This document shows positions 1 through 64,000 of a stretch of 64,000 bases of DNA, piece after piece (the stretch's first letter is position 1; each line of letters opens with the position of its first letter). The stretch is from a virus, in IMG/VR virus record IMGVR_UViG_3300032224_000970, positions 64,001-128,000 of that record; one strand, written 5' to 3'. Position numbers and translations under genes: made by a program. The notes below the pieces were generated by a model. The model made no database searches and had not been told where the DNA came from. It was given only the letters and a program-made list of their open reading frames with translations.

Positions 1-284
1 ATAATGAATTGATGCAGACTAGGGTTTCTATGCTGCAGTTAGTTGATCCTTATGTTGGTAAGTATTATTCATCTAAGTGGGTTCGTAAGAATATCCTACA
101 ACAGACTGATGAAGATATGGCTGAGATGGATAAAGATATGGATCAAGATAGGAAGAATCAAGTTGAACAAGCAGATCATGAAGGAATGATAGCTGGTGTT
201 ACACAAACTGCTCAGCAAAATTATTTGCAGCAAAATGCGCCACCAGAAACACAAGAAGCACCTACAAGTAAACAGGAGAAATAA
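1..284 (+). CDS. gp20: portal protein gp20, C-terminal part (truncated by window start)
   Basis: DPYVGKYYSSKWVRKNILQQTDEDMAEMDK is the typical T4-like portal C-terminus; lies directly upstream of gp67/gp21. Confidence 0.9.
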   Translation, partial: NELMQTRVSMLQLVDPYVGKYYSSKWVRKNILQQTDEDMAEMDKDMDQDRKNQVEQADHEGMIAGVTQTAQQNYLQQNAPPETQEAPTSKQEK

Positions 285-286
285 TT

Positions 287-475
287 ATGAGTGAAGTTAG
301 AAACTTAATCGATGCTATTAGCACTGGTGATGCAGTTGGAACTGAAGAGTCTTTCGGTGCTGCCATGGCAGAAAAGATTTCCGCAAAACTTGACGATATG
401 CGTCAAGCGATTGCACAAACAATGTTCAATCATGCTGCAGAAGCTGATAACATTGAAACAGAAACTCAGGAGTAA
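287..475 (+). CDS. gp67: prohead core protein gp67-like
   Basis: Small acidic ORF after the portal; LIDAISTGDAV..F..AMAEKISAKLD pattern; RBS AGGAG. Confidence 0.75.
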   Translation: MSEVRNLIDAISTGDAVGTEESFGAAMAEKISAKLDDMRQAIAQTMFNHAAEADNIETETQE

Positions 476-479
476 TTAA

Positions 480-1055
480 ATGTCAGATCTAATTAACGCT
501 GTCGTTAAAGCATTGGACAATGCTCCAAGCACTTCAAATCAGTTCTCAGAAAACTGGGGTGCTGCGATGGGTGCAATGGCAGCTGCCCAGCATGCTAACT
601 CTAAAGAAGAGAAAAAAGAAAAGAAGAAAGACGATGAGTCTAAAGAGATGAAAGAGGAAGACGAGTCTAAAGAAAAGAAAAAAGACGATGAGTCTAAAGA
701 AAAGAAAAAAGACGATGAAGACGAAGAAGAGTTAAGTGAGGAAGAGATTCTTTCTACTATTTCTGAAATGTCTATTGAAGAATTGACTCAACTTACTGAA
801 GAAGAGCAATCAATCGTTCTTGAAGTTGTAAAACTATACGGTAAAACTGGACCAGGAGAAACTGAAAAGCGTTTCCCTGCAAAACGTGAAGGTGGTCTAC
901 ACACTGCAACTACTCAGGCGCATCGTGACACTACTGCACAAATTGCTAAAGCTGCTCGTAAAGCGAGACGTGCTGCTGGTAAGTCTGGCGTGATTCCAAA
1001 GAATCGTGAAGCCAGTGGCGCCAACAAAAGCATGTCTGTAACAAGATTCAAATAA
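480..1055 (+). CDS. low-complexity acidic/basic protein at the gp68 (prohead core) position
   Basis: K/E/D repeats, acidic middle, basic C-terminus (AKAARKARRAAGK); located between gp67 and gp21. Confidence 0.5.
   Translation: MSDLINAVVKALDNAPSTSNQFSENWGAAMGAMAAAQHANSKEEKKEKKKDDESKEMKEEDESKEKKKDDESKEKKKDDEDEEELSEEEILSTISEMSIEELTQLTEEEQSIVLEVVKLYGKTGPGETEKRFPAKREGGLHTATTQAHRDTTAQIAKAARKARRAAGKSGVIPKNREASGANKSMSVTRFK
609..716 (+). repeat. 27-bp coding tandem repeat (ESKEKKKDD)
   Basis: gagtctaaagaaaagaaaaaagacgat is identical at 663 and 690, with degenerate copies at 636 and 609. Confidence 0.85.
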
Positions 1056-1056
1056 T

Positions 1057-1611
1057 ATGTACTTCGGACAGTTTTCAAAATCAATAAACAAGTCTATGGG
1101 TGTAGATCTCGTAGAGAGTATCTACTCCTATGGACATTTGATTCAGAGAACTGCTGATGATAAAATTCTAGTTGACAAAACTGAGACAGAGTTTAAGACT
1201 TTAGAAGAGGCAAGAACATTTATCAAGAATAAAAATTATTCAGATATACTAGAAGAAGAAGTCACGAAAGAACTATACGAAGATATAACTGATACACGTA
1301 TTGCTAATATCATTAAAGAATATCATAATGTCAAAGTAACAGATACTTTAATAGAAACATATATCGATCTTGCCTCTTCTAAAATCTTCACAGTTGATCC
1401 AGTAGTCCAAGAAATTCGTGCGTTAAATAAATCGGATAAAATTGTTGAGGGTAAGTTACACTACGAATTAAATGATGGTTGTGTAGTCGCAATAAATGAA
1501 GCTACACAAATTACACTAAATAATTTGTTACAGGGTCAACAAGAAATTATTGGGTACATGAGAGAGTCGAAAGATAACTTCCTTCATGTGCTTGAAAGAA
1601 TAGAGGAATAA
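1057..1611 (+). CDS. hypothetical protein (head module)
   Basis: 184-aa ORF tightly packed in the head operon. Confidence 0.6.
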   Translation: MYFGQFSKSINKSMGVDLVESIYSYGHLIQRTADDKILVDKTETEFKTLEEARTFIKNKNYSDILEEEVTKELYEDITDTRIANIIKEYHNVKVTDTLIETYIDLASSKIFTVDPVVQEIRALNKSDKIVEGKLHYELNDGCVVAINEATQITLNNLLQGQQEIIGYMRESKDNFLHVLERIEE

Positions 1612-1612
1612 A

Positions 1613-2074
1613 ATGGCTGTCACTAAAACCGTAATGAAAAATACGAACCAAGAGACCATTGTAAAAGTTACTGGTACTGCAGCTGCAGCTACTATTACTT
1701 TGAACAGTGATTGTTTGGCATCTACTCAGGCATTAACTGCAGGTGGAACTCCTACTGCAAACATCGTTGGAGTTATGGTAACTGGACTATTGAGTAGTTC
1801 TGTAACTATCGCAAGAAACAGCGCAACAGTTTTGTCATTCGCAGCAGAAAATGCTAGTAACTTTAATTTTGAAGGTAATGGGTTTGTTGAAACTACAGCA
1901 AATACATCTGACATTGTAGTTACTATTGCTGGCGCAGAAGCAACAGCTTACGTAACTATTCGCAAAATTGCTGGTTACTCTAGCAAGGTTGAAACTGCTG
2001 TTTATGGTGCTTATGATGATGTTACTCGTGTTGGTGCTTCTACCACATTGAGTGGTTCTCCAGATAAGGTATAA
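1613..2074 (+). CDS. putative virion structural protein
   Basis: Thr/Ala/Gly-rich, predicted beta-rich, in the head operon; RBS GAGG. Confidence 0.55.
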   Translation: MAVTKTVMKNTNQETIVKVTGTAAAATITLNSDCLASTQALTAGGTPTANIVGVMVTGLLSSSVTIARNSATVLSFAAENASNFNFEGNGFVETTANTSDIVVTIAGAEATAYVTIRKIAGYSSKVETAVYGAYDDVTRVGASTTLSGSPDKV

Positions 2075-2077
2075 GCC

Positions 2078-2734
2078 ATGAGACTAATCAGAGAAGTTAA
2101 CGAATCTACTCAGTTTATTGTTGAGAAAGATCTCAGCGGTAAAGGTAAGAACTATTTTATTGAAGGTGTATTCCTTCAATCAGAATTACAAAATCGTAAT
2201 GGTCGCATGTATCCAGAAAAAGTTATGGATAAAGAAGTTGCTCGTTACATGAAAGAGAATGTAGATAATAATCGTGCATACGGAGAGTTGGGTCATCCTG
2301 ATACTCCATCGATTAATCTAGATCGTGTGTCCCACATGATTACCTCTTTGAAAAAAGAAGGTACAAACTATGTAGGTCGTGCAAAGATTTTAGAAACTCC
2401 AATGGGTATGATTGCTCGTGGTCTTTTAGATGGTGGAGCGAATCTTGGAGTTTCTAGTAGAGCACTTGGATCACTGAAGTCTAACAACGAAGGTGTTCAA
2501 ATTGTTCAAGACGATTTTATGCTGTCCACTGCAGCTGACATCGTTGCCGACCCTTCTGCCCCTGATGCTTACGTACGTGGTATTATGGAGGGCAAAGAGT
2601 GGGTTTTCGTTGATGGAAAGTTTGTGGAAAGACATATTGAAGAAGCAAAATCTTTTATTAGAAAGACTTCTTCACGTAACTTAGAAGAAGCGAAGGTTCT
2701 CGCTTTTCAAAGATTTCTGAGTAAAATCAGATAA
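2078..2734 (+). CDS. gp21: prohead protease gp21
   Basis: NRNGRMYP, AYGELGHP, LGVSSRALGS and ADIVADPSAPDA motifs. Confidence 0.97.
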   Translation: MRLIREVNESTQFIVEKDLSGKGKNYFIEGVFLQSELQNRNGRMYPEKVMDKEVARYMKENVDNNRAYGELGHPDTPSINLDRVSHMITSLKKEGTNYVGRAKILETPMGMIARGLLDGGANLGVSSRALGSLKSNNEGVQIVQDDFMLSTAADIVADPSAPDAYVRGIMEGKEWVFVDGKFVERHIEEAKSFIRKTSSRNLEEAKVLAFQRFLSKIR

Positions 2735-2744
2735 ATAATAAATA
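2731..2744 (+). promoter_or_regulatory. T4-type late promoter (tandem ATAAATA)
   Basis: Resembles the gp55 TATAAATA box; directly upstream of gp22. Confidence 0.55.
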
Positions 2745-2774
2745 ATATAGAACTTATCCAGTTAGGAGAAAACG

Positions 2775-3809
2775 ATGTCAATCGAACAAAAAATCGCTGA
2801 AATGCTTGCCGAGTCTCGTGCGAAAGAATTAGACGAAGCTAAATTTGCTGGTGCCGAAGGTGGTCAAGATTCTGGTAAAGATGGTGCACAGGCTGGAGAT
2901 AAAACTCCAATCCGTAGTTCATCAAACAATGTTCCAGCATCTAACCCAGAAGCAAATCCAGCTAACGCAAAGAATAACGTCCAAGATGAAGATGAAGCTG
3001 CAAATGCTACATCGAAGAAAGGAAACCCTGCTACTGCTTCCTCTGCAGCTGGAGATCAAACTCCAATTCGCAAAGGTGATGCTGTAAAAGGTGTTAAAGA
3101 AGATATTGATGCACTTATGAATGGCGAAGAACTTTCTGAGGAATTCCGTCAGAAAGCTACTACTATTTTTGAAGCTGCAGTAATGACACGTGTTAATGAA
3201 GAATTAGCACGTATCGAAGAAGAATTCGATTCCAGATTGCAAGAGGCAATCGAAAAGAATAAAGAGGGTCTTGTTGAACAGGTTGATGGATATCTCGACT
3301 ACGTTGTCGAGCAGTGGATTGCACAGAATGAACTTGCCCTTGAGCGTGGTATGAAGTCTGAAATTGTTGAAGGTTTCATCAGTGGTTTGAAAGGTCTCTT
3401 CCAAGAGCACTATATCGATATTCCTGAAGAGAAATTCGATGTACTTGGTGCACTAGAAGAACAAGTCGCTACTCTTGAAGAGAAACTAAACGAACAAGTC
3501 GCTGTTAACGTCGAGATGAATAAAACACTTGGCGCACTAAAGCGTTCTGAAATCGTTTCTGAGATTAGCGAAGGTCTAGCTGACACTGAAGTTGAAAAAC
3601 TAAAAGGTCTAGCAGAAGAACTTTCATACGAAGATGAAGAATCTTTCAAAGTTAAAGTTCAAACTATTCGTGAGAACTACTTCACTACTAAAGCACAAGC
3701 AGATATTAAATCTGTTGTAACTGATGCTCCTGTTGACCAATTGACTGAAGAGGTAAAACTCGATCCAGCGATGGCTGCATACACTAGCATCCTTAACCGC
3801 AACAAATAA
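2775..3809 (+). CDS. gp22: prohead core scaffold protein gp22
   Basis: ELSEEFRQKATTIFEAAV, VDGYLDYVVEQW and FISGLKGLFQEHYIDIPEEK motifs; between gp21 and gp23. Confidence 0.95.
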   Translation: MSIEQKIAEMLAESRAKELDEAKFAGAEGGQDSGKDGAQAGDKTPIRSSSNNVPASNPEANPANAKNNVQDEDEAANATSKKGNPATASSAAGDQTPIRKGDAVKGVKEDIDALMNGEELSEEFRQKATTIFEAAVMTRVNEELARIEEEFDSRLQEAIEKNKEGLVEQVDGYLDYVVEQWIAQNELALERGMKSEIVEGFISGLKGLFQEHYIDIPEEKFDVLGALEEQVATLEEKLNEQVAVNVEMNKTLGALKRSEIVSEISEGLADTEVEKLKGLAEELSYEDEESFKVKVQTIRENYFTTKAQADIKSVVTDAPVDQLTEEVKLDPAMAAYTSILNRNK

Positions 3810-3824
3810 TTAAAAGGAAATAAA

Positions 3825-5117
3825 ATGACAATTCGTCAAGATCTAGTTAAAAAATGGGCACCTGTGCTTGAGCACGAAGGCGCAGCCCCAATCAAAGATC
3901 AGTATCGTAAAGAAGTTACTGCTGTTCTTTTGGAAAACCAAGAACGTGAAATGCGCAAGCAAACTGAAGCTCTTTTCGAAGCTGCTCCAGCTAACGCTGT
4001 TGGTTCTTATGGCGACACTGGCGGTTTCGCTAAGTTTGATCCAGTATTGATCAGCTTGGTTCGCCGTGCAATGCCACAACTTATTGCGTATGACATCGCT
4101 GGCGTTCAGCCAATGACTCAGCCTACTGGCTTAATCTTCGCAATGAAGTCACGTTATTCAACACAAGGTGGTACTGAAGCATTGTTCAACGAAGCTGACT
4201 CTGCATTCTCAGGTACTGGTACTCAAACAACTCCATTTGACTTCGGTGGTTCAGAGACTACTGGTACTGGTGTTACTACTGCTGCAGGTGAGCGTCTTGG
4301 TCAAGGTGGCGTGGGTGATGGTTCTTTCGGTGCTATGGCTTTCTCAATCGAGAAAACTAGCGTAACTGCTAAGACTCGTGCTCTAAAGGCTGAGTACTCA
4401 ATCGAATTGGCACAAGACATGAAGTCTGTTCATGGTCTTGACGCTGAAGGCGAATTGAGCAACATCCTTTCAACAGAGATCCTTGCTGAGATCAATCGTG
4501 AAGTTGTTCGTACTGTATATGCAACTGCTAAGGCAGGTGCTGCTGTTGGTACTACTACTGCTGGTACTTTTGACCTAGACACTGACTCTAATGGTCGTTG
4601 GTCTGTTGAGAAATTCAAAGGTCTATTGTTCCAAATCGAACGTGAAGCCAATGCGATTGGTCAACAAACTCGTCGTGGTCGTGGTAACTTCATCATCACT
4701 TCAGCTGACGTTGCGTCTGCTCTAGCGATGGCTGGTGTTCTTGACTATGCTCCAGCATTGTCAACTAGCCTAAATGTTGATGATACTTCTACTACTTTCG
4801 CAGGTGTTCTAAATGGTAAGTACAAAGTGTATGTTGACCCATATACTTCAAACGTAAGCGCAACTCAGTATTTTGTTTGCGGATACAAAGGTACTTCAGC
4901 ATTTGACGCTGGTCTATTCTACTGCCCATACGTTCCACTACAATTGGTTCGTGCAGTTGATCCTAACAGCTTCCAACCAAAGATTGGTTTCAAGACTCGT
5001 TACGGTCTAGTTGCTAACCCATTCGTTAACTTGGACGATGGTACTAGCGGTGAGGATAACCTAACTGTTAATGCAAACTACTACTACCGTCGTGTTAAGG
5101 TTACTAACCTAATGTAA
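3825..5117 (+). CDS. gp23: major capsid protein gp23
   Basis: FDPVLISLVRRAMPQLIAYDIAGVQPM, RALKAEYSIELAQD and FQPKIGFKTRYG motifs. Confidence 0.99.
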   Translation: MTIRQDLVKKWAPVLEHEGAAPIKDQYRKEVTAVLLENQEREMRKQTEALFEAAPANAVGSYGDTGGFAKFDPVLISLVRRAMPQLIAYDIAGVQPMTQPTGLIFAMKSRYSTQGGTEALFNEADSAFSGTGTQTTPFDFGGSETTGTGVTTAAGERLGQGGVGDGSFGAMAFSIEKTSVTAKTRALKAEYSIELAQDMKSVHGLDAEGELSNILSTEILAEINREVVRTVYATAKAGAAVGTTTAGTFDLDTDSNGRWSVEKFKGLLFQIEREANAIGQQTRRGRGNFIITSADVASALAMAGVLDYAPALSTSLNVDDTSTTFAGVLNGKYKVYVDPYTSNVSATQYFVCGYKGTSAFDAGLFYCPYVPLQLVRAVDPNSFQPKIGFKTRYGLVANPFVNLDDGTSGEDNLTVNANYYYRRVKVTNLM

Positions 5118-5158
5118 TCGTTAGGTTGGCTACTAAGCCGACATAGAAGCGGTACTTT

Positions 5159-5186
5159 AATGGGGATCTTCGGATCCCCATTTTTT
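5159..5186 (+). terminator. rho-independent terminator after gp23
   Basis: Stem tggggatc, loop TTCG, stem gatcccca, then a T6 tract. Confidence 0.9.
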
Positions 5187-5192
5187 ATTCGA

Positions 5193-5199
5193 CTAAATA
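5193..5199 (+). promoter_or_regulatory. late promoter (CTAAATA)
   Basis: Between the terminator and the gp3 start. Confidence 0.6.
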
Positions 5200-5204
5200 A
5201 TCTT

Positions 5205-5738
5205 ATGGCTAATACACTTTCTTGTCCGATTCCAGATAACATCAACCCACTATCTCCGAATGGGTTTAATTTTGCTATACAGAAATTACCTGAGATGAGT
5301 TACTTCTGTCAGCAAGTAAACTTACCTGGAATTATTTTGGGTGAGCCAACTATCGCTAACCCATTTACAACACAACCACTTCCTGGCGAACACTTAACCT
5401 ATGATTCTCTGAATGTGCAGTTTTTGGTTGATGAGAATATGGCAAACTATAAAGCAATCTATAACTGGATTATTGCTTTAGGTTTCCCTAACAACTACGA
5501 TCAGTATATAAATTTTATCAATGCAGACCAACGTGGTCTAACTTCTGAATTAGCAAAGAACTATTCAGATGCATCTCTTGAGATACTTGGGTCAAATAAT
5601 CTTGCAGTGCAAACTGTTCAGTTTGTTGACATGTTTCCAACAACTCTCGATTCAATCGTATTTCAATCTACAAACAATGACGTAAATTACCTAGTAGGGA
5701 ATGCAACATTCCGCTACGGTTACTACAAATTTATTTGA
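5205..5738 (+). CDS. gp3: tail completion / tail tube terminator gp3
   Basis: NPLSPNGFNF, FCQQVNLPGI and FLVDENMANYKAIYNWI motifs; follows gp23 as in related phages. Confidence 0.9.
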   Translation: MANTLSCPIPDNINPLSPNGFNFAIQKLPEMSYFCQQVNLPGIILGEPTIANPFTTQPLPGEHLTYDSLNVQFLVDENMANYKAIYNWIIALGFPNNYDQYINFINADQRGLTSELAKNYSDASLEILGSNNLAVQTVQFVDMFPTTLDSIVFQSTNNDVNYLVGNATFRYGYYKFI

Positions 5739-5763
5739 CTTTTTTGCCAATTTGTAGTATAAT
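5735..5763 (+). promoter_or_regulatory. sigma70-type early/middle promoter
   Basis: TTGACT-17 bp-TATAAT upstream of uvsY. Confidence 0.8.
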
Positions 5764-5787
5764 GTATACTACGAAAGTGAGGATATT

Positions 5788-6225
5788 ATGACGCTAGATG
5801 AAATTCAACAAGAGTGGGACAACGATTGCCAGATAGATGATAACTATCTCGGTGAGCAATCTACTGCTACTCCCAAACTGCATGCCAAGTACGTTAAGCT
5901 ACTTGTGAATGCTAAACTCAAACATACCAAACTTTCTGCTGATTACAGCATCCTACGTAAGAACAAGTTTCGTTACTATCGTGGCGAACTCTCACGTGAT
6001 GAGTTAACACAACTTGGCTGGGATCAGTGGCAAGGTATTAAACCAATCAAGAATGAAATGGATGAATTCCTAAAGGGAGATGACGATCTGCTTGTAATAG
6101 AGCAAAGAGTTTCATATCTCGAGACTATGATATATCTTCTTGAATCTATTCTTGGACAAATCAAAGCACGTGACTGGCAGATTAAAACTGGAGTCGAGTG
6201 GAAGAAGTTTCTAGCAGGGATGTAA
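5788..6225 (+). CDS. uvsY: recombination mediator UvsY
   Basis: TPKLHAKY, FRYYRGE and IKARDWQIKTGVEWKKFLAG motifs. Confidence 0.93.
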   Translation: MTLDEIQQEWDNDCQIDDNYLGEQSTATPKLHAKYVKLLVNAKLKHTKLSADYSILRKNKFRYYRGELSRDELTQLGWDQWQGIKPIKNEMDEFLKGDDDLLVIEQRVSYLETMIYLLESILGQIKARDWQIKTGVEWKKFLAGM

Positions 6226-7703
6226 TGGTAACGATAGAAAAATTAGATGAAGTATACATGCGAGTATTCAGCGACTCTAGTATTGAACAAGAACTTGCTG
6301 ACTTCTTTACGTATGAATATCCTGGAGCAAGGTTCACTCCGCAGTATAGAGCAAGACTTTGGGATGGTAAAGTACGTTTGTATGATCAAGTAAGAAAAAC
6401 TCTTTACGTTGGTTTATACAATTACGTACTAGAATTTTGCTCACGAAATAATTATGAAGTACAATTTAAATCGCAAATTGTATTCAGTAATGACATAACA
6501 AATGATATAGTTGAAAACTTTGCCAGATCTCTTGAACCACATGGTCGTGGTAAACCAATCGAGATACGTGACTATCAAATAGATGCAGTAACAACTGCTC
6601 TCGATAAAGAGAGAACATTACTTCTATCTCCAACTGCTTCTGGTAAATCATTTATCATATACACAACGATGCGTTGGCATCTTGACAAGGGGCGTAAGTG
6701 TATTATCATTGTTCCTACTACATCTCTCGTAGAGCAACTCTTCGCAGACTTTGAAGACTACTCATCGGTTAATGGTTGGAATACAGATTCTCACTGTCAG
6801 AAACTCTACTCTGGGTTTACAAAAGAATTTACACGTGATGTATTGATTACAACTTGGCAATCAGTATACCTGCAACCTAAAGCATGGTTCAAACAATTTA
6901 ATGTAATCTTCGGTGATGAGGCACACCAGTTTAAAGCCAAGTCTCTGACTACCGTAATGGAAAAGATGGATAATATTCGTTATCGCATCGGCACTACAGG
7001 AACTCTTGACAATAAGAAAGTGCATCGTCTAGTTCTTGAAGGTATGTTTGGTCCAGTGCATAAGGTAACTACTACCAAAGCATTGATGGACTCAGGAAGA
7101 CTCTCAACACTAAATATAACGTGCCTCATATTAAAATACTCTGAGGAGATTCGTAAAGCACAAAAGAACATGACCTACCAAGATGAAATGGATTTTATCG
7201 TATCCAATGAGGCACGAAACAAATTCATACGCAATCTGGCGGTGAAATCTAAAGGAAATACGCTAGTTCTTTTTCAATACGTTGAAAAGCATGGCAAAGT
7301 GCTATACGAACTAATCAAAAATAAAGCGCATGATGAACGTAAAATTTTCTTCGTATATGGTGGAACTGATACAACTGATCGAGAAGCAGTGCGTCATATC
7401 ACAGAAGGAGAGAGCGATGCTATTATCATTGCGTCGTTCGGGACATTTTCGACTGGTATCAATATACCTTCGATTGAGAATGTTATCTTTGCGTCTCCTT
7501 CAAAAAGTAAGATTCGCAATCTACAAAGTATTGGTCGTGGTCTAAGATTGAAGGATGGTAAGACTGCTTGCAATCTTTATGACATTGCAGATGATCTGCA
7601 CTGGAAGTCATGGAAGAACCATACTCTAAATCATGCAGCTGAACGCTACAAAACTTATGCCGAAGAGCAGTTTGAAATAAAATTAGTGGAGGTTACTTTA
7701 TGA
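6225..7703 (+). CDS. uvsW: RNA-DNA/DNA helicase UvsW
   Basis: WDGKVRL, SPTASGKS, DEAH and LQSIGRGLR SF2 motifs. Confidence 0.97.
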   Translation: MVTIEKLDEVYMRVFSDSSIEQELADFFTYEYPGARFTPQYRARLWDGKVRLYDQVRKTLYVGLYNYVLEFCSRNNYEVQFKSQIVFSNDITNDIVENFARSLEPHGRGKPIEIRDYQIDAVTTALDKERTLLLSPTASGKSFIIYTTMRWHLDKGRKCIIIVPTTSLVEQLFADFEDYSSVNGWNTDSHCQKLYSGFTKEFTRDVLITTWQSVYLQPKAWFKQFNVIFGDEAHQFKAKSLTTVMEKMDNIRYRIGTTGTLDNKKVHRLVLEGMFGPVHKVTTTKALMDSGRLSTLNITCLILKYSEEIRKAQKNMTYQDEMDFIVSNEARNKFIRNLAVKSKGNTLVLFQYVEKHGKVLYELIKNKAHDERKIFFVYGGTDTTDREAVRHITEGESDAIIIASFGTFSTGINIPSIENVIFASPSKSKIRNLQSIGRGLRLKDGKTACNLYDIADDLHWKSWKNHTLNHAAERYKTYAEEQFEIKLVEVTL

Positions 7704-8200
7704 TTAATACAGAAGGAAACTTTGTAATCATAAAACTTGTTTCTGGTGAACAGATTATGGCAACATTGACCAATGAAGATGATGCAATGATACAAATTGA
7801 CTATCCAATGCTCATTAGGCTAGTCCCATTTATGCAGGGTGGTAAAACACATGAACATGTGACTGCGTCGCCACTGTGTCAATTTTCTGAAGATAAACAC
7901 TTCAGTATCCCAAAAAGCACTGTTATATTTGTCAAGAAACTCCATCAAATGATCGTGCCACATTATACACGTTTAGTAGACGAACATGAAGCATCTGTTC
8001 TTGTGAGAAAAGAAGAGGATGGCTCCGTAAGTCAAATATCATTGAAGCCAGTGGAAGAGGAAGAAGAACCGATTACTGTGGAGGAAATTCGCAGAAGGAT
8101 TGATATGCTGGAAGCAATCGCTAATGCTCCCACTGTAAGAACCGAGGAAGAGAAAGAAGGTTATCGTTATTACATCGAAGGAAACGATACACTTAATTGA
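7700..8200 (+). CDS. conserved T4-like hypothetical protein (Sm-like N-terminus)
   Basis: IIKLVSGEQIMA motif; usual position between uvsW and gp55. Confidence 0.6.
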   Translation: MINTEGNFVIIKLVSGEQIMATLTNEDDAMIQIDYPMLIRLVPFMQGGKTHEHVTASPLCQFSEDKHFSIPKSTVIFVKKLHQMIVPHYTRLVDEHEASVLVRKEEDGSVSQISLKPVEEEEEPITVEEIRRRIDMLEAIANAPTVRTEEEKEGYRYYIEGNDTLN

Positions 8201-8291
8201 ATTTCTCATCAACCCTAACACTGTAAGTTTACTCGCTTGTCAAATAAAAGTAAAATAAATTTACACTTGCAAAAATGCAATAAAAATATAT

Positions 8292-8320
8292 TTGCTTTTT
8301 AATCAGTTATGTAGTATAAT
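8292..8320 (+). promoter_or_regulatory. sigma70-type promoter
   Basis: TTGCTT-17 bp-TATAAT upstream of gp55. Confidence 0.7.
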
Positions 8321-8350
8321 GAATTTTGTTATTTGAAAGGATTGAATCTT

Positions 8351-8893
8351 GTGGCTCATTACGTAGACAATAAAGAATTTTTAAAAGCGATCACTGAACA
8401 TCGAGCGAAGGTGATGGATGCAAAGGAGAAAGGTTTACCCTTACCCCAAGTACCAAATTATCTCGGCGACTGCATTCTTAAGATAGCAACACACCTATCT
8501 TACAAACCCAACTTCATAAACTATTCATACCGAGAAGAGATGATCTCTGATGGCATTGAAAACTGTTTACAATATTTCAATAACTTTGATCCTGCAAAAT
8601 CTTCAAATCCTTTCGCATACTTCACGCAAATTATCTACTATGCATTCTTGCGTAGGATAGCTACTGAGAAGAAACAAACATACGTTAAAGGTAAGCTGAT
8701 TCAAGACATGCCATTCGATGCTTTTGAGTTACAAGAGCATGACGAAGATGGACAATATCAAAATGCTTATCTTGACTTCATGCAAAACAATCAGAACTTT
8801 GATGACTTTATTGAACGTAAGAAAGAAAAGCGTAAGAAGAAAAAAGAGCAATCTACCCTTGATGAATTTATTGGATTGAAAGATGAACAATGA
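8351..8893 (+). CDS. gp55: late-transcription sigma factor gp55
   Basis: HYVDNKEF, EMISDGIENC and NPFAYFTQIIYYAFLRRI motifs; GTG start. Confidence 0.97.
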   Translation: MAHYVDNKEFLKAITEHRAKVMDAKEKGLPLPQVPNYLGDCILKIATHLSYKPNFINYSYREEMISDGIENCLQYFNNFDPAKSSNPFAYFTQIIYYAFLRRIATEKKQTYVKGKLIQDMPFDAFELQEHDEDGQYQNAYLDFMQNNQNFDDFIERKKEKRKKKKEQSTLDEFIGLKDEQ

Positions 8894-10071
8894 GTTTTGA
8901 TTTACGTGATTATATAACTACATTAAGAAATGCGCCAGCTTTGCGTAGAACAAAACCAGCGACAGCATCCCGAAAAAGAAGAGCTAAAAGATTATTGCGT
9001 AAACATGTGTGGCACCCTTCTGATAATGTTTTTAATTTGAAAGAGATTATGAGTAATAATGACAATAAAATTTTCCTTGGTGTGTCAGATACTGAAGATC
9101 TGATCACTGCTGAGATTATGAAATTACGTGCAGACGAAAACAAAACAACAGTGCAAAGAGAGACCACTGTTCTTTGTAATCGTGCTCGCTGGGCTGACTG
9201 GGCAGAGAATCATTACATAGATTATCTGTATGTGCAGCACAACTCTTCTGCAGGTATGATTATCGATAAGAAAAATAACAGTCTCAACTTTATTAAGTTT
9301 GATGTTAACAGCAACTCAACTACAGTACGTGCATATGGCGATGTAGATTTTTGTGAAGAACAAATTGAAATCGTTGAAGATAACTTTGATGTTGTATCAT
9401 CTTATGTTGAATGGGTTTATACTTCTGATGGTAACTCTGTCAATGTCCCACTGAATCGTGATCGTCTTCCAGTTGCAGAGATGTATCCATTCCTTAAAGA
9501 CGAAAGTCTTGAGGACTACTACGATCGTTATATGGCATCGTCAGCAAATATTCTTTTGTTGATTGGACCTCCAGGAACTGGTAAGACTACTTTCATTCGT
9601 GGTCTACTTGCACATCGCAATTGCTCTGCGATCGTTACCTATGACGCAGGCATCCTTGAGAAAGATTCTTTCTTTGCTAAATTCATTGAAGATGATTCCG
9701 AAGTTATGGTGCTTGAAGATAGCGATGCTTTCCTGAAGTCTCGTAGCGATGGTAATACAATGATGCACCGATTCCTAAATGTAGGTGATGGTCTTGTTAC
9801 AACTAAAGGTAAGAAGATGATTTTCTCTACCAATCTTCCAAGCATTCGTGATATTGATTCTGCTCTTATTCGTCCAGGACGTTGCTTTGATATTGTTGAA
9901 TTCAAACCACTGTCTCTGTTTGACGCTAAGAAATTGGCAGATAAACTTGATGCTAAACTACCAGTACGCAATGGTGGTGAAGTTGTTGAGTACTCTATTG
10001 CTGAGGTATTCAATCAGCAGTCTGAGCAAAGTAAACAAACACAAGCAAATAGAAGGATGGGGTTTGTATGA
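8890..10071 (+). CDS. AAA+ ATPase
   Basis: Walker A GPPGTGKT, Walker B VLEDSD, IDSALIRPGRCF; true start may be 9049. Confidence 0.85.
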   Translation: MSFDLRDYITTLRNAPALRRTKPATASRKRRAKRLLRKHVWHPSDNVFNLKEIMSNNDNKIFLGVSDTEDLITAEIMKLRADENKTTVQRETTVLCNRARWADWAENHYIDYLYVQHNSSAGMIIDKKNNSLNFIKFDVNSNSTTVRAYGDVDFCEEQIEIVEDNFDVVSSYVEWVYTSDGNSVNVPLNRDRLPVAEMYPFLKDESLEDYYDRYMASSANILLLIGPPGTGKTTFIRGLLAHRNCSAIVTYDAGILEKDSFFAKFIEDDSEVMVLEDSDAFLKSRSDGNTMMHRFLNVGDGLVTTKGKKMIFSTNLPSIRDIDSALIRPGRCFDIVEFKPLSLFDAKKLADKLDAKLPVRNGGEVVEYSIAEVFNQQSEQSKQTQANRRMGFV

Positions 10072-10220
10072 TCACCATACGTTTAACAAATGAAGATGGA
10101 ACTTTTGTTGAACATCATTTTGCAAACTTTGACGATGCTGTAGCATTTTACAAAGATAACTTCGAGTTAGTTTATAAGGCAGAGGTACTAGAAATAAATG
10201 AAAATTGCGATCATCACTGA
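10068..10220 (+). CDS. small hypothetical protein (50 aa, absent from the ORF track)
   Basis: MITIRLTNEDGTFVEHHF...; ATGA overlap with the upstream stop and fills the gap to gp47. Confidence 0.5.
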   Translation: MITIRLTNEDGTFVEHHFANFDDAVAFYKDNFELVYKAEVLEINENCDHH

Positions 10221-11253
10221 CCAACACTTTGGTGCTAGGAATGACAGTATAGCATTCCTAGATTTTTTTGAAAGGTTCTACAATGATATATTCTTTAGTA
10301 ATCTGGACGCTAATAATATTGAACATCTTCTTATCCTTGGTGATACTTTTGACAGACGAAAATATGTAAACTTCTATTCGCTGCAACGTGCGAAAGAAAT
10401 GTTCTTTGATAAACTTGAAGAACGTGGTATCACTGTTCATATGCTCGCTGGCAATCATGACACTTACTATAAGAATACCAATGATGTAAACTCACCTGAT
10501 CTTCTTCTACGTGAGTATGCAAACATTACAGTTATTGATACACCACAGACCATCACAATTGATGGAACGAAAATCTGTATGATGCCATGGATCTGTCCAG
10601 AGAACTATCAAGAATCATTGGATCATATTCAAACTACCGATGCCGAAATTTGTATGGGGCATTTTGAGATTGCTGGCTTCGCAATGTATAGAGGGATGGA
10701 ATCACATGATGGTTTATCTAAAGATCTTTTTAATAAGTTTGATCTCGTATTTTCTGGGCATTATCACCATCGCTCTAGTGATAAACACATTCATTATCTC
10801 GGAAACCCATATGAACTTACTTGGCAAGATTTTAATGATCCCCGAGGATTCCATCTGTTCGATCTATCAACAAGAGAACTTGGATTCATTCAAAATCCTT
10901 ATACAATGTTCTGTAGAATCGAATACGACGATAAAGAGCAAGAGCCACTTGATCTAGACACACTTGACCTAAAGAACATGTATGTTAAGTTGATTGTAGT
11001 CAACAAAACTGACTATTATAAATTTGACAAATTCATTCAGAAGCTGTATAATAAGGGAAGTCACGAGATCAAGATTGTTGAGAATCTATCTGAGTTTGAG
11101 GATGGTGAAGTCGGTGAAGAAATCAATCTTGAAGATACACTAAGTGTTCTTTCAAACTATATCGACTCTGTACAAACTGATGTTGATAAAGAACAAGTTA
11201 AAACATATATGAAGTCTCTATACACTGAGGCAGTTAACGTAGAGGTGGTATAA
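10198..11253 (+). CDS. gp47: recombination endonuclease subunit gp47 (Mre11/SbcD-like)
   Basis: TDQHFG, LGDTFDRR, GNHD and SGHYH phosphoesterase motifs. Confidence 0.97.
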   Translation: MKIAIITDQHFGARNDSIAFLDFFERFYNDIFFSNLDANNIEHLLILGDTFDRRKYVNFYSLQRAKEMFFDKLEERGITVHMLAGNHDTYYKNTNDVNSPDLLLREYANITVIDTPQTITIDGTKICMMPWICPENYQESLDHIQTTDAEICMGHFEIAGFAMYRGMESHDGLSKDLFNKFDLVFSGHYHHRSSDKHIHYLGNPYELTWQDFNDPRGFHLFDLSTRELGFIQNPYTMFCRIEYDDKEQEPLDLDTLDLKNMYVKLIVVNKTDYYKFDKFIQKLYNKGSHEIKIVENLSEFEDGEVGEEINLEDTLSVLSNYIDSVQTDVDKEQVKTYMKSLYTEAVNVEVV

Positions 11254-11573
11254 TGCAACAGCTAGAGATTAAATTCTTTTGGCCATTGACAGAACAGATT
11301 CCGCTGGACTTGGATTTTAAACCAAGCGAAGATTATGAAGATGAGAAAAGAGCAGTTAGGTATTGGGCAAACAATACCATCGCTTCAGGAATTTATCTTC
11401 TCTCGAATGGTGGTACTGGTGGTACCTGGACAACTATCTCAAAAGATCTTGGTGAACCATCATTTACTATTGATGTTGACTATACACCAATTACTATTAA
11501 GTCAAAAGAAAAACCAAACTTTATTAAAAGATACATCTACAAAATGTTGGGTATGAAATGGAAGGCTAAATGA
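11253..11573 (+). CDS. hypothetical protein
   Basis: ORF coupled between gp47 and gp46. Confidence 0.55.
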   Translation: MQQLEIKFFWPLTEQIPLDLDFKPSEDYEDEKRAVRYWANNTIASGIYLLSNGGTGGTWTTISKDLGEPSFTIDVDYTPITIKSKEKPNFIKRYIYKMLGMKWKAK

Positions 11574-13285
11574 TCATTTTCAAATCTGTTGAGTGGAAGA
11601 ATTTCCTATCAACTGGTAATTCACCAAATAAAGTATTACTGGATAAATCATCAACTACGTTAATCATCGGCAAGAATGGTGAAGGTAAAAGTACAATCTT
11701 AGATGCATTGTGCTTCTCGTTGTTTGGTAAACCTTTCCGTAACATCAACAAGAATCAACTTATCAACAGTATCAATGGTAAGGGGTGTCTAGTCACAATT
11801 GAATTTTCTATAGGATCAAAAGATTATAAAATTGTACGTGGAATAAAACCAAATTTGTTTGAGATTTACTGTGATGGTGAGATGTTGAATCAAGAAGCAG
11901 CAAGTCGTGACTATCAAAAGGTTCTCGAGCAACAGATCCTACGTCTCAACTATAAGACATTCACGCAGGTAGTTATCCTTGGCTCTGCTTCCTTTGTTCC
12001 TTTTATGCAGCTGCCTTCTGGACAACGCAGAGAAGTTATCGAAGACATCCTTGACATTCGTATCTTCTCTACAATGAATACGATATTAAAAGATAAAGCG
12101 CAGGAAACTAAAGATGCTATTGCCAAAATCGAAAATGAAATCTCCGCTGCAAAGACGAAGGTCGACTCACAACAAGCGATCATTAAAACAATTGCTGAAG
12201 CGAAAACGAATGCCATCGAAAATATCAGAGCGAAAATTTCTGCAAACACTGCTGAGATTTTATCTGGTGAGATCGAGATATCTACCATCTTGGAGGAGAT
12301 CGATACTCTTAAAGCAAGCATCAATGACAAGGAAACTGTTGCTGAAGACATCGACAAAGCAAAGTCGTTCAGAAGTAAATTTCTCCAGCAAATTGAAACA
12401 TGTGAGCATAACTCAGAATTCTTTAACTCACATGATGTTTGCCCTTCATGTAGACAAGGTATACCTGAGGAACATAAATCGAACATTGTCGAAGATCTTA
12501 ATTCGCAGTTGGTGGAACAGAACAGAAAAGTTGGTGAACTCGAAACAGTTCTCTCCCGCCTTAATGAAAATCTACGTAAGATTACTGAAATCCAATCAAA
12601 GATTACCGAAAAGAATATTGAATTATCGACTAAAAACTCTGCGATCTCCTTACTCAATAAACAGATAAAAACTTTACAAGAGGAAGTTGAAAGCGCAAAG
12701 AATGACACAGCAAATCTTGACGAAGAGAAAGCAAAGTTAAAAGATCTTGCTACTGAAGCGATTAATAAGATTCACACAAAATCATCATTACTTGATCAAC
12801 GTAACTTGGAAGAAGTTGCTTCGGTATTGCTCAAGGATACTGGTATCAAGACAGCTATCATACGTGAGTATCTACCAGTGATGAACAAACTCATCAACAA
12901 GTATTTGAATGCAATGGATGCTTACATACACTTTGAGTTAGATGAGTCTTTCAATGAAGTAGTCAAGTCTCGTTATCGTGATGAGTTTACGTATGCGTCT
13001 TTCTCTGAAGGTGAGAAGATGCGTATTGACTTAGCGATTCTGTTTACTTGGCGTCAGATTGCAAAGATGAAGAACAGCGTGAACACAAACCTTCTGTTGC
13101 TTGATGAAATTTTTGATTCGTCACTTGACAATGCAGGAACTGACTACTTCCTTAACCTGATGAATCAGTTTGGCGAGAAGAGCAACATCTTTGTTATCTC
13201 CCACAAAGGCGACCAGCTGTTTGATAAGTTTAGGTCAGTCATCAAATTTGAGAAGCGCAACGACTTCTCTGTCATCGTACCCTAG
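11570..13285 (+). CDS. gp46: recombination endonuclease subunit gp46 (Rad50/SbcC-like)
   Basis: GKNGEGKS, CPSC zinc hook, FSEGEKMRID and LLDEIFDSSLD. Confidence 0.98.
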   Translation: MIIFKSVEWKNFLSTGNSPNKVLLDKSSTTLIIGKNGEGKSTILDALCFSLFGKPFRNINKNQLINSINGKGCLVTIEFSIGSKDYKIVRGIKPNLFEIYCDGEMLNQEAASRDYQKVLEQQILRLNYKTFTQVVILGSASFVPFMQLPSGQRREVIEDILDIRIFSTMNTILKDKAQETKDAIAKIENEISAAKTKVDSQQAIIKTIAEAKTNAIENIRAKISANTAEILSGEIEISTILEEIDTLKASINDKETVAEDIDKAKSFRSKFLQQIETCEHNSEFFNSHDVCPSCRQGIPEEHKSNIVEDLNSQLVEQNRKVGELETVLSRLNENLRKITEIQSKITEKNIELSTKNSAISLLNKQIKTLQEEVESAKNDTANLDEEKAKLKDLATEAINKIHTKSSLLDQRNLEEVASVLLKDTGIKTAIIREYLPVMNKLINKYLNAMDAYIHFELDESFNEVVKSRYRDEFTYASFSEGEKMRIDLAILFTWRQIAKMKNSVNTNLLLLDEIFDSSLDNAGTDYFLNLMNQFGEKSNIFVISHKGDQLFDKFRSVIKFEKRNDFSVIVP

Positions 13286-13300
13286 GAAAAAATCCTTTAA

Positions 13301-13373
13301 AATCAATGACTTACGCATTCCCCTACCCTCTGTAGGGGAATCGCTTTACTTTAATTCAACTTTAGGGCATAAT
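13301..13373 (+). promoter_or_regulatory. early promoter cassette copy 1: IHF-consensus box, CCCTAC-N5-GTAGGG palindrome, TTTACT-17-CATAAT
   Basis: AATCAATGACTTA (WATCAANNNNTTR) at 13301-13313, palindrome at 13321-13337, -35/-10 at 13345/13368. Confidence 0.7.
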
Positions 13374-13406
13374 TCCTGTATCGACTAAGAAAACGAAAGG
13401 GAAATT

Positions 13407-13601
13407 ATGTGGGACGACTTTAGCGACTACGAGCTAGTCGAGTTGGCTGGCTCTTATGGTCTTGAAGATTCAGTGGTCTTTGCAAACGATTTGAGTCTTG
13501 CAAACCGAGCCGAAGTAGAGAAGTTGTTGACTCTCGCTGAATATGACCTTGCCTTCCCGATTGAAATACTTGACAATAATTCAGAAGTAGAGTATAATTG
13601 A
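13407..13601 (+). CDS. small early hypothetical protein
   Basis: RBS AAGGG, follows the promoter. Confidence 0.55.
   Translation: MWDDFSDYELVELAGSYGLEDSVVFANDLSLANRAEVEKLLTLAEYDLAFPIEILDNNSEVEYN
13570..13598 (+). promoter_or_regulatory. consensus sigma70 promoter
   Basis: TTGACA-17 bp-TATAAT. Confidence 0.85.
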
Positions 13602-13623
13602 GTTATACACAAAGGACTATATT

Positions 13624-15813
13624 ATGAAAATGAATTCAGTTGACCTCGCTGCAAAACTTCTTGCAAACGAAAACATCACTGTGGTGCGTGCGAATGTTAG
13701 TACCGCATCCTTTGACATCAAATCCCGTGTTCTCACACTTCCGCAATGGAAGGACATGACTCCCGAACAAGAGCAGATGCTTGTCGGTCATGAAGTTGGA
13801 CACGCACTCTACACAACCGAAGAATATAGCGATAGCGTTAAAGAACAAATGTCGCTAATGGGTTACCTCAATGTGATCGAAGATGTACGCATCGAGAAAC
13901 TTATGAAGCGAGAGTATCCTGGTATCCGTAAGGTGATGGCTGAGGGTTATCGTCAGCTGAATGAAAAAGACTTTTTTGGTATCTCTAAAATTCCAGATCT
14001 GTCCTCACTCAATCTGATCGACCGCATCAACCTATACTTCAAAGCTGGTTATCAGTGTGGTGTTCGATTCACTGCTGAAGAGAAAGTGCTTGTAGATGCA
14101 GTTGAACGTACCGAATCTGTAGAAGAAGTTATTGACCTTGCGAAGAAGGTATATGACTTCTCGAAGGCATCTGCCGAGAAGAAAATGAGTGAGCGTAAAC
14201 TCAACATCACTGCAGAAGATCTACAAGAACAAGAAGATGAATTTGATGAATTTAATGACAATCTTGATTATGAAGATTTGATTGCTGATGGTGAGATCGA
14301 TCCTGATCTTGATGCGGAAGACGATTACAATCGTACACCATCTATCGGTCGTGATATGCGCACTCCCGAACAGAAAGAAGCTGATAGCAAAGCACAAGAA
14401 GAAAAACAAATAGAGAAAGAGTTGGAGTCTATCACCGAAAAAACATTCCAAGAAAAATTGGAAGCACTTGCTGATACTGATACTGAATACTTCTACTACA
14501 ACTTAGAAGAGAACTACAAGTTTGATCCTATCGTTGACTACAAACGTATTTTGCGTGAGACTGTTTTAGTAGAAGACCAGCTGAAAGGAAATGCAGCTGC
14601 TAAAGAAAAATTGGAACAGTTTAAGGTTGACTCTTCACGTATTGTGAGTTACTTAATCAAAGAATTTGAGATGCGTAAGAGTGCGACTCTTTACAAACGT
14701 GCTCAGGTCTCTAAGAGTGGTTCTCTGGATATGACCAAAGTTTGGTCTTACAAATTGAATGAGGATTTGTTCAAACGTGTAACTACCATCCCTCAGGGTA
14801 AAAACCATGGTATGGTTTTCTTGCTTGACTGGTCTGGTTCTATGGATTATGTTTTGAATGACACTATGAAACAGGTAATTAGTCTTGCGATGTTCTGCCA
14901 TCGTGCGCAAATTCCTTATCAGGTTCTTGCATTCTCATCACAGTACTCAATCTTTGGTGATGATACTGGTTACAAGATGAATGATCTTAGACGTGAGTTC
15001 TACCATTCAAACAAAGATGAAAAATTGAATTCCAAAATTTCAAAACTTGGTAATGCTGTAAATGCATTCGCACTGTTGGAATTGTTCTCTAGCAAAATGA
15101 GTAACGTAGAATTCAATACAATGATGCGTCGTTTCATTGACCCATATATGCTGCGTTACATTCCAGGTAACCAGTATACAACTGGTGGTACACCATTGAA
15201 CGAAGCACTCGGTTATATGGTGTCTTACTTGCCGAAGTTTGCCAAAACTAACAACGTGGAAAAAATGTCACTGATTACATTGACAGATGGCGAAGGTCAT
15301 ATGCTTGACACTGATAATGGTACTCGATTCAAGAGTTTTGGATATAACAATGACTACAGCAAGAAAAGAAATATGCGTCACTTCTTGCAAGATCCGCAAA
15401 CGAAAAAGACATATGAGGTTGCTGATAATGGTTTCAGTCAAACCGAATCGATTATCCGTATGATGAAAGATCGTTATAACATTAACATCATTGGCTTCTA
15501 TATCTGCGAGAATGGTCGTCGTGCACTGGGTAATGCTATTCGTGCAAACATTCCAGGCTATGCTGGTAGCGTTGATGTGTTGGTTGACATCTGGCGTAAC
15601 CAATTTCGTGACTATGGTTTTGCTTCAGTCAAGAGCAGTGGACGTGATGACCTGTTTATTGTTCCTATGAACAAACTCAAAGTTGAGGATGGTGAAATGG
15701 AAGTTGCGGAGAAGCAAACTGCAAAACAGATTGCAAGGTCTTTCACCAAACACCTGACTGGACGCAAGACTTCTCGAGTCCTGTTGAACCAGTTTATCGG
15801 CTACGTAGCGTAG
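13624..15813 (+). CDS. CobT-like protein: N-terminal HExxH metallopeptidase-like domain and C-terminal VWA domain
   Basis: GHEVGHALYT; MIDAS motif LLDWSGSM; GGTPLNEAL; LTDGEG. Confidence 0.88.
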   Translation: MKMNSVDLAAKLLANENITVVRANVSTASFDIKSRVLTLPQWKDMTPEQEQMLVGHEVGHALYTTEEYSDSVKEQMSLMGYLNVIEDVRIEKLMKREYPGIRKVMAEGYRQLNEKDFFGISKIPDLSSLNLIDRINLYFKAGYQCGVRFTAEEKVLVDAVERTESVEEVIDLAKKVYDFSKASAEKKMSERKLNITAEDLQEQEDEFDEFNDNLDYEDLIADGEIDPDLDAEDDYNRTPSIGRDMRTPEQKEADSKAQEEKQIEKELESITEKTFQEKLEALADTDTEYFYYNLEENYKFDPIVDYKRILRETVLVEDQLKGNAAAKEKLEQFKVDSSRIVSYLIKEFEMRKSATLYKRAQVSKSGSLDMTKVWSYKLNEDLFKRVTTIPQGKNHGMVFLLDWSGSMDYVLNDTMKQVISLAMFCHRAQIPYQVLAFSSQYSIFGDDTGYKMNDLRREFYHSNKDEKLNSKISKLGNAVNAFALLELFSSKMSNVEFNTMMRRFIDPYMLRYIPGNQYTTGGTPLNEALGYMVSYLPKFAKTNNVEKMSLITLTDGEGHMLDTDNGTRFKSFGYNNDYSKKRNMRHFLQDPQTKKTYEVADNGFSQTESIIRMMKDRYNINIIGFYICENGRRALGNAIRANIPGYAGSVDVLVDIWRNQFRDYGFASVKSSGRDDLFIVPMNKLKVEDGEMEVAEKQTAKQIARSFTKHLTGRKTSRVLLNQFIGYVA

Positions 15814-15822
15814 AGAGGGCTA

Positions 15823-15886
15823 AAAAAGTCCTTTAAAATCAATGACTTACGGAGTGCTTTACTTTAATTCAGAACTAGGGTATAAT
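15823..15886 (+). promoter_or_regulatory. early promoter cassette copy 2: IHF-consensus box and TTTACT-17-TATAAT
   Basis: aaaagtcctttaaAATCAATGACTTAc followed by gtgctttactttaattc...tataat. Confidence 0.75.
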
Positions 15887-15935
15887 TCTCTTGTAGGCTT
15901 GTGAAATGTTGTTAACTTTATGATGGAGAAAATTG

Positions 15936-17093
15936 ATGGCTAAAATTACCGAAGGTCAGAAGGCAGTTTTTGAAGAGAAACTCTTTGCAAAATTTCCTGA
16001 TGTCAAAACCACTAAGACTGTGACACGTAAACAGTTGCTTGAGATTCGTGAGGAAATGGGTAACCAGTTCCATCCTTTGTGGCTCATGCAAAATGTTATC
16101 GGTCGTGGCTTGTATGCAATCGATGGTGGTGCAGCTACCCCTGTCGTTATCGGCAATACCGTAACTAAACCTGTACAGAAAGCAGAATCATTCGTGGTTG
16201 ATTATACTGATATTGATGCGTTGATCCCGAAGAAGGATTCAAATTTTGTTCCTTTCGGTAACTTTTCTGATGTTGAAAACATTATCAAGGCAGGTATTTT
16301 TTATCCTTCCTACATCAGTGGTCCTACTGGGAATGGTAAGTCAACGATGATTGAGCAGATCTGTGCCAAGCACAAGAAGCCACTCATTCGTGTTAACCTG
16401 AATATGATGACTGACGAAGAACAGCTGATCGGTTCAAAAACACTGATCGAAGGTAACGTGCAGATCGTTGAGGGTCCAGTCCTGATTGCAATGCGCACTG
16501 GTTGCACTTTGCTGCTTGACGAAATTGACGCTGGCTCTGCAAATACTTTGCTGTGCTTGCAACCGATTCTTGAGGGTAAGCCATATTACTTCAAACTCAA
16601 GAATGAAATGATTGTTCCTGCTGCTGGTTTCAATATCATTGCAACTGCGAACACTAAGGGTAAAGGTTCAGACGATGGTCGTTACATCGGTACCAACGTG
16701 CTGAACGAAGCATTCTTGGAACGATTTGCTGTTACATTCGAACAAGAATATCCGAATGCCAAAGTTGAAGTTAAGATTATCAAGAATCTGATGGAAACTT
16801 ATGCATGTGTTGACGAAGAGTTTGCAAATACCCTTGTTAAGTGGGCTGAAGCAATTCGTCGCACCTTTGATGATGGTGGTGTGGATGAGACGATCACGAC
16901 TCGTCGTATGACTCATATCGTTCGTGCCTTTGCAATCTTCAAAGACCGTAAGAAGGCAGTTGAACTTTGCTGCAATCGTTTTGACTCTGCAACGAAACTT
17001 GCATTCCAGGATCTGTTTGAGAAGGTATCAAACCCTGTGGTCGAGCCAGTTGCAGCACCTCAACCGACTGCAACAGATGAAGTGCCATTTTAA
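15936..17093 (+). CDS. CobS-like / MoxR-family AAA+ ATPase
   Basis: GPTGNGKS, LLLDEID, ATANTKGKGSDDGRY and EAFLERF motifs. Confidence 0.92.
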   Translation: MAKITEGQKAVFEEKLFAKFPDVKTTKTVTRKQLLEIREEMGNQFHPLWLMQNVIGRGLYAIDGGAATPVVIGNTVTKPVQKAESFVVDYTDIDALIPKKDSNFVPFGNFSDVENIIKAGIFYPSYISGPTGNGKSTMIEQICAKHKKPLIRVNLNMMTDEEQLIGSKTLIEGNVQIVEGPVLIAMRTGCTLLLDEIDAGSANTLLCLQPILEGKPYYFKLKNEMIVPAAGFNIIATANTKGKGSDDGRYIGTNVLNEAFLERFAVTFEQEYPNAKVEVKIIKNLMETYACVDEEFANTLVKWAEAIRRTFDDGGVDETITTRRMTHIVRAFAIFKDRKKAVELCCNRFDSATKLAFQDLFEKVSNPVVEPVAAPQPTATDEVPF

Positions 17094-17095
17094 AT

Positions 17096-17124
17096 TTGAC
17101 ATTTATTCAAAAGTGTAGTATACT
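17096..17124 (+). promoter_or_regulatory. sigma70-type promoter
   Basis: TTGACA-17 bp-TATACT. Confidence 0.8.
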
Positions 17125-17154
17125 TCTATTGTTAACTTGATAAAGGAATTGATT

Positions 17155-17637
17155 ATGAAAAAATTTGCTGACCTGTCCAAAGCCCAGAAACAATTTTGCG
17201 TGCGTATTTTGGATGTATGTCCTCAATACCGTAAGCAGAAAGATCTGACATGGAAGGAACTGCTTGCTGGTTACTTCTTGCTGAAAGACCAACGTAAGCA
17301 AACTGGCGAGAAGATTGGTTTCCCGATGTGGCTTCAGAAAACTAATATCGTGGGACGTGGTACTTATCAAATGCCATGGCCAACTGATAAAGAACTTTCT
17401 GACTACGTCGCAGCCAAGACTGCACCTAAAGCTGTTAAGCAGCCGAAGGTTGCCAAAGTCAAGGTAGCCAAAGTTAAAGCAACTAAGACTGTAGCAAAAT
17501 CTAAACCTGCTGCACCTGTTGCTGATACGGATCTCGGTAAGTCTCGTTTGCAATCTATCATCGATGACTCAGTGTCTCATGATGCAGACGAAGAAGACTT
17601 TAACCAGATCCTGCGTGAGAATGGTATCGAAGTCTAA
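17155..17637 (+). CDS. hypothetical protein with a basic Lys/Ala/Val-rich linker
   Basis: RBS AAGGA; the PMWL...VGRGTY segment resembles the N-terminus of the upstream CobS-like protein (PLWL...IGRGLY). Confidence 0.6.
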   Translation: MKKFADLSKAQKQFCVRILDVCPQYRKQKDLTWKELLAGYFLLKDQRKQTGEKIGFPMWLQKTNIVGRGTYQMPWPTDKELSDYVAAKTAPKAVKQPKVAKVKVAKVKATKTVAKSKPAAPVADTDLGKSRLQSIIDDSVSHDADEEDFNQILRENGIEV

Positions 17638-17652
17638 TTTTAGATTTCTCTA

Positions 17653-17703
17653 ATCGGGTAGAGGGAAAGCCATCCCCTCTCCCGATCTTTTTATTTTGAT
17701 GGC
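17653..17703 (+). other. hairpin/terminator able to form an H-type pseudoknot
   Basis: 12-bp stem 17653-17665/17675-17686; loop GCCATC (17669-17674) is complementary to GATGGC (17698-17703). Confidence 0.55.
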
Positions 17704-17725
17704 GTGTTAATTATGGAGACATTAT

Positions 17726-17995
17726 ATGTCCAAACAAGCAAAGTTGTTGTCTTATTTGCAGTCTGGTAATGAAGTGACTGTTAAACAGATTTCTGGTGTG
17801 TTCGGTATCGCTCACCCAGCATCTGCAATTCGTAACCTACGTGAGCAAGGCTACTGCGTTTACACTAACGCTGCTAAACTCTCTGATGGTACTCGTACTA
17901 CTAAGTACCGTATCGGTGCTCCAAGCAAGCGTATGATTCGTCTCGTGAATCTTATCGCTGGTGCATCTGCTTTTACCGCACAGCGTAAAGGCTAA
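17726..17995 (+). CDS. winged HTH DNA-binding protein
   Basis: LLSYLQSGNEVTVKQI...ASAIRNLREQGYCVY wHTH pattern. Confidence 0.75.
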   Translation: MSKQAKLLSYLQSGNEVTVKQISGVFGIAHPASAIRNLREQGYCVYTNAAKLSDGTRTTKYRIGAPSKRMIRLVNLIAGASAFTAQRKG

Positions 17996-18004
17996 TTGAG
18001 TAAC

Positions 18005-18040
18005 TGAGTCTGGGTATCTCTAGGTACTCAGACTCATTTT
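18005..18040 (+). terminator. rho-independent terminator
   Basis: tgagtctgggta / tactcagactca stem followed by TTTT. Confidence 0.75.
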
Positions 18041-18053
18041 ATTATGGGATACT

Positions 18054-18392
18054 ATGGTAACTAAACAAGAAATAGAGAAGTCCCAAACAGCTACGACTGG
18101 TGGGCGAAAATTTGATGGTAACAAACTTGAATATGGTTTGTTACCTCCACTTGCATTGAAAGCAACAGTAGAGATTCTGACTTTCGGTGCACAAAAATAT
18201 GAACGGGACAACTGGATACGTGTTCCCGATTCAAAGCGTAGATACTTTGACGCAATGCAAAGACATCTATGGGCATGGAAAGAGGGAGAACAAAACGATC
18301 CCGAGACTGGTAAGAATCACTTGGCGCATGCAATGTGCTGCCTAATGTTCTTGTATGAGCATGATGTAAAGTATTCAAAGGATGAAAAATGA
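18054..18392 (+). CDS. dATP/dGTP diphosphohydrolase-domain protein (DUF5664-like)
   Basis: KFDGNKLEYGLLP, FGAQKY..DNW, AMQRHLWAW..GE..DPETGKNHLAHA. Confidence 0.85.
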   Translation: MVTKQEIEKSQTATTGGRKFDGNKLEYGLLPPLALKATVEILTFGAQKYERDNWIRVPDSKRRYFDAMQRHLWAWKEGEQNDPETGKNHLAHAMCCLMFLYEHDVKYSKDEK

Positions 18393-18790
18393 TTGAGTGC
18401 ATCATAGCAGGTGATAGTATCGCAGTCGGCATTGCTAATGTTCGTAAAGAATGTGTTGCGTATGCAAAGGGTGGTATCAACTCAAAGAACTGGTTGAACA
18501 GCAATATTCAAAACACACCATTGGTCGCTAAGCATGTTATCATCTCTCTTGGATCTAATGACCACAAAGGAATCAAGACAGAAGAAGAACTGCGTACGAT
18601 TCGCAAACTAACAAATGCTGATAGAGTATTTTGGGTTATGCCTAGCACCAAGTTTCCAATTCAAAGAGAAGCAATCGTGAAGATTGCCAATGAATATCAC
18701 GATACTGTTTTGAGAACAGAAAGAATGCAAGAAGATAATGTCCATCCTTCTTGGGCAGGATATAAAGAAATTGCCAAAGCAACTGAATAA
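18389..18790 (+). CDS. SGNH/GDSL hydrolase-like protein
   Basis: GDSIA, SLGSND and DNVHP catalytic blocks. Confidence 0.8.
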   Translation: MIECIIAGDSIAVGIANVRKECVAYAKGGINSKNWLNSNIQNTPLVAKHVIISLGSNDHKGIKTEEELRTIRKLTNADRVFWVMPSTKFPIQREAIVKIANEYHDTVLRTERMQEDNVHPSWAGYKEIAKATE

Positions 18791-18792
18791 AT

Positions 18793-18821
18793 TTTACTTA
18801 TACTCAAATCTGGAGTATAAT
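18793..18821 (+). promoter_or_regulatory. sigma70-type promoter
   Basis: TTTACT-17 bp-TATAAT upstream of gp45. Confidence 0.7.
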
Positions 18822-18862
18822 AATTTATACATAGTAATGTGTTTAATTGAATGGAGAATCAA

Positions 18863-19525
18863 ATGAAATTAAGTAAAGATACGGTATCACTTTTTAAGAA
18901 CTTTGCTGGAATCAATAGCAACTTGTTGTTGAAGCATGGTAATAAACTTGCCACCATCTCATCTCAAAAGAATGTTATGTCCGATACAGTCGTGACTGAA
19001 ACATTCCCCATCGACTTCGGTATCTATGATCTGAATGAGTTTCTTGGAGCAATGTCCTTGTTCGAAGATCCTGAGTTGGATTTTGGTGAGAAGTTTGTTA
19101 CCATCAAAGAAGGTAACTCTAGCATTAAGTATTTCGCTGCAGACCCAAGCGTACTTACTGCACCACAGAAAGCAATCACATTCCCCAATGCAGATATCGA
19201 CTTCACGATGACATCTACAATGTTGAATATGATTCAGAAGACCGCATCTGTTCTTCGTGCAACTGATCTTATCATTGTTGGTGATGGTAGCAAGATGGTT
19301 ATCCAAGTTGGCGACAAGAAGAATGCCACTGGTAATACTTACAATGCTCAGGTAGGTAACACAGATAAGACTTTCAAAGTATTTGTGAAAGTAGAAAACC
19401 TAAAGATGCTTCCTGGCGATTATCTTGTCAGCATCTCAAGTAAGAAGATCTCTCGCTTCAAAGCAACATCTAGCGACTTGGTTTACTACGTCGCAGTTGA
19501 AGCAGATTCAACATTTGAGTTTTGA
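18863..19525 (+). CDS. gp45: sliding clamp gp45
   Basis: MKLSKDT..FKNFAGIN, FGIYDLNEFL, ENLKMLPGDY and YYVAVE motifs. Confidence 0.96.
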   Translation: MKLSKDTVSLFKNFAGINSNLLLKHGNKLATISSQKNVMSDTVVTETFPIDFGIYDLNEFLGAMSLFEDPELDFGEKFVTIKEGNSSIKYFAADPSVLTAPQKAITFPNADIDFTMTSTMLNMIQKTASVLRATDLIIVGDGSKMVIQVGDKKNATGNTYNAQVGNTDKTFKVFVKVENLKMLPGDYLVSISSKKISRFKATSSDLVYYVAVEADSTFEF

Positions 19526-19575
19526 TTATGACAGGGGTGACTCCCCTGTTCCCTTTATTATGCTTGGAGTGATAT

Positions 19576-20526
19576 ATGATTGATAGTCGTAATGAGATGT
19601 TCCTGTGGGTTGAGAAGTATCGCCCACAGAAGATTGATGATTGTGTCCTACCTGAATCCCTGAAGAAAACTTTCCATGAGTATATTGCTCAAGGAGAGTT
19701 ACCTACATTCTTGTTTTGTGGAACCGCAGGTGTAGGTAAGACTACTGTTGCCAAGGCACTGTGTAACGAGATCGGTGCTGAGTATATGTTCATCAATGGT
19801 TCAGAAGAATCAGGTATCGATGTTCTGCGAACCAAAATCAAATCCTTTGCTTCTTCAGTTTCCCTAACTGATGCAAAGAAAGTTGTCATCCTTGACGAAG
19901 CGGACTATCTCAATCCCAATTCAACTCAACCAGCGTTGCGAGCATTCATCGAAGAGTTCTCTGCCAACTGTCGTTTCATCTTTACATGTAACTTTAAGAA
20001 TCGTATCATTGAACCATTGCACTCACGATGTGCAGTTATTGACTTCAAGATCGAGAACAAAGACAAGCAGGAAACTGCAGCTGCATTCTACAAACGTGCA
20101 GCACAGATTCTGAAGCAAGAAAATGTTGAGTTTGATCCAAAGGTTGTCGTTGAAGTTGTTATGAAACACTTCCCTGACTATCGTCGCATTCTAAATGAAC
20201 TTCAGCGTTACTCTGTGTCAGGTAAGATTGACTCAGGTATCCTTGTCAATGTAAGTCAAGAATCATTTAAAGACTTGGTTAAATTGATGAGCCAGAAAGA
20301 GTTTAACGAAGTGCGTAAGTGGGTCGGTAAGAACTCTGACATGGATTCAGTTGCTCTGTTCAGAGAACTATATGATTCCGCAAATACTTTACTTGAACCA
20401 GCAAGCATACCACAGATGGTAATTACACTTGCAGAGTATCAGTACAAGGCTGCATTCGTAGCAGACCATGAACTAAATACTATGGCAGCATTAACCGAAA
20501 TAATGGCTAACTGCAAATTCAAGTAA
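19576..20526 (+). CDS. gp44: clamp loader large subunit gp44
   Basis: WVEKYRP, GTAGVGKTT, ILDEAD and PLHSRC motifs. Confidence 0.97.
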   Translation: MIDSRNEMFLWVEKYRPQKIDDCVLPESLKKTFHEYIAQGELPTFLFCGTAGVGKTTVAKALCNEIGAEYMFINGSEESGIDVLRTKIKSFASSVSLTDAKKVVILDEADYLNPNSTQPALRAFIEEFSANCRFIFTCNFKNRIIEPLHSRCAVIDFKIENKDKQETAAAFYKRAAQILKQENVEFDPKVVVEVVMKHFPDYRRILNELQRYSVSGKIDSGILVNVSQESFKDLVKLMSQKEFNEVRKWVGKNSDMDSVALFRELYDSANTLLEPASIPQMVITLAEYQYKAAFVADHELNTMAALTEIMANCKFK

Positions 20527-20535
20527 GGAATTAAA

Positions 20536-20850
20536 ATGGAACTAATCATTTTAGTTGTTGCCGTAATTATTGCATATAAAATTGGTTGGATAGCACGAGA
20601 GTATCATGCGAGAGCTACTATCGATAATTTTGTGCAATATATGGAAGCAAAACAAGAAGAAGCCACTGAAGGTTTGATTCCTATCATAATCGAAAAGGTT
20701 GATGGTGTGTTCTACGTATACAGTGGACAAGATAATACATTTATGGCACAGGGTAAAAATCGTAGGGATCTTGAAGATGCACTAGATAAAAGATACCCAG
20801 GAAAGAAGTTTGCAGCATTACCCTCCAATTTAAAAGAGGTTGGATTATGA
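20536..20850 (+). CDS. hypothetical protein with N-terminal TM segment
   Basis: Hydrophobic N-terminus; RBS AAGGA. Confidence 0.55.
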   Translation: MELIILVVAVIIAYKIGWIAREYHARATIDNFVQYMEAKQEEATEGLIPIIIEKVDGVFYVYSGQDNTFMAQGKNRRDLEDALDKRYPGKKFAALPSNLKEVGL

Positions 20851-21029
20851 TGATAAGCGAATATACAGAAGGTATGCGTAATGCTAAAGTTTTGAGGATG
20901 GAAAGAGGACACTATATTGTTATGGTTTGGGATGCCGATCGTGAGATTGATGAGCACAAAACATTCGATAACTTAGACTCTGCCGAGGATTTTGCTGAGA
21001 ATTGGGTGCTCAAACATGTCCCCCTTTGA
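20847..21029 (+). CDS. small hypothetical protein
   Basis: Coupled ORF with an AEDFAENWV end. Confidence 0.55.
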   Translation: MMISEYTEGMRNAKVLRMERGHYIVMVWDADREIDEHKTFDNLDSAEDFAENWVLKHVPL

Positions 21030-21396
21030 TTTTATTAATGCAATAAACACCACCAAACAGAATCTCTTCGAGGATCCACAGGCAGATAAGGATTATTCTG
21101 CCTTCATGGTCAATCGTGGTCTGTCGTATTTTCCCGATACGGTTCTATATGCCAATGAGATGAATAGATATCCTTCTTTACCGAAGGAATGGCAATTTTC
21201 GTTTTTCCTAAATACTATATCTAAGAAGAAAAGATTTAGTAAGTGGGCTAAGAAAGACAACGAAACTAAGTCTATTCAACTTGTCAAGGAATACTATGGG
21301 TATTCTACGGAGAAGGCGAAAGAAGCACTATCGGTTCTTTCGCCAGAGCATTTGAACATGATAGAAGAAAAATTATATAAAGGTGGAAAATCATGA
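21016..21396 (+). CDS. gp62: clamp loader small subunit gp62
   Basis: FMVNRGLSYFPDTVLYANEMN, KKKRFSKW and VKEYYGYS motifs. Confidence 0.95.
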   Translation: MSPFDFINAINTTKQNLFEDPQADKDYSAFMVNRGLSYFPDTVLYANEMNRYPSLPKEWQFSFFLNTISKKKRFSKWAKKDNETKSIQLVKEYYGYSTEKAKEALSVLSPEHLNMIEEKLYKGGKS

Positions 21397-21812
21397 CTGT
21401 TGAAATGATTTATTACGACTGGACGCCAGAGTCCATGCTTGAAGTGACCTTGCCAGAACCAGACAATTTTTTGAAGGTTCGTGAGACACTTACCCGCATC
21501 GGCATCGCATCCAGAAAAGAACAGAAGTTATACCAATCCTGCCATATCCTACATAAGCAGGGAAGGTACTTCATCGTTCACTTTAAGGAACTGTTTGCAC
21601 TAGATGGTAAAGAGTCGAACATCACTTCAGGTGACATTGAACGTAGGAATGCCATCGCTGGCTTATTGCAAGACTGGGATCTATTGAAGATTCTTGTTCC
21701 TGCTAAGGCAGATCCAAAAGCATCTCTATCTCAGATTAAGGTTGTATCCTATAAAGAGAAAGAGGAATGGGAACTTGTTCCTAAATATAACATTGGTAAA
21801 AAGTCTAAATAA
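21393..21812 (+). CDS. regA: translational repressor RegA
   Basis: DNFLKVRETLTRIGIAS and LYQSCHILHKQGRYFIVHFKELF. Confidence 0.98.
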   Translation: MTVEMIYYDWTPESMLEVTLPEPDNFLKVRETLTRIGIASRKEQKLYQSCHILHKQGRYFIVHFKELFALDGKESNITSGDIERRNAIAGLLQDWDLLKILVPAKADPKASLSQIKVVSYKEKEEWELVPKYNIGKKSK

Positions 21813-21824
21813 TAGGAAACTGAA

Positions 21825-22013
21825 ATGATTAAACTTGAATTGAGTGTAGATGACGTAAATATGATTCTTCGTACTTTAGGGAAACATCCCTTTGAAGAGG
21901 TTGTTAGACTTATCGAAAATATTAAATCACAGGGAGATCCTCAGGTTGAGGTTCTTGTGAAAAAGATGCAAGAAGAACAGGCAGCTGCACAAGCTGAGTT
22001 GCCACAAGTATAA
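21825..22013 (+). CDS. small hypothetical protein
   Basis: 62-aa ORF with RBS AGGA. Confidence 0.6.
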   Translation: MIKLELSVDDVNMILRTLGKHPFEEVVRLIENIKSQGDPQVEVLVKKMQEEQAAAQAELPQV

Positions 22014-22016
22014 ATA
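22009..22016 (+). promoter_or_regulatory. consensus T4 late promoter TATAAATA
   Basis: Exact gp55 box, just upstream of the structured leader. Confidence 0.75.
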
Positions 22017-22020
22017 GAAT

Positions 22021-22160
22021 TGTCCCATCGGGATGGGAACGTATTGGCTTCACCTTAGGACCGCTAAGAAACGAAGCGTAATAAAGCGGATGCGACGTAC
22101 GGCATCGCTGGATCTCGTAACCAGCAAACCCTCTGTGCTCAATTTTGAGGCAGAGTTTAT
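22021..22160 (+). ncRNA. putative structured RNA leader (multi-hairpin, possible pseudoknot)
   Basis: GC-rich non-coding region with at least five stems (see findings). Confidence 0.55.
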
Positions 22161-22168
22161 TTAATCAA

Positions 22169-22185
22169 TCTCGCTTAATAGGAGA
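22169..22185 (+). promoter_or_regulatory. ROSE-like RNA thermometer hairpin over the Shine-Dalgarno
   Basis: UCUC-G-CU [UAAU] AG-GAGA: the U(U/C)GCU motif with bulged G pairs with the SD, upstream of the hsp20 operon. Confidence 0.6.
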
Positions 22186-22190
22186 ACTAT

Positions 22191-22415
22191 ATGTTACAAG
22201 CTATCAACACATCAATCGACACCATTTCTGGTGCAAAGACTCAATTCGTTAAGACATTCGTTCAAAACGAAGAAGTCAAAAAACAACTCCAAACTTACAT
22301 CGATGCTCAGCAGTCATTCGCTAAGACTGTTGCTAAGTCCACTGTAGATTTCTTTACTACAGTTGGTACATCAGCAACTTCGTTTGACACTAAAAAAGCA
22401 TTCGTATCTAAGTAA
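22191..22415 (+). CDS. small amphipathic helical protein (possibly phasin-like)
   Basis: Strong RBS; all-helical character; the family call is weak. Confidence 0.5.
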   Translation: MLQAINTSIDTISGAKTQFVKTFVQNEEVKKQLQTYIDAQQSFAKTVAKSTVDFFTTVGTSATSFDTKKAFVSK

Positions 22416-22426
22416 GGAGAACAATC

Positions 22427-22936
22427 ATGGTCAGTAAATTTCTACCTGATGCTATGCTGCACCCACAATTCAAGGACTTCGAAAAGTTCTTTGTAGGGTT
22501 TGATGATCAATTCACACGTATGGCAAAGTTCCATGAGGATGTTACTAAGAACATTCCTAACTACCCACCATACAATATCAAGAAAAATGATGACAACCAT
22601 TACACCATTGAGATCGCTGTAGCTGGCTTTGGTCAGCAAGACATCGATATTGAAATGGCTGATGGTAAGTTAATCGTTCGTGGTAATGTGAAAACTGAAG
22701 AAGACCAAGACAACTTCTTGTTCAAAGGAATCGCAAATCGTGCCTTCACTCGTTCATTTGTTTTGAATGACGAAGTAGTAGTGAACGATGCTGAGATGCT
22801 CAACGGTATGTTGAAGATCTTCTTGGAACGTCTGATTCCAGAACACAAGCAACCAAAGAAAATCGCTATTAAATCCAAAGGTGAAAAACAACTATTAACC
22901 GAAGGAGAAAAAGATGCGATTGCTGAAACTTTGTAA
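22427..22936 (+). CDS. hsp20: small heat shock protein Hsp20 (IbpA-like)
   Basis: NYPPYNI, IEIAVAGF, KGIANRAFTRSF and NGMLKIFLERLIPE. Confidence 0.96.
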   Translation: MVSKFLPDAMLHPQFKDFEKFFVGFDDQFTRMAKFHEDVTKNIPNYPPYNIKKNDDNHYTIEIAVAGFGQQDIDIEMADGKLIVRGNVKTEEDQDNFLFKGIANRAFTRSFVLNDEVVVNDAEMLNGMLKIFLERLIPEHKQPKKIAIKSKGEKQLLTEGEKDAIAETL

Positions 22937-23006
22937 GGAACTGTTCATCGGTCTAGGTAATGGTATCCATGCATTTAAGACTTACAAAAAAGGTAAAGTG
23001 AAGTAG
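22914..23006 (+). CDS. possible 30-aa basic peptide (absent from the ORF track)
   Basis: MRLLKLCKELFIGLGNGIHAFKTYKKGKVK, preceded by a strong RBS AAGGAG inside the hsp20 3' end. Confidence 0.4.
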   Translation: MRLLKLCKELFIGLGNGIHAFKTYKKGKVK

Positions 23007-23017
23007 TCATACAAAAC

Positions 23018-23042
23018 TTAGGGGGACTTCGTGTTCCCCTAA
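23018..23042 (+). terminator. stem-loop / terminator, overlapping a late promoter CTAAATA at 23039
   Basis: ttaggggga-cttcgtg-ttcccctaa. Confidence 0.6.
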
Positions 23043-23051
23043 ATACTTTGT

Positions 23052-23264
23052 ATGAAAGCAAAACTATCACCCAATCTTGTATCCTTCATCACGATACGTC
23101 GTGGGAACTGGATCATGAAGATCTCTGTATACAAACACAGAGAGGTTATGGTTATTGCTCAACATTATTTTGATAACGATCGTTTCGAGATTCGACACTT
23201 TGGTGATCAAGAAGCAGCAGCAGACTTTATAGAATTTTTAGTGACTAATGAGGACAGTTTATGA
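23052..23264 (+). CDS. hypothetical protein
   Basis: 70-aa ORF right after a late promoter. Confidence 0.55.
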   Translation: MKAKLSPNLVSFITIRRGNWIMKISVYKHREVMVIAQHYFDNDRFEIRHFGDQEAAADFIEFLVTNEDSL

Positions 23265-23563
23265 TTAAAGTATTCAAGATGATCAATGGTGAAGAATTGA
23301 TAAGTGAGTCTGAACCAGCAGGTGTTGGTTACACACTTGAGAATCCTGCATCAATTGTTATGCAGCAAACAGAAAAAGGTATGGGTGTAGCAATTGCACC
23401 TTATATGCCATACGCACAAGGCAGAGTTACCTTATACGCTACAGCAATCGCAGCTGAAGCTGAACCCGATGACAAAATGAAGAACGAATACAACCGAATC
23501 TTTGGTTCGGGCATTCAGGTCGTTCCAGCGTCCGCTCTACCCCGATCCCCCATCATCACGTAA
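23261..23563 (+). CDS. conserved T4-like Sm-like hypothetical protein
   Basis: KMINGEELI, APYMPYA and NEYNRIFGSGI; usually near hsp20. Confidence 0.7.
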   Translation: MIKVFKMINGEELISESEPAGVGYTLENPASIVMQQTEKGMGVAIAPYMPYAQGRVTLYATAIAAEAEPDDKMKNEYNRIFGSGIQVVPASALPRSPIIT

Positions 23564-23696
23564 GTCATTGATTCCAGAGGAGTTTTTCCTCTCGTAAGTC
23601 GTTGATTTTAAAGGACTTTTCACACCCAAAATAACCCTACACTCTGCCTGGGATTGCAACAAAGTGCTTTACTTTAATTCAGGTTTCCTGTATAAT
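23561..23696 (+). promoter_or_regulatory. early promoter cassette copy 3: two inverted IHF-consensus boxes, half palindrome, TTTACT-17-TATAAT
   Basis: TAAGTCATTGATT at 23561-23573 and TAAGTCGTTGATT at 23595-23607; CCCTAC at 23635; -35 at 23668, -10 at 23691. Confidence 0.7.
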
Positions 23697-23726
23697 TATA
23701 TTATGATGATGAGAAAGGGTTCTGAA

Positions 23727-24104
23727 ATGGAAGACTTCAAAAGCTGGGACGAGATGTCTGATCTGGAACAAGCCCAATGCCAGTACTGGGATATGTATAA
23801 GGATGCCTACGGTGTCCGTCCTCGTGGTATCGACACCAGTGCTTGGACGCTGGAGCAGTTCGATGCTGAATTCAAAGTACTCGGTCGTGCGATCGAGGAA
23901 TCAGAAAATCAGCGCAAGGCTGATGAAGCAGAAGCGATCGTTCGCTTCGAAGATCGTGTCCTTAACCTGATGCACACTGGCACGAATCGTGAACGTGTCA
24001 TCGCATGGTTGATGGATGCTGAAGGTGCTAATGGCGACTTCGAGTACTTCTGCTTTACGCAGGGTCTTCCTTATGGTTATTTCAACGTGAAAGAGGTGGT
24101 ATGA
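23727..24104 (+). CDS. early hypothetical protein
   Basis: YWDMYKDAYGVRPRGID motif; RBS AAGGG. Confidence 0.65.
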   Translation: MEDFKSWDEMSDLEQAQCQYWDMYKDAYGVRPRGIDTSAWTLEQFDAEFKVLGRAIEESENQRKADEAEAIVRFEDRVLNLMHTGTNRERVIAWLMDAEGANGDFEYFCFTQGLPYGYFNVKEVV

Positions 24105-24307
24105 TGAATGTTATCTACAAAAGCAAATCGCAAATCCGCAAAGAAACCGAAGCAGCTGTCAAGAAATTCTTGAAGACTGGTGGCTCGATTGAAGTTGTGA
24201 AAGCACGCAAAGCACCAAAACAAAAGATGCGTGTCAAGAGTTCTCGTGGTTTTGTTTCTGGCACTTCTGGTTTTGCAACAGGGTTTCCTAGCCAAACATT
24301 GGCTTGA
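24101..24307 (+). CDS. small basic hypothetical protein
   Basis: FLKTGGSIEV motif; RBS GAGGT. Confidence 0.55.
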   Translation: MMNVIYKSKSQIRKETEAAVKKFLKTGGSIEVVKARKAPKQKMRVKSSRGFVSGTSGFATGFPSQTLA

Positions 24308-24332
24308 CTTGCAATAAATTCTGGAGTATAAT
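24304..24332 (+). promoter_or_regulatory. sigma70-type promoter
   Basis: TTGACT-17 bp-TATAAT. Confidence 0.75.
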
Positions 24333-24338
24333 TATATT

Positions 24339-24692
24339 ATGATGCTTGTGAAAGAAATTACAAAGTGGGAAGGTGTGAGTCGCCAGCCGAATCATACCTA
24401 CCTTATCTCCGAGGACTACTCAAAAATCTTTGGTTACTTTAAGTGGGACACCAAAGATTTTCAGATGTTCAAGAAGGCGATAAGGTTTGATTCTCGCTAC
24501 CGTAAATTTAAAGTAATAAAGACAGACCTGTACTTCAAAGGCGAGAAGCCCACAAACAAACAGTGGAAGATTGCAGGTAGCAAAGGTAATGTCTACGTGG
24601 TTGAAGAAAGTGCAAATGGACTTACCTGCAGTTGTGTTGGATTCAAATTCCATGGCAAGTGCAAACATATTGATGAGGTAACTACACGATGA
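24339..24692 (+). CDS. SWIM zinc-finger protein
   Basis: GSKGNVYVV...TCSCVGFKFHGKCKHI (CxC-n-CxH). Confidence 0.8.
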   Translation: MMLVKEITKWEGVSRQPNHTYLISEDYSKIFGYFKWDTKDFQMFKKAIRFDSRYRKFKVIKTDLYFKGEKPTNKQWKIAGSKGNVYVVEESANGLTCSCVGFKFHGKCKHIDEVTTR

Positions 24693-26005
24693 ATATCAAT
24701 TCCTTTCTCGAGAGTCTTGCGGACAACAGTTCTCGCAACTTCAAAATCGATCAATTGAACGCAAACTGCGATAACGAAGTGTTGCGTGAAGTTGTTCGCT
24801 TGGCTCTCGACCCTTTCACGCAGTTCTACCAGCGCAAGATTCCCGACTACGAATATGTTGGTGAAGACTCTGAGCATCAAACAACGCTAGAGATGGCTAT
24901 CGAAAATCTCTACTACCTATCCAGTCGTGAAGTCACTGGTAATGCAGCGATTGCTCATCTGCGTGCAATCCTTTCTGGACTTTCATCTGATGATGCCAAG
25001 GTTATCGAACGTATCATTCAAAAGGATCTCAAATGCGGAGTACAAGTGTCAACTGCCAATGCCGTTTGGTCTGGTCTAATAAAAGAGTACCCAGTGATGT
25101 TGTGCAGTGGTTACGAACAGAAACTCGTAGACAAAGTAAAGTATCCTGCATATGCTCAGTTAAAAATGGACGGGATGCGTTTCAACGCTATCGTCAGAGA
25201 TGGTAAGGTTGAATTCCGTAGCCGAAATGGTAAGGAACTAAACCTACTCGGTAATCTTGAGAAAGAGTTTGCTGCACTGGCTGGTGATGTAGACTGTGTG
25301 TTTGATGGCGAACTGCTAATTATGGATCCAGATGACTATCAATTTATGGATCGTCAGACTGGTAATGGCATTCTTTCTAAAGCCAATAAGGGAACTATCA
25401 GTGCTAAAGAAGCAGCAATGGTTCATGCTACTGTATGGGATGTGATTCCTTATGCTTACTTTATTGATGGTTATTGTCCGACACCATACTCAACTCGTTT
25501 CTCGTCTTTAGAAGTTTTGGTTAATAGACAAGTTATAAAAGAAAAGAAAATCTGGTTGGTTACAAGTAACATCGTCCAGAATCTGGATGAAGCAAAGGTT
25601 CTATTTGAGGGATATCTTGCAGATGGTCTTGAGGGTCTCATCCTTAAAGATGGTAGTGGTGTTTGGGAAGACAAACGTGCAAAGCACCAGATCAAATTCA
25701 AAGGTGAGTTGGAATGTGATCTGAAGATTGTTGATGTTGAAGATGGTACTGGTAAGTACGAAGGTATGCTTGGTGCTATCGTCTGCGAATCGTCTGATGG
25801 TATTGTCAAAGTTAATGTAGGGAGTGGCTTCAATGATGCGCATCGTAAATCGCTTACGAAGAAAGATCTTCTGGGCAAGATTGTGGCTGTCAAGTACAAT
25901 GCTCGTATTAAGAATAAACTGGGAGATGAAAGTCTATTCCTTCCTATCTTCATTGAGGTACGTGAAGATAAAGATGTCGCAGATAGCAGCAAGGAAATAA
26001 AATGA
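24689..26005 (+). CDS. gp30: ATP-dependent DNA ligase gp30
   Basis: KMDGMR, FDGEL, EGLILK and SLFLPIF motifs. Confidence 0.96.
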   Translation: MNINSFLESLADNSSRNFKIDQLNANCDNEVLREVVRLALDPFTQFYQRKIPDYEYVGEDSEHQTTLEMAIENLYYLSSREVTGNAAIAHLRAILSGLSSDDAKVIERIIQKDLKCGVQVSTANAVWSGLIKEYPVMLCSGYEQKLVDKVKYPAYAQLKMDGMRFNAIVRDGKVEFRSRNGKELNLLGNLEKEFAALAGDVDCVFDGELLIMDPDDYQFMDRQTGNGILSKANKGTISAKEAAMVHATVWDVIPYAYFIDGYCPTPYSTRFSSLEVLVNRQVIKEKKIWLVTSNIVQNLDEAKVLFEGYLADGLEGLILKDGSGVWEDKRAKHQIKFKGELECDLKIVDVEDGTGKYEGMLGAIVCESSDGIVKVNVGSGFNDAHRKSLTKKDLLGKIVAVKYNARIKNKLGDESLFLPIFIEVREDKDVADSSKEIK

Positions 26006-26574
26006 ATGTAAAACCAACTGAGTGGGTACGTCTCACAGACTTTCCAAGTGCAGGCAGCTACAACAGTTTAACTGATACTTGCATTTCTTGGTGGAAACAA
26101 TATACAGATGGTGCTCATTCAGGTGTGTATCAGGTATCGTTGAGTAAACCGAAGAACATTGTCGATAAAGATATATGTTACATTGGTGAATCAAACTGCT
26201 TACCTAAACGTATAAGTGACTTGCGCTCTAGCGCAGGGCAGGGAAACAAAGTTACACATCATATGTGTGGAGTTTTTATTCGTGAAGAAAAGATTGACAT
26301 TGAAAGTGTATTTGTTCGGTGCTTGATTGACGAAGATAAGAAGTCACTTGAAGACTGGTTGCATACTCAACATAAAGTTAAGTTTGGTTATATCATGGGT
26401 TATGCATGGCAAGAAGCATCGGGTGGTCATAAATCCGCAAGGATAAACATTCAGTCAAGTATTAAGCGTCTGAATTCATTGGAAGCTGTCGAGAAAATAC
26501 AGGCTGCACTAAATGAACATAAGGCATATTTAAAAAGAAATGCAAAGGCTACACTAACCGAATGGATACTATGA
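26002..26574 (+). CDS. GIY-YIG-like nuclease-domain protein
   Basis: SGVYQV...CYIGES...KRI and a downstream Glu. Confidence 0.55.
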   Translation: MNVKPTEWVRLTDFPSAGSYNSLTDTCISWWKQYTDGAHSGVYQVSLSKPKNIVDKDICYIGESNCLPKRISDLRSSAGQGNKVTHHMCGVFIREEKIDIESVFVRCLIDEDKKSLEDWLHTQHKVKFGYIMGYAWQEASGGHKSARINIQSSIKRLNSLEAVEKIQAALNEHKAYLKRNAKATLTEWIL

Positions 26575-26575
26575 G

Positions 26576-26779
26576 ATGATACTTGAGACCTTTGTTAAAC
26601 AGAAGAGGTTCTTCAATGTTAACAATAAGAAAGATGTTGAGGTGTTTAGGAGTTTCCTTATGACACATGCTTGGGGAAAGGATGGGTGTCCATTCATACT
26701 TGAGTTTCCATATATGACGATTCCTGATATGATACGTGATAAGTTAATTCATAAAATTTTAAAGGTGGAAAAAATATGA
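26576..26779 (+). CDS. hypothetical protein
   Basis: WGKDGCPFILEFPY motif; coupled ORF. Confidence 0.6.
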   Translation: MILETFVKQKRFFNVNNKKDVEVFRSFLMTHAWGKDGCPFILEFPYMTIPDMIRDKLIHKILKVEKI

Positions 26780-27201
26780 AAGTAGTAATAAACAAGTGTC
26801 ATGGTGGGTTTGGTCTGAGCCACGAAGCAATCCTGCGATACTTTGAGATCAAAGGCATCAAAGTATATCCAGAACAAGGCAAAGATTCTTGGGGATTCTG
26901 GACTTACTGGACAGTTAAGCCAGAAGATCGTGTTGAAGTTAAAGAAGGTGATGCCTTCTACGAAATGTCTCAGGCTGAACGTCGTGAACATAATAAAAAA
27001 ATATCTGAACAAAGTGTTCAAGAACGTGATATCCAACGACACGATCCAGCACTGGTTCAAACAGTTGAAGAAATGGGTGATGAAGCCAATGGTTCTTACG
27101 CTGAGTTGAAAGTTGTTGATATTCCTGATGATGTTGACTATGTCGTTGAGGAATATGATGGTATGGAACACATTGCTGAAGCACATAGGACTTGGTCATG
27201 A
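26776..27201 (+). CDS. conserved phage hypothetical protein
   Basis: KVVINKCHGGFGLS...RHDPALVQTVEEMG...EYDGME..E.HRTW. Confidence 0.7.
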   Translation: MKVVINKCHGGFGLSHEAILRYFEIKGIKVYPEQGKDSWGFWTYWTVKPEDRVEVKEGDAFYEMSQAERREHNKKISEQSVQERDIQRHDPALVQTVEEMGDEANGSYAELKVVDIPDDVDYVVEEYDGMEHIAEAHRTWS

Positions 27202-27425
27202 AAAATTTAGAAATTCCTTTCGAAGTAGCCGATGGTATTACTAAGGCTAATCTAATTGATGCTCGAGACTATCTACAGTCTGAATTGGATCAGTGGCAAA
27301 CAAATCCAAAAAATGAAACGAATCCCAATGGATATTGGTTACACCCTGAAGATTTGGCTCTCAACATGCAGTTGATTAAAGCCATGACATTAATTATTAA
27401 CTACTATGGTGGTGAAAATGCGTGA
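27198..27425 (+). CDS. hypothetical protein
   Basis: Coupled ORF. Confidence 0.55.
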   Translation: MKNLEIPFEVADGITKANLIDARDYLQSELDQWQTNPKNETNPNGYWLHPEDLALNMQLIKAMTLIINYYGGENA

Positions 27426-28002
27426 AGAACTAGACAAACTGTTGTGCGAACGCTATCCTAAGATGATGGTAAATCGTAATAAATCAATGCAAGAAACTGC
27501 AATGTGTTGGGGTTTCTCTTGTGGTGATGGGTGGTTTAACATTCTCAATGAATTGATGAGTAACATTCAACATCATATTGATTGGAAAAATCAAACTCGC
27601 ACGAGAGATATCGCATTCAATCAGGCAATTATTGATGCACGTAGACAACCTGCCGACTGGACTAAGTTTAATGAAATCCATCCACGGGATAATTCATGGA
27701 CTGATGAGTTGCGTGAAGATATTATCAATGGCACTTTAGAGTTACGTAACATTGAACCTGAAGTAGAACAGGTAACACTCGATCAAGTAAAAGAGAAGTT
27801 TGGTACATTGCGTTTCTACTATACTGGTGGTGATGATTATGTTCGTGGTCTTGTTAGTATGGCAGAAAGCATGAGTAGTGTTACCTGTGAGGAATGTGGT
27901 AATCCTGGAGAGACACACCATGGTGGTTGGATTCGTACTTTGTGTGATACACACGAAGCTGAAAGGCAAGCAAAAATGAAAGAAAGGTTCGGCGATGAGT
28001 AA
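27418..28002 (+). CDS. conserved phage protein with C-terminal Zn-binding motif
   Basis: CGDGWF, QVKEKFGTLRFY and CEECG...WIRTLCDTH. Confidence 0.7.
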   Translation: MREELDKLLCERYPKMMVNRNKSMQETAMCWGFSCGDGWFNILNELMSNIQHHIDWKNQTRTRDIAFNQAIIDARRQPADWTKFNEIHPRDNSWTDELREDIINGTLELRNIEPEVEQVTLDQVKEKFGTLRFYYTGGDDYVRGLVSMAESMSSVTCEECGNPGETHHGGWIRTLCDTHEAERQAKMKERFGDE

Positions 28003-28306
28003 ATTTATTTTGGTTGATACTATTTCCCAATACCGCATGCGTTATGTTATCGAAGTACCTGATGATCATAACGAACGTGAGTATCCTTGCAGTGCTGAGA
28101 CATGGGCAGCAGACACAGTTACCTCTGAAGAGATGCGAGAGTTTTCTCAACTTTGGATTGGCGAGTCTATCCTTAGCACTCGTGAGATTACAAAGGAAGA
28201 AGTTATCACAATGTGTGATAAAGAAAATGAGTACTGTTCTTCATGGTCAGATGAACAAAAGATGGATGTCTTTGTGACTGAAATCGGATATAAGAGGGAC
28301 TGGTAA
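27995..28306 (+). CDS. hypothetical protein
   Basis: Coupled ORF. Confidence 0.55.
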   Translation: MSKFILVDTISQYRMRYVIEVPDDHNEREYPCSAETWAADTVTSEEMREFSQLWIGESILSTREITKEEVITMCDKENEYCSSWSDEQKMDVFVTEIGYKRDW

Positions 28307-28878
28307 TGTTTATTTTTGATGTGGAAACACTTGGAGTTGAATCTAACGCTGTCATTCTATCGGCAGCGTTAATTCATTTTGACCCAGAGAAGCGTCCTAC
28401 TTATCAGGATCTACTTGATAATGCATGCTTTGTTAAACTAAAAGCCAAAGATCAGGGTACTCGTTTGGGAAGATCTGTTGATATTGAAACAATCGAGTGG
28501 TGGAAAAATCAGCATGAGTATGTACGCAGTGTTTCATTGGATCCTAACTCAACCGATGTTCCTGCTGAAGATGCAATTACAATCTTGCATAATTATATGA
28601 ACAAGTTTCCAAATGCGCAAAAGCAAACTATGTGGGCACGTGGTTCAATGGATCAGATGGTTATTGACAGCTTGTGTGTTAAACTTGACATGCAAAAGAT
28701 CACAGGGTATAATATGTGGAGGGATGTAAGAACAGCTGTTGATATTTTATATGGTACAACGAATGGCTATGTAGAAGTCGATCATCCTTTGTTTGAGCGA
28801 GCATCAGTTATCAAACACCACCCAGTCCACGACTGCGCACTTGACGCAATGCAACTAATGTATGGAAAACAAACTTAA
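28306..28878 (+). CDS. dexA: DEDDh 3'-5' exonuclease (DexA-like)
   Basis: FDVETLG, WARG..D, RDVRT and HHPVHDCALD. Confidence 0.85.
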   Translation: MFIFDVETLGVESNAVILSAALIHFDPEKRPTYQDLLDNACFVKLKAKDQGTRLGRSVDIETIEWWKNQHEYVRSVSLDPNSTDVPAEDAITILHNYMNKFPNAQKQTMWARGSMDQMVIDSLCVKLDMQKITGYNMWRDVRTAVDILYGTTNGYVEVDHPLFERASVIKHHPVHDCALDAMQLMYGKQT

Positions 28879-31364
28879 TGCAATTTTATACTAACGTATT
28901 TCCCTTTGGCGATAAGATGTTCGTCAGAGGTTACGATAATGGGAGAGCATTCAATCGTAAGATTGACTTCTTCCCAACCCTTTATGTACCTTCCAAGAAA
29001 GACTCCGCATGGCGTACCTTGGAGGGTACAGTCATAGATGAGATTAAGCCAGGAACAGTTAAAGAGACACGTGAGTTTGTCAAACGATATGAAGGTGTTG
29101 ATGGTTTCGATATCTTCGGTAACACAAATTATGTGTGCCAGTATCTGAGCGATACATATGAAAGCGATATTCGTTTTGATATGGAACACATTCGTGTGTT
29201 CTCGATTGACATTGAGACTGCCACTGAAGATGGTTTCCCAGATATCAAAGCAGCGAATGAGGAAGTGCTTCTTATCACTATCAAAGACAGTCAATCAAAA
29301 CAGATCGTTACGTTTGGCTCACGTCCATTTGAAAACAAGCGTAGTGATGTAAAGTATATTCATTGCAAAGATGAACTACATCTACTGAAAGAGTTTGTCA
29401 TCTTCTGGCAACAGAACTATCCTGATGTTATCACAGGATGGAACACTGAATTCTTTGACATTCCTTATTTGGTTAAACGTATTGATCGAGAACTCGGTGA
29501 GTTGTTCTCAAAGAAACTTTCACCATGGGGATATATCAATGAGCGTAAGACCTTTATCAAAGGTAACGAAGAAATTCACTATGACATTCATGGTATCGCA
29601 CACCTAGACTATCTTGCTCTCTACAAAAAGTTTACCTACCAGAAGCAAGAATCTTATCGTTTGGATTATATCGCCAAAGAAGAACTTGGTGATGCAAAGA
29701 AACTAAATCCAGAAGATAACTTCAAAGATTTTTATACTAACTACTGGCAACAGTTTGTTGAGTATAACATTCATGACACTGAACTTGTTGATCGTCTTGA
29801 AGATAAGATGCGTCTGATCGAACTGTGTTTGACTATGGCGTATAATGCCAAGATTAACTATGAGGATGTGTTCAGTCAGGTACGTATGTGGGATGCGATT
29901 ATCTACAATCATCTACGCAAAAAGAAGATCGCCATTCCTGCAAAGTCTGGCTCTGGTAAAGACGCACAGTTTGAAGGTGCGTATGTTAAAGATCCTCTTG
30001 TTGGTTTACATAAGTGGGTTGCTTCCTTTGACTTGAACAGTCTGTATCCTCACCTGATCATGCAGTATAACATCAGTCCTGAAACATTGACACAGGAAAA
30101 GATTCCCTGCACAGTTGAGAAGTTACTTAACCAAGAAGTTGATACTGATTATGCTAAGCGTAGAGATCTATCACTGACTGCCAATGGCTGGTGTTATCGC
30201 AGAGATATCAAAGGGTTCATGCCTGAGTTGATGGAAAAGATGTATACCGACCGAAGCAAATTCAAGAAGCAGATGTTGAAAGCTGAACAGGAATATCAGA
30301 ACGATAAGACAAAGACTCAACTACTTAAAGAGATCTCTCGTTTAAACAATCTACAAATGGCAATGAAGATTGCGTTGAACTCTGCTTATGGTGCGATGGG
30401 TAATCAGTACTTCCGCTACTTCGATCTGCGTATGGCTGAAGGTATTACGACCAGTGGTCAGCTGAGTATTCGTTGGATGGCAAACAAGTTGAATGCTTTT
30501 CTTAATCGAACACTCAAGACAGAAGATAAAGACTACATCATTGCGATTGACACTGACTCAATCTACCTTACTCTTGAAACTCTTGTCGAGAAAACCTGCG
30601 AAGGTAAAACCGATGAGCAGAAGATTAAGTATATGGATAAAATATGTGAAGACATCTTCCAACCATTCATCGATAAAGGTTATCAAGAACTTGCTGACTA
30701 TATGAATGCCTACTCGCAGAAGATGCAAATGAAGCGAGAGGTGTTGGCTGATAAAGCAATCTGGACAGCCAAGAAGCGTTATGTGCTTAACGTGCATAAC
30801 TCTGAGGGTGTTCAGTATGCGAAACCAAAGATGAAAGTGATGGGTCTTGAGATGGTCAAGTCTTCAACACCTGCAGTCATTCGTGATAAGCTGAAAGATT
30901 CTTTGACAGTTATTCTTGAAGGTAAGCAATCAAACCTGCATACATATATTGCAAAGTTTCGTGAAGAGTTTAAACAACTGCCGATTGAAGAGATTGCTTT
31001 CCCACGTGGTGTGAATGGCATGCGACAGTATGCAGGTTCACCGATCTACGCAAAGGGTACACCGATCCATGTTCGTGGTTCTCTCTTGTATAATCACTAT
31101 GTGAAGCGCAAGGGTCTTGATAAGAAGTATCAACCGATTCGTGATGGTGATAAGATTCGTTTCGTATATGTACGTAGACCGAATCCTTTTGAGGAAGATG
31201 TGATTGCATTCCCACAAGAGTTGCCGAAAGAGTTTGGACTACATCAATACATAGATTATGACAAGCAGTTTGAAAAGACTTTCCTTGATGCCTTGCAGGG
31301 TGTTATCGATCCTCTTGGCTGGAAGGTAGAAGAACAATCATCGTTGGAGGACTTCTTTGGCTAA
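28878..31364 (+). CDS. gp43: family B DNA polymerase gp43 (uninterrupted)
   Basis: DIET, SFDLNSLYP, KIALNSAYG and IDTDS motifs. Confidence 0.99.
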   Translation: MQFYTNVFPFGDKMFVRGYDNGRAFNRKIDFFPTLYVPSKKDSAWRTLEGTVIDEIKPGTVKETREFVKRYEGVDGFDIFGNTNYVCQYLSDTYESDIRFDMEHIRVFSIDIETATEDGFPDIKAANEEVLLITIKDSQSKQIVTFGSRPFENKRSDVKYIHCKDELHLLKEFVIFWQQNYPDVITGWNTEFFDIPYLVKRIDRELGELFSKKLSPWGYINERKTFIKGNEEIHYDIHGIAHLDYLALYKKFTYQKQESYRLDYIAKEELGDAKKLNPEDNFKDFYTNYWQQFVEYNIHDTELVDRLEDKMRLIELCLTMAYNAKINYEDVFSQVRMWDAIIYNHLRKKKIAIPAKSGSGKDAQFEGAYVKDPLVGLHKWVASFDLNSLYPHLIMQYNISPETLTQEKIPCTVEKLLNQEVDTDYAKRRDLSLTANGWCYRRDIKGFMPELMEKMYTDRSKFKKQMLKAEQEYQNDKTKTQLLKEISRLNNLQMAMKIALNSAYGAMGNQYFRYFDLRMAEGITTSGQLSIRWMANKLNAFLNRTLKTEDKDYIIAIDTDSIYLTLETLVEKTCEGKTDEQKIKYMDKICEDIFQPFIDKGYQELADYMNAYSQKMQMKREVLADKAIWTAKKRYVLNVHNSEGVQYAKPKMKVMGLEMVKSSTPAVIRDKLKDSLTVILEGKQSNLHTYIAKFREEFKQLPIEEIAFPRGVNGMRQYAGSPIYAKGTPIHVRGSLLYNHYVKRKGLDKKYQPIRDGDKIRFVYVRRPNPFEEDVIAFPQELPKEFGLHQYIDYDKQFEKTFLDALQGVIDPLGWKVEEQSSLEDFFG

Positions 31365-31908
31365 CATCAAAGTTATCAGAACTGGAATCAATGTCTCAAA
31401 GATATTGAAGCAGTTGGAACAACACCCAGAAGATTGGGGTGGACAGAAAAGCATTGAGGGAACTGCATCCTTACTTGACAAAGGTTACTTGGATGTTCCC
31501 ATCGGTGTATTGCAACTGATTATGGGTGGAGTTGAAACCGAAGATCAGTTTGTTGGAGACACAGAGATATGCATCGTTACACCTGCATATCGCAAACACA
31601 CAGAGATAGTTGGATTTATGAAGAGACATTTCCGTAGCCATAGTCGTTGCGGATTCTTGTCTCTTCCAGTTGGTGGCACAGTAGGACTACATATTGATGA
31701 GGGAACTTACTATCAAACAAAAGATAGGTATCATCTCTCAATACAAGGAACGTATAACTATTATTGCGGAGAAGAGATGGTTGTTGTAGAGCCAGGAACT
31801 TTGTTGTGGTTCAACAATAAATTACCGCATGGTACTGAGAATGTTGGAGATTGCACAAGAATTACTTTTGTATTTGATGTGCCACATTCAAAGTGGAACC
31901 CAAAATAA
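31357..31908 (+). CDS. Asp/Asn beta-hydroxylase-like 2OG-Fe(II) oxygenase
   Basis: HID (HxD), RYHLSIQG, WFNNKLPH and RITFVFD. Confidence 0.8.
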   Translation: MANIKVIRTGINVSKILKQLEQHPEDWGGQKSIEGTASLLDKGYLDVPIGVLQLIMGGVETEDQFVGDTEICIVTPAYRKHTEIVGFMKRHFRSHSRCGFLSLPVGGTVGLHIDEGTYYQTKDRYHLSIQGTYNYYCGEEMVVVEPGTLLWFNNKLPHGTENVGDCTRITFVFDVPHSKWNPK

Positions 31909-31910
31909 AT

Positions 31911-31939
31911 TTGACTGCAAATAAAGATTGTAGTATAAT
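31911..31939 (+). promoter_or_regulatory. sigma70-type promoter
   Basis: TTGACT-17 bp-TATAAT. Confidence 0.75.
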
Positions 31940-31957
31940 TATACCTGGAGATAAAAA

Positions 31958-32209
31958 ATGAAAGCAATTAAATTTTACGCTGATTGGTGTGGACCATGCA
32001 AAGGTCTTAGCCAAGTTATTAAGAACGCAGGTGACAAAGTCACAGTCCCTATCGAGGAAATGAATATCGATAATGAGATTATGACTTCTGTTGAATACAA
32101 TGTTCGTTCAGTACCCACAATGATTCTTCTCAACGATCAGGGCGCAGAGATCAAGCGCAAAGTTGGAACAATGAACGAAGAACAACTACTAGAATTTTTG
32201 AAAGGTTAA
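31958..32209 (+). CDS. thioredoxin
   Basis: FYADWCGPCK and VRSVPT. Confidence 0.93.
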   Translation: MKAIKFYADWCGPCKGLSQVIKNAGDKVTVPIEEMNIDNEIMTSVEYNVRSVPTMILLNDQGAEIKRKVGTMNEEQLLEFLKG

Positions 32210-32210
32210 T

Positions 32211-33281
32211 ATGGGTATTCTTGACAAAATTAAAAAGAACAGCACGATCAAAGACTCAGCTGTTCTATCACAATCAAAATTCTTCACGAAGAAGGATATG
32301 ATTCCTACCACAGTACCAGCAATCAACATTGCTTTGTCTGGTCGTCTTGATGGTGGTCTTACTCCAGGATTGACAATGTGGGCTGGTCCAAGTAAGCATT
32401 TCAAAACAGCATTCAGTCTGCTAATGGCAAAATCTTATCTGGACAAGTATGAAGACGCAGCACTCTTATTCTACGATTCTGAGTTTGGTACTCCTCAATC
32501 TTATTTCGATACTTTTGGTATTGACACAAGCAGGGTGCTCCATACTCCTCTTACAGATGTTGAACAACTCAAATTCGACATCATGCAACAACTGTCAACA
32601 GTCGAAAGAGGTGACCACCTTATCATCGTCATCGACTCAATCGGAAACCTTGCTTCAAAGAAAGAAGTAGAGGATGCGATGGAAGGTAAGTCTGTTGCTG
32701 ACATGAGTCGTGCGAAACAGATGAAGTCTTTGTTCCGTATGGTAACTCCACACTTGAACCTAAAGGACATTCCTTTGGTTGTTGTGAACCATACGTATAT
32801 GGAAATTGGTATGTTCCCGAAAGCAATCGTTGGTGGTGGCACTGGTTCATACTATTCAGCTGATAATATCTTTATTATCGGTCGTCAACAAGAGAAAGAA
32901 GGAACTGAGATTATCGGTTACAACTTTATTATCAATGTAGAAAAATCAAGGTACGTGCGTGAAAAATCTAAAATTCCTGTTACTGTATATCATGATGGTG
33001 GTATTAGCCGTTGGTCAGGCTTACTTGATATTGCACTTGAATCTGGACATGTCATCAAGCCATCCAATGGATGGTATAGCAAAGTGGACTTGGAGACTGG
33101 AGAAGTAGAAGATAAGAAGTATCGTCTTAAAGATACAGACACCAAAGAATTCTGGATGCCAGTTCTTATGCAAAAATCTTTTGTAGAGTTTGTGAAGAAC
33201 AAGTATCAGGTTGGTGCTTCTGATATCCTTAAGGATGAGGACATCTCTACTGAACTAGAATTGATTGACGTAGATGAGTGA
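32211..33281 (+). CDS. uvsX: RecA-like recombinase UvsX
   Basis: AGPSKHFKT, YDSEFG and DSIGNLASKKE. Confidence 0.97.
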   Translation: MGILDKIKKNSTIKDSAVLSQSKFFTKKDMIPTTVPAINIALSGRLDGGLTPGLTMWAGPSKHFKTAFSLLMAKSYLDKYEDAALLFYDSEFGTPQSYFDTFGIDTSRVLHTPLTDVEQLKFDIMQQLSTVERGDHLIIVIDSIGNLASKKEVEDAMEGKSVADMSRAKQMKSLFRMVTPHLNLKDIPLVVVNHTYMEIGMFPKAIVGGGTGSYYSADNIFIIGRQQEKEGTEIIGYNFIINVEKSRYVREKSKIPVTVYHDGGISRWSGLLDIALESGHVIKPSNGWYSKVDLETGEVEDKKYRLKDTDTKEFWMPVLMQKSFVEFVKNKYQVGASDILKDEDISTELELIDVDE

Positions 33282-33570
33282 TATCAAATACACTACTGTA
33301 AAGGGAAAGTTTAGCAACCTAGATGCAATTAAGTTGCTAGAGTATCCCTATGAGAATGTTATCTTCTCCTACGGTAAGGTGTCGTTCGAACCAGATGAAG
33401 CCAATGACAAATTGATTCTACAGTTTGAATATGATATCCATGACTACGCAGGAAAAGGTTTTGATGAGTCTATCTTTGAAAGCTACATTGGAGATCTTCT
33501 TAAGGAACTTATCCAAGAAGGTATCAAAGAAAATAATTTAACTTATACAGGTGGTGTTGATGAGGATTGA
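33274..33570 (+). CDS. gp40-position protein (head vertex assembly chaperone-like)
   Basis: Between uvsX and gp41; YGKVSF...LQFEYDI...IGDLL. Confidence 0.55.
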   Translation: MSDIKYTTVKGKFSNLDAIKLLEYPYENVIFSYGKVSFEPDEANDKLILQFEYDIHDYAGKGFDESIFESYIGDLLKELIQEGIKENNLTYTGGVDED

Positions 33571-34951
33571 ACAGGCGATATTGTCGAACCTGATTCACAA
33601 TGAGGAATACTGTCGAAAGGTGGTTCCTCATTTAAAGAAGGAATATTTCTTAGACCGCAAAGAGGCAACTATCGCCTCTTTGTTAATTTCGTTCTTTGAA
33701 AAGTACAACAAACCAGCCACACCTGAAGTGTTGGCTATTGAGGTTGGCAACATAAAGGGATTTACTGATAAAGAGATTCCCGAGATGCAAGAGATGATCA
33801 AGGAACTCACTCATTCTGAACCTAATCAGGATTGGTTGATTGAGCAAAGTGAAAAATTTTGTAAGGACAAGGCAGTCTATAATGCAATTCTTAAATCTAT
33901 CCAAATTATCGATGGTCGTGACAAAGTACATCAGCAGGATGCTATTCCTACCATACTTTCTGATGCACTTGGCGTTTGCTTTGATAATCATGTTGGTCAT
34001 GATTACATTCAAGATGCTAATGATCGCTTTGATTTTTATCACAGGGTGGAAGAGAAGATTAGTTTCGACCTTGAGATGTTCAACAAAATCACCAAAGGTG
34101 GACTCAGCAAGAAAACTTTGAACATTGCTTTGGCTGGCACAGGTGTTGGTAAGTCGTTGTTTATGTGTCACGTTGCTGCAGGTGTTTTGATGCAGGGCAA
34201 AAATGTTCTGTATATCACGATGGAGATGGCAGAGGAACGCATCGCTGAACGTATTGATGCGAACTTACTTAACCTTACAATGGATGAACTGAAGGTAGTT
34301 GACAAAGATATATTTGACTCACGTCTTGAGAAGATTGCGAAGAAAACACAGGGCACTCTTATCGTCAAAGAGTATCCGACTGCCAGTGCTCACGCAGGGC
34401 ACTTTCGTGCATTGCTTGAAGAACTTAAACTCAAGAAAGAGTTTGCACCAGATATCGTGATGATCGACTATCTGAATATCTGTGCGAGTCAGCGTTTGAA
34501 GATGGGTGCGAATGTAAATTCTTATACATATGTTAAGACGATTGCTGAAGAACTTCGTGGCTTGGCTGTTGAATATAATGTACCGATTGTGTCAGCTACT
34601 CAAACAACTCGTTCAGGATTTACCAACTCGGATCCAGGACTTGAGGATACTTCAGAATCGTTTGGTTTGCCAGCCACTGCCGACTTTATGTTTGCACTTG
34701 TAAGTAATGAAGAACTTGAACAACTGAATCAGATTATCGTTAAGCAGTTGAAGAATCGTTACAATGATCCAAACTACTACAAGAGGTTTGTCATTGGTAT
34801 TGATAGAGCAAAGATGAAGTTATATGATGTTGAAGTATCAGCACAAGAAGGACTATCAGATGCTGGTTCGAAAGATGATAAACCATTATTTGATAAAAGT
34901 GACTTTGGTAAACGAATACATAATGAAGGATTTAATGGTTTTAAGTTTTAA
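33560..34951 (+). CDS. gp41: replicative helicase gp41
   Basis: LAGTGVGKS, IVKEYPT, SATQTTR and SESFGLPATAD. Confidence 0.98.
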   Translation: MRIEQAILSNLIHNEEYCRKVVPHLKKEYFLDRKEATIASLLISFFEKYNKPATPEVLAIEVGNIKGFTDKEIPEMQEMIKELTHSEPNQDWLIEQSEKFCKDKAVYNAILKSIQIIDGRDKVHQQDAIPTILSDALGVCFDNHVGHDYIQDANDRFDFYHRVEEKISFDLEMFNKITKGGLSKKTLNIALAGTGVGKSLFMCHVAAGVLMQGKNVLYITMEMAEERIAERIDANLLNLTMDELKVVDKDIFDSRLEKIAKKTQGTLIVKEYPTASAHAGHFRALLEELKLKKEFAPDIVMIDYLNICASQRLKMGANVNSYTYVKTIAEELRGLAVEYNVPIVSATQTTRSGFTNSDPGLEDTSESFGLPATADFMFALVSNEELEQLNQIIVKQLKNRYNDPNYYKRFVIGIDRAKMKLYDVEVSAQEGLSDAGSKDDKPLFDKSDFGKRIHNEGFNGFKF

Positions 34952-34962
34952 GGAGAATAGAA

Positions 34963-36273
34963 ATGGTTAAAGTTATTGTTGCTGAAAAGAAATATGATTG
35001 CACACATATGTTGGGTCAGTTCCCAACAGAGAATGACTACGATTTTCTTATTGAAGAAGATTGCGATGTTTATATGCCAGCTAGTACTATGGGCGACTCA
35101 GACGATAATCTTGAGAATAGGATTGTTCTGAAGTTTCGTAAAAACTTTTTCAGCAAAGAACTTCAAGACGCAGCGTATGCTGGATTGAGAGATGCTGCAA
35201 CTGAATCTCAGAATCGTGGATTGGCAGCTGGACCACGTCAGGGAACTCTTGGTAATCGTGAATGGGTTACTGACTATGAGTATGAGGTCTTGGATCAGTT
35301 GTTGAAGCCAGCGCAAAATCTTTTCGGTGAAGATCCTATCGAAGAGATTCGCAAGAAACACAAAGAACGTAAGAGCACTGCATCTAATCGTGCACGTGTT
35401 TGGTCTATCGAACGTGTGAAGAAAGAGAACTTCAAGTTTGATGAGTGGGTTGACAGCCTAAAGAATTTACCTGAGGATGAAGTACGAGGTAAGGCTGAGT
35501 ATGTTGCTGAGAAGTTAATCTGTGCAACTACCTATGCGAACTCTGTTCATTCTGGTATCGCTGGTTGGTTCGATCGCTATCCACGTATCCCTTATGGTCG
35601 TGCGACTTCTTATACTCGTGATCACTTGGAGAAGTTTAAATTGTCATACCCATTCCTACAGTATCTATCAAAGGGATTTGAACAACTGCTGCCATGGCGA
35701 TATGAGAATCAAATGGCTGCTGCCAGAAAGATTGATCCAGGATATCTTGTTCCAGGAACTCCCTTCACAACTATCACTGTGAATAAATCTTTCCGCACTG
35801 CTTGTCACTTTGACGCAGGTGATTTGAATAGTGGCTTATCAAATTTATTGACACTTTCAAACAATGGTAACTACAAAGGTTGTTATCTTGTTGCACCTGA
35901 GTATCGTGTTGCAGTTAATCCACGTCCAGGAGATTTGCTTCTGATCAACAATCACGAAGTTATGCATGGCAACACTCAGATTGAATTGCTTGATGATGAA
36001 GCAGAGCGTATCTCTTTGGTATGTTACTTCCGTGAAAAGATGATGGAACTTGGTAGCAAAGAGTATGAAGATACTCGCTATCAGTTTGTTGAAGATCGTC
36101 GTCACAACAAAGAGCACCCTGAACAGCGTCCACTTTGGAATGGTGTTTCTGAAGGTATGTGGTTATCAGATGAATGGTATGAGTATCTGGAAAAGAAACT
36201 TGGTACCGAGCAGTTGCATAAGTACCACCCAGAATCAGTTAAGTCTGGTTCTCTTGATGAATTTTTTGCGTAA
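34963..36273 (+). CDS. TET/JBP-family 2OG-Fe(II) dioxygenase (DNA pyrimidine oxidase)
   Basis: PFTTITVNKSFRTACHFDAGD (HxD), HEVMHGNT (distal His) and ERISLVCYFRE (2OG-binding Arg). Confidence 0.85.
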   Translation: MVKVIVAEKKYDCTHMLGQFPTENDYDFLIEEDCDVYMPASTMGDSDDNLENRIVLKFRKNFFSKELQDAAYAGLRDAATESQNRGLAAGPRQGTLGNREWVTDYEYEVLDQLLKPAQNLFGEDPIEEIRKKHKERKSTASNRARVWSIERVKKENFKFDEWVDSLKNLPEDEVRGKAEYVAEKLICATTYANSVHSGIAGWFDRYPRIPYGRATSYTRDHLEKFKLSYPFLQYLSKGFEQLLPWRYENQMAAARKIDPGYLVPGTPFTTITVNKSFRTACHFDAGDLNSGLSNLLTLSNNGNYKGCYLVAPEYRVAVNPRPGDLLLINNHEVMHGNTQIELLDDEAERISLVCYFREKMMELGSKEYEDTRYQFVEDRRHNKEHPEQRPLWNGVSEGMWLSDEWYEYLEKKLGTEQLHKYHPESVKSGSLDEFFA

Positions 36274-36281
36274 GGGTTATT

Positions 36282-37289
36282 ATGTCTCTACATGAGTTTC
36301 TCGGTGAAGAAAGGTTACTAGAGTGGTTCTATTCAAGCAATTCTAGTAATACTGGAAAAACTATTGGTTATCGAAGAGTGTCTGGTAAGATTGGCTTAAC
36401 GAACAAAGAGAATGGTGTTCGTGGCGCATGGGTAGAGAAACGTGTTGCTCTATTCAAAAATCTTATGATTCTCAATGGGTATAGAATCATTCCACTTTCA
36501 GAAGCCACTGATGCAACAAAGGATGATGGGTTTGAAACATTCTCAGAGTATCAACCCTGTGATATCCTTATGCTTGAGTTTGGTGGAACTAACCTACAGT
36601 TCTATCAGAAGTATTGGGATAAGACTGTTGAAATGATTAAGGCACACAAAGGTCGCATCATCTTTTTGAATGATGACCCAGACCTACCTTTCCTGTGGGA
36701 ACTGTTGCCTGATGAAGATTGGTCACGTTGGACTATTGCTGCCAATGCAGTCAACTGCGATGAAGTTGCAAAGGTTCTAAAGTGTCCAGAAGGTTCACGC
36801 ACTGTTGACTTACCAATGGCTTCTGGTATGGAAGGTGAGAGCTTTCATGCTGGTGAGGTAGAAGCGATTGTCTATATCGGCAGACCTAATGGTCGCACGA
36901 AATACTTCAAGGAATTTACCAAGTCAAGAGAACTTAAGATTGCTGGTAAGGAAGCTGAGTGGGAAGATTATTCAGGACTAGAGATAATGGAAAATCCACA
37001 GCAAAGAGATCGTAGGAAATTCTATCAGAAGTTTGCTGGTTGTCTTGCTGTCTTTGACGACAAGCATAAGAACACTGGCTGGAGAACTGGTCGTGCCTAC
37101 CATGCTCTCTATGCTGGTATCCCTGTTTGTGCACCAAGAGGTAATGCTGGACTTGGCTGGTGTTTCCCTGTAGATACTGCAGCTGACATTTCAATGTTTG
37201 CAAAGTTGTCTGCCGAGAAGCGTCAGAAGATCTGGGAGAAGCAGGTAGAACTTGCTATTGATACCATTATCAATCCAATTACTCTATGA
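36282..37289 (+). CDS. DNA glycosyltransferase, T4 beta-glucosyltransferase-like GT-B fold
   Basis: FGG...FLNDDPDLPF, VYIGRPNGR and DDKH...WRTGRAYHALYAGIPV echo BGT segments; adjacent to TET/JBP. Confidence 0.65.
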   Translation: MSLHEFLGEERLLEWFYSSNSSNTGKTIGYRRVSGKIGLTNKENGVRGAWVEKRVALFKNLMILNGYRIIPLSEATDATKDDGFETFSEYQPCDILMLEFGGTNLQFYQKYWDKTVEMIKAHKGRIIFLNDDPDLPFLWELLPDEDWSRWTIAANAVNCDEVAKVLKCPEGSRTVDLPMASGMEGESFHAGEVEAIVYIGRPNGRTKYFKEFTKSRELKIAGKEAEWEDYSGLEIMENPQQRDRRKFYQKFAGCLAVFDDKHKNTGWRTGRAYHALYAGIPVCAPRGNAGLGWCFPVDTAADISMFAKLSAEKRQKIWEKQVELAIDTIINPITL

Positions 37290-37735
37290 AAGTATCCTAC
37301 GATATCGATGGAGTACTGGCTGCTCAGCCACCTGCCAATGACAAGAAGTGGGGTCATATGGATGGGGCTGAGCGCAGAGCCAGAAAGGAATTCCTCTATG
37401 ACTGGTATGCCAATGCCGAGAAGTTGATCGAGCCAGTGGAGCAGGAATTCTACGCTATTTCTGCAAGAAAACGAGAGCCAAGGATTCATACAATTACAAA
37501 TGACTGGTTGAATAAATACTATAGTAAGAGAGTCTTGGCATTCTATTTACTTGGAACTTCTAGAACAGTTGAGAACGTCGTCCGATTCAAGTCTGAAACA
37601 GTCCTTGAGTTGGGCGTCCAACGACATTATGAAGATAACAAGAAGGTTTTGAGAGGGATGCGAAAAATACTTCCTCCCGAAGTTGAGTTGTATTTTTGGG
37701 AAAGGGGAATGGACCAACCAATACCGTTTAAGTAA
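37286..37735 (+). CDS. HAD-superfamily phosphatase-like protein
   Basis: SYDIDGVL motif I, ISAR, K and YEDN. Confidence 0.75.
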   Translation: MKVSYDIDGVLAAQPPANDKKWGHMDGAERRARKEFLYDWYANAEKLIEPVEQEFYAISARKREPRIHTITNDWLNKYYSKRVLAFYLLGTSRTVENVVRFKSETVLELGVQRHYEDNKKVLRGMRKILPPEVELYFWERGMDQPIPFK

Positions 37736-37744
37736 GGACTAATA

Positions 37745-38443
37745 ATGAAATACATACAGAGTCTTAACTTTGATTGGATAGAAATCCTCAACTTTTATGA
37801 ACGACCATTCAGAGCCAAATTCATCCCAGCCAAAATCTGGGGTGAATTAGACAATTACAAAAACGATCCACAGGGACTTAGCAACTACGTTAAGAAGTGG
37901 CGTACTAAGATAGTTTGGAAGAAAGAACTTTCCAAAGCAAAGACCTATCAAAACTATATCGCTATCGGTGGCGAGTATGATCCCGAGAAAAGACAGTCGA
38001 CTCTTTTCATGTGCACCGACAATTACAAACACTTTCAATTTACCCAAGATTCATGGGATAAGTTTAAGTACCGCATCATCCAAACTCTAATGCATGAGAT
38101 TATTCACTGCTCTCAGTTTATGAAGAGAGGTGATGAGTGGAGTAACTATGTTCTTCCTTACAAGAAAGTTGGTAAGGTGAAGATTGATAGAGAGCGTCGC
38201 TACTACTCAGAGTTTGATGAGATTCAAGCATATGCTCACTGCGTATACCTAGACCTTAAAGTCGGCAAGCCAACCATCGAAGTCCCAATCCTATTGAATC
38301 GTTGCAAGAAATATAGAGACTCTAAGACTCTACACTTCTTCCTTAAAGCATTCGACTACGACTTCAAAAACAACTTTGCACCAAAGAAAATTCTACAACA
38401 TGTAGCCAAGTGGGATCGCAAATATAATAGATACGTAGCCTAA
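37745..38443 (+). CDS. hypothetical protein with HExxH zincin-like motif
   Basis: LMHEIIHCSQ...DEIQAYAH. Confidence 0.55.
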   Translation: MKYIQSLNFDWIEILNFYERPFRAKFIPAKIWGELDNYKNDPQGLSNYVKKWRTKIVWKKELSKAKTYQNYIAIGGEYDPEKRQSTLFMCTDNYKHFQFTQDSWDKFKYRIIQTLMHEIIHCSQFMKRGDEWSNYVLPYKKVGKVKIDRERRYYSEFDEIQAYAHCVYLDLKVGKPTIEVPILLNRCKKYRDSKTLHFFLKAFDYDFKNNFAPKKILQHVAKWDRKYNRYVA

Positions 38444-38470
38444 ATAGTCTATCATTTATTGAGGATTACT

Positions 38471-39850
38471 ATGGCTGGATATAATTACGATAAACTTGGT
38501 GTTACTGCCAAAAAGATAACTGAGTACTTAACGAAGAAGGGTGTTAAAGCATCCGTCAAAGTATCACGTTATCAAAAAGAAATCAAGGCAGTTGAAGTCG
38601 CAGCACCTGTTCCCTTAGAGACATTCTTAAAAGATAATGCCATCGCAGGCAAGATAACAGATCTAACATCTGTTGAAGAGAAGTCTATCTCTGGTAAGTA
38701 TAAAGCAAAACTGGTTACAATCACTACTGCTAACACTGCAGTTGCTAAAGGTGAAATGTTCTTTCTCGTTAATACCTATACAGAGAAAGGTAGCCTGAAG
38801 ACAAAAGATCTGGCACCAGAAAAGTTTAATCTTACAACAAGTAAATTCTCAACTGCAGTTGAGTTTGATAATGCAGTTACCAAAGGCATCAAGGGAAATA
38901 ATACACTTCCCCTTGATATCAAAAATACAATCACAGAGTTATATAAAAGTGTAGCTGCGAATACAGCTACAAAAGATCTAGTCCCATTCAATGCTGCTGC
39001 AAAGAAAGCGATGGCTCTTGTTAAGCCACAAGATAAACAAGCCATCGGTAAAGACTTCGGTGAAATTCTTTCGATGCGTTGGTATATCACACAGTCATGG
39101 GCATCTACTTGGAAAGAATGTTTCTTCTCACAGATCAGTAACGAAGCATTGGTAGACTTCGTTGTAATGAAGAAGGAAGGTAAAGAGATAGTCAAGAAAG
39201 ATATCTCTGCCAAATTTGAAGCAGGTGCTGCACCATCTATCGGTGCGATCGTTGGTAAAATTGACGAAGTCTATAAAGCACCACTTGCCAATGAGAAAGT
39301 TGCTATCGGAGTGTTACAAGCATTGGCTGCTGATGGAGCAAACACTTCAACTAAAATTCTCGCTGCGATGAAGACTATCAACCATCCAGCATATAAAGTC
39401 CTACAAAAAATTGTTGGTAAGAAAACAGCTTTCACCATACAGGATATTTCTGAACATATTGCTGCGATTGCTAAAGCAGGAAAGACTGCTGATGCCAGAA
39501 TCAAACTATTCAAGACTGCCTATAAAGAATACTATGATGTTCTCGGTAAGAATGCCAGTGAGGATTCTATCTCTGTTGTTTTCTCAGCACCAACATTCAA
39601 AAAATATTATTCATTGGTCATGGCACCGATGGGTTATGCGTTAGTTGATTATATGAATAAACAGGCAGTTTATCAGGATATTCTGAATAAGATTAGCCAG
39701 CAAATGAAGACCGAGCAGGTTTACCTGGACTTTATTGGCGAGAATATGAGGTTCACCAAGAAACTATTCTCCAAAGCCAGCTTTAAATTCGCCTACGGAG
39801 CCAACGCCAAGGACTCGGACAATACAGGCATTAAATTCTCTATGTTATAA
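38471..39850 (+). CDS. Lys/Ala-rich hypothetical protein, possible restriction-endonuclease-like fold
   Basis: KDFGEIL...SNEALVDF...DISAK; late promoter CTAAATA at 38440. Confidence 0.5.
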   Translation: MAGYNYDKLGVTAKKITEYLTKKGVKASVKVSRYQKEIKAVEVAAPVPLETFLKDNAIAGKITDLTSVEEKSISGKYKAKLVTITTANTAVAKGEMFFLVNTYTEKGSLKTKDLAPEKFNLTTSKFSTAVEFDNAVTKGIKGNNTLPLDIKNTITELYKSVAANTATKDLVPFNAAAKKAMALVKPQDKQAIGKDFGEILSMRWYITQSWASTWKECFFSQISNEALVDFVVMKKEGKEIVKKDISAKFEAGAAPSIGAIVGKIDEVYKAPLANEKVAIGVLQALAADGANTSTKILAAMKTINHPAYKVLQKIVGKKTAFTIQDISEHIAAIAKAGKTADARIKLFKTAYKEYYDVLGKNASEDSISVVFSAPTFKKYYSLVMAPMGYALVDYMNKQAVYQDILNKISQQMKTEQVYLDFIGENMRFTKKLFSKASFKFAYGANAKDSDNTGIKFSML

Positions 39851-39853
39851 TAA

Positions 39854-39944
39854 CCCTACTGGCAGTAGGGTTTTGCAATAAAGTGCTTTACTTTAATTGC
39901 AAAATAGGGTATAATAGGTGTGTAGTTAGGGGGAAACCTAAATA
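39854..39944 (+). promoter_or_regulatory. early promoter cassette copy 4 (CCCTAC-N5-GTAGGG, TTTACT-17-TATAAT) followed by late promoter CTAAATA
   Basis: Palindrome at 39854-39870, -35 at 39887, -10 at 39910, late box at 39938-39944. Confidence 0.7.
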
Positions 39945-39969
39945 ATAGATCTAGTAAGAGGAGACGGAC

Positions 39970-41208
39970 ATGAAGTCGTTTAAGGGTTATTTACTCGAAG
40001 CCAAAGATGCCCAAGGGCATGGCTCCGATAGCGAAGGTGATAAGTTAAAGCATATTCACCATGCCGAAGATCGTCCATTGATGCATGGTCACGAAGGTTT
40101 TGAACATGCACATGGTGCGTTGAGCCAAGCCCATGAACATATGAAGGCTGGTCAAAAGAATTCAAACCTGACAATGAAGTATGATGGATCGCCATCAGTT
40201 GTGTTTGGTCATCATCCAAAGTCTGGTAAATTTTTCGTTGCTTCAAAATCCGCATTCAATAAAGATCCAAAATTAAATTATAGTCAAGCTGACATTCAAA
40301 AGAATCATGGTCATGCTCCAGGACTTGTTCAGAAACTTGGTGCTGCTCTACAACATCTTCCAAAAGTTGCTCCAAAGAAAGGTGTTTATCAAGGTGACTT
40401 GATGCACTCGCATGATGATGTAAAGCATGATAAGAAAACAGGTAAGGCTACCTTTACACCAAACACTATTACGTATACTGCTTCTGGTGATGAAGCAAAG
40501 AAACGTGCTCAATCTAAAGTAGGTGTTGTTGTTCATCAGAAATACGAGCATGGTAAAGATAATGAGTTGCACAATATGCATGCTACTCCGCATCCTGATA
40601 CTCACAACTTCGGTTCACATAGTGATGTTCATTTGCAATCAGCTGAGCATGACACCAGCAAGGTAAAGTATTCTGATAAAGATCAGAAAGAATTTCATGG
40701 TCATATGAAAGCTGCACAAGATATTCACAGTAAGCATGGTTCAAAAATGTATGGTGCTATTCATCCTACGCATGCTGGTGAAGGTGGTCATCTTGGCACT
40801 TACATTAACTCAACTGTTCGCACTGGTGAAACGCCATCTGCAAAAGGTTTCCAACAGCATATGACTGGTCAATTTGAGAAAGGTGCACAGAAGTTGAAGT
40901 CTGAAGCAGGTCAGACTAAGAAACGTGCTGAAGGTGCTTCGCATGTTGCACATATTGAAAAGAATAAACAACACTATGAGAATCTACTAAAGATGCATGG
41001 TCATCTAGGTAAAGCAAAGGATACATTAGTTCGCAATTTGAATCAGCATTCAGGTGGACTTGAACATCATATCGATAACAATAAAACAGATCCAGAAGGT
41101 TTCGTTATTAACCATACTCGCAATGGTAAGACTGAACCAACTAAACTTGTAAATCGTGCAGAGTTTAGTAAAGCGAATCTGTTAAAAGTAAAGGCATGGA
41201 AGAAATGA
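39970..41208 (+). CDS. His-rich DUF6267-like protein with ligase-type nucleotidyltransferase motifs; probable internal head protein
   Basis: MKSFKGYLLE leader; KYDGSP, FFVASKSAFN, YQGDLM, PEGFVI and TKLVNRAEFS. Confidence 0.7.
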   Translation: MKSFKGYLLEAKDAQGHGSDSEGDKLKHIHHAEDRPLMHGHEGFEHAHGALSQAHEHMKAGQKNSNLTMKYDGSPSVVFGHHPKSGKFFVASKSAFNKDPKLNYSQADIQKNHGHAPGLVQKLGAALQHLPKVAPKKGVYQGDLMHSHDDVKHDKKTGKATFTPNTITYTASGDEAKKRAQSKVGVVVHQKYEHGKDNELHNMHATPHPDTHNFGSHSDVHLQSAEHDTSKVKYSDKDQKEFHGHMKAAQDIHSKHGSKMYGAIHPTHAGEGGHLGTYINSTVRTGETPSAKGFQQHMTGQFEKGAQKLKSEAGQTKKRAEGASHVAHIEKNKQHYENLLKMHGHLGKAKDTLVRNLNQHSGGLEHHIDNNKTDPEGFVINHTRNGKTEPTKLVNRAEFSKANLLKVKAWKK

Positions 41209-41870
41209 TATCATTCAAAGATTATATAAAAGAAGGTAAGCGTGGCTTGTGGGATAACATTCACGCTAAGAGAGAAAGAATTAAAAATGGTTCAGGTGAG
41301 CGTATGCGTAAACCTGGAAGCAAAGGTGCTCCCACTGCTGCTGACTTTAAAGCATCTCAAGAATCTTTTGAACAAACATTAAGTATGTTAGAAGAAGCAG
41401 CAAAAGCAATTGATAGTGGTGAGTATGATTACGAAGGTCAAATGGCTCGCACTCAACTTCAAACTATCTTGCGCAATTCCAAAGATTTAATTGATATGTT
41501 ATCTGATGAAGATAACATGCCAGAGTGGGTTCAGTCAAAGATTACCTTGGCTCAAGACTATATTACTTGCGTAAGAGATTATCTTCAGTCTAAAGAAGAA
41601 CTTGGTGAAGCAGCTACTGCAGATGCAAAAGGTTACAAGAGTGCTACTGGTGGTTTGACGCAGAAGGGTCGTGATCACTACAACAACACAGAAGGTGGAA
41701 ACCTTAAAGCACCAGTTACTACACCACCAAGCAAACTAAAGGCTGGTAGTAAAGCTGCTAATCGTCGTAAGTCTTTCTGTGCCAGAATGTCTGGTGTAGA
41801 TGGTCCAATGGAGAAACCAAATGGCGAGCCAACAAGAAAGGCACTCGCACTAAGAAAGTGGAACTGCTAA
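41205..41870 (+). CDS. three-module probable internal head protein (C-terminal DUF6321-like)
   Basis: MISFKDYIKE leader; GLWDNIHAKR, PEWVQSKITLA and GGLTQKGR...RRKSFCARM modules. Confidence 0.65.
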   Translation: MISFKDYIKEGKRGLWDNIHAKRERIKNGSGERMRKPGSKGAPTAADFKASQESFEQTLSMLEEAAKAIDSGEYDYEGQMARTQLQTILRNSKDLIDMLSDEDNMPEWVQSKITLAQDYITCVRDYLQSKEELGEAATADAKGYKSATGGLTQKGRDHYNNTEGGNLKAPVTTPPSKLKAGSKAANRRKSFCARMSGVDGPMEKPNGEPTRKALALRKWNC

Positions 41871-42502
41871 TGAAATCATTTACCACGTTTATAAAAGAAG
41901 CTAAAGATGCCCAAGGGCATGGCTCAGAGAAGCATGGAGTAATGGCATTTGGACGTATGAATCCTCCAACTGCAGGACATGAACAAGTTGTTAACAAGAT
42001 GCATGAGGTTGCCAAGAAACATGGTGCAGATCACAATCTAGTTCTATCTGGCTCACATGATGCAAAGAAAAATCCACTGTCTCCAGAATCAAAAGTAAAG
42101 CATGCAAAGAATGCTTTCCCAGGAACTAATATCTCCTCTGCTAAAAAAGGAGAAACACCACTACATGCTGCTGCTAAAATGCATGCCTCAGGTGTTCAAC
42201 ATTTACACGTAGTTGCTGGTTCAGATCGTCAAAAATCAACACATGATCTACTTCACAAATATAACAATGTGAAGTCTGCGCATGGTCACTATAACTTCAA
42301 ATCCATTACTGTTCATTCATCTGGTGATCGTGATCCAGATTCAGATGAGGGAACTGCTGGTGTCTCTGGTACTAAGATGCGTGAACATGCTTCAACTGGT
42401 AACAAGAAAGACTTCCATAAAAACTTACCATCGAAAATGAAGCCAGAGCATAGGGATGCTTTGTATCATGACCTACGTAGTTCTATGGGACATAAAGATT
42501 AA
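41870..42502 (+). CDS. His-rich cytidyltransferase-like (HxGH-family) nucleotidyltransferase
   Basis: FGRMNPPTAGH, KNPLS, VVAGSDR, GDRDPD and SGTKMR. Confidence 0.85.
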   Translation: MKSFTTFIKEAKDAQGHGSEKHGVMAFGRMNPPTAGHEQVVNKMHEVAKKHGADHNLVLSGSHDAKKNPLSPESKVKHAKNAFPGTNISSAKKGETPLHAAAKMHASGVQHLHVVAGSDRQKSTHDLLHKYNNVKSAHGHYNFKSITVHSSGDRDPDSDEGTAGVSGTKMREHASTGNKKDFHKNLPSKMKPEHRDALYHDLRSSMGHKD

Positions 42503-43305
42503 TGAGCGAACTAAGTGACTTCCTTAAACTTATTGCAGAGGGTAAGAAAACAGATCCAGTTGCAGTAAAGGCGAAAGAACAACGAGAGTATATACAAGAA
42601 GTTGTTAAGGAAGATCTCGGATCATTGTTTAGTCAATTAGCGACACTTAAGAACAAACAAAAAGAAGTACAGGTTCAAGCACCAATCGTTGAAGAGGTGT
42701 TGATAGAAAGAATCTATACAGAACCACCAACTGAACCTATTCCCGCTGCACAGGTTCACTCTACTTCTGAGATCGATAAGTATCTCACTACAAAATCTTT
42801 TCAACAACCAAACCCAGATAAAGTTTCTCCAGAGTTAAAGGCACTTACTGAGAAAGTTAAATTCTTAGAGCAAGCAATCGGACGTATTGCTGCAACTGGT
42901 CCAGGATCTGGTGAAGTAAACCTTCGTTGGTTAGATGATGTAAAGCGTGACACTATCTCAGATGGTCGTTGGTTAAAGTATGATGATTCTCTTAAAAAAT
43001 TCGTATTCGATGAAATCAATCCTTACGAAGTAGTATATAATACAACTCATGTTACAACTCCAACCTATACTGTTCAGGATAATGACTTTTATATTGGAGT
43101 CGACTACGCTGGTCCAGTAACCATAAATCTACCAGTATCTGCAAATTCTGGTCGTATGTTGATCATCAAAGATGAAGATGGCGACGCAGAAACAAACCCT
43201 ATTACTGTCCTCGGCACTGTTGATAATGATGCTGGTGGATTCATAATTCAAATTGATAATGGAGCTATTCAATTGCTCTACAGAAATGGCTGGAGAATAG
43301 TATGA
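42502..43305 (+). CDS. putative virion structural protein
   Basis: GSGEVNLRWLDDV motif and a beta-rich C-terminus (YIGVDYAGPVTINLP...GRMLIIKDE). Confidence 0.55.
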   Translation: MSELSDFLKLIAEGKKTDPVAVKAKEQREYIQEVVKEDLGSLFSQLATLKNKQKEVQVQAPIVEEVLIERIYTEPPTEPIPAAQVHSTSEIDKYLTTKSFQQPNPDKVSPELKALTEKVKFLEQAIGRIAATGPGSGEVNLRWLDDVKRDTISDGRWLKYDDSLKKFVFDEINPYEVVYNTTHVTTPTYTVQDNDFYIGVDYAGPVTINLPVSANSGRMLIIKDEDGDAETNPITVLGTVDNDAGGFIIQIDNGAIQLLYRNGWRIV

Positions 43306-43913
43306 CATATTTGTTTACAAACAATCAAGAAGTTAAAAATGATATCGGTAATCCAATACCAGTTAGTGGTAATGTAAATGCTACAATCACTGATGTCATT
43401 ACAGTAATTGCTGAAGAACCAGCTGGTAGTCTATACTCATTTAATAATCATGCTACCAATGCTAGTCGTGGTTGGACATTGGACAACACAATGCGTCCTG
43501 TAGTTAGTTTTCAAAATGGTAGTTCCAGTGCTACAGACTTTATTGAAATTCTAGAATACGAAATAGGCAACAACAATGCTAATCAAAGTACTATTGTTTA
43601 TGAGTGGTATGAAGGTCCATTGACCATTGCAGGCGCAGCTATACCTTCTTGGACCACGTTTGGTGTACACAGTCAATATCGTGTTTATCAAGATGTATAC
43701 TCTAGTAATCAAGGTAACACCTTTACTGTTCCTGGTGGCACATACATGAGACATAGTGGCATTATTATTGGGAAAAACACTAGTGGGGATGAAGGTCCAG
43801 CTAGTATGTATGGTGGAGGAAGTCGAAATATGCTTACTCTTTGTATGAAACGAGTTGACAATGCTACCAAACTAGATGTGTGGTTTGCATTTACAATTAA
43901 AGAGCTAACATAA
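43302..43913 (+). CDS. hypothetical, probably structural, protein
   Basis: NQEVKNDIGNPIPVS; beta-rich. Confidence 0.5.
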   Translation: MTYLFTNNQEVKNDIGNPIPVSGNVNATITDVITVIAEEPAGSLYSFNNHATNASRGWTLDNTMRPVVSFQNGSSSATDFIEILEYEIGNNNANQSTIVYEWYEGPLTIAGAAIPSWTTFGVHSQYRVYQDVYSSNQGNTFTVPGGTYMRHSGIIIGKNTSGDEGPASMYGGGSRNMLTLCMKRVDNATKLDVWFAFTIKELT

Positions 43914-43965
43914 AATATAAAATGACTAAATAATAGGCTGGATTTTAATTTTATAGATGGGTCAT

Positions 43966-46158
43966 ATGAAGAACTACAGAGAACTAATAAAAGAGTTACC
44001 GTCAAATCGATTAGTCTGCACCTTTGGTGAGTTTCAACCACCCACAGCTGCTCACGAATTTCAGGTTAAGGCAGTTAAGAAACTTGCAGAAGAGTATCGT
44101 TCTGACTACCTAGTTCTAGTAACTTCATCATTAAAAGAAGATTATCTCCCAGCTGACAAAAAGGTTCAGTATATGAACCTGATGTTCCCAGTAACGAATA
44201 TCAAGATTACTGAAGGAACCATAGAACAATCCCTAAGAGAACTAAGCAGAAAATATAAAAACTTAGTTCTTGTCATCTCCGAAGATCTTACTGAGCACTA
44301 TCAGAAGATTGTCAAAAAAGCAAATCTCCCCTCTATTGAAATAATCTCCGCTGGCGATACAGACCCAGACTCGAACAAACTATGCGAGTCAGCCAAGAAA
44401 GGTGATTACACCAAATTCAAGAAGGGTTTACCTTCCAGCCTAAGAGAACTAGACAGTCGTCGCCTGATGAATGACCTTCGTCAGAACATGGGACTGGATA
44501 TGGTTAGAGAAGAAATTAAGTTTACAGTTGATGATGTTAGAGATAAGTATTTCAAAGGTGAGATATATCATATCGGAGAGATCGTTGAATCAGATGACAG
44601 CGTATATCAAATTATCAAACGTGGATCAAATCACTTACTATTGCAATCAGAAGATGGTTCCAAGGTTAGTAAGTGGATACAAGACGTTAAAACTTCTACG
44701 AGAGAATTTATGTTAAAAGAAGGCGTAATGCAACCAACAGGAACTGACCAAGTTATTCCCGCACCTACTGCTCCTGCAGTAAATGCGAATGGAGTTAAGT
44801 ATAAAGACTTCAAGAAAAAACTTGCAGGTAAAACACCAATGCCAGAGATCGATTTAGATGATCTTGATGGTGATGGAGAACACGATCCCGACCATCCTTC
44901 TGCGCAAGATCAGATGGCAGTTGCAGCGCAAACTTCTATCGATAAAGCAGAACCAATCAGAGTAGTTGGTGGTTTAATGCATAGCCCATTAAATGTTACC
45001 GATGATAACCATCGTCGTCGTAAGATCAACTATCATCTTGGCGAAGAAACTATTGATGAAGTATCTTCAGAATTACTTGATCGTTACAAAGAAAAAGCAA
45101 AGAAGTCTGCAGATGACTTAGCCAGCAAAGGACAATACAAGAAGTCTACCAATCGCTGGATGGGTGTAATGAAAGCAACTGGTAAGCAGATTGAAAAGAC
45201 AACTGCTAATATTAAAACCAGTTTGAATAAAGAAGAAACTGAACAGCTTGATGAAGTTAAATATGATAAAGAACATGTTCGTGATCATATTAGCACTATG
45301 CATCCAACAGTATTCAAGAAACTGTATGGTAAGTCTAAAGAAGAGATGAAACAAACTATCACTTCCGAAGAAAAGAATTATGAAGAAGAACCAACTAACC
45401 CAAATATCAAACTTCGTTCAGGTGCATTGAAGCATCATGAGAAGGGTGTTAAGTTAGATACTGAAGAGGGTTGGGAAGATCATAAAATGAAAGATCAGAA
45501 ACAACCAGTATGGGGAACAGGTACTAAACCTAAAGAACCATTAAAGGGTGTTGATAAAGTAAATGCTGCAGGACAAGAACCACACCCAGAAGAGTGGGAA
45601 GACTATAAAAAGAAACCTGTTAAAGAAGCACAAGAACAAAACTTTACAGATCAACAGGTAGAGCTGGATGATCTAAACGATGAAGAAATCAATCGTATGG
45701 TTGACTCTATCAAAGATGAGAACGATGTTATGGATGCATATGATGATGCCGAGTTCGGTATTGTTGATGACGAAAGTGGCGAAGAGATTCCTGAGGAAGA
45801 TAAAGCTGTCAAAGAAGAAACACTTAACGAAGTACTATCTCGTGCAGAGCGTATGCGTGCAAGAGTTCGTTTTGCAAAGAGTAGAGCCAAACGTGAACGT
45901 AGTGTAAAGTTGGCTTTGAAGAGATCTTCCAGCACACAAACTATTAACAAACGTGCACGTCGTCTTGCAATCGGTTTAATGAAACAGCGTCTACTACGTG
46001 GTAGAAATCCTTCTACTCTATCAGTTGGAGAGAAGGAACGTATTGAATCACAGATCGCAAAACGTAAAACTATTATTAATCGAATCGCCATGAAGTTGGC
46101 TCCAAGAGTTCGCCAGATTGAGAAGGCACGTCTTTCTCATAAGAAATATACACAATAA
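43966..46158 (+). CDS. multi-module protein: degenerate cytidyltransferase domain, linker-separated modules and an Arg-rich C-terminal domain
   Basis: FGEFQPPTAAH; EETIDE/V, KEETEQLDE/V and KEETLNE/V linkers; late promoter at 43926. Confidence 0.7.
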   Translation: MKNYRELIKELPSNRLVCTFGEFQPPTAAHEFQVKAVKKLAEEYRSDYLVLVTSSLKEDYLPADKKVQYMNLMFPVTNIKITEGTIEQSLRELSRKYKNLVLVISEDLTEHYQKIVKKANLPSIEIISAGDTDPDSNKLCESAKKGDYTKFKKGLPSSLRELDSRRLMNDLRQNMGLDMVREEIKFTVDDVRDKYFKGEIYHIGEIVESDDSVYQIIKRGSNHLLLQSEDGSKVSKWIQDVKTSTREFMLKEGVMQPTGTDQVIPAPTAPAVNANGVKYKDFKKKLAGKTPMPEIDLDDLDGDGEHDPDHPSAQDQMAVAAQTSIDKAEPIRVVGGLMHSPLNVTDDNHRRRKINYHLGEETIDEVSSELLDRYKEKAKKSADDLASKGQYKKSTNRWMGVMKATGKQIEKTTANIKTSLNKEETEQLDEVKYDKEHVRDHISTMHPTVFKKLYGKSKEEMKQTITSEEKNYEEEPTNPNIKLRSGALKHHEKGVKLDTEEGWEDHKMKDQKQPVWGTGTKPKEPLKGVDKVNAAGQEPHPEEWEDYKKKPVKEAQEQNFTDQQVELDDLNDEEINRMVDSIKDENDVMDAYDDAEFGIVDDESGEEIPEEDKAVKEETLNEVLSRAERMRARVRFAKSRAKRERSVKLALKRSSSTQTINKRARRLAIGLMKQRLLRGRNPSTLSVGEKERIESQIAKRKTIINRIAMKLAPRVRQIEKARLSHKKYTQ

Positions 46159-46173
46159 GAGTAGAGGGTTAAT

Positions 46174-46620
46174 ATGAATGAATTAGTAGCAGCAATGAGA
46201 ATCGTACTGGCGAATAATTTCGTCATGTACTTCAGAGCGCATTCCTACCACTGGAACGTAGAAGGTATTGAGTTTAGCCAATATCATGACTTCTTTGGAG
46301 ATCTATACAACGAACTTTTTGGTGCTGCAGATACAATAGCAGAAGAGATTCGTGCCCTAGATTCTTATGCTCCAATTAGCCTTATGGAAATGTATAACTA
46401 TAAGACTATCGAAGAGGATAGTACCAGAACTGTCCTAATCGCTGATATGTTGACCAAACTACAAGATTCTAACAATAAAGTTCTCGAAAGCCTAAATAAA
46501 GCATATGAGTTAGCAAATTCCGCAAAGGAATTGGGTCTCGCAAACTTTCTCCAGGATAGAATGGATAAACATAAGAAACATGGTTGGATGATTCGTGCCA
46601 GCCTAAAGAAGGTTGGATAA
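46174..46620 (+). CDS. dps: Dps / ferritin-like DNA protection protein
   Basis: AHSYHWNVEG..F...HDFF, DTIAEEIRAL and HKKHGWMIRA. Confidence 0.93.
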   Translation: MNELVAAMRIVLANNFVMYFRAHSYHWNVEGIEFSQYHDFFGDLYNELFGAADTIAEEIRALDSYAPISLMEMYNYKTIEEDSTRTVLIADMLTKLQDSNNKVLESLNKAYELANSAKELGLANFLQDRMDKHKKHGWMIRASLKKVG

Positions 46621-46621
46621 T

Positions 46622-49063
46622 ATGAATTTTAAACAATTTACTGCAAAACTTAATGAATCCGCTACGGAGTTGGACAAACATATATCTGATTTTTCTAAAG
46701 GTGTTAAGTCCTCAGCTGCAAAACACTCTACATACAAAAGTGGTGGTGGTAAGATTCATAACATGAAGCATGTTGAAACTGACTCTGATCATCAGAAAGT
46801 ATTTGACCATCTAAAGAAGATGGGTTATAAAAAGACTTCTGGATATGATCCAAAGCCAAATCAGTTTGATATGCATCACAATCGTGATTCAATGACTTCA
46901 AAGAGCGATCCTGTTCACCATTCATCTGGTGTTTCTGCTCATATTGAACAAGAACATGGTGGTAAAATGAAAGTCCACTTTACTCATCGTCATATGAAAG
47001 AAGAAGTAGAGTTAGACGAAGCAACTACTGGTGCTACTAAGTTGGTGCATACAAGAAAAGGTGCTGATGGTGCCAAGTATCACATTATGCAAGACTCTCC
47101 TACCGATTATTCTGTTCATAGAGAACATAAAGGTAAGACTACTCATATCGATACTTACAGTTCTTTACATAGAGCAAAGTCTGTTCTAGATAACGAAGTT
47201 AAAGAAGAAGTAGAGTTAGACGAAGCCACTGTTAATACTAAAAAGTATTCATGGGGAACTATGAAGACTGTGCATCATGGCGCTGACTTCTCAATTCCTT
47301 TACATCCTGAACATCACCAAGCTATCGCTAAGTTAAAAGATGAACAGGAACATCACTTCAAAGATGAAACAGGTCGTCATTGGACTGCTCGTCGTAAGGG
47401 TGAAGATGTTCATTTCCAAGGTGCTAATGGTGGTAGTTCTACTAAAGTCCCACATTCAACTATGTCCGAAGAAGTTGAATTGGATGAAGATATTTCTAAA
47501 ATGTCAACTGACAAGTTGAAAAAACATTGGGATACTCATAAAGATCAAACTGGTGCATCACCTGTTTTCGCAGCCCAACTTAAAAAAGTTGCTAAAGAGT
47601 TGGCGAAACGTAAAGCATTAAACAAAGAAGAAACAGAATTAGATGAGGTATTAAATCCATCTATGGGTGCTGGCGAATACATCAAAGATTTTCAAAAATC
47701 TGATGCACCTCAATTTAAAGGTAAATCAAAGGAGAAAAAACGTATGATGGGAATTGCCGCATACCTACAAGCCAAACGTGATATGAAAGAACAAGCACCT
47801 GTTGCTCCAACTATTGATAGAAAATATATCAAGGGAACTCCAGAGAACAAAGCGCATAAAGAAAAGAACAAACCGATCAATGGTCATCCAACCAATAAGA
47901 TGAAAGAAGAAGTTGAAATGGATGAAGCATTTATCAATGGTCGTGAGTATGCATCACATGGTTTAATGCACCCTGATCATGCTAAGATGGATATTCATCA
48001 GCCAGCTAATCGAGAAGTTGACTTCTATGCTAGTAAAACTGGCAACAAGATGTCTGGTAAAGTTATGAAGAATGATGGTAAACAAGTCCACATTCAAGCA
48101 CATAAGGAACTGGGAGATGGTAAATTGCATAAATTTAAAGTAACGCCACACTTACCAAAATCAACTAATGAAGAAGTTGATTATATTGAAGAACTGAATA
48201 GTTCTGATATTGCTAAAATCCATAGCGACGCAGCAGCGCATCATGCAGCTACCCTTGCAAAGAAACCTGAGCAAAAACCAAAAAGCATGTTGGACAAAGT
48301 TAAAGATACTTGGGCAAAAGCAGACCCAAAGAAATATAAGAAGTATTACGCCAACGAAGAAACTAAGAAGCAAGATGCTCCATTTGATGGACCATATAAA
48401 AAGACTCCAGGTTCTACTACCGACAAGTCTGGTGCTGTTCATACACCAATGTCACGTGCAAGACATCTAGCACGTATGGCTATGCAAAAGAAAATGAAAG
48501 AAGAGTTTGACGTAGAGATCGATGACGCATTAGCAGATTCATTGGTTGAAACTGTTCTTGATGAAAACATCTGGTTGGATGAAAATCTTGTTGGTGGTCA
48601 AAAGAAACTTGACAAAAACAACAATGGTAAACTAGATGCTGAAGATTTCAAGAAACTACGCAAAGAAGAAAAAGAATGTCCTGACTGCCACAAGCCAATG
48701 AGTAAGTGCGAGTGCAGTATGAATGAGTCAATTGACTTTGATGATGAAGGTAATTTGGTTGTAGAGAAAATTTCTTACTCCAACTTCATCAGAAATCTTC
48801 AAGAAATTAAACTATCCGATCTTCCAGTTCGTAAAGTAACTGGTCGTGCTTATGGCGGTGGCGCACAGAAAGATGCACCTGAGCATGATGAGGATGATGA
48901 CAAACCGAAAGCGAAACCAGAACCAGCTGAAAAGCGTGGTCGTGGTAGACCTGTTGGTTCTAAATCTGGCGCCAATCAAAAGGTAACGAGCGGAACTAAA
49001 CGCAGCGGTGTTGACTACACTGGTTACAAATTACATCTGCCAAACACAAATAAATCTTATTAA
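46622..49063 (+). CDS. modular polyprotein with repeated EEVELDE-type linkers; probable internal head protein precursor
   Basis: MNFKQFTAKLNE leader and about 10 acidic linkers separating His/Lys-rich modules. Confidence 0.7.
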   Translation: MNFKQFTAKLNESATELDKHISDFSKGVKSSAAKHSTYKSGGGKIHNMKHVETDSDHQKVFDHLKKMGYKKTSGYDPKPNQFDMHHNRDSMTSKSDPVHHSSGVSAHIEQEHGGKMKVHFTHRHMKEEVELDEATTGATKLVHTRKGADGAKYHIMQDSPTDYSVHREHKGKTTHIDTYSSLHRAKSVLDNEVKEEVELDEATVNTKKYSWGTMKTVHHGADFSIPLHPEHHQAIAKLKDEQEHHFKDETGRHWTARRKGEDVHFQGANGGSSTKVPHSTMSEEVELDEDISKMSTDKLKKHWDTHKDQTGASPVFAAQLKKVAKELAKRKALNKEETELDEVLNPSMGAGEYIKDFQKSDAPQFKGKSKEKKRMMGIAAYLQAKRDMKEQAPVAPTIDRKYIKGTPENKAHKEKNKPINGHPTNKMKEEVEMDEAFINGREYASHGLMHPDHAKMDIHQPANREVDFYASKTGNKMSGKVMKNDGKQVHIQAHKELGDGKLHKFKVTPHLPKSTNEEVDYIEELNSSDIAKIHSDAAAHHAATLAKKPEQKPKSMLDKVKDTWAKADPKKYKKYYANEETKKQDAPFDGPYKKTPGSTTDKSGAVHTPMSRARHLARMAMQKKMKEEFDVEIDDALADSLVETVLDENIWLDENLVGGQKKLDKNNNGKLDAEDFKKLRKEEKECPDCHKPMSKCECSMNESIDFDDEGNLVVEKISYSNFIRNLQEIKLSDLPVRKVTGRAYGGGAQKDAPEHDEDDDKPKAKPEPAEKRGRGRPVGSKSGANQKVTSGTKRSGVDYTGYKLHLPNTNKSY
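46997..47226 (+). repeat. 26-bp perfect direct repeat encoding the KEEVELDEA linker
   Basis: aaagaagaagtagagttagacgaagc at 46997-47022 and 47201-47226. Confidence 0.9.
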
Positions 49064-49075
49064 GGAGAAACAAAA

Positions 49076-50350
49076 ATGGCATTATGGGGAAACAAAGATA
49101 GTAAGACTGCTTCTGGTACTGTAAGCATCGCATCAACTGGTGTCGTTACTGGGTCTAGCACTTCATTTCTATCTCAAGCAAGAATCGGTGATATTCTAAC
49201 AGCGAATAGCGTTGAATATCAAATCGTAACTATTACTAGCAATACTGTTGCTAAAGTAATTATGGGACGCAACAATGGTAATGGATCAGTTACTACTTGT
49301 TCTGCTCAATCCTATACTCTATCTGAAAAACCAACATTCGTTCCACACGAATCACGTTCTTCAAGCAGCGACTCTGGTGATTCAGCAGTAGTATATGGTG
49401 TTGACGCTACTGAAGCAACTGCTGGTGGCGATAACGTCTCTGCAGTTTCTGTTGGTACTATCGCTGGTACTCGTTACCTTGGTACTGCTCCAGCAGTAAC
49501 ATTCTCTGGTGGTGGTGGTTCTTCTGCTGCAGCTACTGCAACTATCTCTGGTGGTGCAGTTACAGCAATTACTGTTACTAACACTGGTACTTCTTATACT
49601 TCAGCACCAACTGTTACTGTTGCTAAACCTGCTCGTATTATTCCTACTTCTGGTATCACTATTGGTACTGATACTGTTGCTTACACTGCACACGGCTTAG
49701 TTGCTGGTGAAGCAGTTAAGTATAACAATGGTGGATCTACTACAGCTACTGGTTTAACTTCTGGTACAACTTACTATGTGGCTACTGCTGGTTTGACTGC
49801 TAACGCATTCGAAGTTAAAGCAGCAACAACTACTGGTACTCTTGCAGCTACTGTTGCTACTTCTGGTACTGCTGGTCAATTTACTTGCGGTGCTTCTACT
49901 CTTGCTGCTTCTGATCGTGTTACTATCACTGGTACAAATACTGGTACAGGTACTATCACTGGTTATGCATCTGGTACAACTTATAAAGTTTCTGCAGTTA
50001 CTGGTACTTCACCAAGCGTAACTGGTTTCACTTTAACAACTGAGGCTGGTTCTGCTTTAACTACTACTGCTGGTACTTTGGTTGGTTTGACTTATACAAC
50101 TGAAACAGTTATCGATATCTCTGGTACTGGTAACAATGCTCAGTACTTTGAAATCCAAGCTGCAGCTGATCAAGCAATCGCTACTGCTGCACTAGGTGAT
50201 GGTGCTGTTGGTGGTTCACAGCATGCTGGTTGGGTTCGTCGTACTGTTGGTACTGGTGGTCGTGCTGGTCGTGTTCAGTATGAAACTTTAGTTGCCATGG
50301 GTTCAATCACTGGTGACGCAGCTGACGATATCGCTTTCAAAGATAGTTAA
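49076..50350 (+). CDS. Thr/Gly/Ala-rich virion structural (fibre-like) protein
   Basis: MALWGNKD start and HAGWVRR...GRVQYETLVAM end, typical of T4-like virion proteins. Confidence 0.7.
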   Translation: MALWGNKDSKTASGTVSIASTGVVTGSSTSFLSQARIGDILTANSVEYQIVTITSNTVAKVIMGRNNGNGSVTTCSAQSYTLSEKPTFVPHESRSSSSDSGDSAVVYGVDATEATAGGDNVSAVSVGTIAGTRYLGTAPAVTFSGGGGSSAAATATISGGAVTAITVTNTGTSYTSAPTVTVAKPARIIPTSGITIGTDTVAYTAHGLVAGEAVKYNNGGSTTATGLTSGTTYYVATAGLTANAFEVKAATTTGTLAATVATSGTAGQFTCGASTLAASDRVTITGTNTGTGTITGYASGTTYKVSAVTGTSPSVTGFTLTTEAGSALTTTAGTLVGLTYTTETVIDISGTGNNAQYFEIQAAADQAIATAALGDGAVGGSQHAGWVRRTVGTGGRAGRVQYETLVAMGSITGDAADDIAFKDS

Positions 50351-50363
50351 TAAATACTATGGA

Positions 50364-50392
50364 GAGGGGAGAAGTCCTCCCCTCATTTTTTT
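50364..50392 (+). terminator. stem-loop with T tract
   Basis: gagggga-gaagtcc-tcccctc followed by attttttt. Confidence 0.7.
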
Positions 50393-50404
50393 ACAATGGA
50401 GTGA

Positions 50405-50611
50405 ATGATGTTGGATGAAAATACTATTAATGTTGAGATAGATGCATTAAAGAAGGAACATAGCAAAAAGATGGATCTTCTTCAGCAATTACGTAACAGT
50501 ATTGCACAAACTGAAGCTGAGATTCATCATTTAAGTGGTGCTGTTGCTATGTGTGAAAAATTATTAAATATGACCAGTGATAAAGTTGACAATGCACGAA
50601 AAGTTAAATGA
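50405..50611 (+). CDS. small coiled-coil protein
   Basis: Heptad pattern; RBS GGAG. Confidence 0.55.
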   Translation: MMLDENTINVEIDALKKEHSKKMDLLQQLRNSIAQTEAEIHHLSGAVAMCEKLLNMTSDKVDNARKVK

Positions 50612-50969
50612 GAATAATTTCTTAATCTATGCAATGCATCATTATGATAATCCGCAGTGTCATAGTCTCGAGGAATTTGAAGAAGATTTAAAGAAGTTTG
50701 TTTATCTGAAGAAACTTCTTTCTCGTTATAAAAAAGATAACGAGCTACGAGAACGATTGATACTGAATCATATTATAGTTTTATATAATGTGTTCGGAGA
50801 CGCTGCTACTAATATGATGTTTTATAAGATTGATGAATCGTGTTGGGATACTCTAATTACTTTTCTGGTGTACTTAGAAAGAATGCCAGAGGAACTTGCT
50901 GAATACTCAATCAAGTTATCAGATTATATGTTGGATGAACGAGTTATTTCTAGTCTAAGGAAAATATGA
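50592..50969 (+). CDS. conserved T4-like hypothetical protein
   Basis: NFLIYAMHHYDNPQC, EFEEDL and ERLILNHIIVLYNVFG. Confidence 0.75.
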   Translation: MHEKLNENNFLIYAMHHYDNPQCHSLEEFEEDLKKFVYLKKLLSRYKKDNELRERLILNHIIVLYNVFGDAATNMMFYKIDESCWDTLITFLVYLERMPEELAEYSIKLSDYMLDERVISSLRKI

Positions 50970-51502
50970 GTCGCATTGTTGACAACTTAATTGCCTTTCG
51001 CATACTGCAGAAGTTAGTAAGACCATTCAAAGATACGGATGCTTACCGACTTGGCATTATCGATGATAAGGGAAAGAATCTCGTAAAGAGTAATACATTT
51101 ACAACATCCGATCAACGAGATGCGTATACTTACCTAGATCGTTTAGTGTTCAATGTAAAGAAACTAATCAATCGTCTTCCAGGTGGCGAGAGCAAGATGA
51201 AGAATCTTGTTGCTGCGCTTTGGTTGATAAAAGAATATTATGAGAAGAATGATAGAAGCACTTCTCTAATGGCAGAAAGATACACTAGGATCCTCGAGAA
51301 AATTGATGATGGTGTTGTCTTAGTTGAAGAAGAAATTACAGTAAAGAAATTTCTTCAAAGTTTAGAAGAAGATGGTGCAGTAGGTGGTGTTGCTAATGTA
51401 ACAGGCGCAGCAGTATCAACTGACCAACCAAAAATTGATAAGAAGAATATCAAGAAGTATCAAATGATGGCAAGGAGAAAACCAATAAATGTGGGTGCTT
51501 AG
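50966..51502 (+). CDS. conserved T4-like hypothetical protein
   Basis: AYRLGIIDDKGK, DRLVFNVKKL and AALWLIKE. Confidence 0.7.
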   Translation: MSRIVDNLIAFRILQKLVRPFKDTDAYRLGIIDDKGKNLVKSNTFTTSDQRDAYTYLDRLVFNVKKLINRLPGGESKMKNLVAALWLIKEYYEKNDRSTSLMAERYTRILEKIDDGVVLVEEEITVKKFLQSLEEDGAVGGVANVTGAAVSTDQPKIDKKNIKKYQMMARRKPINVGA

Positions 51503-51938
51503 TTTCATACCCGATTCTCTTTTATATTTTGCAGTACTATCAATTTTATTTGCTGGTATTGCGCTTTATGCCGTAAGTTTCTTCACAAAATTTATACCTC
51601 CATTAATTCCATATTCAAGTGGTACCAGAATACTTGGTACCATTTTAACCATAGTTGGTGTATACTTCTATGGCAGTTACGCTACCGAAGAAGAGTGGCG
51701 TAGTAAAGTAAGCGAAGCACAGGCTAAAGTAGATGCTGCTGAAGCCGAATCTAAGAAGGTCAACACTGTTATTCAGACAAAGGTTGTTGAGAAGGTTAAG
51801 TTAGTCAAGGATGTTCAGGTTGTAATTCAAGAGAAGATCGTTGAGAAAGAAAAGATTATTGATGCTGAGTGTAAAGTTGTACCAGAAGCAATAGATTTAT
51901 TAAACGAAGCTGCGAAGCGACCAGAGGTTAAGAAATGA
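51489..51938 (+). CDS. putative inner-membrane spanin (Rz-like)
   Basis: N-terminal TM segments, coiled coil and C-terminal Cys; overlaps a lipoprotein gene. Confidence 0.65.
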   Translation: MWVLSFIPDSLLYFAVLSILFAGIALYAVSFFTKFIPPLIPYSSGTRILGTILTIVGVYFYGSYATEEEWRSKVSEAQAKVDAAEAESKKVNTVIQTKVVEKVKLVKDVQVVIQEKIVEKEKIIDAECKVVPEAIDLLNEAAKRPEVKK

Positions 51939-52195
51939 AAAAACTTCTGCTAATCACTATTATGTTATTGGTTGGTTGCTCTACTGCACCAATCGTTCCA
52001 AAATTTCCAGATGTTCCGCAAGAGTTATTGACGGAATGTCCAGATTTAAAACAAACAGAGCCTACTACTAAGCTAAGTGATGTTGTGAAGGTTGTTGCTG
52101 ATAATTACGGTCGTTATCATGAGTGTCGTATTAAAGCTGAGGTGTGGACTGAATGGTATAAAACACAGAAAAAGATTTTCGAGGGTGTAAAGTAA
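51935..52195 (+). CDS. putative outer-membrane spanin lipoprotein (Rz1-like)
   Basis: Lipobox LLVGC, Pro-rich segment, ECPDL...NY..YHEC. Confidence 0.75.
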   Translation: MKKLLLITIMLLVGCSTAPIVPKFPDVPQELLTECPDLKQTEPTTKLSDVVKVVADNYGRYHECRIKAEVWTEWYKTQKKIFEGVK

Positions 52196-52530
52196 TGGCG
52201 ACACAAAGACTAGACATTGAGAGGATTGCTAAATTGGAAGCGCAAATGGAAGACCTAAAAACCGATGTTGCCGATGTCAAGCAAGACATTAAAGAATTGC
52301 ATTCTCGTATCACAACTGGTAATCGTGAGATCATGGACAAGATCGACACTACAGTTGCCACTCTTGCAACAGCAGACGAAGAACAACATAAACTCATTAC
52401 AAAGACTTTGAATGAAGTTAAAGAACGTGTAGATATTCTTGAGAAGTGGAGATTTATGATTGTTGGTGGTGCTATTGCACTTGGCTATCTAATGTCACAT
52501 TTGTCAATTTTCGAAAAATTTTTTAAATAA
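52195..52530 (+). CDS. coiled-coil protein with C-terminal TM segment (holin/XhlA-like)
   Basis: LEKWRFMIVGGAIALG; next to the spanins. Confidence 0.5.
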   Translation: MATQRLDIERIAKLEAQMEDLKTDVADVKQDIKELHSRITTGNREIMDKIDTTVATLATADEEQHKLITKTLNEVKERVDILEKWRFMIVGGAIALGYLMSHLSIFEKFFK

Positions 52531-52532
52531 AT

Positions 52533-52561
52533 TTGCTTTGCAATATGAAAAGGGGTATACT
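52533..52561 (+). promoter_or_regulatory. sigma70-type promoter
   Basis: TTGCTT-17 bp-TATACT upstream of primase. Confidence 0.6.
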
Positions 52562-52591
52562 TACGGTGTAGCCCTTTGAGTGAGAGATATT

Positions 52592-53608
52592 ATGTTATAC
52601 ATTGATGCGAAGTATGCAAACATCTTGGGTAGTCGCCTAAGAAACTTCAAACAAAAGAATGATTATGTTTGGAACTATTCATGTCCAGTTTGCGGAGATA
52701 GTTCTAAGAACAAATTGAAAGCACGTGGATATATCTACCGTAAGAAGTCAGATCTATTCGTGAAGTGTCACAATTGTCAGTATGGCAGCAACATTGGCAA
52801 TCTTATTAAGCATGTTGATCCCGTCCTTTATAATGAGTATGTCTTGGAGCGTTATAAATCTGGCGCAACAAGATACAATGACCATAAAGACGTAGCAGAA
52901 ATTCTCCCCAAAGAAACCGAACTACTAGAGGATGATATTCTCAGTGGTTTGAAACGACTTGATCGTATGGATGAATCACACCCAGCAGTTAAGTATGTGA
53001 TTGACAGAAAGATACCGAAGGATAAGTGGTATCTTTTGTATTTTTCACCGAAGTTTAAAGCATTTACGAATACTGTCAATCCAAAGTTTCAAGAACCGAT
53101 CGAGGGTGACCATCCTCGTATGATCATTCCATACTTCACAGCTGCAGGTAAGTGTTTTGCTTTTGCTGCTCGAGCATATGGAAACGAAGAGCCTAAGTAT
53201 TACACAATCAAGGTAGATGAGACACAGGAGAAAATTTATGGTATGGATAGATTGGACTTTTCTAGAAGAATTTATGTGGTGGAAGGACCCATTGACTCGC
53301 TATGCATTCCAAATGCAATTGCTGTGTCAGGAGCAAGTTTTGATACCCCTACTATTCGCCAGTTGCTTACTAACGCAACGATTGTAATGGACAATGAACC
53401 TCGCAATAAAGACATAGTAAAACAACTTGCTAAGTATATCGATTTAGGGTATAATGTATTCTTATATCCAGATAATGTCAAAGAAAAAGATTTGAACGAG
53501 ATGATCCTATCTGGAACTACTCCGAACGAAATTTTAGAAATGATAAATACAAATACCTTCACAGGTATCGAAGCCAAATTGAAATTTAGTACATGGAGAA
53601 AAACGTGA
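52592..53608 (+). CDS. gp61: DNA primase gp61
   Basis: CPVCGDS...KARG...CHNC zinc finger; EGPIDS; DNEPRN; KDLNEM. Confidence 0.97.
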   Translation: MLYIDAKYANILGSRLRNFKQKNDYVWNYSCPVCGDSSKNKLKARGYIYRKKSDLFVKCHNCQYGSNIGNLIKHVDPVLYNEYVLERYKSGATRYNDHKDVAEILPKETELLEDDILSGLKRLDRMDESHPAVKYVIDRKIPKDKWYLLYFSPKFKAFTNTVNPKFQEPIEGDHPRMIIPYFTAAGKCFAFAARAYGNEEPKYYTIKVDETQEKIYGMDRLDFSRRIYVVEGPIDSLCIPNAIAVSGASFDTPTIRQLLTNATIVMDNEPRNKDIVKQLAKYIDLGYNVFLYPDNVKEKDLNEMILSGTTPNEILEMINTNTFTGIEAKLKFSTWRKT

Positions 53609-54279
53609 AAGTACAGTTAATAAGTTACAGCCAACCCGATACCTACTTCGTGGAGAACACCACAGAATTGATTGCGTTCTGTGCAAGAGTATCAAATCCC
53701 AGCAATCAAAATAACACAGATACATCAGAGAAGTTAATTCGCTATCTAATTAAAAACAAACACTGGTCACCACTAGAGATGGTTTCTATGTGTTTAGAGA
53801 TAGTAACTACTCGAGATATCGCAAGGCAGATCTTGCGCCATCGTTCTTTTTCATTTCAAGAGTTTAGTCAGCGTTATGCTGACCCAACCAAGGAACTAGA
53901 TTTTGTACTACGAGAAGCAAGATTACAAGACACAAAAAACAGACAGAATAGCGTAGAGTTAGACTACAGCAATGACGACCATCGTCGTCTAGCAGCACAG
54001 TGGGAAGTTTTACAAAATGAAATTATCCGACGTGCAAAAGAAGCATACTCATGGGCTATTGACAAGGGCATCGCCAAAGAACAAGCAAGAGCAGTATTAC
54101 CAGAGGGATTGACTGAAAGTCGTATATACATGAATGGTACGTTGCGTAGCTGGATTCATTTCATTGAACTCCGATCTGCAAATGGTACTCAAAAGGAACA
54201 TCAGTTAGTAGCACTAGAATGTGCAAAGGTTATTGCCACAGTATTCCCAATGGCAACTGAATTAGTAAATAAAGAATAA
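53605..54279 (+). CDS. thyX: flavin-dependent thymidylate synthase ThyX
   Basis: HWSPLE, QILRHRSFSFQEFSQRY and LRSWIHFIELR. Confidence 0.97.
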   Translation: MKVQLISYSQPDTYFVENTTELIAFCARVSNPSNQNNTDTSEKLIRYLIKNKHWSPLEMVSMCLEIVTTRDIARQILRHRSFSFQEFSQRYADPTKELDFVLREARLQDTKNRQNSVELDYSNDDHRRLAAQWEVLQNEIIRRAKEAYSWAIDKGIAKEQARAVLPEGLTESRIYMNGTLRSWIHFIELRSANGTQKEHQLVALECAKVIATVFPMATELVNKE

Positions 54280-54295
54280 GAACATCGGAGTAAAA

Positions 54296-56104
54296 ATGGA
54301 AAGTATTGTGCATGGCATAAAGGTGGATTACACCCGAGACAGTTTGTTTGATGAATTAGGTAAGTTAAGATTAAAAGAAAGTTACATGAAGGATGAGGAA
54401 GTATCTCCTCAAGAAAGGTTCGCTTATGTTTCGATCACTTTTGGAAGCAATCCAGACCATGCTCAGCGTCTGTATAATTACTCCAGCAATCATTGGCTTA
54501 GTTATTCTACTCCAATTCTTTCTTTTGGTCGTTCTAAGCGTGGCATGCCTATATCATGTTTTCTTAACTACATTGAAGATACAGCAGAGGGTCTAGTTGA
54601 TAATCTATCTGAAACTAATTGGCTTAGTATGTTGGGTGGTGGTGTCGGTATCGGTTTTGGTATCAGGTCTGCTGATGACAAGTCAACTGGCGTCATGCCA
54701 CACCTCAAAATGTATGATGCGTCCTCGCTGGCTTACAGACAAGGTCGTACTCGCAGAGGCAGTTACGCTGCTTATCTTGACATATCTCATCCTGATATTA
54801 TCAATTTTCTAGAGATGCGCAAGCCAACAGGTGACCAGAATATGCGTTGCCTTAATTTACATCATGGGCTAAACATCACTGATGACTTCATGCAGATTAT
54901 TGAGAACTGTATGTTGGATCCAGAAGCAGACGATTCCTGGGAGTTGAAGGATCCACATAGTGGAGAGATTCGTGAAACTGTATTAGCAAAAGAACTGTGG
55001 CAACGTATCCTTGAGATGCGTATGCAAACTGGCGAACCATACCTACATTTCATTGATGAATCCAATCGTAAACTACCTCAGTGGTTGAAGGAAAAAGGTT
55101 TAAAGGTTCATCAATCAAATCTTTGCTCTGAAATTATTCTACCAACCAATGAAGAACGTACTGCTGTTTGTTGCTTGTCTTCGTTAAACTTGGAGTACTA
55201 TGATGAATGGAAATCAAATAAATTATTTTTGCGTGATGTGGCGGAAATGTTGGACAATGTTCTCAACTATTTTATTGACAATGCTCCTGATACTATCGCA
55301 AGAGCAAAGTATTCAGCAATGCGTGAGCGCAGTATTGGGATTGGTGCTTTGGGTTGGCATGCTCTACTACAACGTAAGAATATTCCATGGGAATCATCCC
55401 AAGCAGTTGGACTCAACAAACAAATCTTCAAACATATCAGAGAGGGATTAGATGACGCCAATAAAGTATTGGGAATGGAGAGAGGTGAGGCACCAGACGC
55501 TGAAGGTACTGGCAATCGTTTCAGCCATCTCATGGCAATTGCTCCCAATGCTTCTTCTTCCATCCTTATGGGCAATACCTCTCCTAGTATTGAACCTTAT
55601 AGGGCTAATGCATATCGCCAAGACACTTTGTCGGGTTCTCACTTAAACAAGAACAAGTGGCTTGATAAAGTTATTCAGAATCACTTGTCTAGCGATGGTG
55701 GAACCATATCGCAAAATGAGTATAATGATATCTGGTCTTCAATCATTGCTAATGATGGTAGCGTTCAACATCTAGATTGGATGGATGAATGGACAAAGGA
55801 TGTATTCAAGACTTCAATGGAGATTGACCAGCGTTGGGTTGTTCAGCATGCTGCTGATCGTCAAGAGTTTATCGACCAAGCCCAATCATTGAATGTTTTC
55901 TTTAGACCAGATAGCCACATCAAGTATATCCATGCTGTGCACTTCCAAGCATGGAAGCAGGGACTGAAGACAATGTACTACTGCCGTAGTGATAAGATTG
56001 CTAAAGCAGATAAAGTATCAAAGCGTATTGAACGAGAAGTAATTAAAGAGATTGATTTACATGCACTGACAGAAGGAAACGACTGCCTTGCTTGCGAAGG
56101 ATAA
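54296..56104 (+). CDS. nrdA: class I ribonucleotide reductase alpha subunit (short, no evident ATP cone)
   Basis: ISCF, QSNLCSEI, AIAPNASSS, YYCRS and C-terminal CLACEG. Confidence 0.97.
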   Translation: MESIVHGIKVDYTRDSLFDELGKLRLKESYMKDEEVSPQERFAYVSITFGSNPDHAQRLYNYSSNHWLSYSTPILSFGRSKRGMPISCFLNYIEDTAEGLVDNLSETNWLSMLGGGVGIGFGIRSADDKSTGVMPHLKMYDASSLAYRQGRTRRGSYAAYLDISHPDIINFLEMRKPTGDQNMRCLNLHHGLNITDDFMQIIENCMLDPEADDSWELKDPHSGEIRETVLAKELWQRILEMRMQTGEPYLHFIDESNRKLPQWLKEKGLKVHQSNLCSEIILPTNEERTAVCCLSSLNLEYYDEWKSNKLFLRDVAEMLDNVLNYFIDNAPDTIARAKYSAMRERSIGIGALGWHALLQRKNIPWESSQAVGLNKQIFKHIREGLDDANKVLGMERGEAPDAEGTGNRFSHLMAIAPNASSSILMGNTSPSIEPYRANAYRQDTLSGSHLNKNKWLDKVIQNHLSSDGGTISQNEYNDIWSSIIANDGSVQHLDWMDEWTKDVFKTSMEIDQRWVVQHAADRQEFIDQAQSLNVFFRPDSHIKYIHAVHFQAWKQGLKTMYYCRSDKIAKADKVSKRIEREVIKEIDLHALTEGNDCLACEG

Positions 56105-56108
56105 AAGG

Positions 56109-57101
56109 ATGATAACGAAAACAAAAACCAAACTAACAGATCAACGTACTTATTTTAAACCATTCAACTATCCATGGGCATATGATGCATGGTTGAAACA
56201 TGAACAGGCACACTGGCTTCATACAGAAGTGCCGATGGCTGAAGATGTAAAAGACTGGAAGAAGAAACTTACTGCTGAGGAAAAGCAATTCCTTACAAAC
56301 ATCTTTCGTTTCTTCACACAGGGTGATATCGATGTAGCAGGTGGTTATGTAAATAACTATCTTCCATATTTCCCACAGCCAGAGATCCGTATGATGCTTA
56401 TGGGATTCGCTGCACGTGAAGCATTGCATATTGCAGCATATTCTCACCTGATTGAAACTTTAGGAATGCCCGAAGCCACTTATAATGAATTCCTTGAATA
56501 TCAAGAGATGAAGGATAAGCATGACTATGTTACCACACTCAGTTCGAAAAATGGCACTCTCGCCTCGACAGCTACCCACATCGCAGTCTTCTCTGCTTTT
56601 ACTGAGGGTATGCAGCTGTTTAGTTCTTTTATTATGCTACTTAATTTTCCAAGACATGGTATAATGAAAGGTATGGGGCAGATCGTTACTTGGTCTATCG
56701 TTGATGAAACAATGCATGCCGAGAATATGATTCGTCTATTCAAAGAGTTTATCAAAGAGAACAATGAGATCTGGAATGATGATCTGAAGAGCAAGATCTA
56801 TTCTATCGCTGAAAAGATGGTAGAGTTAGAAGATAAGTTTATTGACCTTTGCTACGCCAATGGTGATATGCGTGACTTGTCTGCAGCTGATGTAAAACAA
56901 TACATTCGTTACATTGCTGATCGCAGACTTATCTCTCTTGGTATGAAAGGTATTTTCAAAGTAAAGCGTAACCCACTACCATGGGTGGAAGAAATGATCA
57001 ATGCACCAGTGCATGGCAACTTCTTTGAGAATCGTGTAACTGACTACGCTAAGGGTGCGTTATCTGGATCATGGACTGATGTGTGGGGGAAAGCAGCATA
57101 A
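56109..57101 (+). CDS. nrdB: class I ribonucleotide reductase beta subunit
   Basis: FFTQGD, REALHIAAY, EGMQLFSSF, DETMH and NFFENRVTDY. Confidence 0.97.
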   Translation: MITKTKTKLTDQRTYFKPFNYPWAYDAWLKHEQAHWLHTEVPMAEDVKDWKKKLTAEEKQFLTNIFRFFTQGDIDVAGGYVNNYLPYFPQPEIRMMLMGFAAREALHIAAYSHLIETLGMPEATYNEFLEYQEMKDKHDYVTTLSSKNGTLASTATHIAVFSAFTEGMQLFSSFIMLLNFPRHGIMKGMGQIVTWSIVDETMHAENMIRLFKEFIKENNEIWNDDLKSKIYSIAEKMVELEDKFIDLCYANGDMRDLSAADVKQYIRYIADRRLISLGMKGIFKVKRNPLPWVEEMINAPVHGNFFENRVTDYAKGALSGSWTDVWGKAA

Positions 57102-57250
57102 TGGCAATCAAATATTTTGAGTGTGCGGAGTGTGGAGCAGAAGGAAAGATTACAGTAAAGGGTAATGATATCCCAGTACAAGATATTGTATACTGTCCAG
57201 TCTGCTCTGCCGACATCTACGAAGAAGAGGAGTTCGACGAGGAAGAATAA
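57101..57250 (+). CDS. small Zn-ribbon protein with acidic tail (absent from the ORF track)
   Basis: MAIKYFECAECG...YCPVCSADIYEEEEFDEEE; TAATG coupling to nrdB. Confidence 0.75.
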   Translation: MAIKYFECAECGAEGKITVKGNDIPVQDIVYCPVCSADIYEEEEFDEEE

Positions 57251-57260
57251 ATAGTCTTCT

Positions 57261-57686
57261 ATGTGGACTTATTTAAACAATATCGTTGAAGAATTACCAG
57301 AAGATTGTGTAGGTTTTGTATACCTAATCACCAACACAATCTCAAATCGCAAGTATGTAGGTAAGAAGTTAGCCAAGTTCTCAAAGACCACTTACAAGAT
57401 GGTCAAGTTAAAGAATGGCACTAAGAAGAAAAAGAAGATAAGATCCAAGATTGATTCCGACTGGCAGGATTACTATGGATCTAGTATTGAATTACAAAAA
57501 GACATAGAATCATTAGGCAAAGAAAACTTTGTAAGAGAAATTTTATATTTCTGTAAATCAAAAGCAGAGTGTTCTTACATAGAAGCCAGAGAACAATTTA
57601 CTAGAAGGGTACTAGAGAGCACTGAGTACTACAATAATAACATTATGTGTAGGATTCATGGCTCTCATATTATTAACAAGATATGA
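57261..57686 (+). CDS. denA: GIY-YIG endonuclease II-like
   Basis: GFVYLITN...YVGKK, SDWQDYYGSS and YYNNNI; downstream of nrdB as in T4. Confidence 0.85.
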   Translation: MWTYLNNIVEELPEDCVGFVYLITNTISNRKYVGKKLAKFSKTTYKMVKLKNGTKKKKKIRSKIDSDWQDYYGSSIELQKDIESLGKENFVREILYFCKSKAECSYIEAREQFTRRVLESTEYYNNNIMCRIHGSHIINKI

Positions 57687-58759
57687 AATACTTACTATTC
57701 CTAACAGCTTTATCGCTGTCAGCAACGGCAGCGTATTACTCCATCATGGGATTGGTAGCAATTTTTGCTGCAGCTGCTATCCCAATCTTTGTCATGGGTT
57801 CACTACTTGAAGTATCTAAACTTGTAGTAGCATCATGGCTATACCGAAATTGGAAAGAAATACCAATATTATTGAAGAGTTATTTCTCAGTAGCATTGGT
57901 AGTTCTTATGCTGTTAACTTCAATGGGTATCTTTGGCTATCTGTCAAAGGCACACTTGGATCAAGCAGTACCATCAGGTGATGTGCAGGCAAAACTTGCA
58001 TTAATAGATGAAAAAATTAAAACAGAAAAGGAGAACATAAATGCAAGTCGTAAAGAACTTTCTCAACTCGATGCTCAAGTTGATCAAACCATCAGTAGAA
58101 CAACCGAAGCCAGTGGAACAGACCGAGCCATTGCCATCCGTAGAGGACAGCAAAAAGATAGAGCCAGAATCCTCAACGAAATCGGTCAAGCGCAAGCCAA
58201 GATCGCAAAGTACAACGAAGAACGTGCGCCAATCGCCAGCGAAGTCCGCAAAGTCGAAGCCGAAGTCGGTCCGATCAAATACATCGCAGCGTTAATATAT
58301 GGAGATACTGCTGACCAAAATTTATTAGAGTCAGCAGTCCGTATTGTTATCCTGTTGATTGTATTTGTATTTGATCCACTTGCTGTGTTGATGTTGGTCG
58401 CTGCTAATTTGGAAATGGTGAAGGGTATGAAAAAAGATCCCGAACAAATTATAGAAGAACCAGCACCACAAGCACAACCAGATCCCGAACCAGTAGAACC
58501 ACCGAAACCTTTACCGAGTGAAGCAAAGAGTATAATCAAAGACTTCTTTACTGGTAATAAAACTGTAAAGGAAGAAGTGAAGGAAGAGGAAAAAGGTAAA
58601 GAGTGGGAAAAACAATTATACGATAGAGTTGAACCTAAGAAAAAGAGAGTTATAAGTTATGATACTCTTGGAAGAAGAATTACTCCACTTACTGAACAAG
58701 AATTGATTGAAATACAAGTAGAAGAATTACAAAGAGATACTCCGCATAAAGCATCTTGA
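57683..58759 (+). CDS. multi-TM membrane protein with periplasmic coiled coil
   Basis: AAYYSIMGL, LEVSKLV, GIFGYLSKAH, EVGPIKYIA and VFDPLAV. Confidence 0.7.
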   Translation: MKYLLFLTALSLSATAAYYSIMGLVAIFAAAAIPIFVMGSLLEVSKLVVASWLYRNWKEIPILLKSYFSVALVVLMLLTSMGIFGYLSKAHLDQAVPSGDVQAKLALIDEKIKTEKENINASRKELSQLDAQVDQTISRTTEASGTDRAIAIRRGQQKDRARILNEIGQAQAKIAKYNEERAPIASEVRKVEAEVGPIKYIAALIYGDTADQNLLESAVRIVILLIVFVFDPLAVLMLVAANLEMVKGMKKDPEQIIEEPAPQAQPDPEPVEPPKPLPSEAKSIIKDFFTGNKTVKEEVKEEEKGKEWEKQLYDRVEPKKKRVISYDTLGRRITPLTEQELIEIQVEELQRDTPHKAS

Positions 58760-58816
58760 GACCTTGAAACCGCTAAATAGTTTTGGATCCCAATAACAAC
58801 TATAATGGATTTAAAG

Positions 58817-59374
58817 ATGGCACAAGAACAAACTCAAGCAAAACCTCTATCTCGTTCTGAAAGAGAAGCACTTATTAAAGATAAAGCAGGATGGGTTATT
58901 ACTATCCTTGCTGCTCTATTGGCAATTAATACTTATATGGGTGGTGGTAATAGTTCGAAGGTGTTGAATAATACCATTGAAGCCAACAATACATGGGCAT
59001 TCTATCAGGCAAAAAGCATTAAGCAAACATTAGCTGAGCAGTCTCAAGATGATGCTAAATTTCGTAATGACACGAAGAAAGTAGAATTTCTTCAGAAGAA
59101 AATTGATCGTTATGAATCTGATCCAGCAACTGGTGAGGGTAAAAAAGAATTGATGGAAAAAGCAAGAAAACTAGAAGCTGATCGTGCTGTTGCTAAATCA
59201 CGTGGACCATGGTATACATTCGCTGGAAGTTTATTCCAGATTGCTATTGTATTACTAACAGCATCTATTCTTGCGGTAAACAACAGATTATATAATGCCA
59301 GTCTTGGAGTTGGTGCGCTTGCAGCCATACTTATGTCACAAGCAATTTGGTTATGGTTACCACTAACAATCTAA
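58817..59374 (+). CDS. DUF4337-like membrane protein
   Basis: LAALLAI...NTWAFYQAKSIKQ...LFQIAIVL; late promoter CTAAATA at 58773. Confidence 0.75.
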   Translation: MAQEQTQAKPLSRSEREALIKDKAGWVITILAALLAINTYMGGGNSSKVLNNTIEANNTWAFYQAKSIKQTLAEQSQDDAKFRNDTKKVEFLQKKIDRYESDPATGEGKKELMEKARKLEADRAVAKSRGPWYTFAGSLFQIAIVLLTASILAVNNRLYNASLGVGALAAILMSQAIWLWLPLTI

Positions 59375-59386
59375 TAAGGGAACAAA

Positions 59387-59860
59387 ATGAACAGAAAGAT
59401 CGCTACAGCGGTGCTTTTTGTCATGGCTACATCACTTGCAATGGCAGATCCCATTGTAACCGACTCGACTAGTAGAAGCACAACAGACTCTACCTCAACA
59501 AGCACGACAACAGTAAAATCCCCACCTCCAACTGCGGTGGCTCCAGCAATCACAAGCATCAATAATGACTTATGTGCAGTAGGTGTATCTGGCGCAGCAC
59601 AAACACAAATTCTTGGTATCGCTATCGGTTCTACATTCGTAGATAAGAATTGCGAAAGATTAAAGTTATCCAAGACACTTTATGACATGGGTATGAAAGT
59701 AGCTGCAGTTGCTACTCTGTGTCAAGACGAACGTGTGTTTACTGCTATGATGAATGCAGGAACACCATGTCCTGTTGATGGAAAAATTGGTGAGTCTGCT
59801 AAAGCAATTTGGGACGCTGATCCATCTAGACAGCCACAGAAAATCAAGAGTAAAGACTAA
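59387..59860 (+). CDS. exported Cys-containing protein
   Basis: Signal peptide; SPPPTAVAP, DKNCERLKLSK..YDMGMKVAAV and AGTPCP. Confidence 0.7.
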   Translation: MNRKIATAVLFVMATSLAMADPIVTDSTSRSTTDSTSTSTTTVKSPPPTAVAPAITSINNDLCAVGVSGAAQTQILGIAIGSTFVDKNCERLKLSKTLYDMGMKVAAVATLCQDERVFTAMMNAGTPCPVDGKIGESAKAIWDADPSRQPQKIKSKD

Positions 59861-62157
59861 TGCGTTTCGCATTGGCATTTTTTCTAATGATAGTTTTGGC
59901 AGTGTTGCTGCCAAAGGCACGTGCACAATCCACCGTATCTAACAACATTTTAACTCCAACAGTCCCAGCATGGTCTGGTTCTGTCGCAGGACAAAATGGT
60001 GGTTACTCTGGTGGTGGTAATGGACCAGCATTTAATTCTACAACAAATACTTTAATCTTTGGATATACTAATGCAACTGCAACACAAAATATATCTGCCC
60101 AAGCATTTGCTATTCAACATGCACTAGATCTAGCAAACTCTGGTATTAAAATTCAGGGATATAACTACTCATGGCAGATTAATAACTCTGGTCAACAGTC
60201 AGGAACACTTACTGGTAAAGTTGATCTTCTTAGATCAGGTAGTGTGCTAGAGTCTTATACTTACAACTATAATGCACCAACAAATGGGTTTGAGTTAAAG
60301 ACTGGTACACAGAATTTTACGAATGAATATGATATGCTCTCTACAGATGCAATCAGATTATCATTTACTGGTAAGGATAGTAGATTCTGGTCAGGTTATT
60401 ATGGACCACAGGTTAGACAGCCATCTCTAACACTTAACTATACAACAGACCCATGTGCTGCTAATCCATTATATTCACCAAGTTGTCCAAACTACAATAA
60501 AGTACTGACTAGTCAAAACCTACTTGGGAATGAATATGGTATACAAAGTTATGCTATCAATCAAGCACTAGCATTATCTGGTTCAGGTGTGCAGATTAAT
60601 GGTTTCAAGTATGGTTATGACTTGTATGTTGGTGGTGATTGGTGTTATTTTGGATTTATAATTTGTTTTGATTGGAGACAATCTTCAATGGCAGTAGATG
60701 TTAATGTTACATCAGCTGCAGGAACAAATCTGTATACTGCAACACATGATCATACTCAACAAAATACATTCGGTAGTTACAGCTACAGTTATGTGTTCCC
60801 AACAAAACAACCATTGACATCGATGGGCAACTTCTCATTGTCTTCAAGACAATTTGGAACAGGTGCATTATACAGTAGCTGGAGTAACTGGCAGTATACA
60901 CCTGACCCATGCGTAGTAGATCCACTGTCATCTGCAACATGTCCAGGTTACGCAGTTGCTTATAAAACACAACAGTGTGCTGCCAATCCTTTATATGCAG
61001 CTGATTGTCCAGGATATGCTGCTGCTATGTTTACACAGCAATGTACTGCTAATGTTTTGTCAGACCCGACATGTCCAGGATATGCATCTGCTTATTTAAA
61101 CTATCAGTGCTCTATCAACCCTCTCTATTCAACAACTTGTGCTGGATATGAAACTGCATATTTCAGTCAGCAGTGCTCTATCAATCCTTTATACAACAGT
61201 AGATGTGATGGTTATGCAGTCGCTTACAAAGCACAACAGTGTTCACTAAATGCTCTTTATGCTACTGACTGTCCAGGATATGCTACAGCCTATAAATCTC
61301 AACAGTGTTCACTAAATGCTCTTTATGCTACTGACTGTCCAGGATATGCAGCTGCTTATAAAACACAGCAGTGTAATTCAGATGGATTATATGCAAGAGA
61401 CTGCCCAAACTATGCTGAAGCATATGCTAAGAAAAATGTTCTAAACATATCTTCAACAGGAACTACTACCACAACTACTGCACCGAAAACTACAACTACA
61501 GTTTCAACTACAGAACCAACACCAACAGTTTCGAGTAGTGGTAAGGTTACAACTGATGTTGCGATTGTAAGTGATAGTAATGTAAACACAGTTATCACTA
61601 GTAAGTCAACAAGTACTGATGCAGCTGCAACTTCTGCACCTGTTAACGTAACTAAACAAGAATCACCACAACAATCTCAACAAACACAACCAACAACTAC
61701 AGCATCTGCCCCACAGGACAAGAAAGCTGAGGAGAAAAAAGATGATGCTCCGAAAGGCACTGGAGGCAGTTCTTCGCCACAAAATACTGGTAATGCTACA
61801 GCGTCATCTGATACAAAGAACGAACCAAAAACTGCAAGACAAGAAATAGCAGAGAAGAGACAGGAAGCTGCCAGAGCAAAGGCAGTTGAGACTGGAAAGA
61901 ATCTCGCTAATGAAATGGGTAAAGCATCAAACATGGATCAACAGATTGCTGTTCAGAATGTAGTTATACAAGCAATGGGTTTCACTCCAGGATTTGATGC
62001 ATATGGTAAAACAGTAGTTCCAGATGTTATTGGTTATAAACCCTTTACAGTTTACAACAATCAAAAAAATATCGACAATCGTGCCAATCTAAGAATGTGG
62101 ACTGGTACTGATAATCTGCACAATGAAATGGTGGAGAAACAATATGAAGGTAGATAA
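59860..62157 (+). CDS. large exported protein with 22-aa Cys repeats
   Basis: Signal peptide, duplicated domain, QQC..NPLY..DCPGY repeats and a Thr/Ser-rich linker. Confidence 0.75.
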   Translation: MRFALAFFLMIVLAVLLPKARAQSTVSNNILTPTVPAWSGSVAGQNGGYSGGGNGPAFNSTTNTLIFGYTNATATQNISAQAFAIQHALDLANSGIKIQGYNYSWQINNSGQQSGTLTGKVDLLRSGSVLESYTYNYNAPTNGFELKTGTQNFTNEYDMLSTDAIRLSFTGKDSRFWSGYYGPQVRQPSLTLNYTTDPCAANPLYSPSCPNYNKVLTSQNLLGNEYGIQSYAINQALALSGSGVQINGFKYGYDLYVGGDWCYFGFIICFDWRQSSMAVDVNVTSAAGTNLYTATHDHTQQNTFGSYSYSYVFPTKQPLTSMGNFSLSSRQFGTGALYSSWSNWQYTPDPCVVDPLSSATCPGYAVAYKTQQCAANPLYAADCPGYAAAMFTQQCTANVLSDPTCPGYASAYLNYQCSINPLYSTTCAGYETAYFSQQCSINPLYNSRCDGYAVAYKAQQCSLNALYATDCPGYATAYKSQQCSLNALYATDCPGYAAAYKTQQCNSDGLYARDCPNYAEAYAKKNVLNISSTGTTTTTTAPKTTTTVSTTEPTPTVSSSGKVTTDVAIVSDSNVNTVITSKSTSTDAAATSAPVNVTKQESPQQSQQTQPTTTASAPQDKKAEEKKDDAPKGTGGSSSPQNTGNATASSDTKNEPKTARQEIAEKRQEAARAKAVETGKNLANEMGKASNMDQQIAVQNVVIQAMGFTPGFDAYGKTVVPDVIGYKPFTVYNNQKNIDNRANLRMWTGTDNLHNEMVEKQYEGR
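60904..61431 (+). repeat. 8 x 66-bp coding tandem repeat (C-x9-C-PGY)
   Basis: Eight consecutive 22-aa units; 50-bp exact copies at 61234-61283 and 61300-61349. Confidence 0.9.
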
Positions 62158-62927
62158 TGGATCCATTAACATTATTCGCACTTGCTAATGGCGCAGTATC
62201 TGCAATAAAAGCTGGTTGTAAACTTTATAAAGATGTAAAGGGAGCAGCTGGCGATATTAAGGATGTACTTAAAGATCTAGATCATCAGTTTCATAATGCA
62301 TATGAAGCAAAAGGAAAAACTCCACCGCCAGCTGCAGTCAAACAATTAAATGAAGAGAAAGCAAGAGTAAAAGAATTAAACAAGAAAGATACTGGTGACA
62401 TTTATTTCGAACTTGGTCAACATCTTGGAGCTTTCTTTGATAATCAAGCAAAATGCATAGCAGTATTTGAAGCAGAAGAAAGAAGATCTTATCAATTATA
62501 TACAGGCGATGCTTCAGTAGGTAGTCGTGCTCTACAACGAGTTCTGATGAAAAAGAAACTTGAGCAGATGGAAATTGAATTGCGTGAAATAATGGTATAC
62601 CAAAGCCCACCAGAATTAGGTGCTCTTTGGACAGAAGTATTACAGCAGTCTAAAATATTAAACGCAAGACAAGCTGTTGCTCTAAAGAAACAAATTGAAA
62701 AGCAACATAAAGAAGATCTTAAGCATGCAAAGTTTATGCGAAAAGTTTACGCATGGACTTGGTGGATTGGTGCAGTTATGATGTTATTTTTGTTTACCTT
62801 TGTTATGATGATTTTTGTTGCTACAGATAGAATGAGTAAATATCCTCAGTTGGGATTTGATTTAATTCCAAAAACTGAGAAACAAAGAAAAGAAGACGCA
62901 AAACCAAAACATTACATAGGAAGATAA
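62157..62927 (+). CDS. membrane-anchored coiled-coil protein
   Basis: MDPLTLFALANGAVSAIKAG start and a C-terminal TM segment. Confidence 0.6.
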   Translation: MDPLTLFALANGAVSAIKAGCKLYKDVKGAAGDIKDVLKDLDHQFHNAYEAKGKTPPPAAVKQLNEEKARVKELNKKDTGDIYFELGQHLGAFFDNQAKCIAVFEAEERRSYQLYTGDASVGSRALQRVLMKKKLEQMEIELREIMVYQSPPELGALWTEVLQQSKILNARQAVALKKQIEKQHKEDLKHAKFMRKVYAWTWWIGAVMMLFLFTFVMMIFVATDRMSKYPQLGFDLIPKTEKQRKEDAKPKHYIGR

Positions 62928-62929
62928 AA

Positions 62930-63493
62930 ATGACAGAAGAAATTAAAGACGTCAACGCAAAGGTTGATGAGTTAGAAGCAGCAGCAAAGAAGTATGCTAG
63001 TAAAGACACAGTCATCAGTATTGGTGGGTATGAGTTCACACCTGCTAAGTTGATGGTTGCGTTTACTATTGTATCTTCTATTCTGGGTGGGTTATATGGT
63101 GCGTTTGAAGTTTACAAAGACTATCAGAGCATGAAGAAGCGCATCGCTGAGTACGTGGCTCCAGACTTGTCAGACTTGAACAAGAAAATGGAAATCACTA
63201 TGCAGAATTCAGAGAAGTCTGTTCAATATACTCAAGATATCAAGAACGACTTGAAGCAAGATATCCGTCGTTTAGAGGGAGTTGTTGAATCTGTAGAGCG
63301 TAGTTCTAAACAGAACCAACGTGAAACCGAACAGGCACTACAAGCTGTTCGCAATGAATCACGTGCAGCTATTAAAGAATCTGAGAATCATATGAAGGAT
63401 GTTTCAAGAGAAACACAAACTGCGCTTAAGGGTATACAACGTGACCTAGATAGTAAGATACAAAAAGCATTGGATAACCCACTAGCCAAATAA
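62930..63493 (+). CDS. membrane-anchored coiled-coil protein
   Basis: TM segment SILGGLYGAFEVYKDY; ends IQKALDNPLAK. Confidence 0.6.
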   Translation: MTEEIKDVNAKVDELEAAAKKYASKDTVISIGGYEFTPAKLMVAFTIVSSILGGLYGAFEVYKDYQSMKKRIAEYVAPDLSDLNKKMEITMQNSEKSVQYTQDIKNDLKQDIRRLEGVVESVERSSKQNQRETEQALQAVRNESRAAIKESENHMKDVSRETQTALKGIQRDLDSKIQKALDNPLAK

Positions 63494-63514
63494 CAACAAT
63501 AAAGGTGAATTGAG

Positions 63515-64000
63515 ATGAAAAAGATTTTAGGTGTATTTTTAGTACTGTTTGCTTCTTTATCATTAGCAAACCCAATTGACGATTCTTGTCCCCAGCATGT
63601 AGTATGGGGTGCTCCACAGATTAAACAAGAAGGTAACAATCAGTACCTATGCCGAACTGGTTATGCTGTTAATTATAACTACCAAACTAAGGTAGCGTAC
63701 TTCGTCACTGAAGTTATCAAGCCAGAACTACTTGTAACAAAATCAGTTTCTCGCAAAGATGATTTTCGTGAAGATCCTCAGATCCCTGCACAATATCGTG
63801 CAACATTGAAAGACTATCAGGGTGCAGGTCTTGATCGTGGTCATATGGCACCTGCAGCAAACTTCACTTACGATGCGGGAGTAATGAGTGAAAGTTTTTT
63901 GCTTTCAAATATGATGCCACAGTCTCCAGGAAACAATCGTGGAATCTGGAAATATCTAGAGGAGAACACTCGCTACTGGGCATCCAAGTATGGGCATTTA
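63515..64000 (+). CDS. exported DNA/RNA non-specific endonuclease (NucA/EndoG family), truncated by window end
   Basis: Signal peptide MKKILGVFLVLFASLSLA; LDRGHMAPA, ESFLLSNMMPQ and NNRGIWK (translated by hand). Confidence 0.9.
   Translation, partial: MKKILGVFLVLFASLSLANPIDDSCPQHVVWGAPQIKQEGNNQYLCRTGYAVNYNYQTKVAYFVTEVIKPELLVTKSVSRKDDFREDPQIPAQYRATLKDYQGAGLDRGHMAPAANFTYDAGVMSESFLLSNMMPQSPGNNRGIWKYLEENTRYWASKYGHL

Follow-up and report, generated by a model that had tools for sequence, protein, structure and literature searches.

A candidate capsid-cargo polyprotein with repeated prohead-protease-type linkers in an uncultured, T4-related aquatic phage

A protein of 813 aa, the uninterrupted translation of the plus-strand reading frame 46622-49063, is encoded in the window, i.e., the whole stretch of 64,000 nucleotides analysed here, which comes from the 159,683-bp genome of an uncultured aquatic phage related to T4. 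The explanation that we favour, with reasonable but far from full confidence, is that this gene encodes a capsid-cargo polyprotein, in which the internal-protein system of T4 has been extended to about a dozen cargoes per targeting tag. Judging by the sequence, it is probable that the polyprotein is packaged in the head and there divided by cleavage into separate small proteins. The first-pass annotation had read the gene as protease-processed cargo, a reading that is partly supported by the sequence comparisons below; cleavage, packaging, injection, and effector function are its inferred parts.

The reading frame is divided by six near-identical acidic linkers of the K-E-E-V-E-L-D-E type and by shorter x-x-E joints (a slash marks the putative cut, and all features are on the plus strand). 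The linkers that had been quoted are all located in the translation where they had been placed: MKEEVELDE/A at 46994-47020 (aa 125-133), VKEEVELDE/A at 47198-47224 (aa 193-201), MSEEVELDE/D at 47462-47488 (aa 281-289), NKEETELDE/V at 47621-47647 (aa 334-342), MKEEVEMDE/A at 47900-47926 (aa 427-435), and TNEEVDYIEE/L at 48164-48193 (aa 515-524). The shorter junctions that had been claimed are present as well, as MKE, ANE, and MNE joints. The joint M-K-E/Q at 47783-47791, around which homology breakpoints cluster (aa 386-391), has the form x-x-E/Q-APVAP in relatives, and the joint SLVETVLDENIWLDE/N at 48539-48583, which includes VLDENIWLDE/N (aa 645-654), holds three L/V-x-E sites. The pattern EE[VTIL][EDQ][LMIYF][DNI]E occurs 6 times in the protein, while in 20,000 shuffles of the same protein the maximum is 1 and just 7 shuffles contain it at all; when all six frames of the 159,683-bp genome are scanned, the strict linker motif turns up nowhere outside this reading frame. 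At the DNA level, identity is limited to linkers 1 and 2, over 26 nt. The others differ from each other at synonymous sites, from which follows that the peptide is the conserved level, and this points to selection on the peptide. Inside the module cores, [LIMV]-x-E is observed 2 times when 4.7 are expected, which is a trend and not significant (P = 0.12), and in the module H cores across the family it is observed 24 times when 38 are expected, in sequences that are not independent of each other.

Between the joints lie about 11-12 modules. The whole protein is rich in His (6.3%) and Lys (14.3%), as had been noticed at first pass, and the predicted cores have masses of 4-13 kDa and, in 9 of 11 cases, pI values of 9.1-10.0, the exceptions being module J (4.9) and module K (7.8). 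Module B (46658-46993, aa 13-124) is His-rich with a core pI of 9.4, is internal in 18 of 120 relatives, and is fused to the C-terminus of DUF6321 in P0167 and P0171. Module C (47021-47197, aa 134-192), a predicted beta-rich mini-domain, is present in 14 relatives, while the His-rich module D (47225-47461, aa 202-280), with KYSWGTMK inside, appears in 90 of the 120 at varied positions. Module E (47489-47620, aa 290-333) is helical and basic. Module F (47648-47782, aa 343-387), which contains KDFQKSDAPQFKG, occurs also in cyanophage proteins, with tblastn matches in P-TIM68, SynMITS9220M01, and Sf-CH8; in a pairwise alignment it matches the 1006-aa protein of P-TIM68 with E 3e-12, and the flanking linkers are shared too. 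Module G (47792-47899, aa 391-426) is found in 106 of 120 relatives, and module H (47927-48163, aa 436-514) is a folded mini-domain with invariant His residues in an alignment of 76 sequences. Modules I and J (48194-48538, aa 525-639), delimited by breakpoints in relatives, meet at an A-N-E/E joint at 48350-48358. Module K (48584-48727, aa 655-702) has an EF-hand-like loop DKNNNGKLDAED, which scores 19.5 bits against the 25.4-bit cut-off of Pfam EF-hand_1, and a Cys cluster CPDC..KCEC; it ends in M-N-E/S, and in many relatives it is the first module, right behind the leader. The C-terminal modules L and M (48728-49060) contain an AT-hook-like KRGRGRPVGSK at 48932-48964 and end in a conserved YTGYKLHLPN, which remains terminal in most relatives.

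When the whole protein and ten separate modules are compared with Pfam and PHROG, no family is found above threshold (PHROG E <= 0.001), the EF-hand of module K, below its cut-off, being the sole match, and no module has homology detectable by Pfam or PHROG to IPI, IPII, IPIII, Alt, or a known effector family. A role in host takeover or anti-defence is therefore unsupported. Anti-defence roles are plausible by no more than analogy with IPI of T4, and the AT-hook together with the basic cores suggests that some modules may bind DNA or neutralise its charge. Part of the proteins that are annotated as DUF6321 (PF19846) is matched by module F, and this identity was considered for the target and rejected, since hmmscan is negative for the target as well as for module F alone; the true DUF6321 domain is in the neighbouring gene at 41205-41870 (E 1.1e-24).

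Structure prediction had been proposed as a check, with independent mini-domains joined by disordered linkers as the expected outcome, and AlphaFold indeed folds modules and leaves the linkers at low confidence. Modelled from the single sequence, the whole protein has a pTM of 0.24, with pLDDT < 50 in the linkers, 86-92 over aa 141-190 of module C, and 80-87 in module D. Modelled with an alignment, module H reaches a core pLDDT of 85-91 and a pTM of 0.60, again with flanking linkers below 50. Foldseek finds no match in the PDB to the whole-protein model at E <= 0.001, and the hits in the ESM Atlas all score < 0.8 and belong to unnamed viral clusters. The best VIA-align Z for module H is 5.2, to Tudor/SH3-like small beta-barrels, and since this lies below the level that is meaningful for the tool, the likeness to a small barrel is a loose description only; the BFVD matches of module H are weak and are to uncharacterised phage proteins of ~80 aa.

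The phage has its own candidate for the processing enzyme. The gene at 2078-2734, which had been assigned to gp21, proves to be a homolog of Peptidase_S77 by Pfam (PF03420, E 3.6e-39) and by PHROG (E 4.7e-76), i.e., a prohead serine protease of the gp21 type. The expected substrates, the gp22 scaffold and the gp23 major capsid protein, are encoded at 2775-5117, where the scaffold gene (2775-3809) matches T4_CASP with E 4.8e-71. Both carry the motif that had been ascribed to them, with KELDE/A near the N-terminus of gp22 and ALFE/A at residue 52 of gp23. An S77 protease is also encoded on both related contigs of at least 120 kb.

Relatives of the protein are numerous: one search gave at least 1,086 matches, and a second gave 2,786 clusters (50% identity) of proteins from aquatic metagenomes that have modules in common with it. 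In 50,697 phage records, tblastn finds five cyanophage records only, matched over 4-13% of the query, and blastn of the region gave nothing useful. Among 120 relatives there are 65 different module orders, and the homology breakpoints coincide with the linkers; a fixed, non-shuffled architecture, the outcome against which the first-pass annotation had set its proposal, is not seen. The ends of the high-scoring pairs pile up at aa 126-135, 191-201, 281-290, 336-351, 386-391, 426-440, 511-520, 576, 641-656, and 681-702. It had also been asked whether modules occur alone, and here the answer is negative: no single-module free-standing gene was found, and the shortest complete relatives have ~250-300 aa. 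Nine related loci were retrieved, and synteny is conserved across six related loci, in which the polyprotein can be as short as 497 aa or as long as 920 aa.

Residues of the form [LIVMFY]-x-E occur in 110 of 150 distinct inter-module strings. To see how strict the register can be, consider the joints that precede module H, which come in 57 distinct contexts. Position P1 is Glu in all 57; P3 is Leu in 35, Ile in 13, Met in 6, and Val in 3; and P1' is Ala in 45. Asp is dominant at P2, yet it never occurs at P1, the position where in T4 an Asp stops processing (PMC9026906). As far as these sequences tell, the register before module H is the T4 gp21 rule. What is seen at the joints of modules D, K, and F agrees with this, and [LIVMF]-x-E stands immediately upstream of the start of module D in 112 of 117 contexts. 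Joints without an aliphatic P3 exist as well, e.g., Q-Q-N-E/Q and A-N-E/E.

The N-terminus carries a leader, MNFKQFTAKLNE/S (46622-46657), which is similar to the capsid targeting sequence (CTS) of T4 and ends in L-x-E. With F3, F6, and L10-N-E12 it matches the pattern of a ~10-residue tag that is aromatic or hydrophobic near positions 4 and 7, and relatives begin in a similar way, with MNFKEFTEKLNE, MKTYAKLSEELGE, MKSFLEFQRIDE, and the like. The T4 CTS is MKTYQEFIAE (PMC8442874), in which positions 4 and 7 are needed for targeting and positions 8 and 10 for cleavage (PMC9026906). Only 5 of 209 ORFs of the genome have a CTS-like leader, and all five lie within the 9-kb cluster 39970-49063. Four are upstream at 39970-46158, and the fifth is the target at 46622. 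The leader and this gene cluster, both of which speak for the cargo reading, had not been noticed at first pass. The four are a DUF6267 gene (leader MKSFKGYLLE/A), the gene of a DUF6321 protein (MISFKDYIKE/G), a cytidylyltransferase gene (MKSFTTFIKE/A), and the gene of a 733-aa cytidylyltransferase polyprotein (MKNYRELIKE/L), which has NKEETEQLDE/V and VKEETLNE/V internally. Leader and linker are interchangeable. In six proteins module H comes directly after an N-terminal leader (e.g., MKSFLEFQRIDE, 12 aa) in the register of the internal linker, and module K is preceded by MEFKSFME/ALKG at N-termini and by SVDE/ELKG internally.

L/I-x-E is a short motif, and many such sites are left uncut by T4 gp21. 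The protein might be directed to the prohead by its leader, be packaged, and stay whole, so that the leader alone is removed, the product is a beads-on-a-string internal or DNA-binding protein, and the acidic linkers are flexible spacers; the C-terminal AT-hook and the basic modules could then act jointly on DNA, and the internal proteins of T4 are themselves cut once only, beside the CTS (PMC8442874). A spacer, however, needs no invariant Glu (never Asp), no aliphatic P3, and no Ala at P1' in fixed register, and it would not interchange with a cleavable N-terminal leader. Furthermore, the linkers are predicted to be exposed, with low confidence in the models, and should be reachable by a protease. 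We regard an uncut product as unlikely, although it is the strongest of the alternatives.

Cyanophage relatives provide a distant link to the virion. In CsCl-purified virions of S-CREM2, the cytidylyltransferase gp154 and gp160 were detected by mass spectrometry (PMC10665884). The former starts with MKNFSSFLTE/A, and its identity with the cytidylyltransferase domain that in P0049 and P0060 is fused with B/D/K/G/J/H modules is 33% (E 3e-19), and the latter has two modules in common with the 1006-aa protein of P-TIM68 (E 2e-22 and 6e-13). The link from the target to the virion is indirect, since it takes two homology steps, via different modules.

The protein could instead be cytoplasmic and modular, e.g., chromatin-like or regulatory, with joints kept mainly as short conserved coding stretches by which recombinational shuffling is promoted, or for another protease. 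In this direction points that linkers 1 and 2 share their 26 nt and that conserved leader-coding DNA is thought to drive exchange at the internal-protein loci of T-even phages (Repoila et al. 1994, to the extent that it is cited in PMC9026906). Against it, the remaining linkers vary synonymously while the peptide is kept, the motif is the one for which the S77 protease of this phage is specific and is found again in the scaffold protein, CTS-like leaders occur in no other part of the genome than the gene cluster of the target, and a homolog of a fused partner domain is detected in purified virions; we find a cytoplasmic role slightly less probable still than an uncut virion protein. A third view, in which the linkers serve as repeats for scaffold binding or targeting, i.e., as a multivalent CTS which raises the affinity for the gp22 core and is not cleaved, is very improbable, for although they resemble the KELDE segment of gp22 and some relatives have CTS-like peptides in internal positions (e.g., MPQSFKGFLTSLTE and KSFREVIQSIQE), the acidic linkers are without the paired aromatics of the leaders and the T4 CTS, which bear the targeting in T4 (PMC9026906), and a short joint, e.g., M-K-E/Q or K-V-Q-E/V, can replace the long linker between one and the same pair of modules, with only x-x-E kept.

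If the gene encodes a cargo polyprotein, its closest counterparts are IPI, IPII, IPIII, and Alt of T4, which like the target have a ~10-12-residue leader with spaced aromatics and an L/I-x-E end (PMC9026906, PMC8442874). In both cases the phage has gp21, gp22, and gp23, the products are small and basic (as predicted for the target), and related phages differ strongly at the locus but keep the leaders. In T4, however, there is one cargo per leader and one cut, whereas the target has ~11 modules per leader and repeated internal sites, its modules are shuffled within and between genes, and no sequence similarity to IPI-III or Alt was detected in them. We rate the target as a variation on the T4 internal-protein system. 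The polyvalent proteins (Iyer, Burroughs, Anand, de Souza, Aravind 2017; PMC5512222) also join many unrelated domains in one phage polypeptide, 2-15 of them in variable architecture, a range into which the ~11-12 modules of the target and its 65 orders in 120 relatives fall. The prediction for them is that they are packaged and reach the host along with the DNA, as is proposed for the target, and the same authors liken them to viral polyproteins (PMC5512222). Their domains are recognisable enzymatic or anti-restriction ones, and processing, where proposed, is by an embedded peptidase such as MPTase (PMC5512222). The modules of the target, in contrast, have 40-110 aa, no known Pfam domains, and no embedded peptidase; the joints are putative sites for a separate head-maturation protease, and the N-terminus has a CTS-like tag.

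In the giant phages phiKZ, 201phi2-1, and SPN3US, the protease is related to gp21 and acts on many proteins inside the head, which it cuts behind the Glu of a motif of three residues, as is proposed here, with redundant sites in the propeptide regions (PMC9026906, PMC10052503). There it is mainly propeptides that are removed from individual proteins, and a shuffled chain of mini-proteins with one repeated linker is not described for these three phages in the papers surveyed (PMC9026906, PMC10052503). S-CREM2 has, like the cluster of the target, a cytidylyltransferase, homologous and with the same kind of leader, and its gp160 has small modules and a KKEETEISE/G joint; gp154 and gp160 are short, with one to three modules, none of which is in the target. 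Leaders, linkers, and processing are not discussed in the S-CREM2 paper (PMC10665884). In the literature searched, no polyprotein of this kind was found described, and full-text searches for 'cytitidyltransferase' or DUF6321 gave no papers.

How such a polyprotein would work can be outlined as follows. The gene would be transcribed late, along with the upstream genes that bear a similar leader. At the prohead stage, the 12-residue leader, with its aromatics three residues apart and its L-N-E end, would dock the precursor on the gp22 core, as the CTS does in T4. When the shell has closed, the gp21-type serine protease would cut after Glu at each exposed [L/I/M/V]-x-E joint, by which the leader and small acidic peptides of the EVELDE type would be removed and ~11 small, mostly basic proteins (4-13 kDa, core pI 9-10) would be freed. 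These would remain with the DNA and exit the head with it at infection. The joints would double as sites where modules are swapped, lost, or reordered between phages, so that the locus becomes combinatorial. In a bolder and distinctly more tentative form, the linkers would be head-protease site and recombination joint in one, and the locus would be a plug-and-play device by which thousands of aquatic T4-like phages draw on a shared pool of tiny modules, each an independent injected early effector that acts in anti-defence, in the takeover of the host, or in the protection of DNA, and all brought in by a single tag at a fixed 1:1 stoichiometry.

Proteins that enter the host together with phage DNA are known classically from T4 and its internal proteins, of which IPI is an anti-restriction factor. 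If one tag carries a dozen mini-proteins that can be cut apart, the injected proteome of abundant aquatic myoviruses, including relatives of pelagiphages and cyanophages, is much larger and faster-evolving than annotated. It would also follow that a catalogue of candidate early effectors exists, with boundaries set precisely by the joints, and that nature offers a design by which a single fusion could bring several proteins into capsids of the T4 type. The strict P3/P1/P1' rule is a testable prediction for the specificity of the marine gp21 homolog.

A point against the favoured reading is that the canonical T4 late promoter TATAAATA is not found upstream of the target gene, and its one occurrence in the window is not near this gene; upstream there is only CTAAATA, at 39938 and 43926. 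Of enzyme domains, the family has none but the cytidylyltransferase, which some relatives carry as a fusion and which a neighbouring gene encodes too. An in-frame TTG at 46613, upstream of the start at 46622, would give a protein of 816 aa.

The 813-aa open reading frame at 46622-49063 (+) was described in the first-pass annotation as small modules (here B to M) separated by near-identical acidic linkers, and this observation is confirmed. As to its reading as a polyprotein, packaging and linker cutting gain strong support from sequence comparison, and together they now appear rather probable. The phage is a T4-like myovirus, and its source record of 159,683 bp, of which bases 64001-128000 form the window, has direct terminal repeats and is rated 100% complete. 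It encodes a gp21-type protease (2078-2734; Peptidase_S77, E = 3.6e-39), the proposed cutting enzyme, a scaffold of the gp22 type (T4_CASP, E = 4.8e-71) and gp23 (E = 4.5e-141). Compared with this gp23, the homologue in Pelagibacter phage HTVC008M has about 64% identity, and the homologues in Methylophilales phage Melnitz and several cyanophages have 62-63%. The sites KELDE/A in gp22 and ALFE/A in gp23, where the slash marks the presumed cut point, are both present as claimed, and the linkers that had been quoted are all found in place. The linker pattern EE[VTIL][EDQ][LMIYF][DNI]E occurs six times in the protein, at most once per shuffle in 20,000 shuffles of it, and in no further reading frame of the genome. 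DNA identity among the linkers is limited to linkers 1 and 2, while the remaining ones use different synonymous codons; from this follows that the peptide is under selection, and that recent DNA duplication is ruled out.

The predicted cleavage register was examined before module H (47927-48163), which was aligned together with the linkers on either side of it to 75 relatives (alignment A1). In all 57 distinct upstream contexts P1 is Glu and P3 is aliphatic (L 35, I 13, M 6, V 3), and in 45 of them P1' is Ala; Asp is never found at P1, yet it is the commonest residue at P2. T4 gp21 has the specificity L/I-x-E, originally seen as a Glu-Ala bond, and Asp there blocks processing (PMC9026906), so that the register inferred before module H matches the published specificity. 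In six relatives module H comes directly after an N-terminal peptide (MKSFLEFQRIDE/, MKSFVEFQKLDE/, MKSFREVIQSIQE/), in the same register as after the internal linker. Modules D (47225-47461), K (48584-48727) and F (47648-47782) behave in the same way, module K being preceded by MEFKSFME/ALKG at N-termini and by SVDE/ELKG internally. Since the register is the same in both positions, leader and linker are functionally interchangeable, with a gp21-type site as their common feature.

A word-indexed search returned over 1,086 relatives, 447-1,423 aa long, and an exhaustive HMMER search gave 2,786 clusters (50% identity, E <= 1e-3), of which 193 reach E <= 1e-30; the matches are usually split into two to seven separate stretches. 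When the protein was divided at the linkers and the resulting 12 modules were mapped onto 120 relatives, 65 module orders were obtained (e.g., KJGDHM, KDHJGL, DGKHJFLM, BDKGJHL), with only the C-terminal module mostly fixed in place. The fixed architecture that would have spoken against the first-pass reading is thus not what the homologues have. Local alignment ends cluster at the linkers and at short MKE, ANE and MNE joints, and [LIVMFY]-x-E is present in 110 of 150 distinct strings between neighbouring mapped modules. One module pair is joined either by a long NKMKEETELDE/KLNP or by a short NKVQE/VLSP, the constant part being x-x-E. Some relatives are shorter yet complete: at 250-440 aa, and encoded on contigs of 130-180 kb, they contain between two and five of these modules. 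Comparison of two relatives (P0089, P0062) with the G-K junctions of others shows that some relatives begin at a linker Met, MKEETM-TQSFKGFLTSLTE, and that this string occurs internally in others as NKMKEETMPQSFKGFLTSLTE; genes therefore apparently fuse and split exactly at linkers. Internal CTS-like peptides were also seen in this comparison.

Single-sequence AlphaFold gave no global fold for the whole protein (pTM 0.24), but the mini-domains that had been anticipated do appear, with linkers of low confidence between them: pLDDT is 86-92 in module C (47021-47197; aa 141-190), 80-87 in module D (aa 223-270) and below 50 in the linkers. With alignment A1, module H is modelled as short helices and a four-stranded sheet (core pLDDT 85-91, pTM 0.60; both flanking linkers below 50). 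Fold searches gave only weak likeness, to small beta-barrels and uncharacterised phage proteins of about 80 aa. After the predicted cuts, 9 of 11 cores have a pI of 9.1-10.0, and the C-terminal module contains an AT-hook-like KRGRGRP. Among 76 sequences, module H has invariant or near-invariant His at fragment positions 30, 39, 70 and 83 and conserves R21, D47, Y49, G54 and K56, which hints at a metal- or ligand-binding site.

The N-terminus of the protein, MNFKQFTAKLNE/S, and those of its relatives (MNFKEFTEKLNE, MDYKKFMDKLTE, MKTYAKLSEELGE, MKSFKELISGLEE and others) resemble the T4 capsid targeting sequence (CTS) MKTYQEFIAE (PMC8442874); in the T4 peptide, targeting rests on residues 4 and 7 and processing on residues 8 and 10 (PMC9026906). 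Such leaders are carried by 5 of the 209 open reading frames in the genome, all within 39970-49063: a DUF6267 protein, a DUF6321 protein, a 210-aa cytidylyltransferase (the short paralog, 41870-42502), a 733-aa cytidylyltransferase and the 813-aa protein. In the 733-aa protein (43957-46158, +; likely start 43966) the leader MKNYRELIKE is followed by a cytidylyltransferase-like domain and an acidic/basic tail with LGEETIDE/V, NKEETEQLDE/V and VKEETLNE/V, joints that make it another candidate polyprotein beside the 813-aa one, and its first cargo would be an enzyme. In some relatives cytidylyltransferase and modules of the 813-aa protein are fused in a single protein of 1,040-1,209 aa.

Mass spectrometry of CsCl-purified particles of cyanophage S-CREM2 detected the cytidylyltransferase gp154 and hypothetical gp155, gp156 and gp160 (PMC10665884). 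The N-terminus of gp154 is MKNFSSFLTE/A, and gp154 aligns at 33% identity (E = 3e-19) with the cytidylyltransferase domain that occurs fused to modules of this family. In Prochlorococcus phage P-TIM68 a 1006-aa protein comes after the cytidylyltransferase; it has two modules in common with gp160, in reversed order (E = 2e-22 and 6e-13), and module F with both flanking linkers in common with the 813-aa protein (E = 3e-12). These findings support virion association of the wider system, short of proof for the 813-aa protein itself. The closest known system is T4 IP/CTS/gp21, where each tag carries a single cargo that is cut once. As a concept, the 'polyvalent proteins' of Iyer et al. 2017 (PMC5512222) come nearest; unlike the present protein, they are made of large known domains and have peptidases embedded among them. 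No paper in the literature searched describes CTS-led mini-protein chains joined by prohead-protease sites.

Gene order is kept in six related viral contigs (DUF6267, cytidylyltransferase polyprotein, DUF6321, Dps, variable polyprotein, a protein starting with MALW, and the genes beyond), the variable polyprotein being 497 to 920 aa long, and both related contigs of at least 120 kb encode an S77 protease. In one related contig (L010:6018-7748) the homologue of the 733-aa protein is split into open reading frames of 91 and 475 aa, which could be real fission or an assembly error. Two copies of CTAAATA, at 39938-39944 and 43926-43932 (+), precede the starts at 39970 and 43957 by about 31 nt each; the motif is similar to late promoters described for marine T4-like phages, and both copies may be late promoters of the two leader-bearing gene blocks. 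The T4 consensus TATAAATA has only one copy in the 64-kb window, at 22009. The Dps/ferritin-like gene (46174-46620, +; Pfam Ferritin, E = 3.4e-23), whose stop is a single base from the ATG of the 813-aa protein, has no CTS-like leader and lies between two leader-bearing polyprotein genes, a position that is the same in six of six related loci. At 49076-50350 (+) follows a Gly/Thr/Ala-rich protein of 424 aa starting with MALWGNKDS, with weak PHROG matches to head closure Hc2 and virion structural proteins; at related loci its N-terminus is conserved and its length is 89 to 303 aa.
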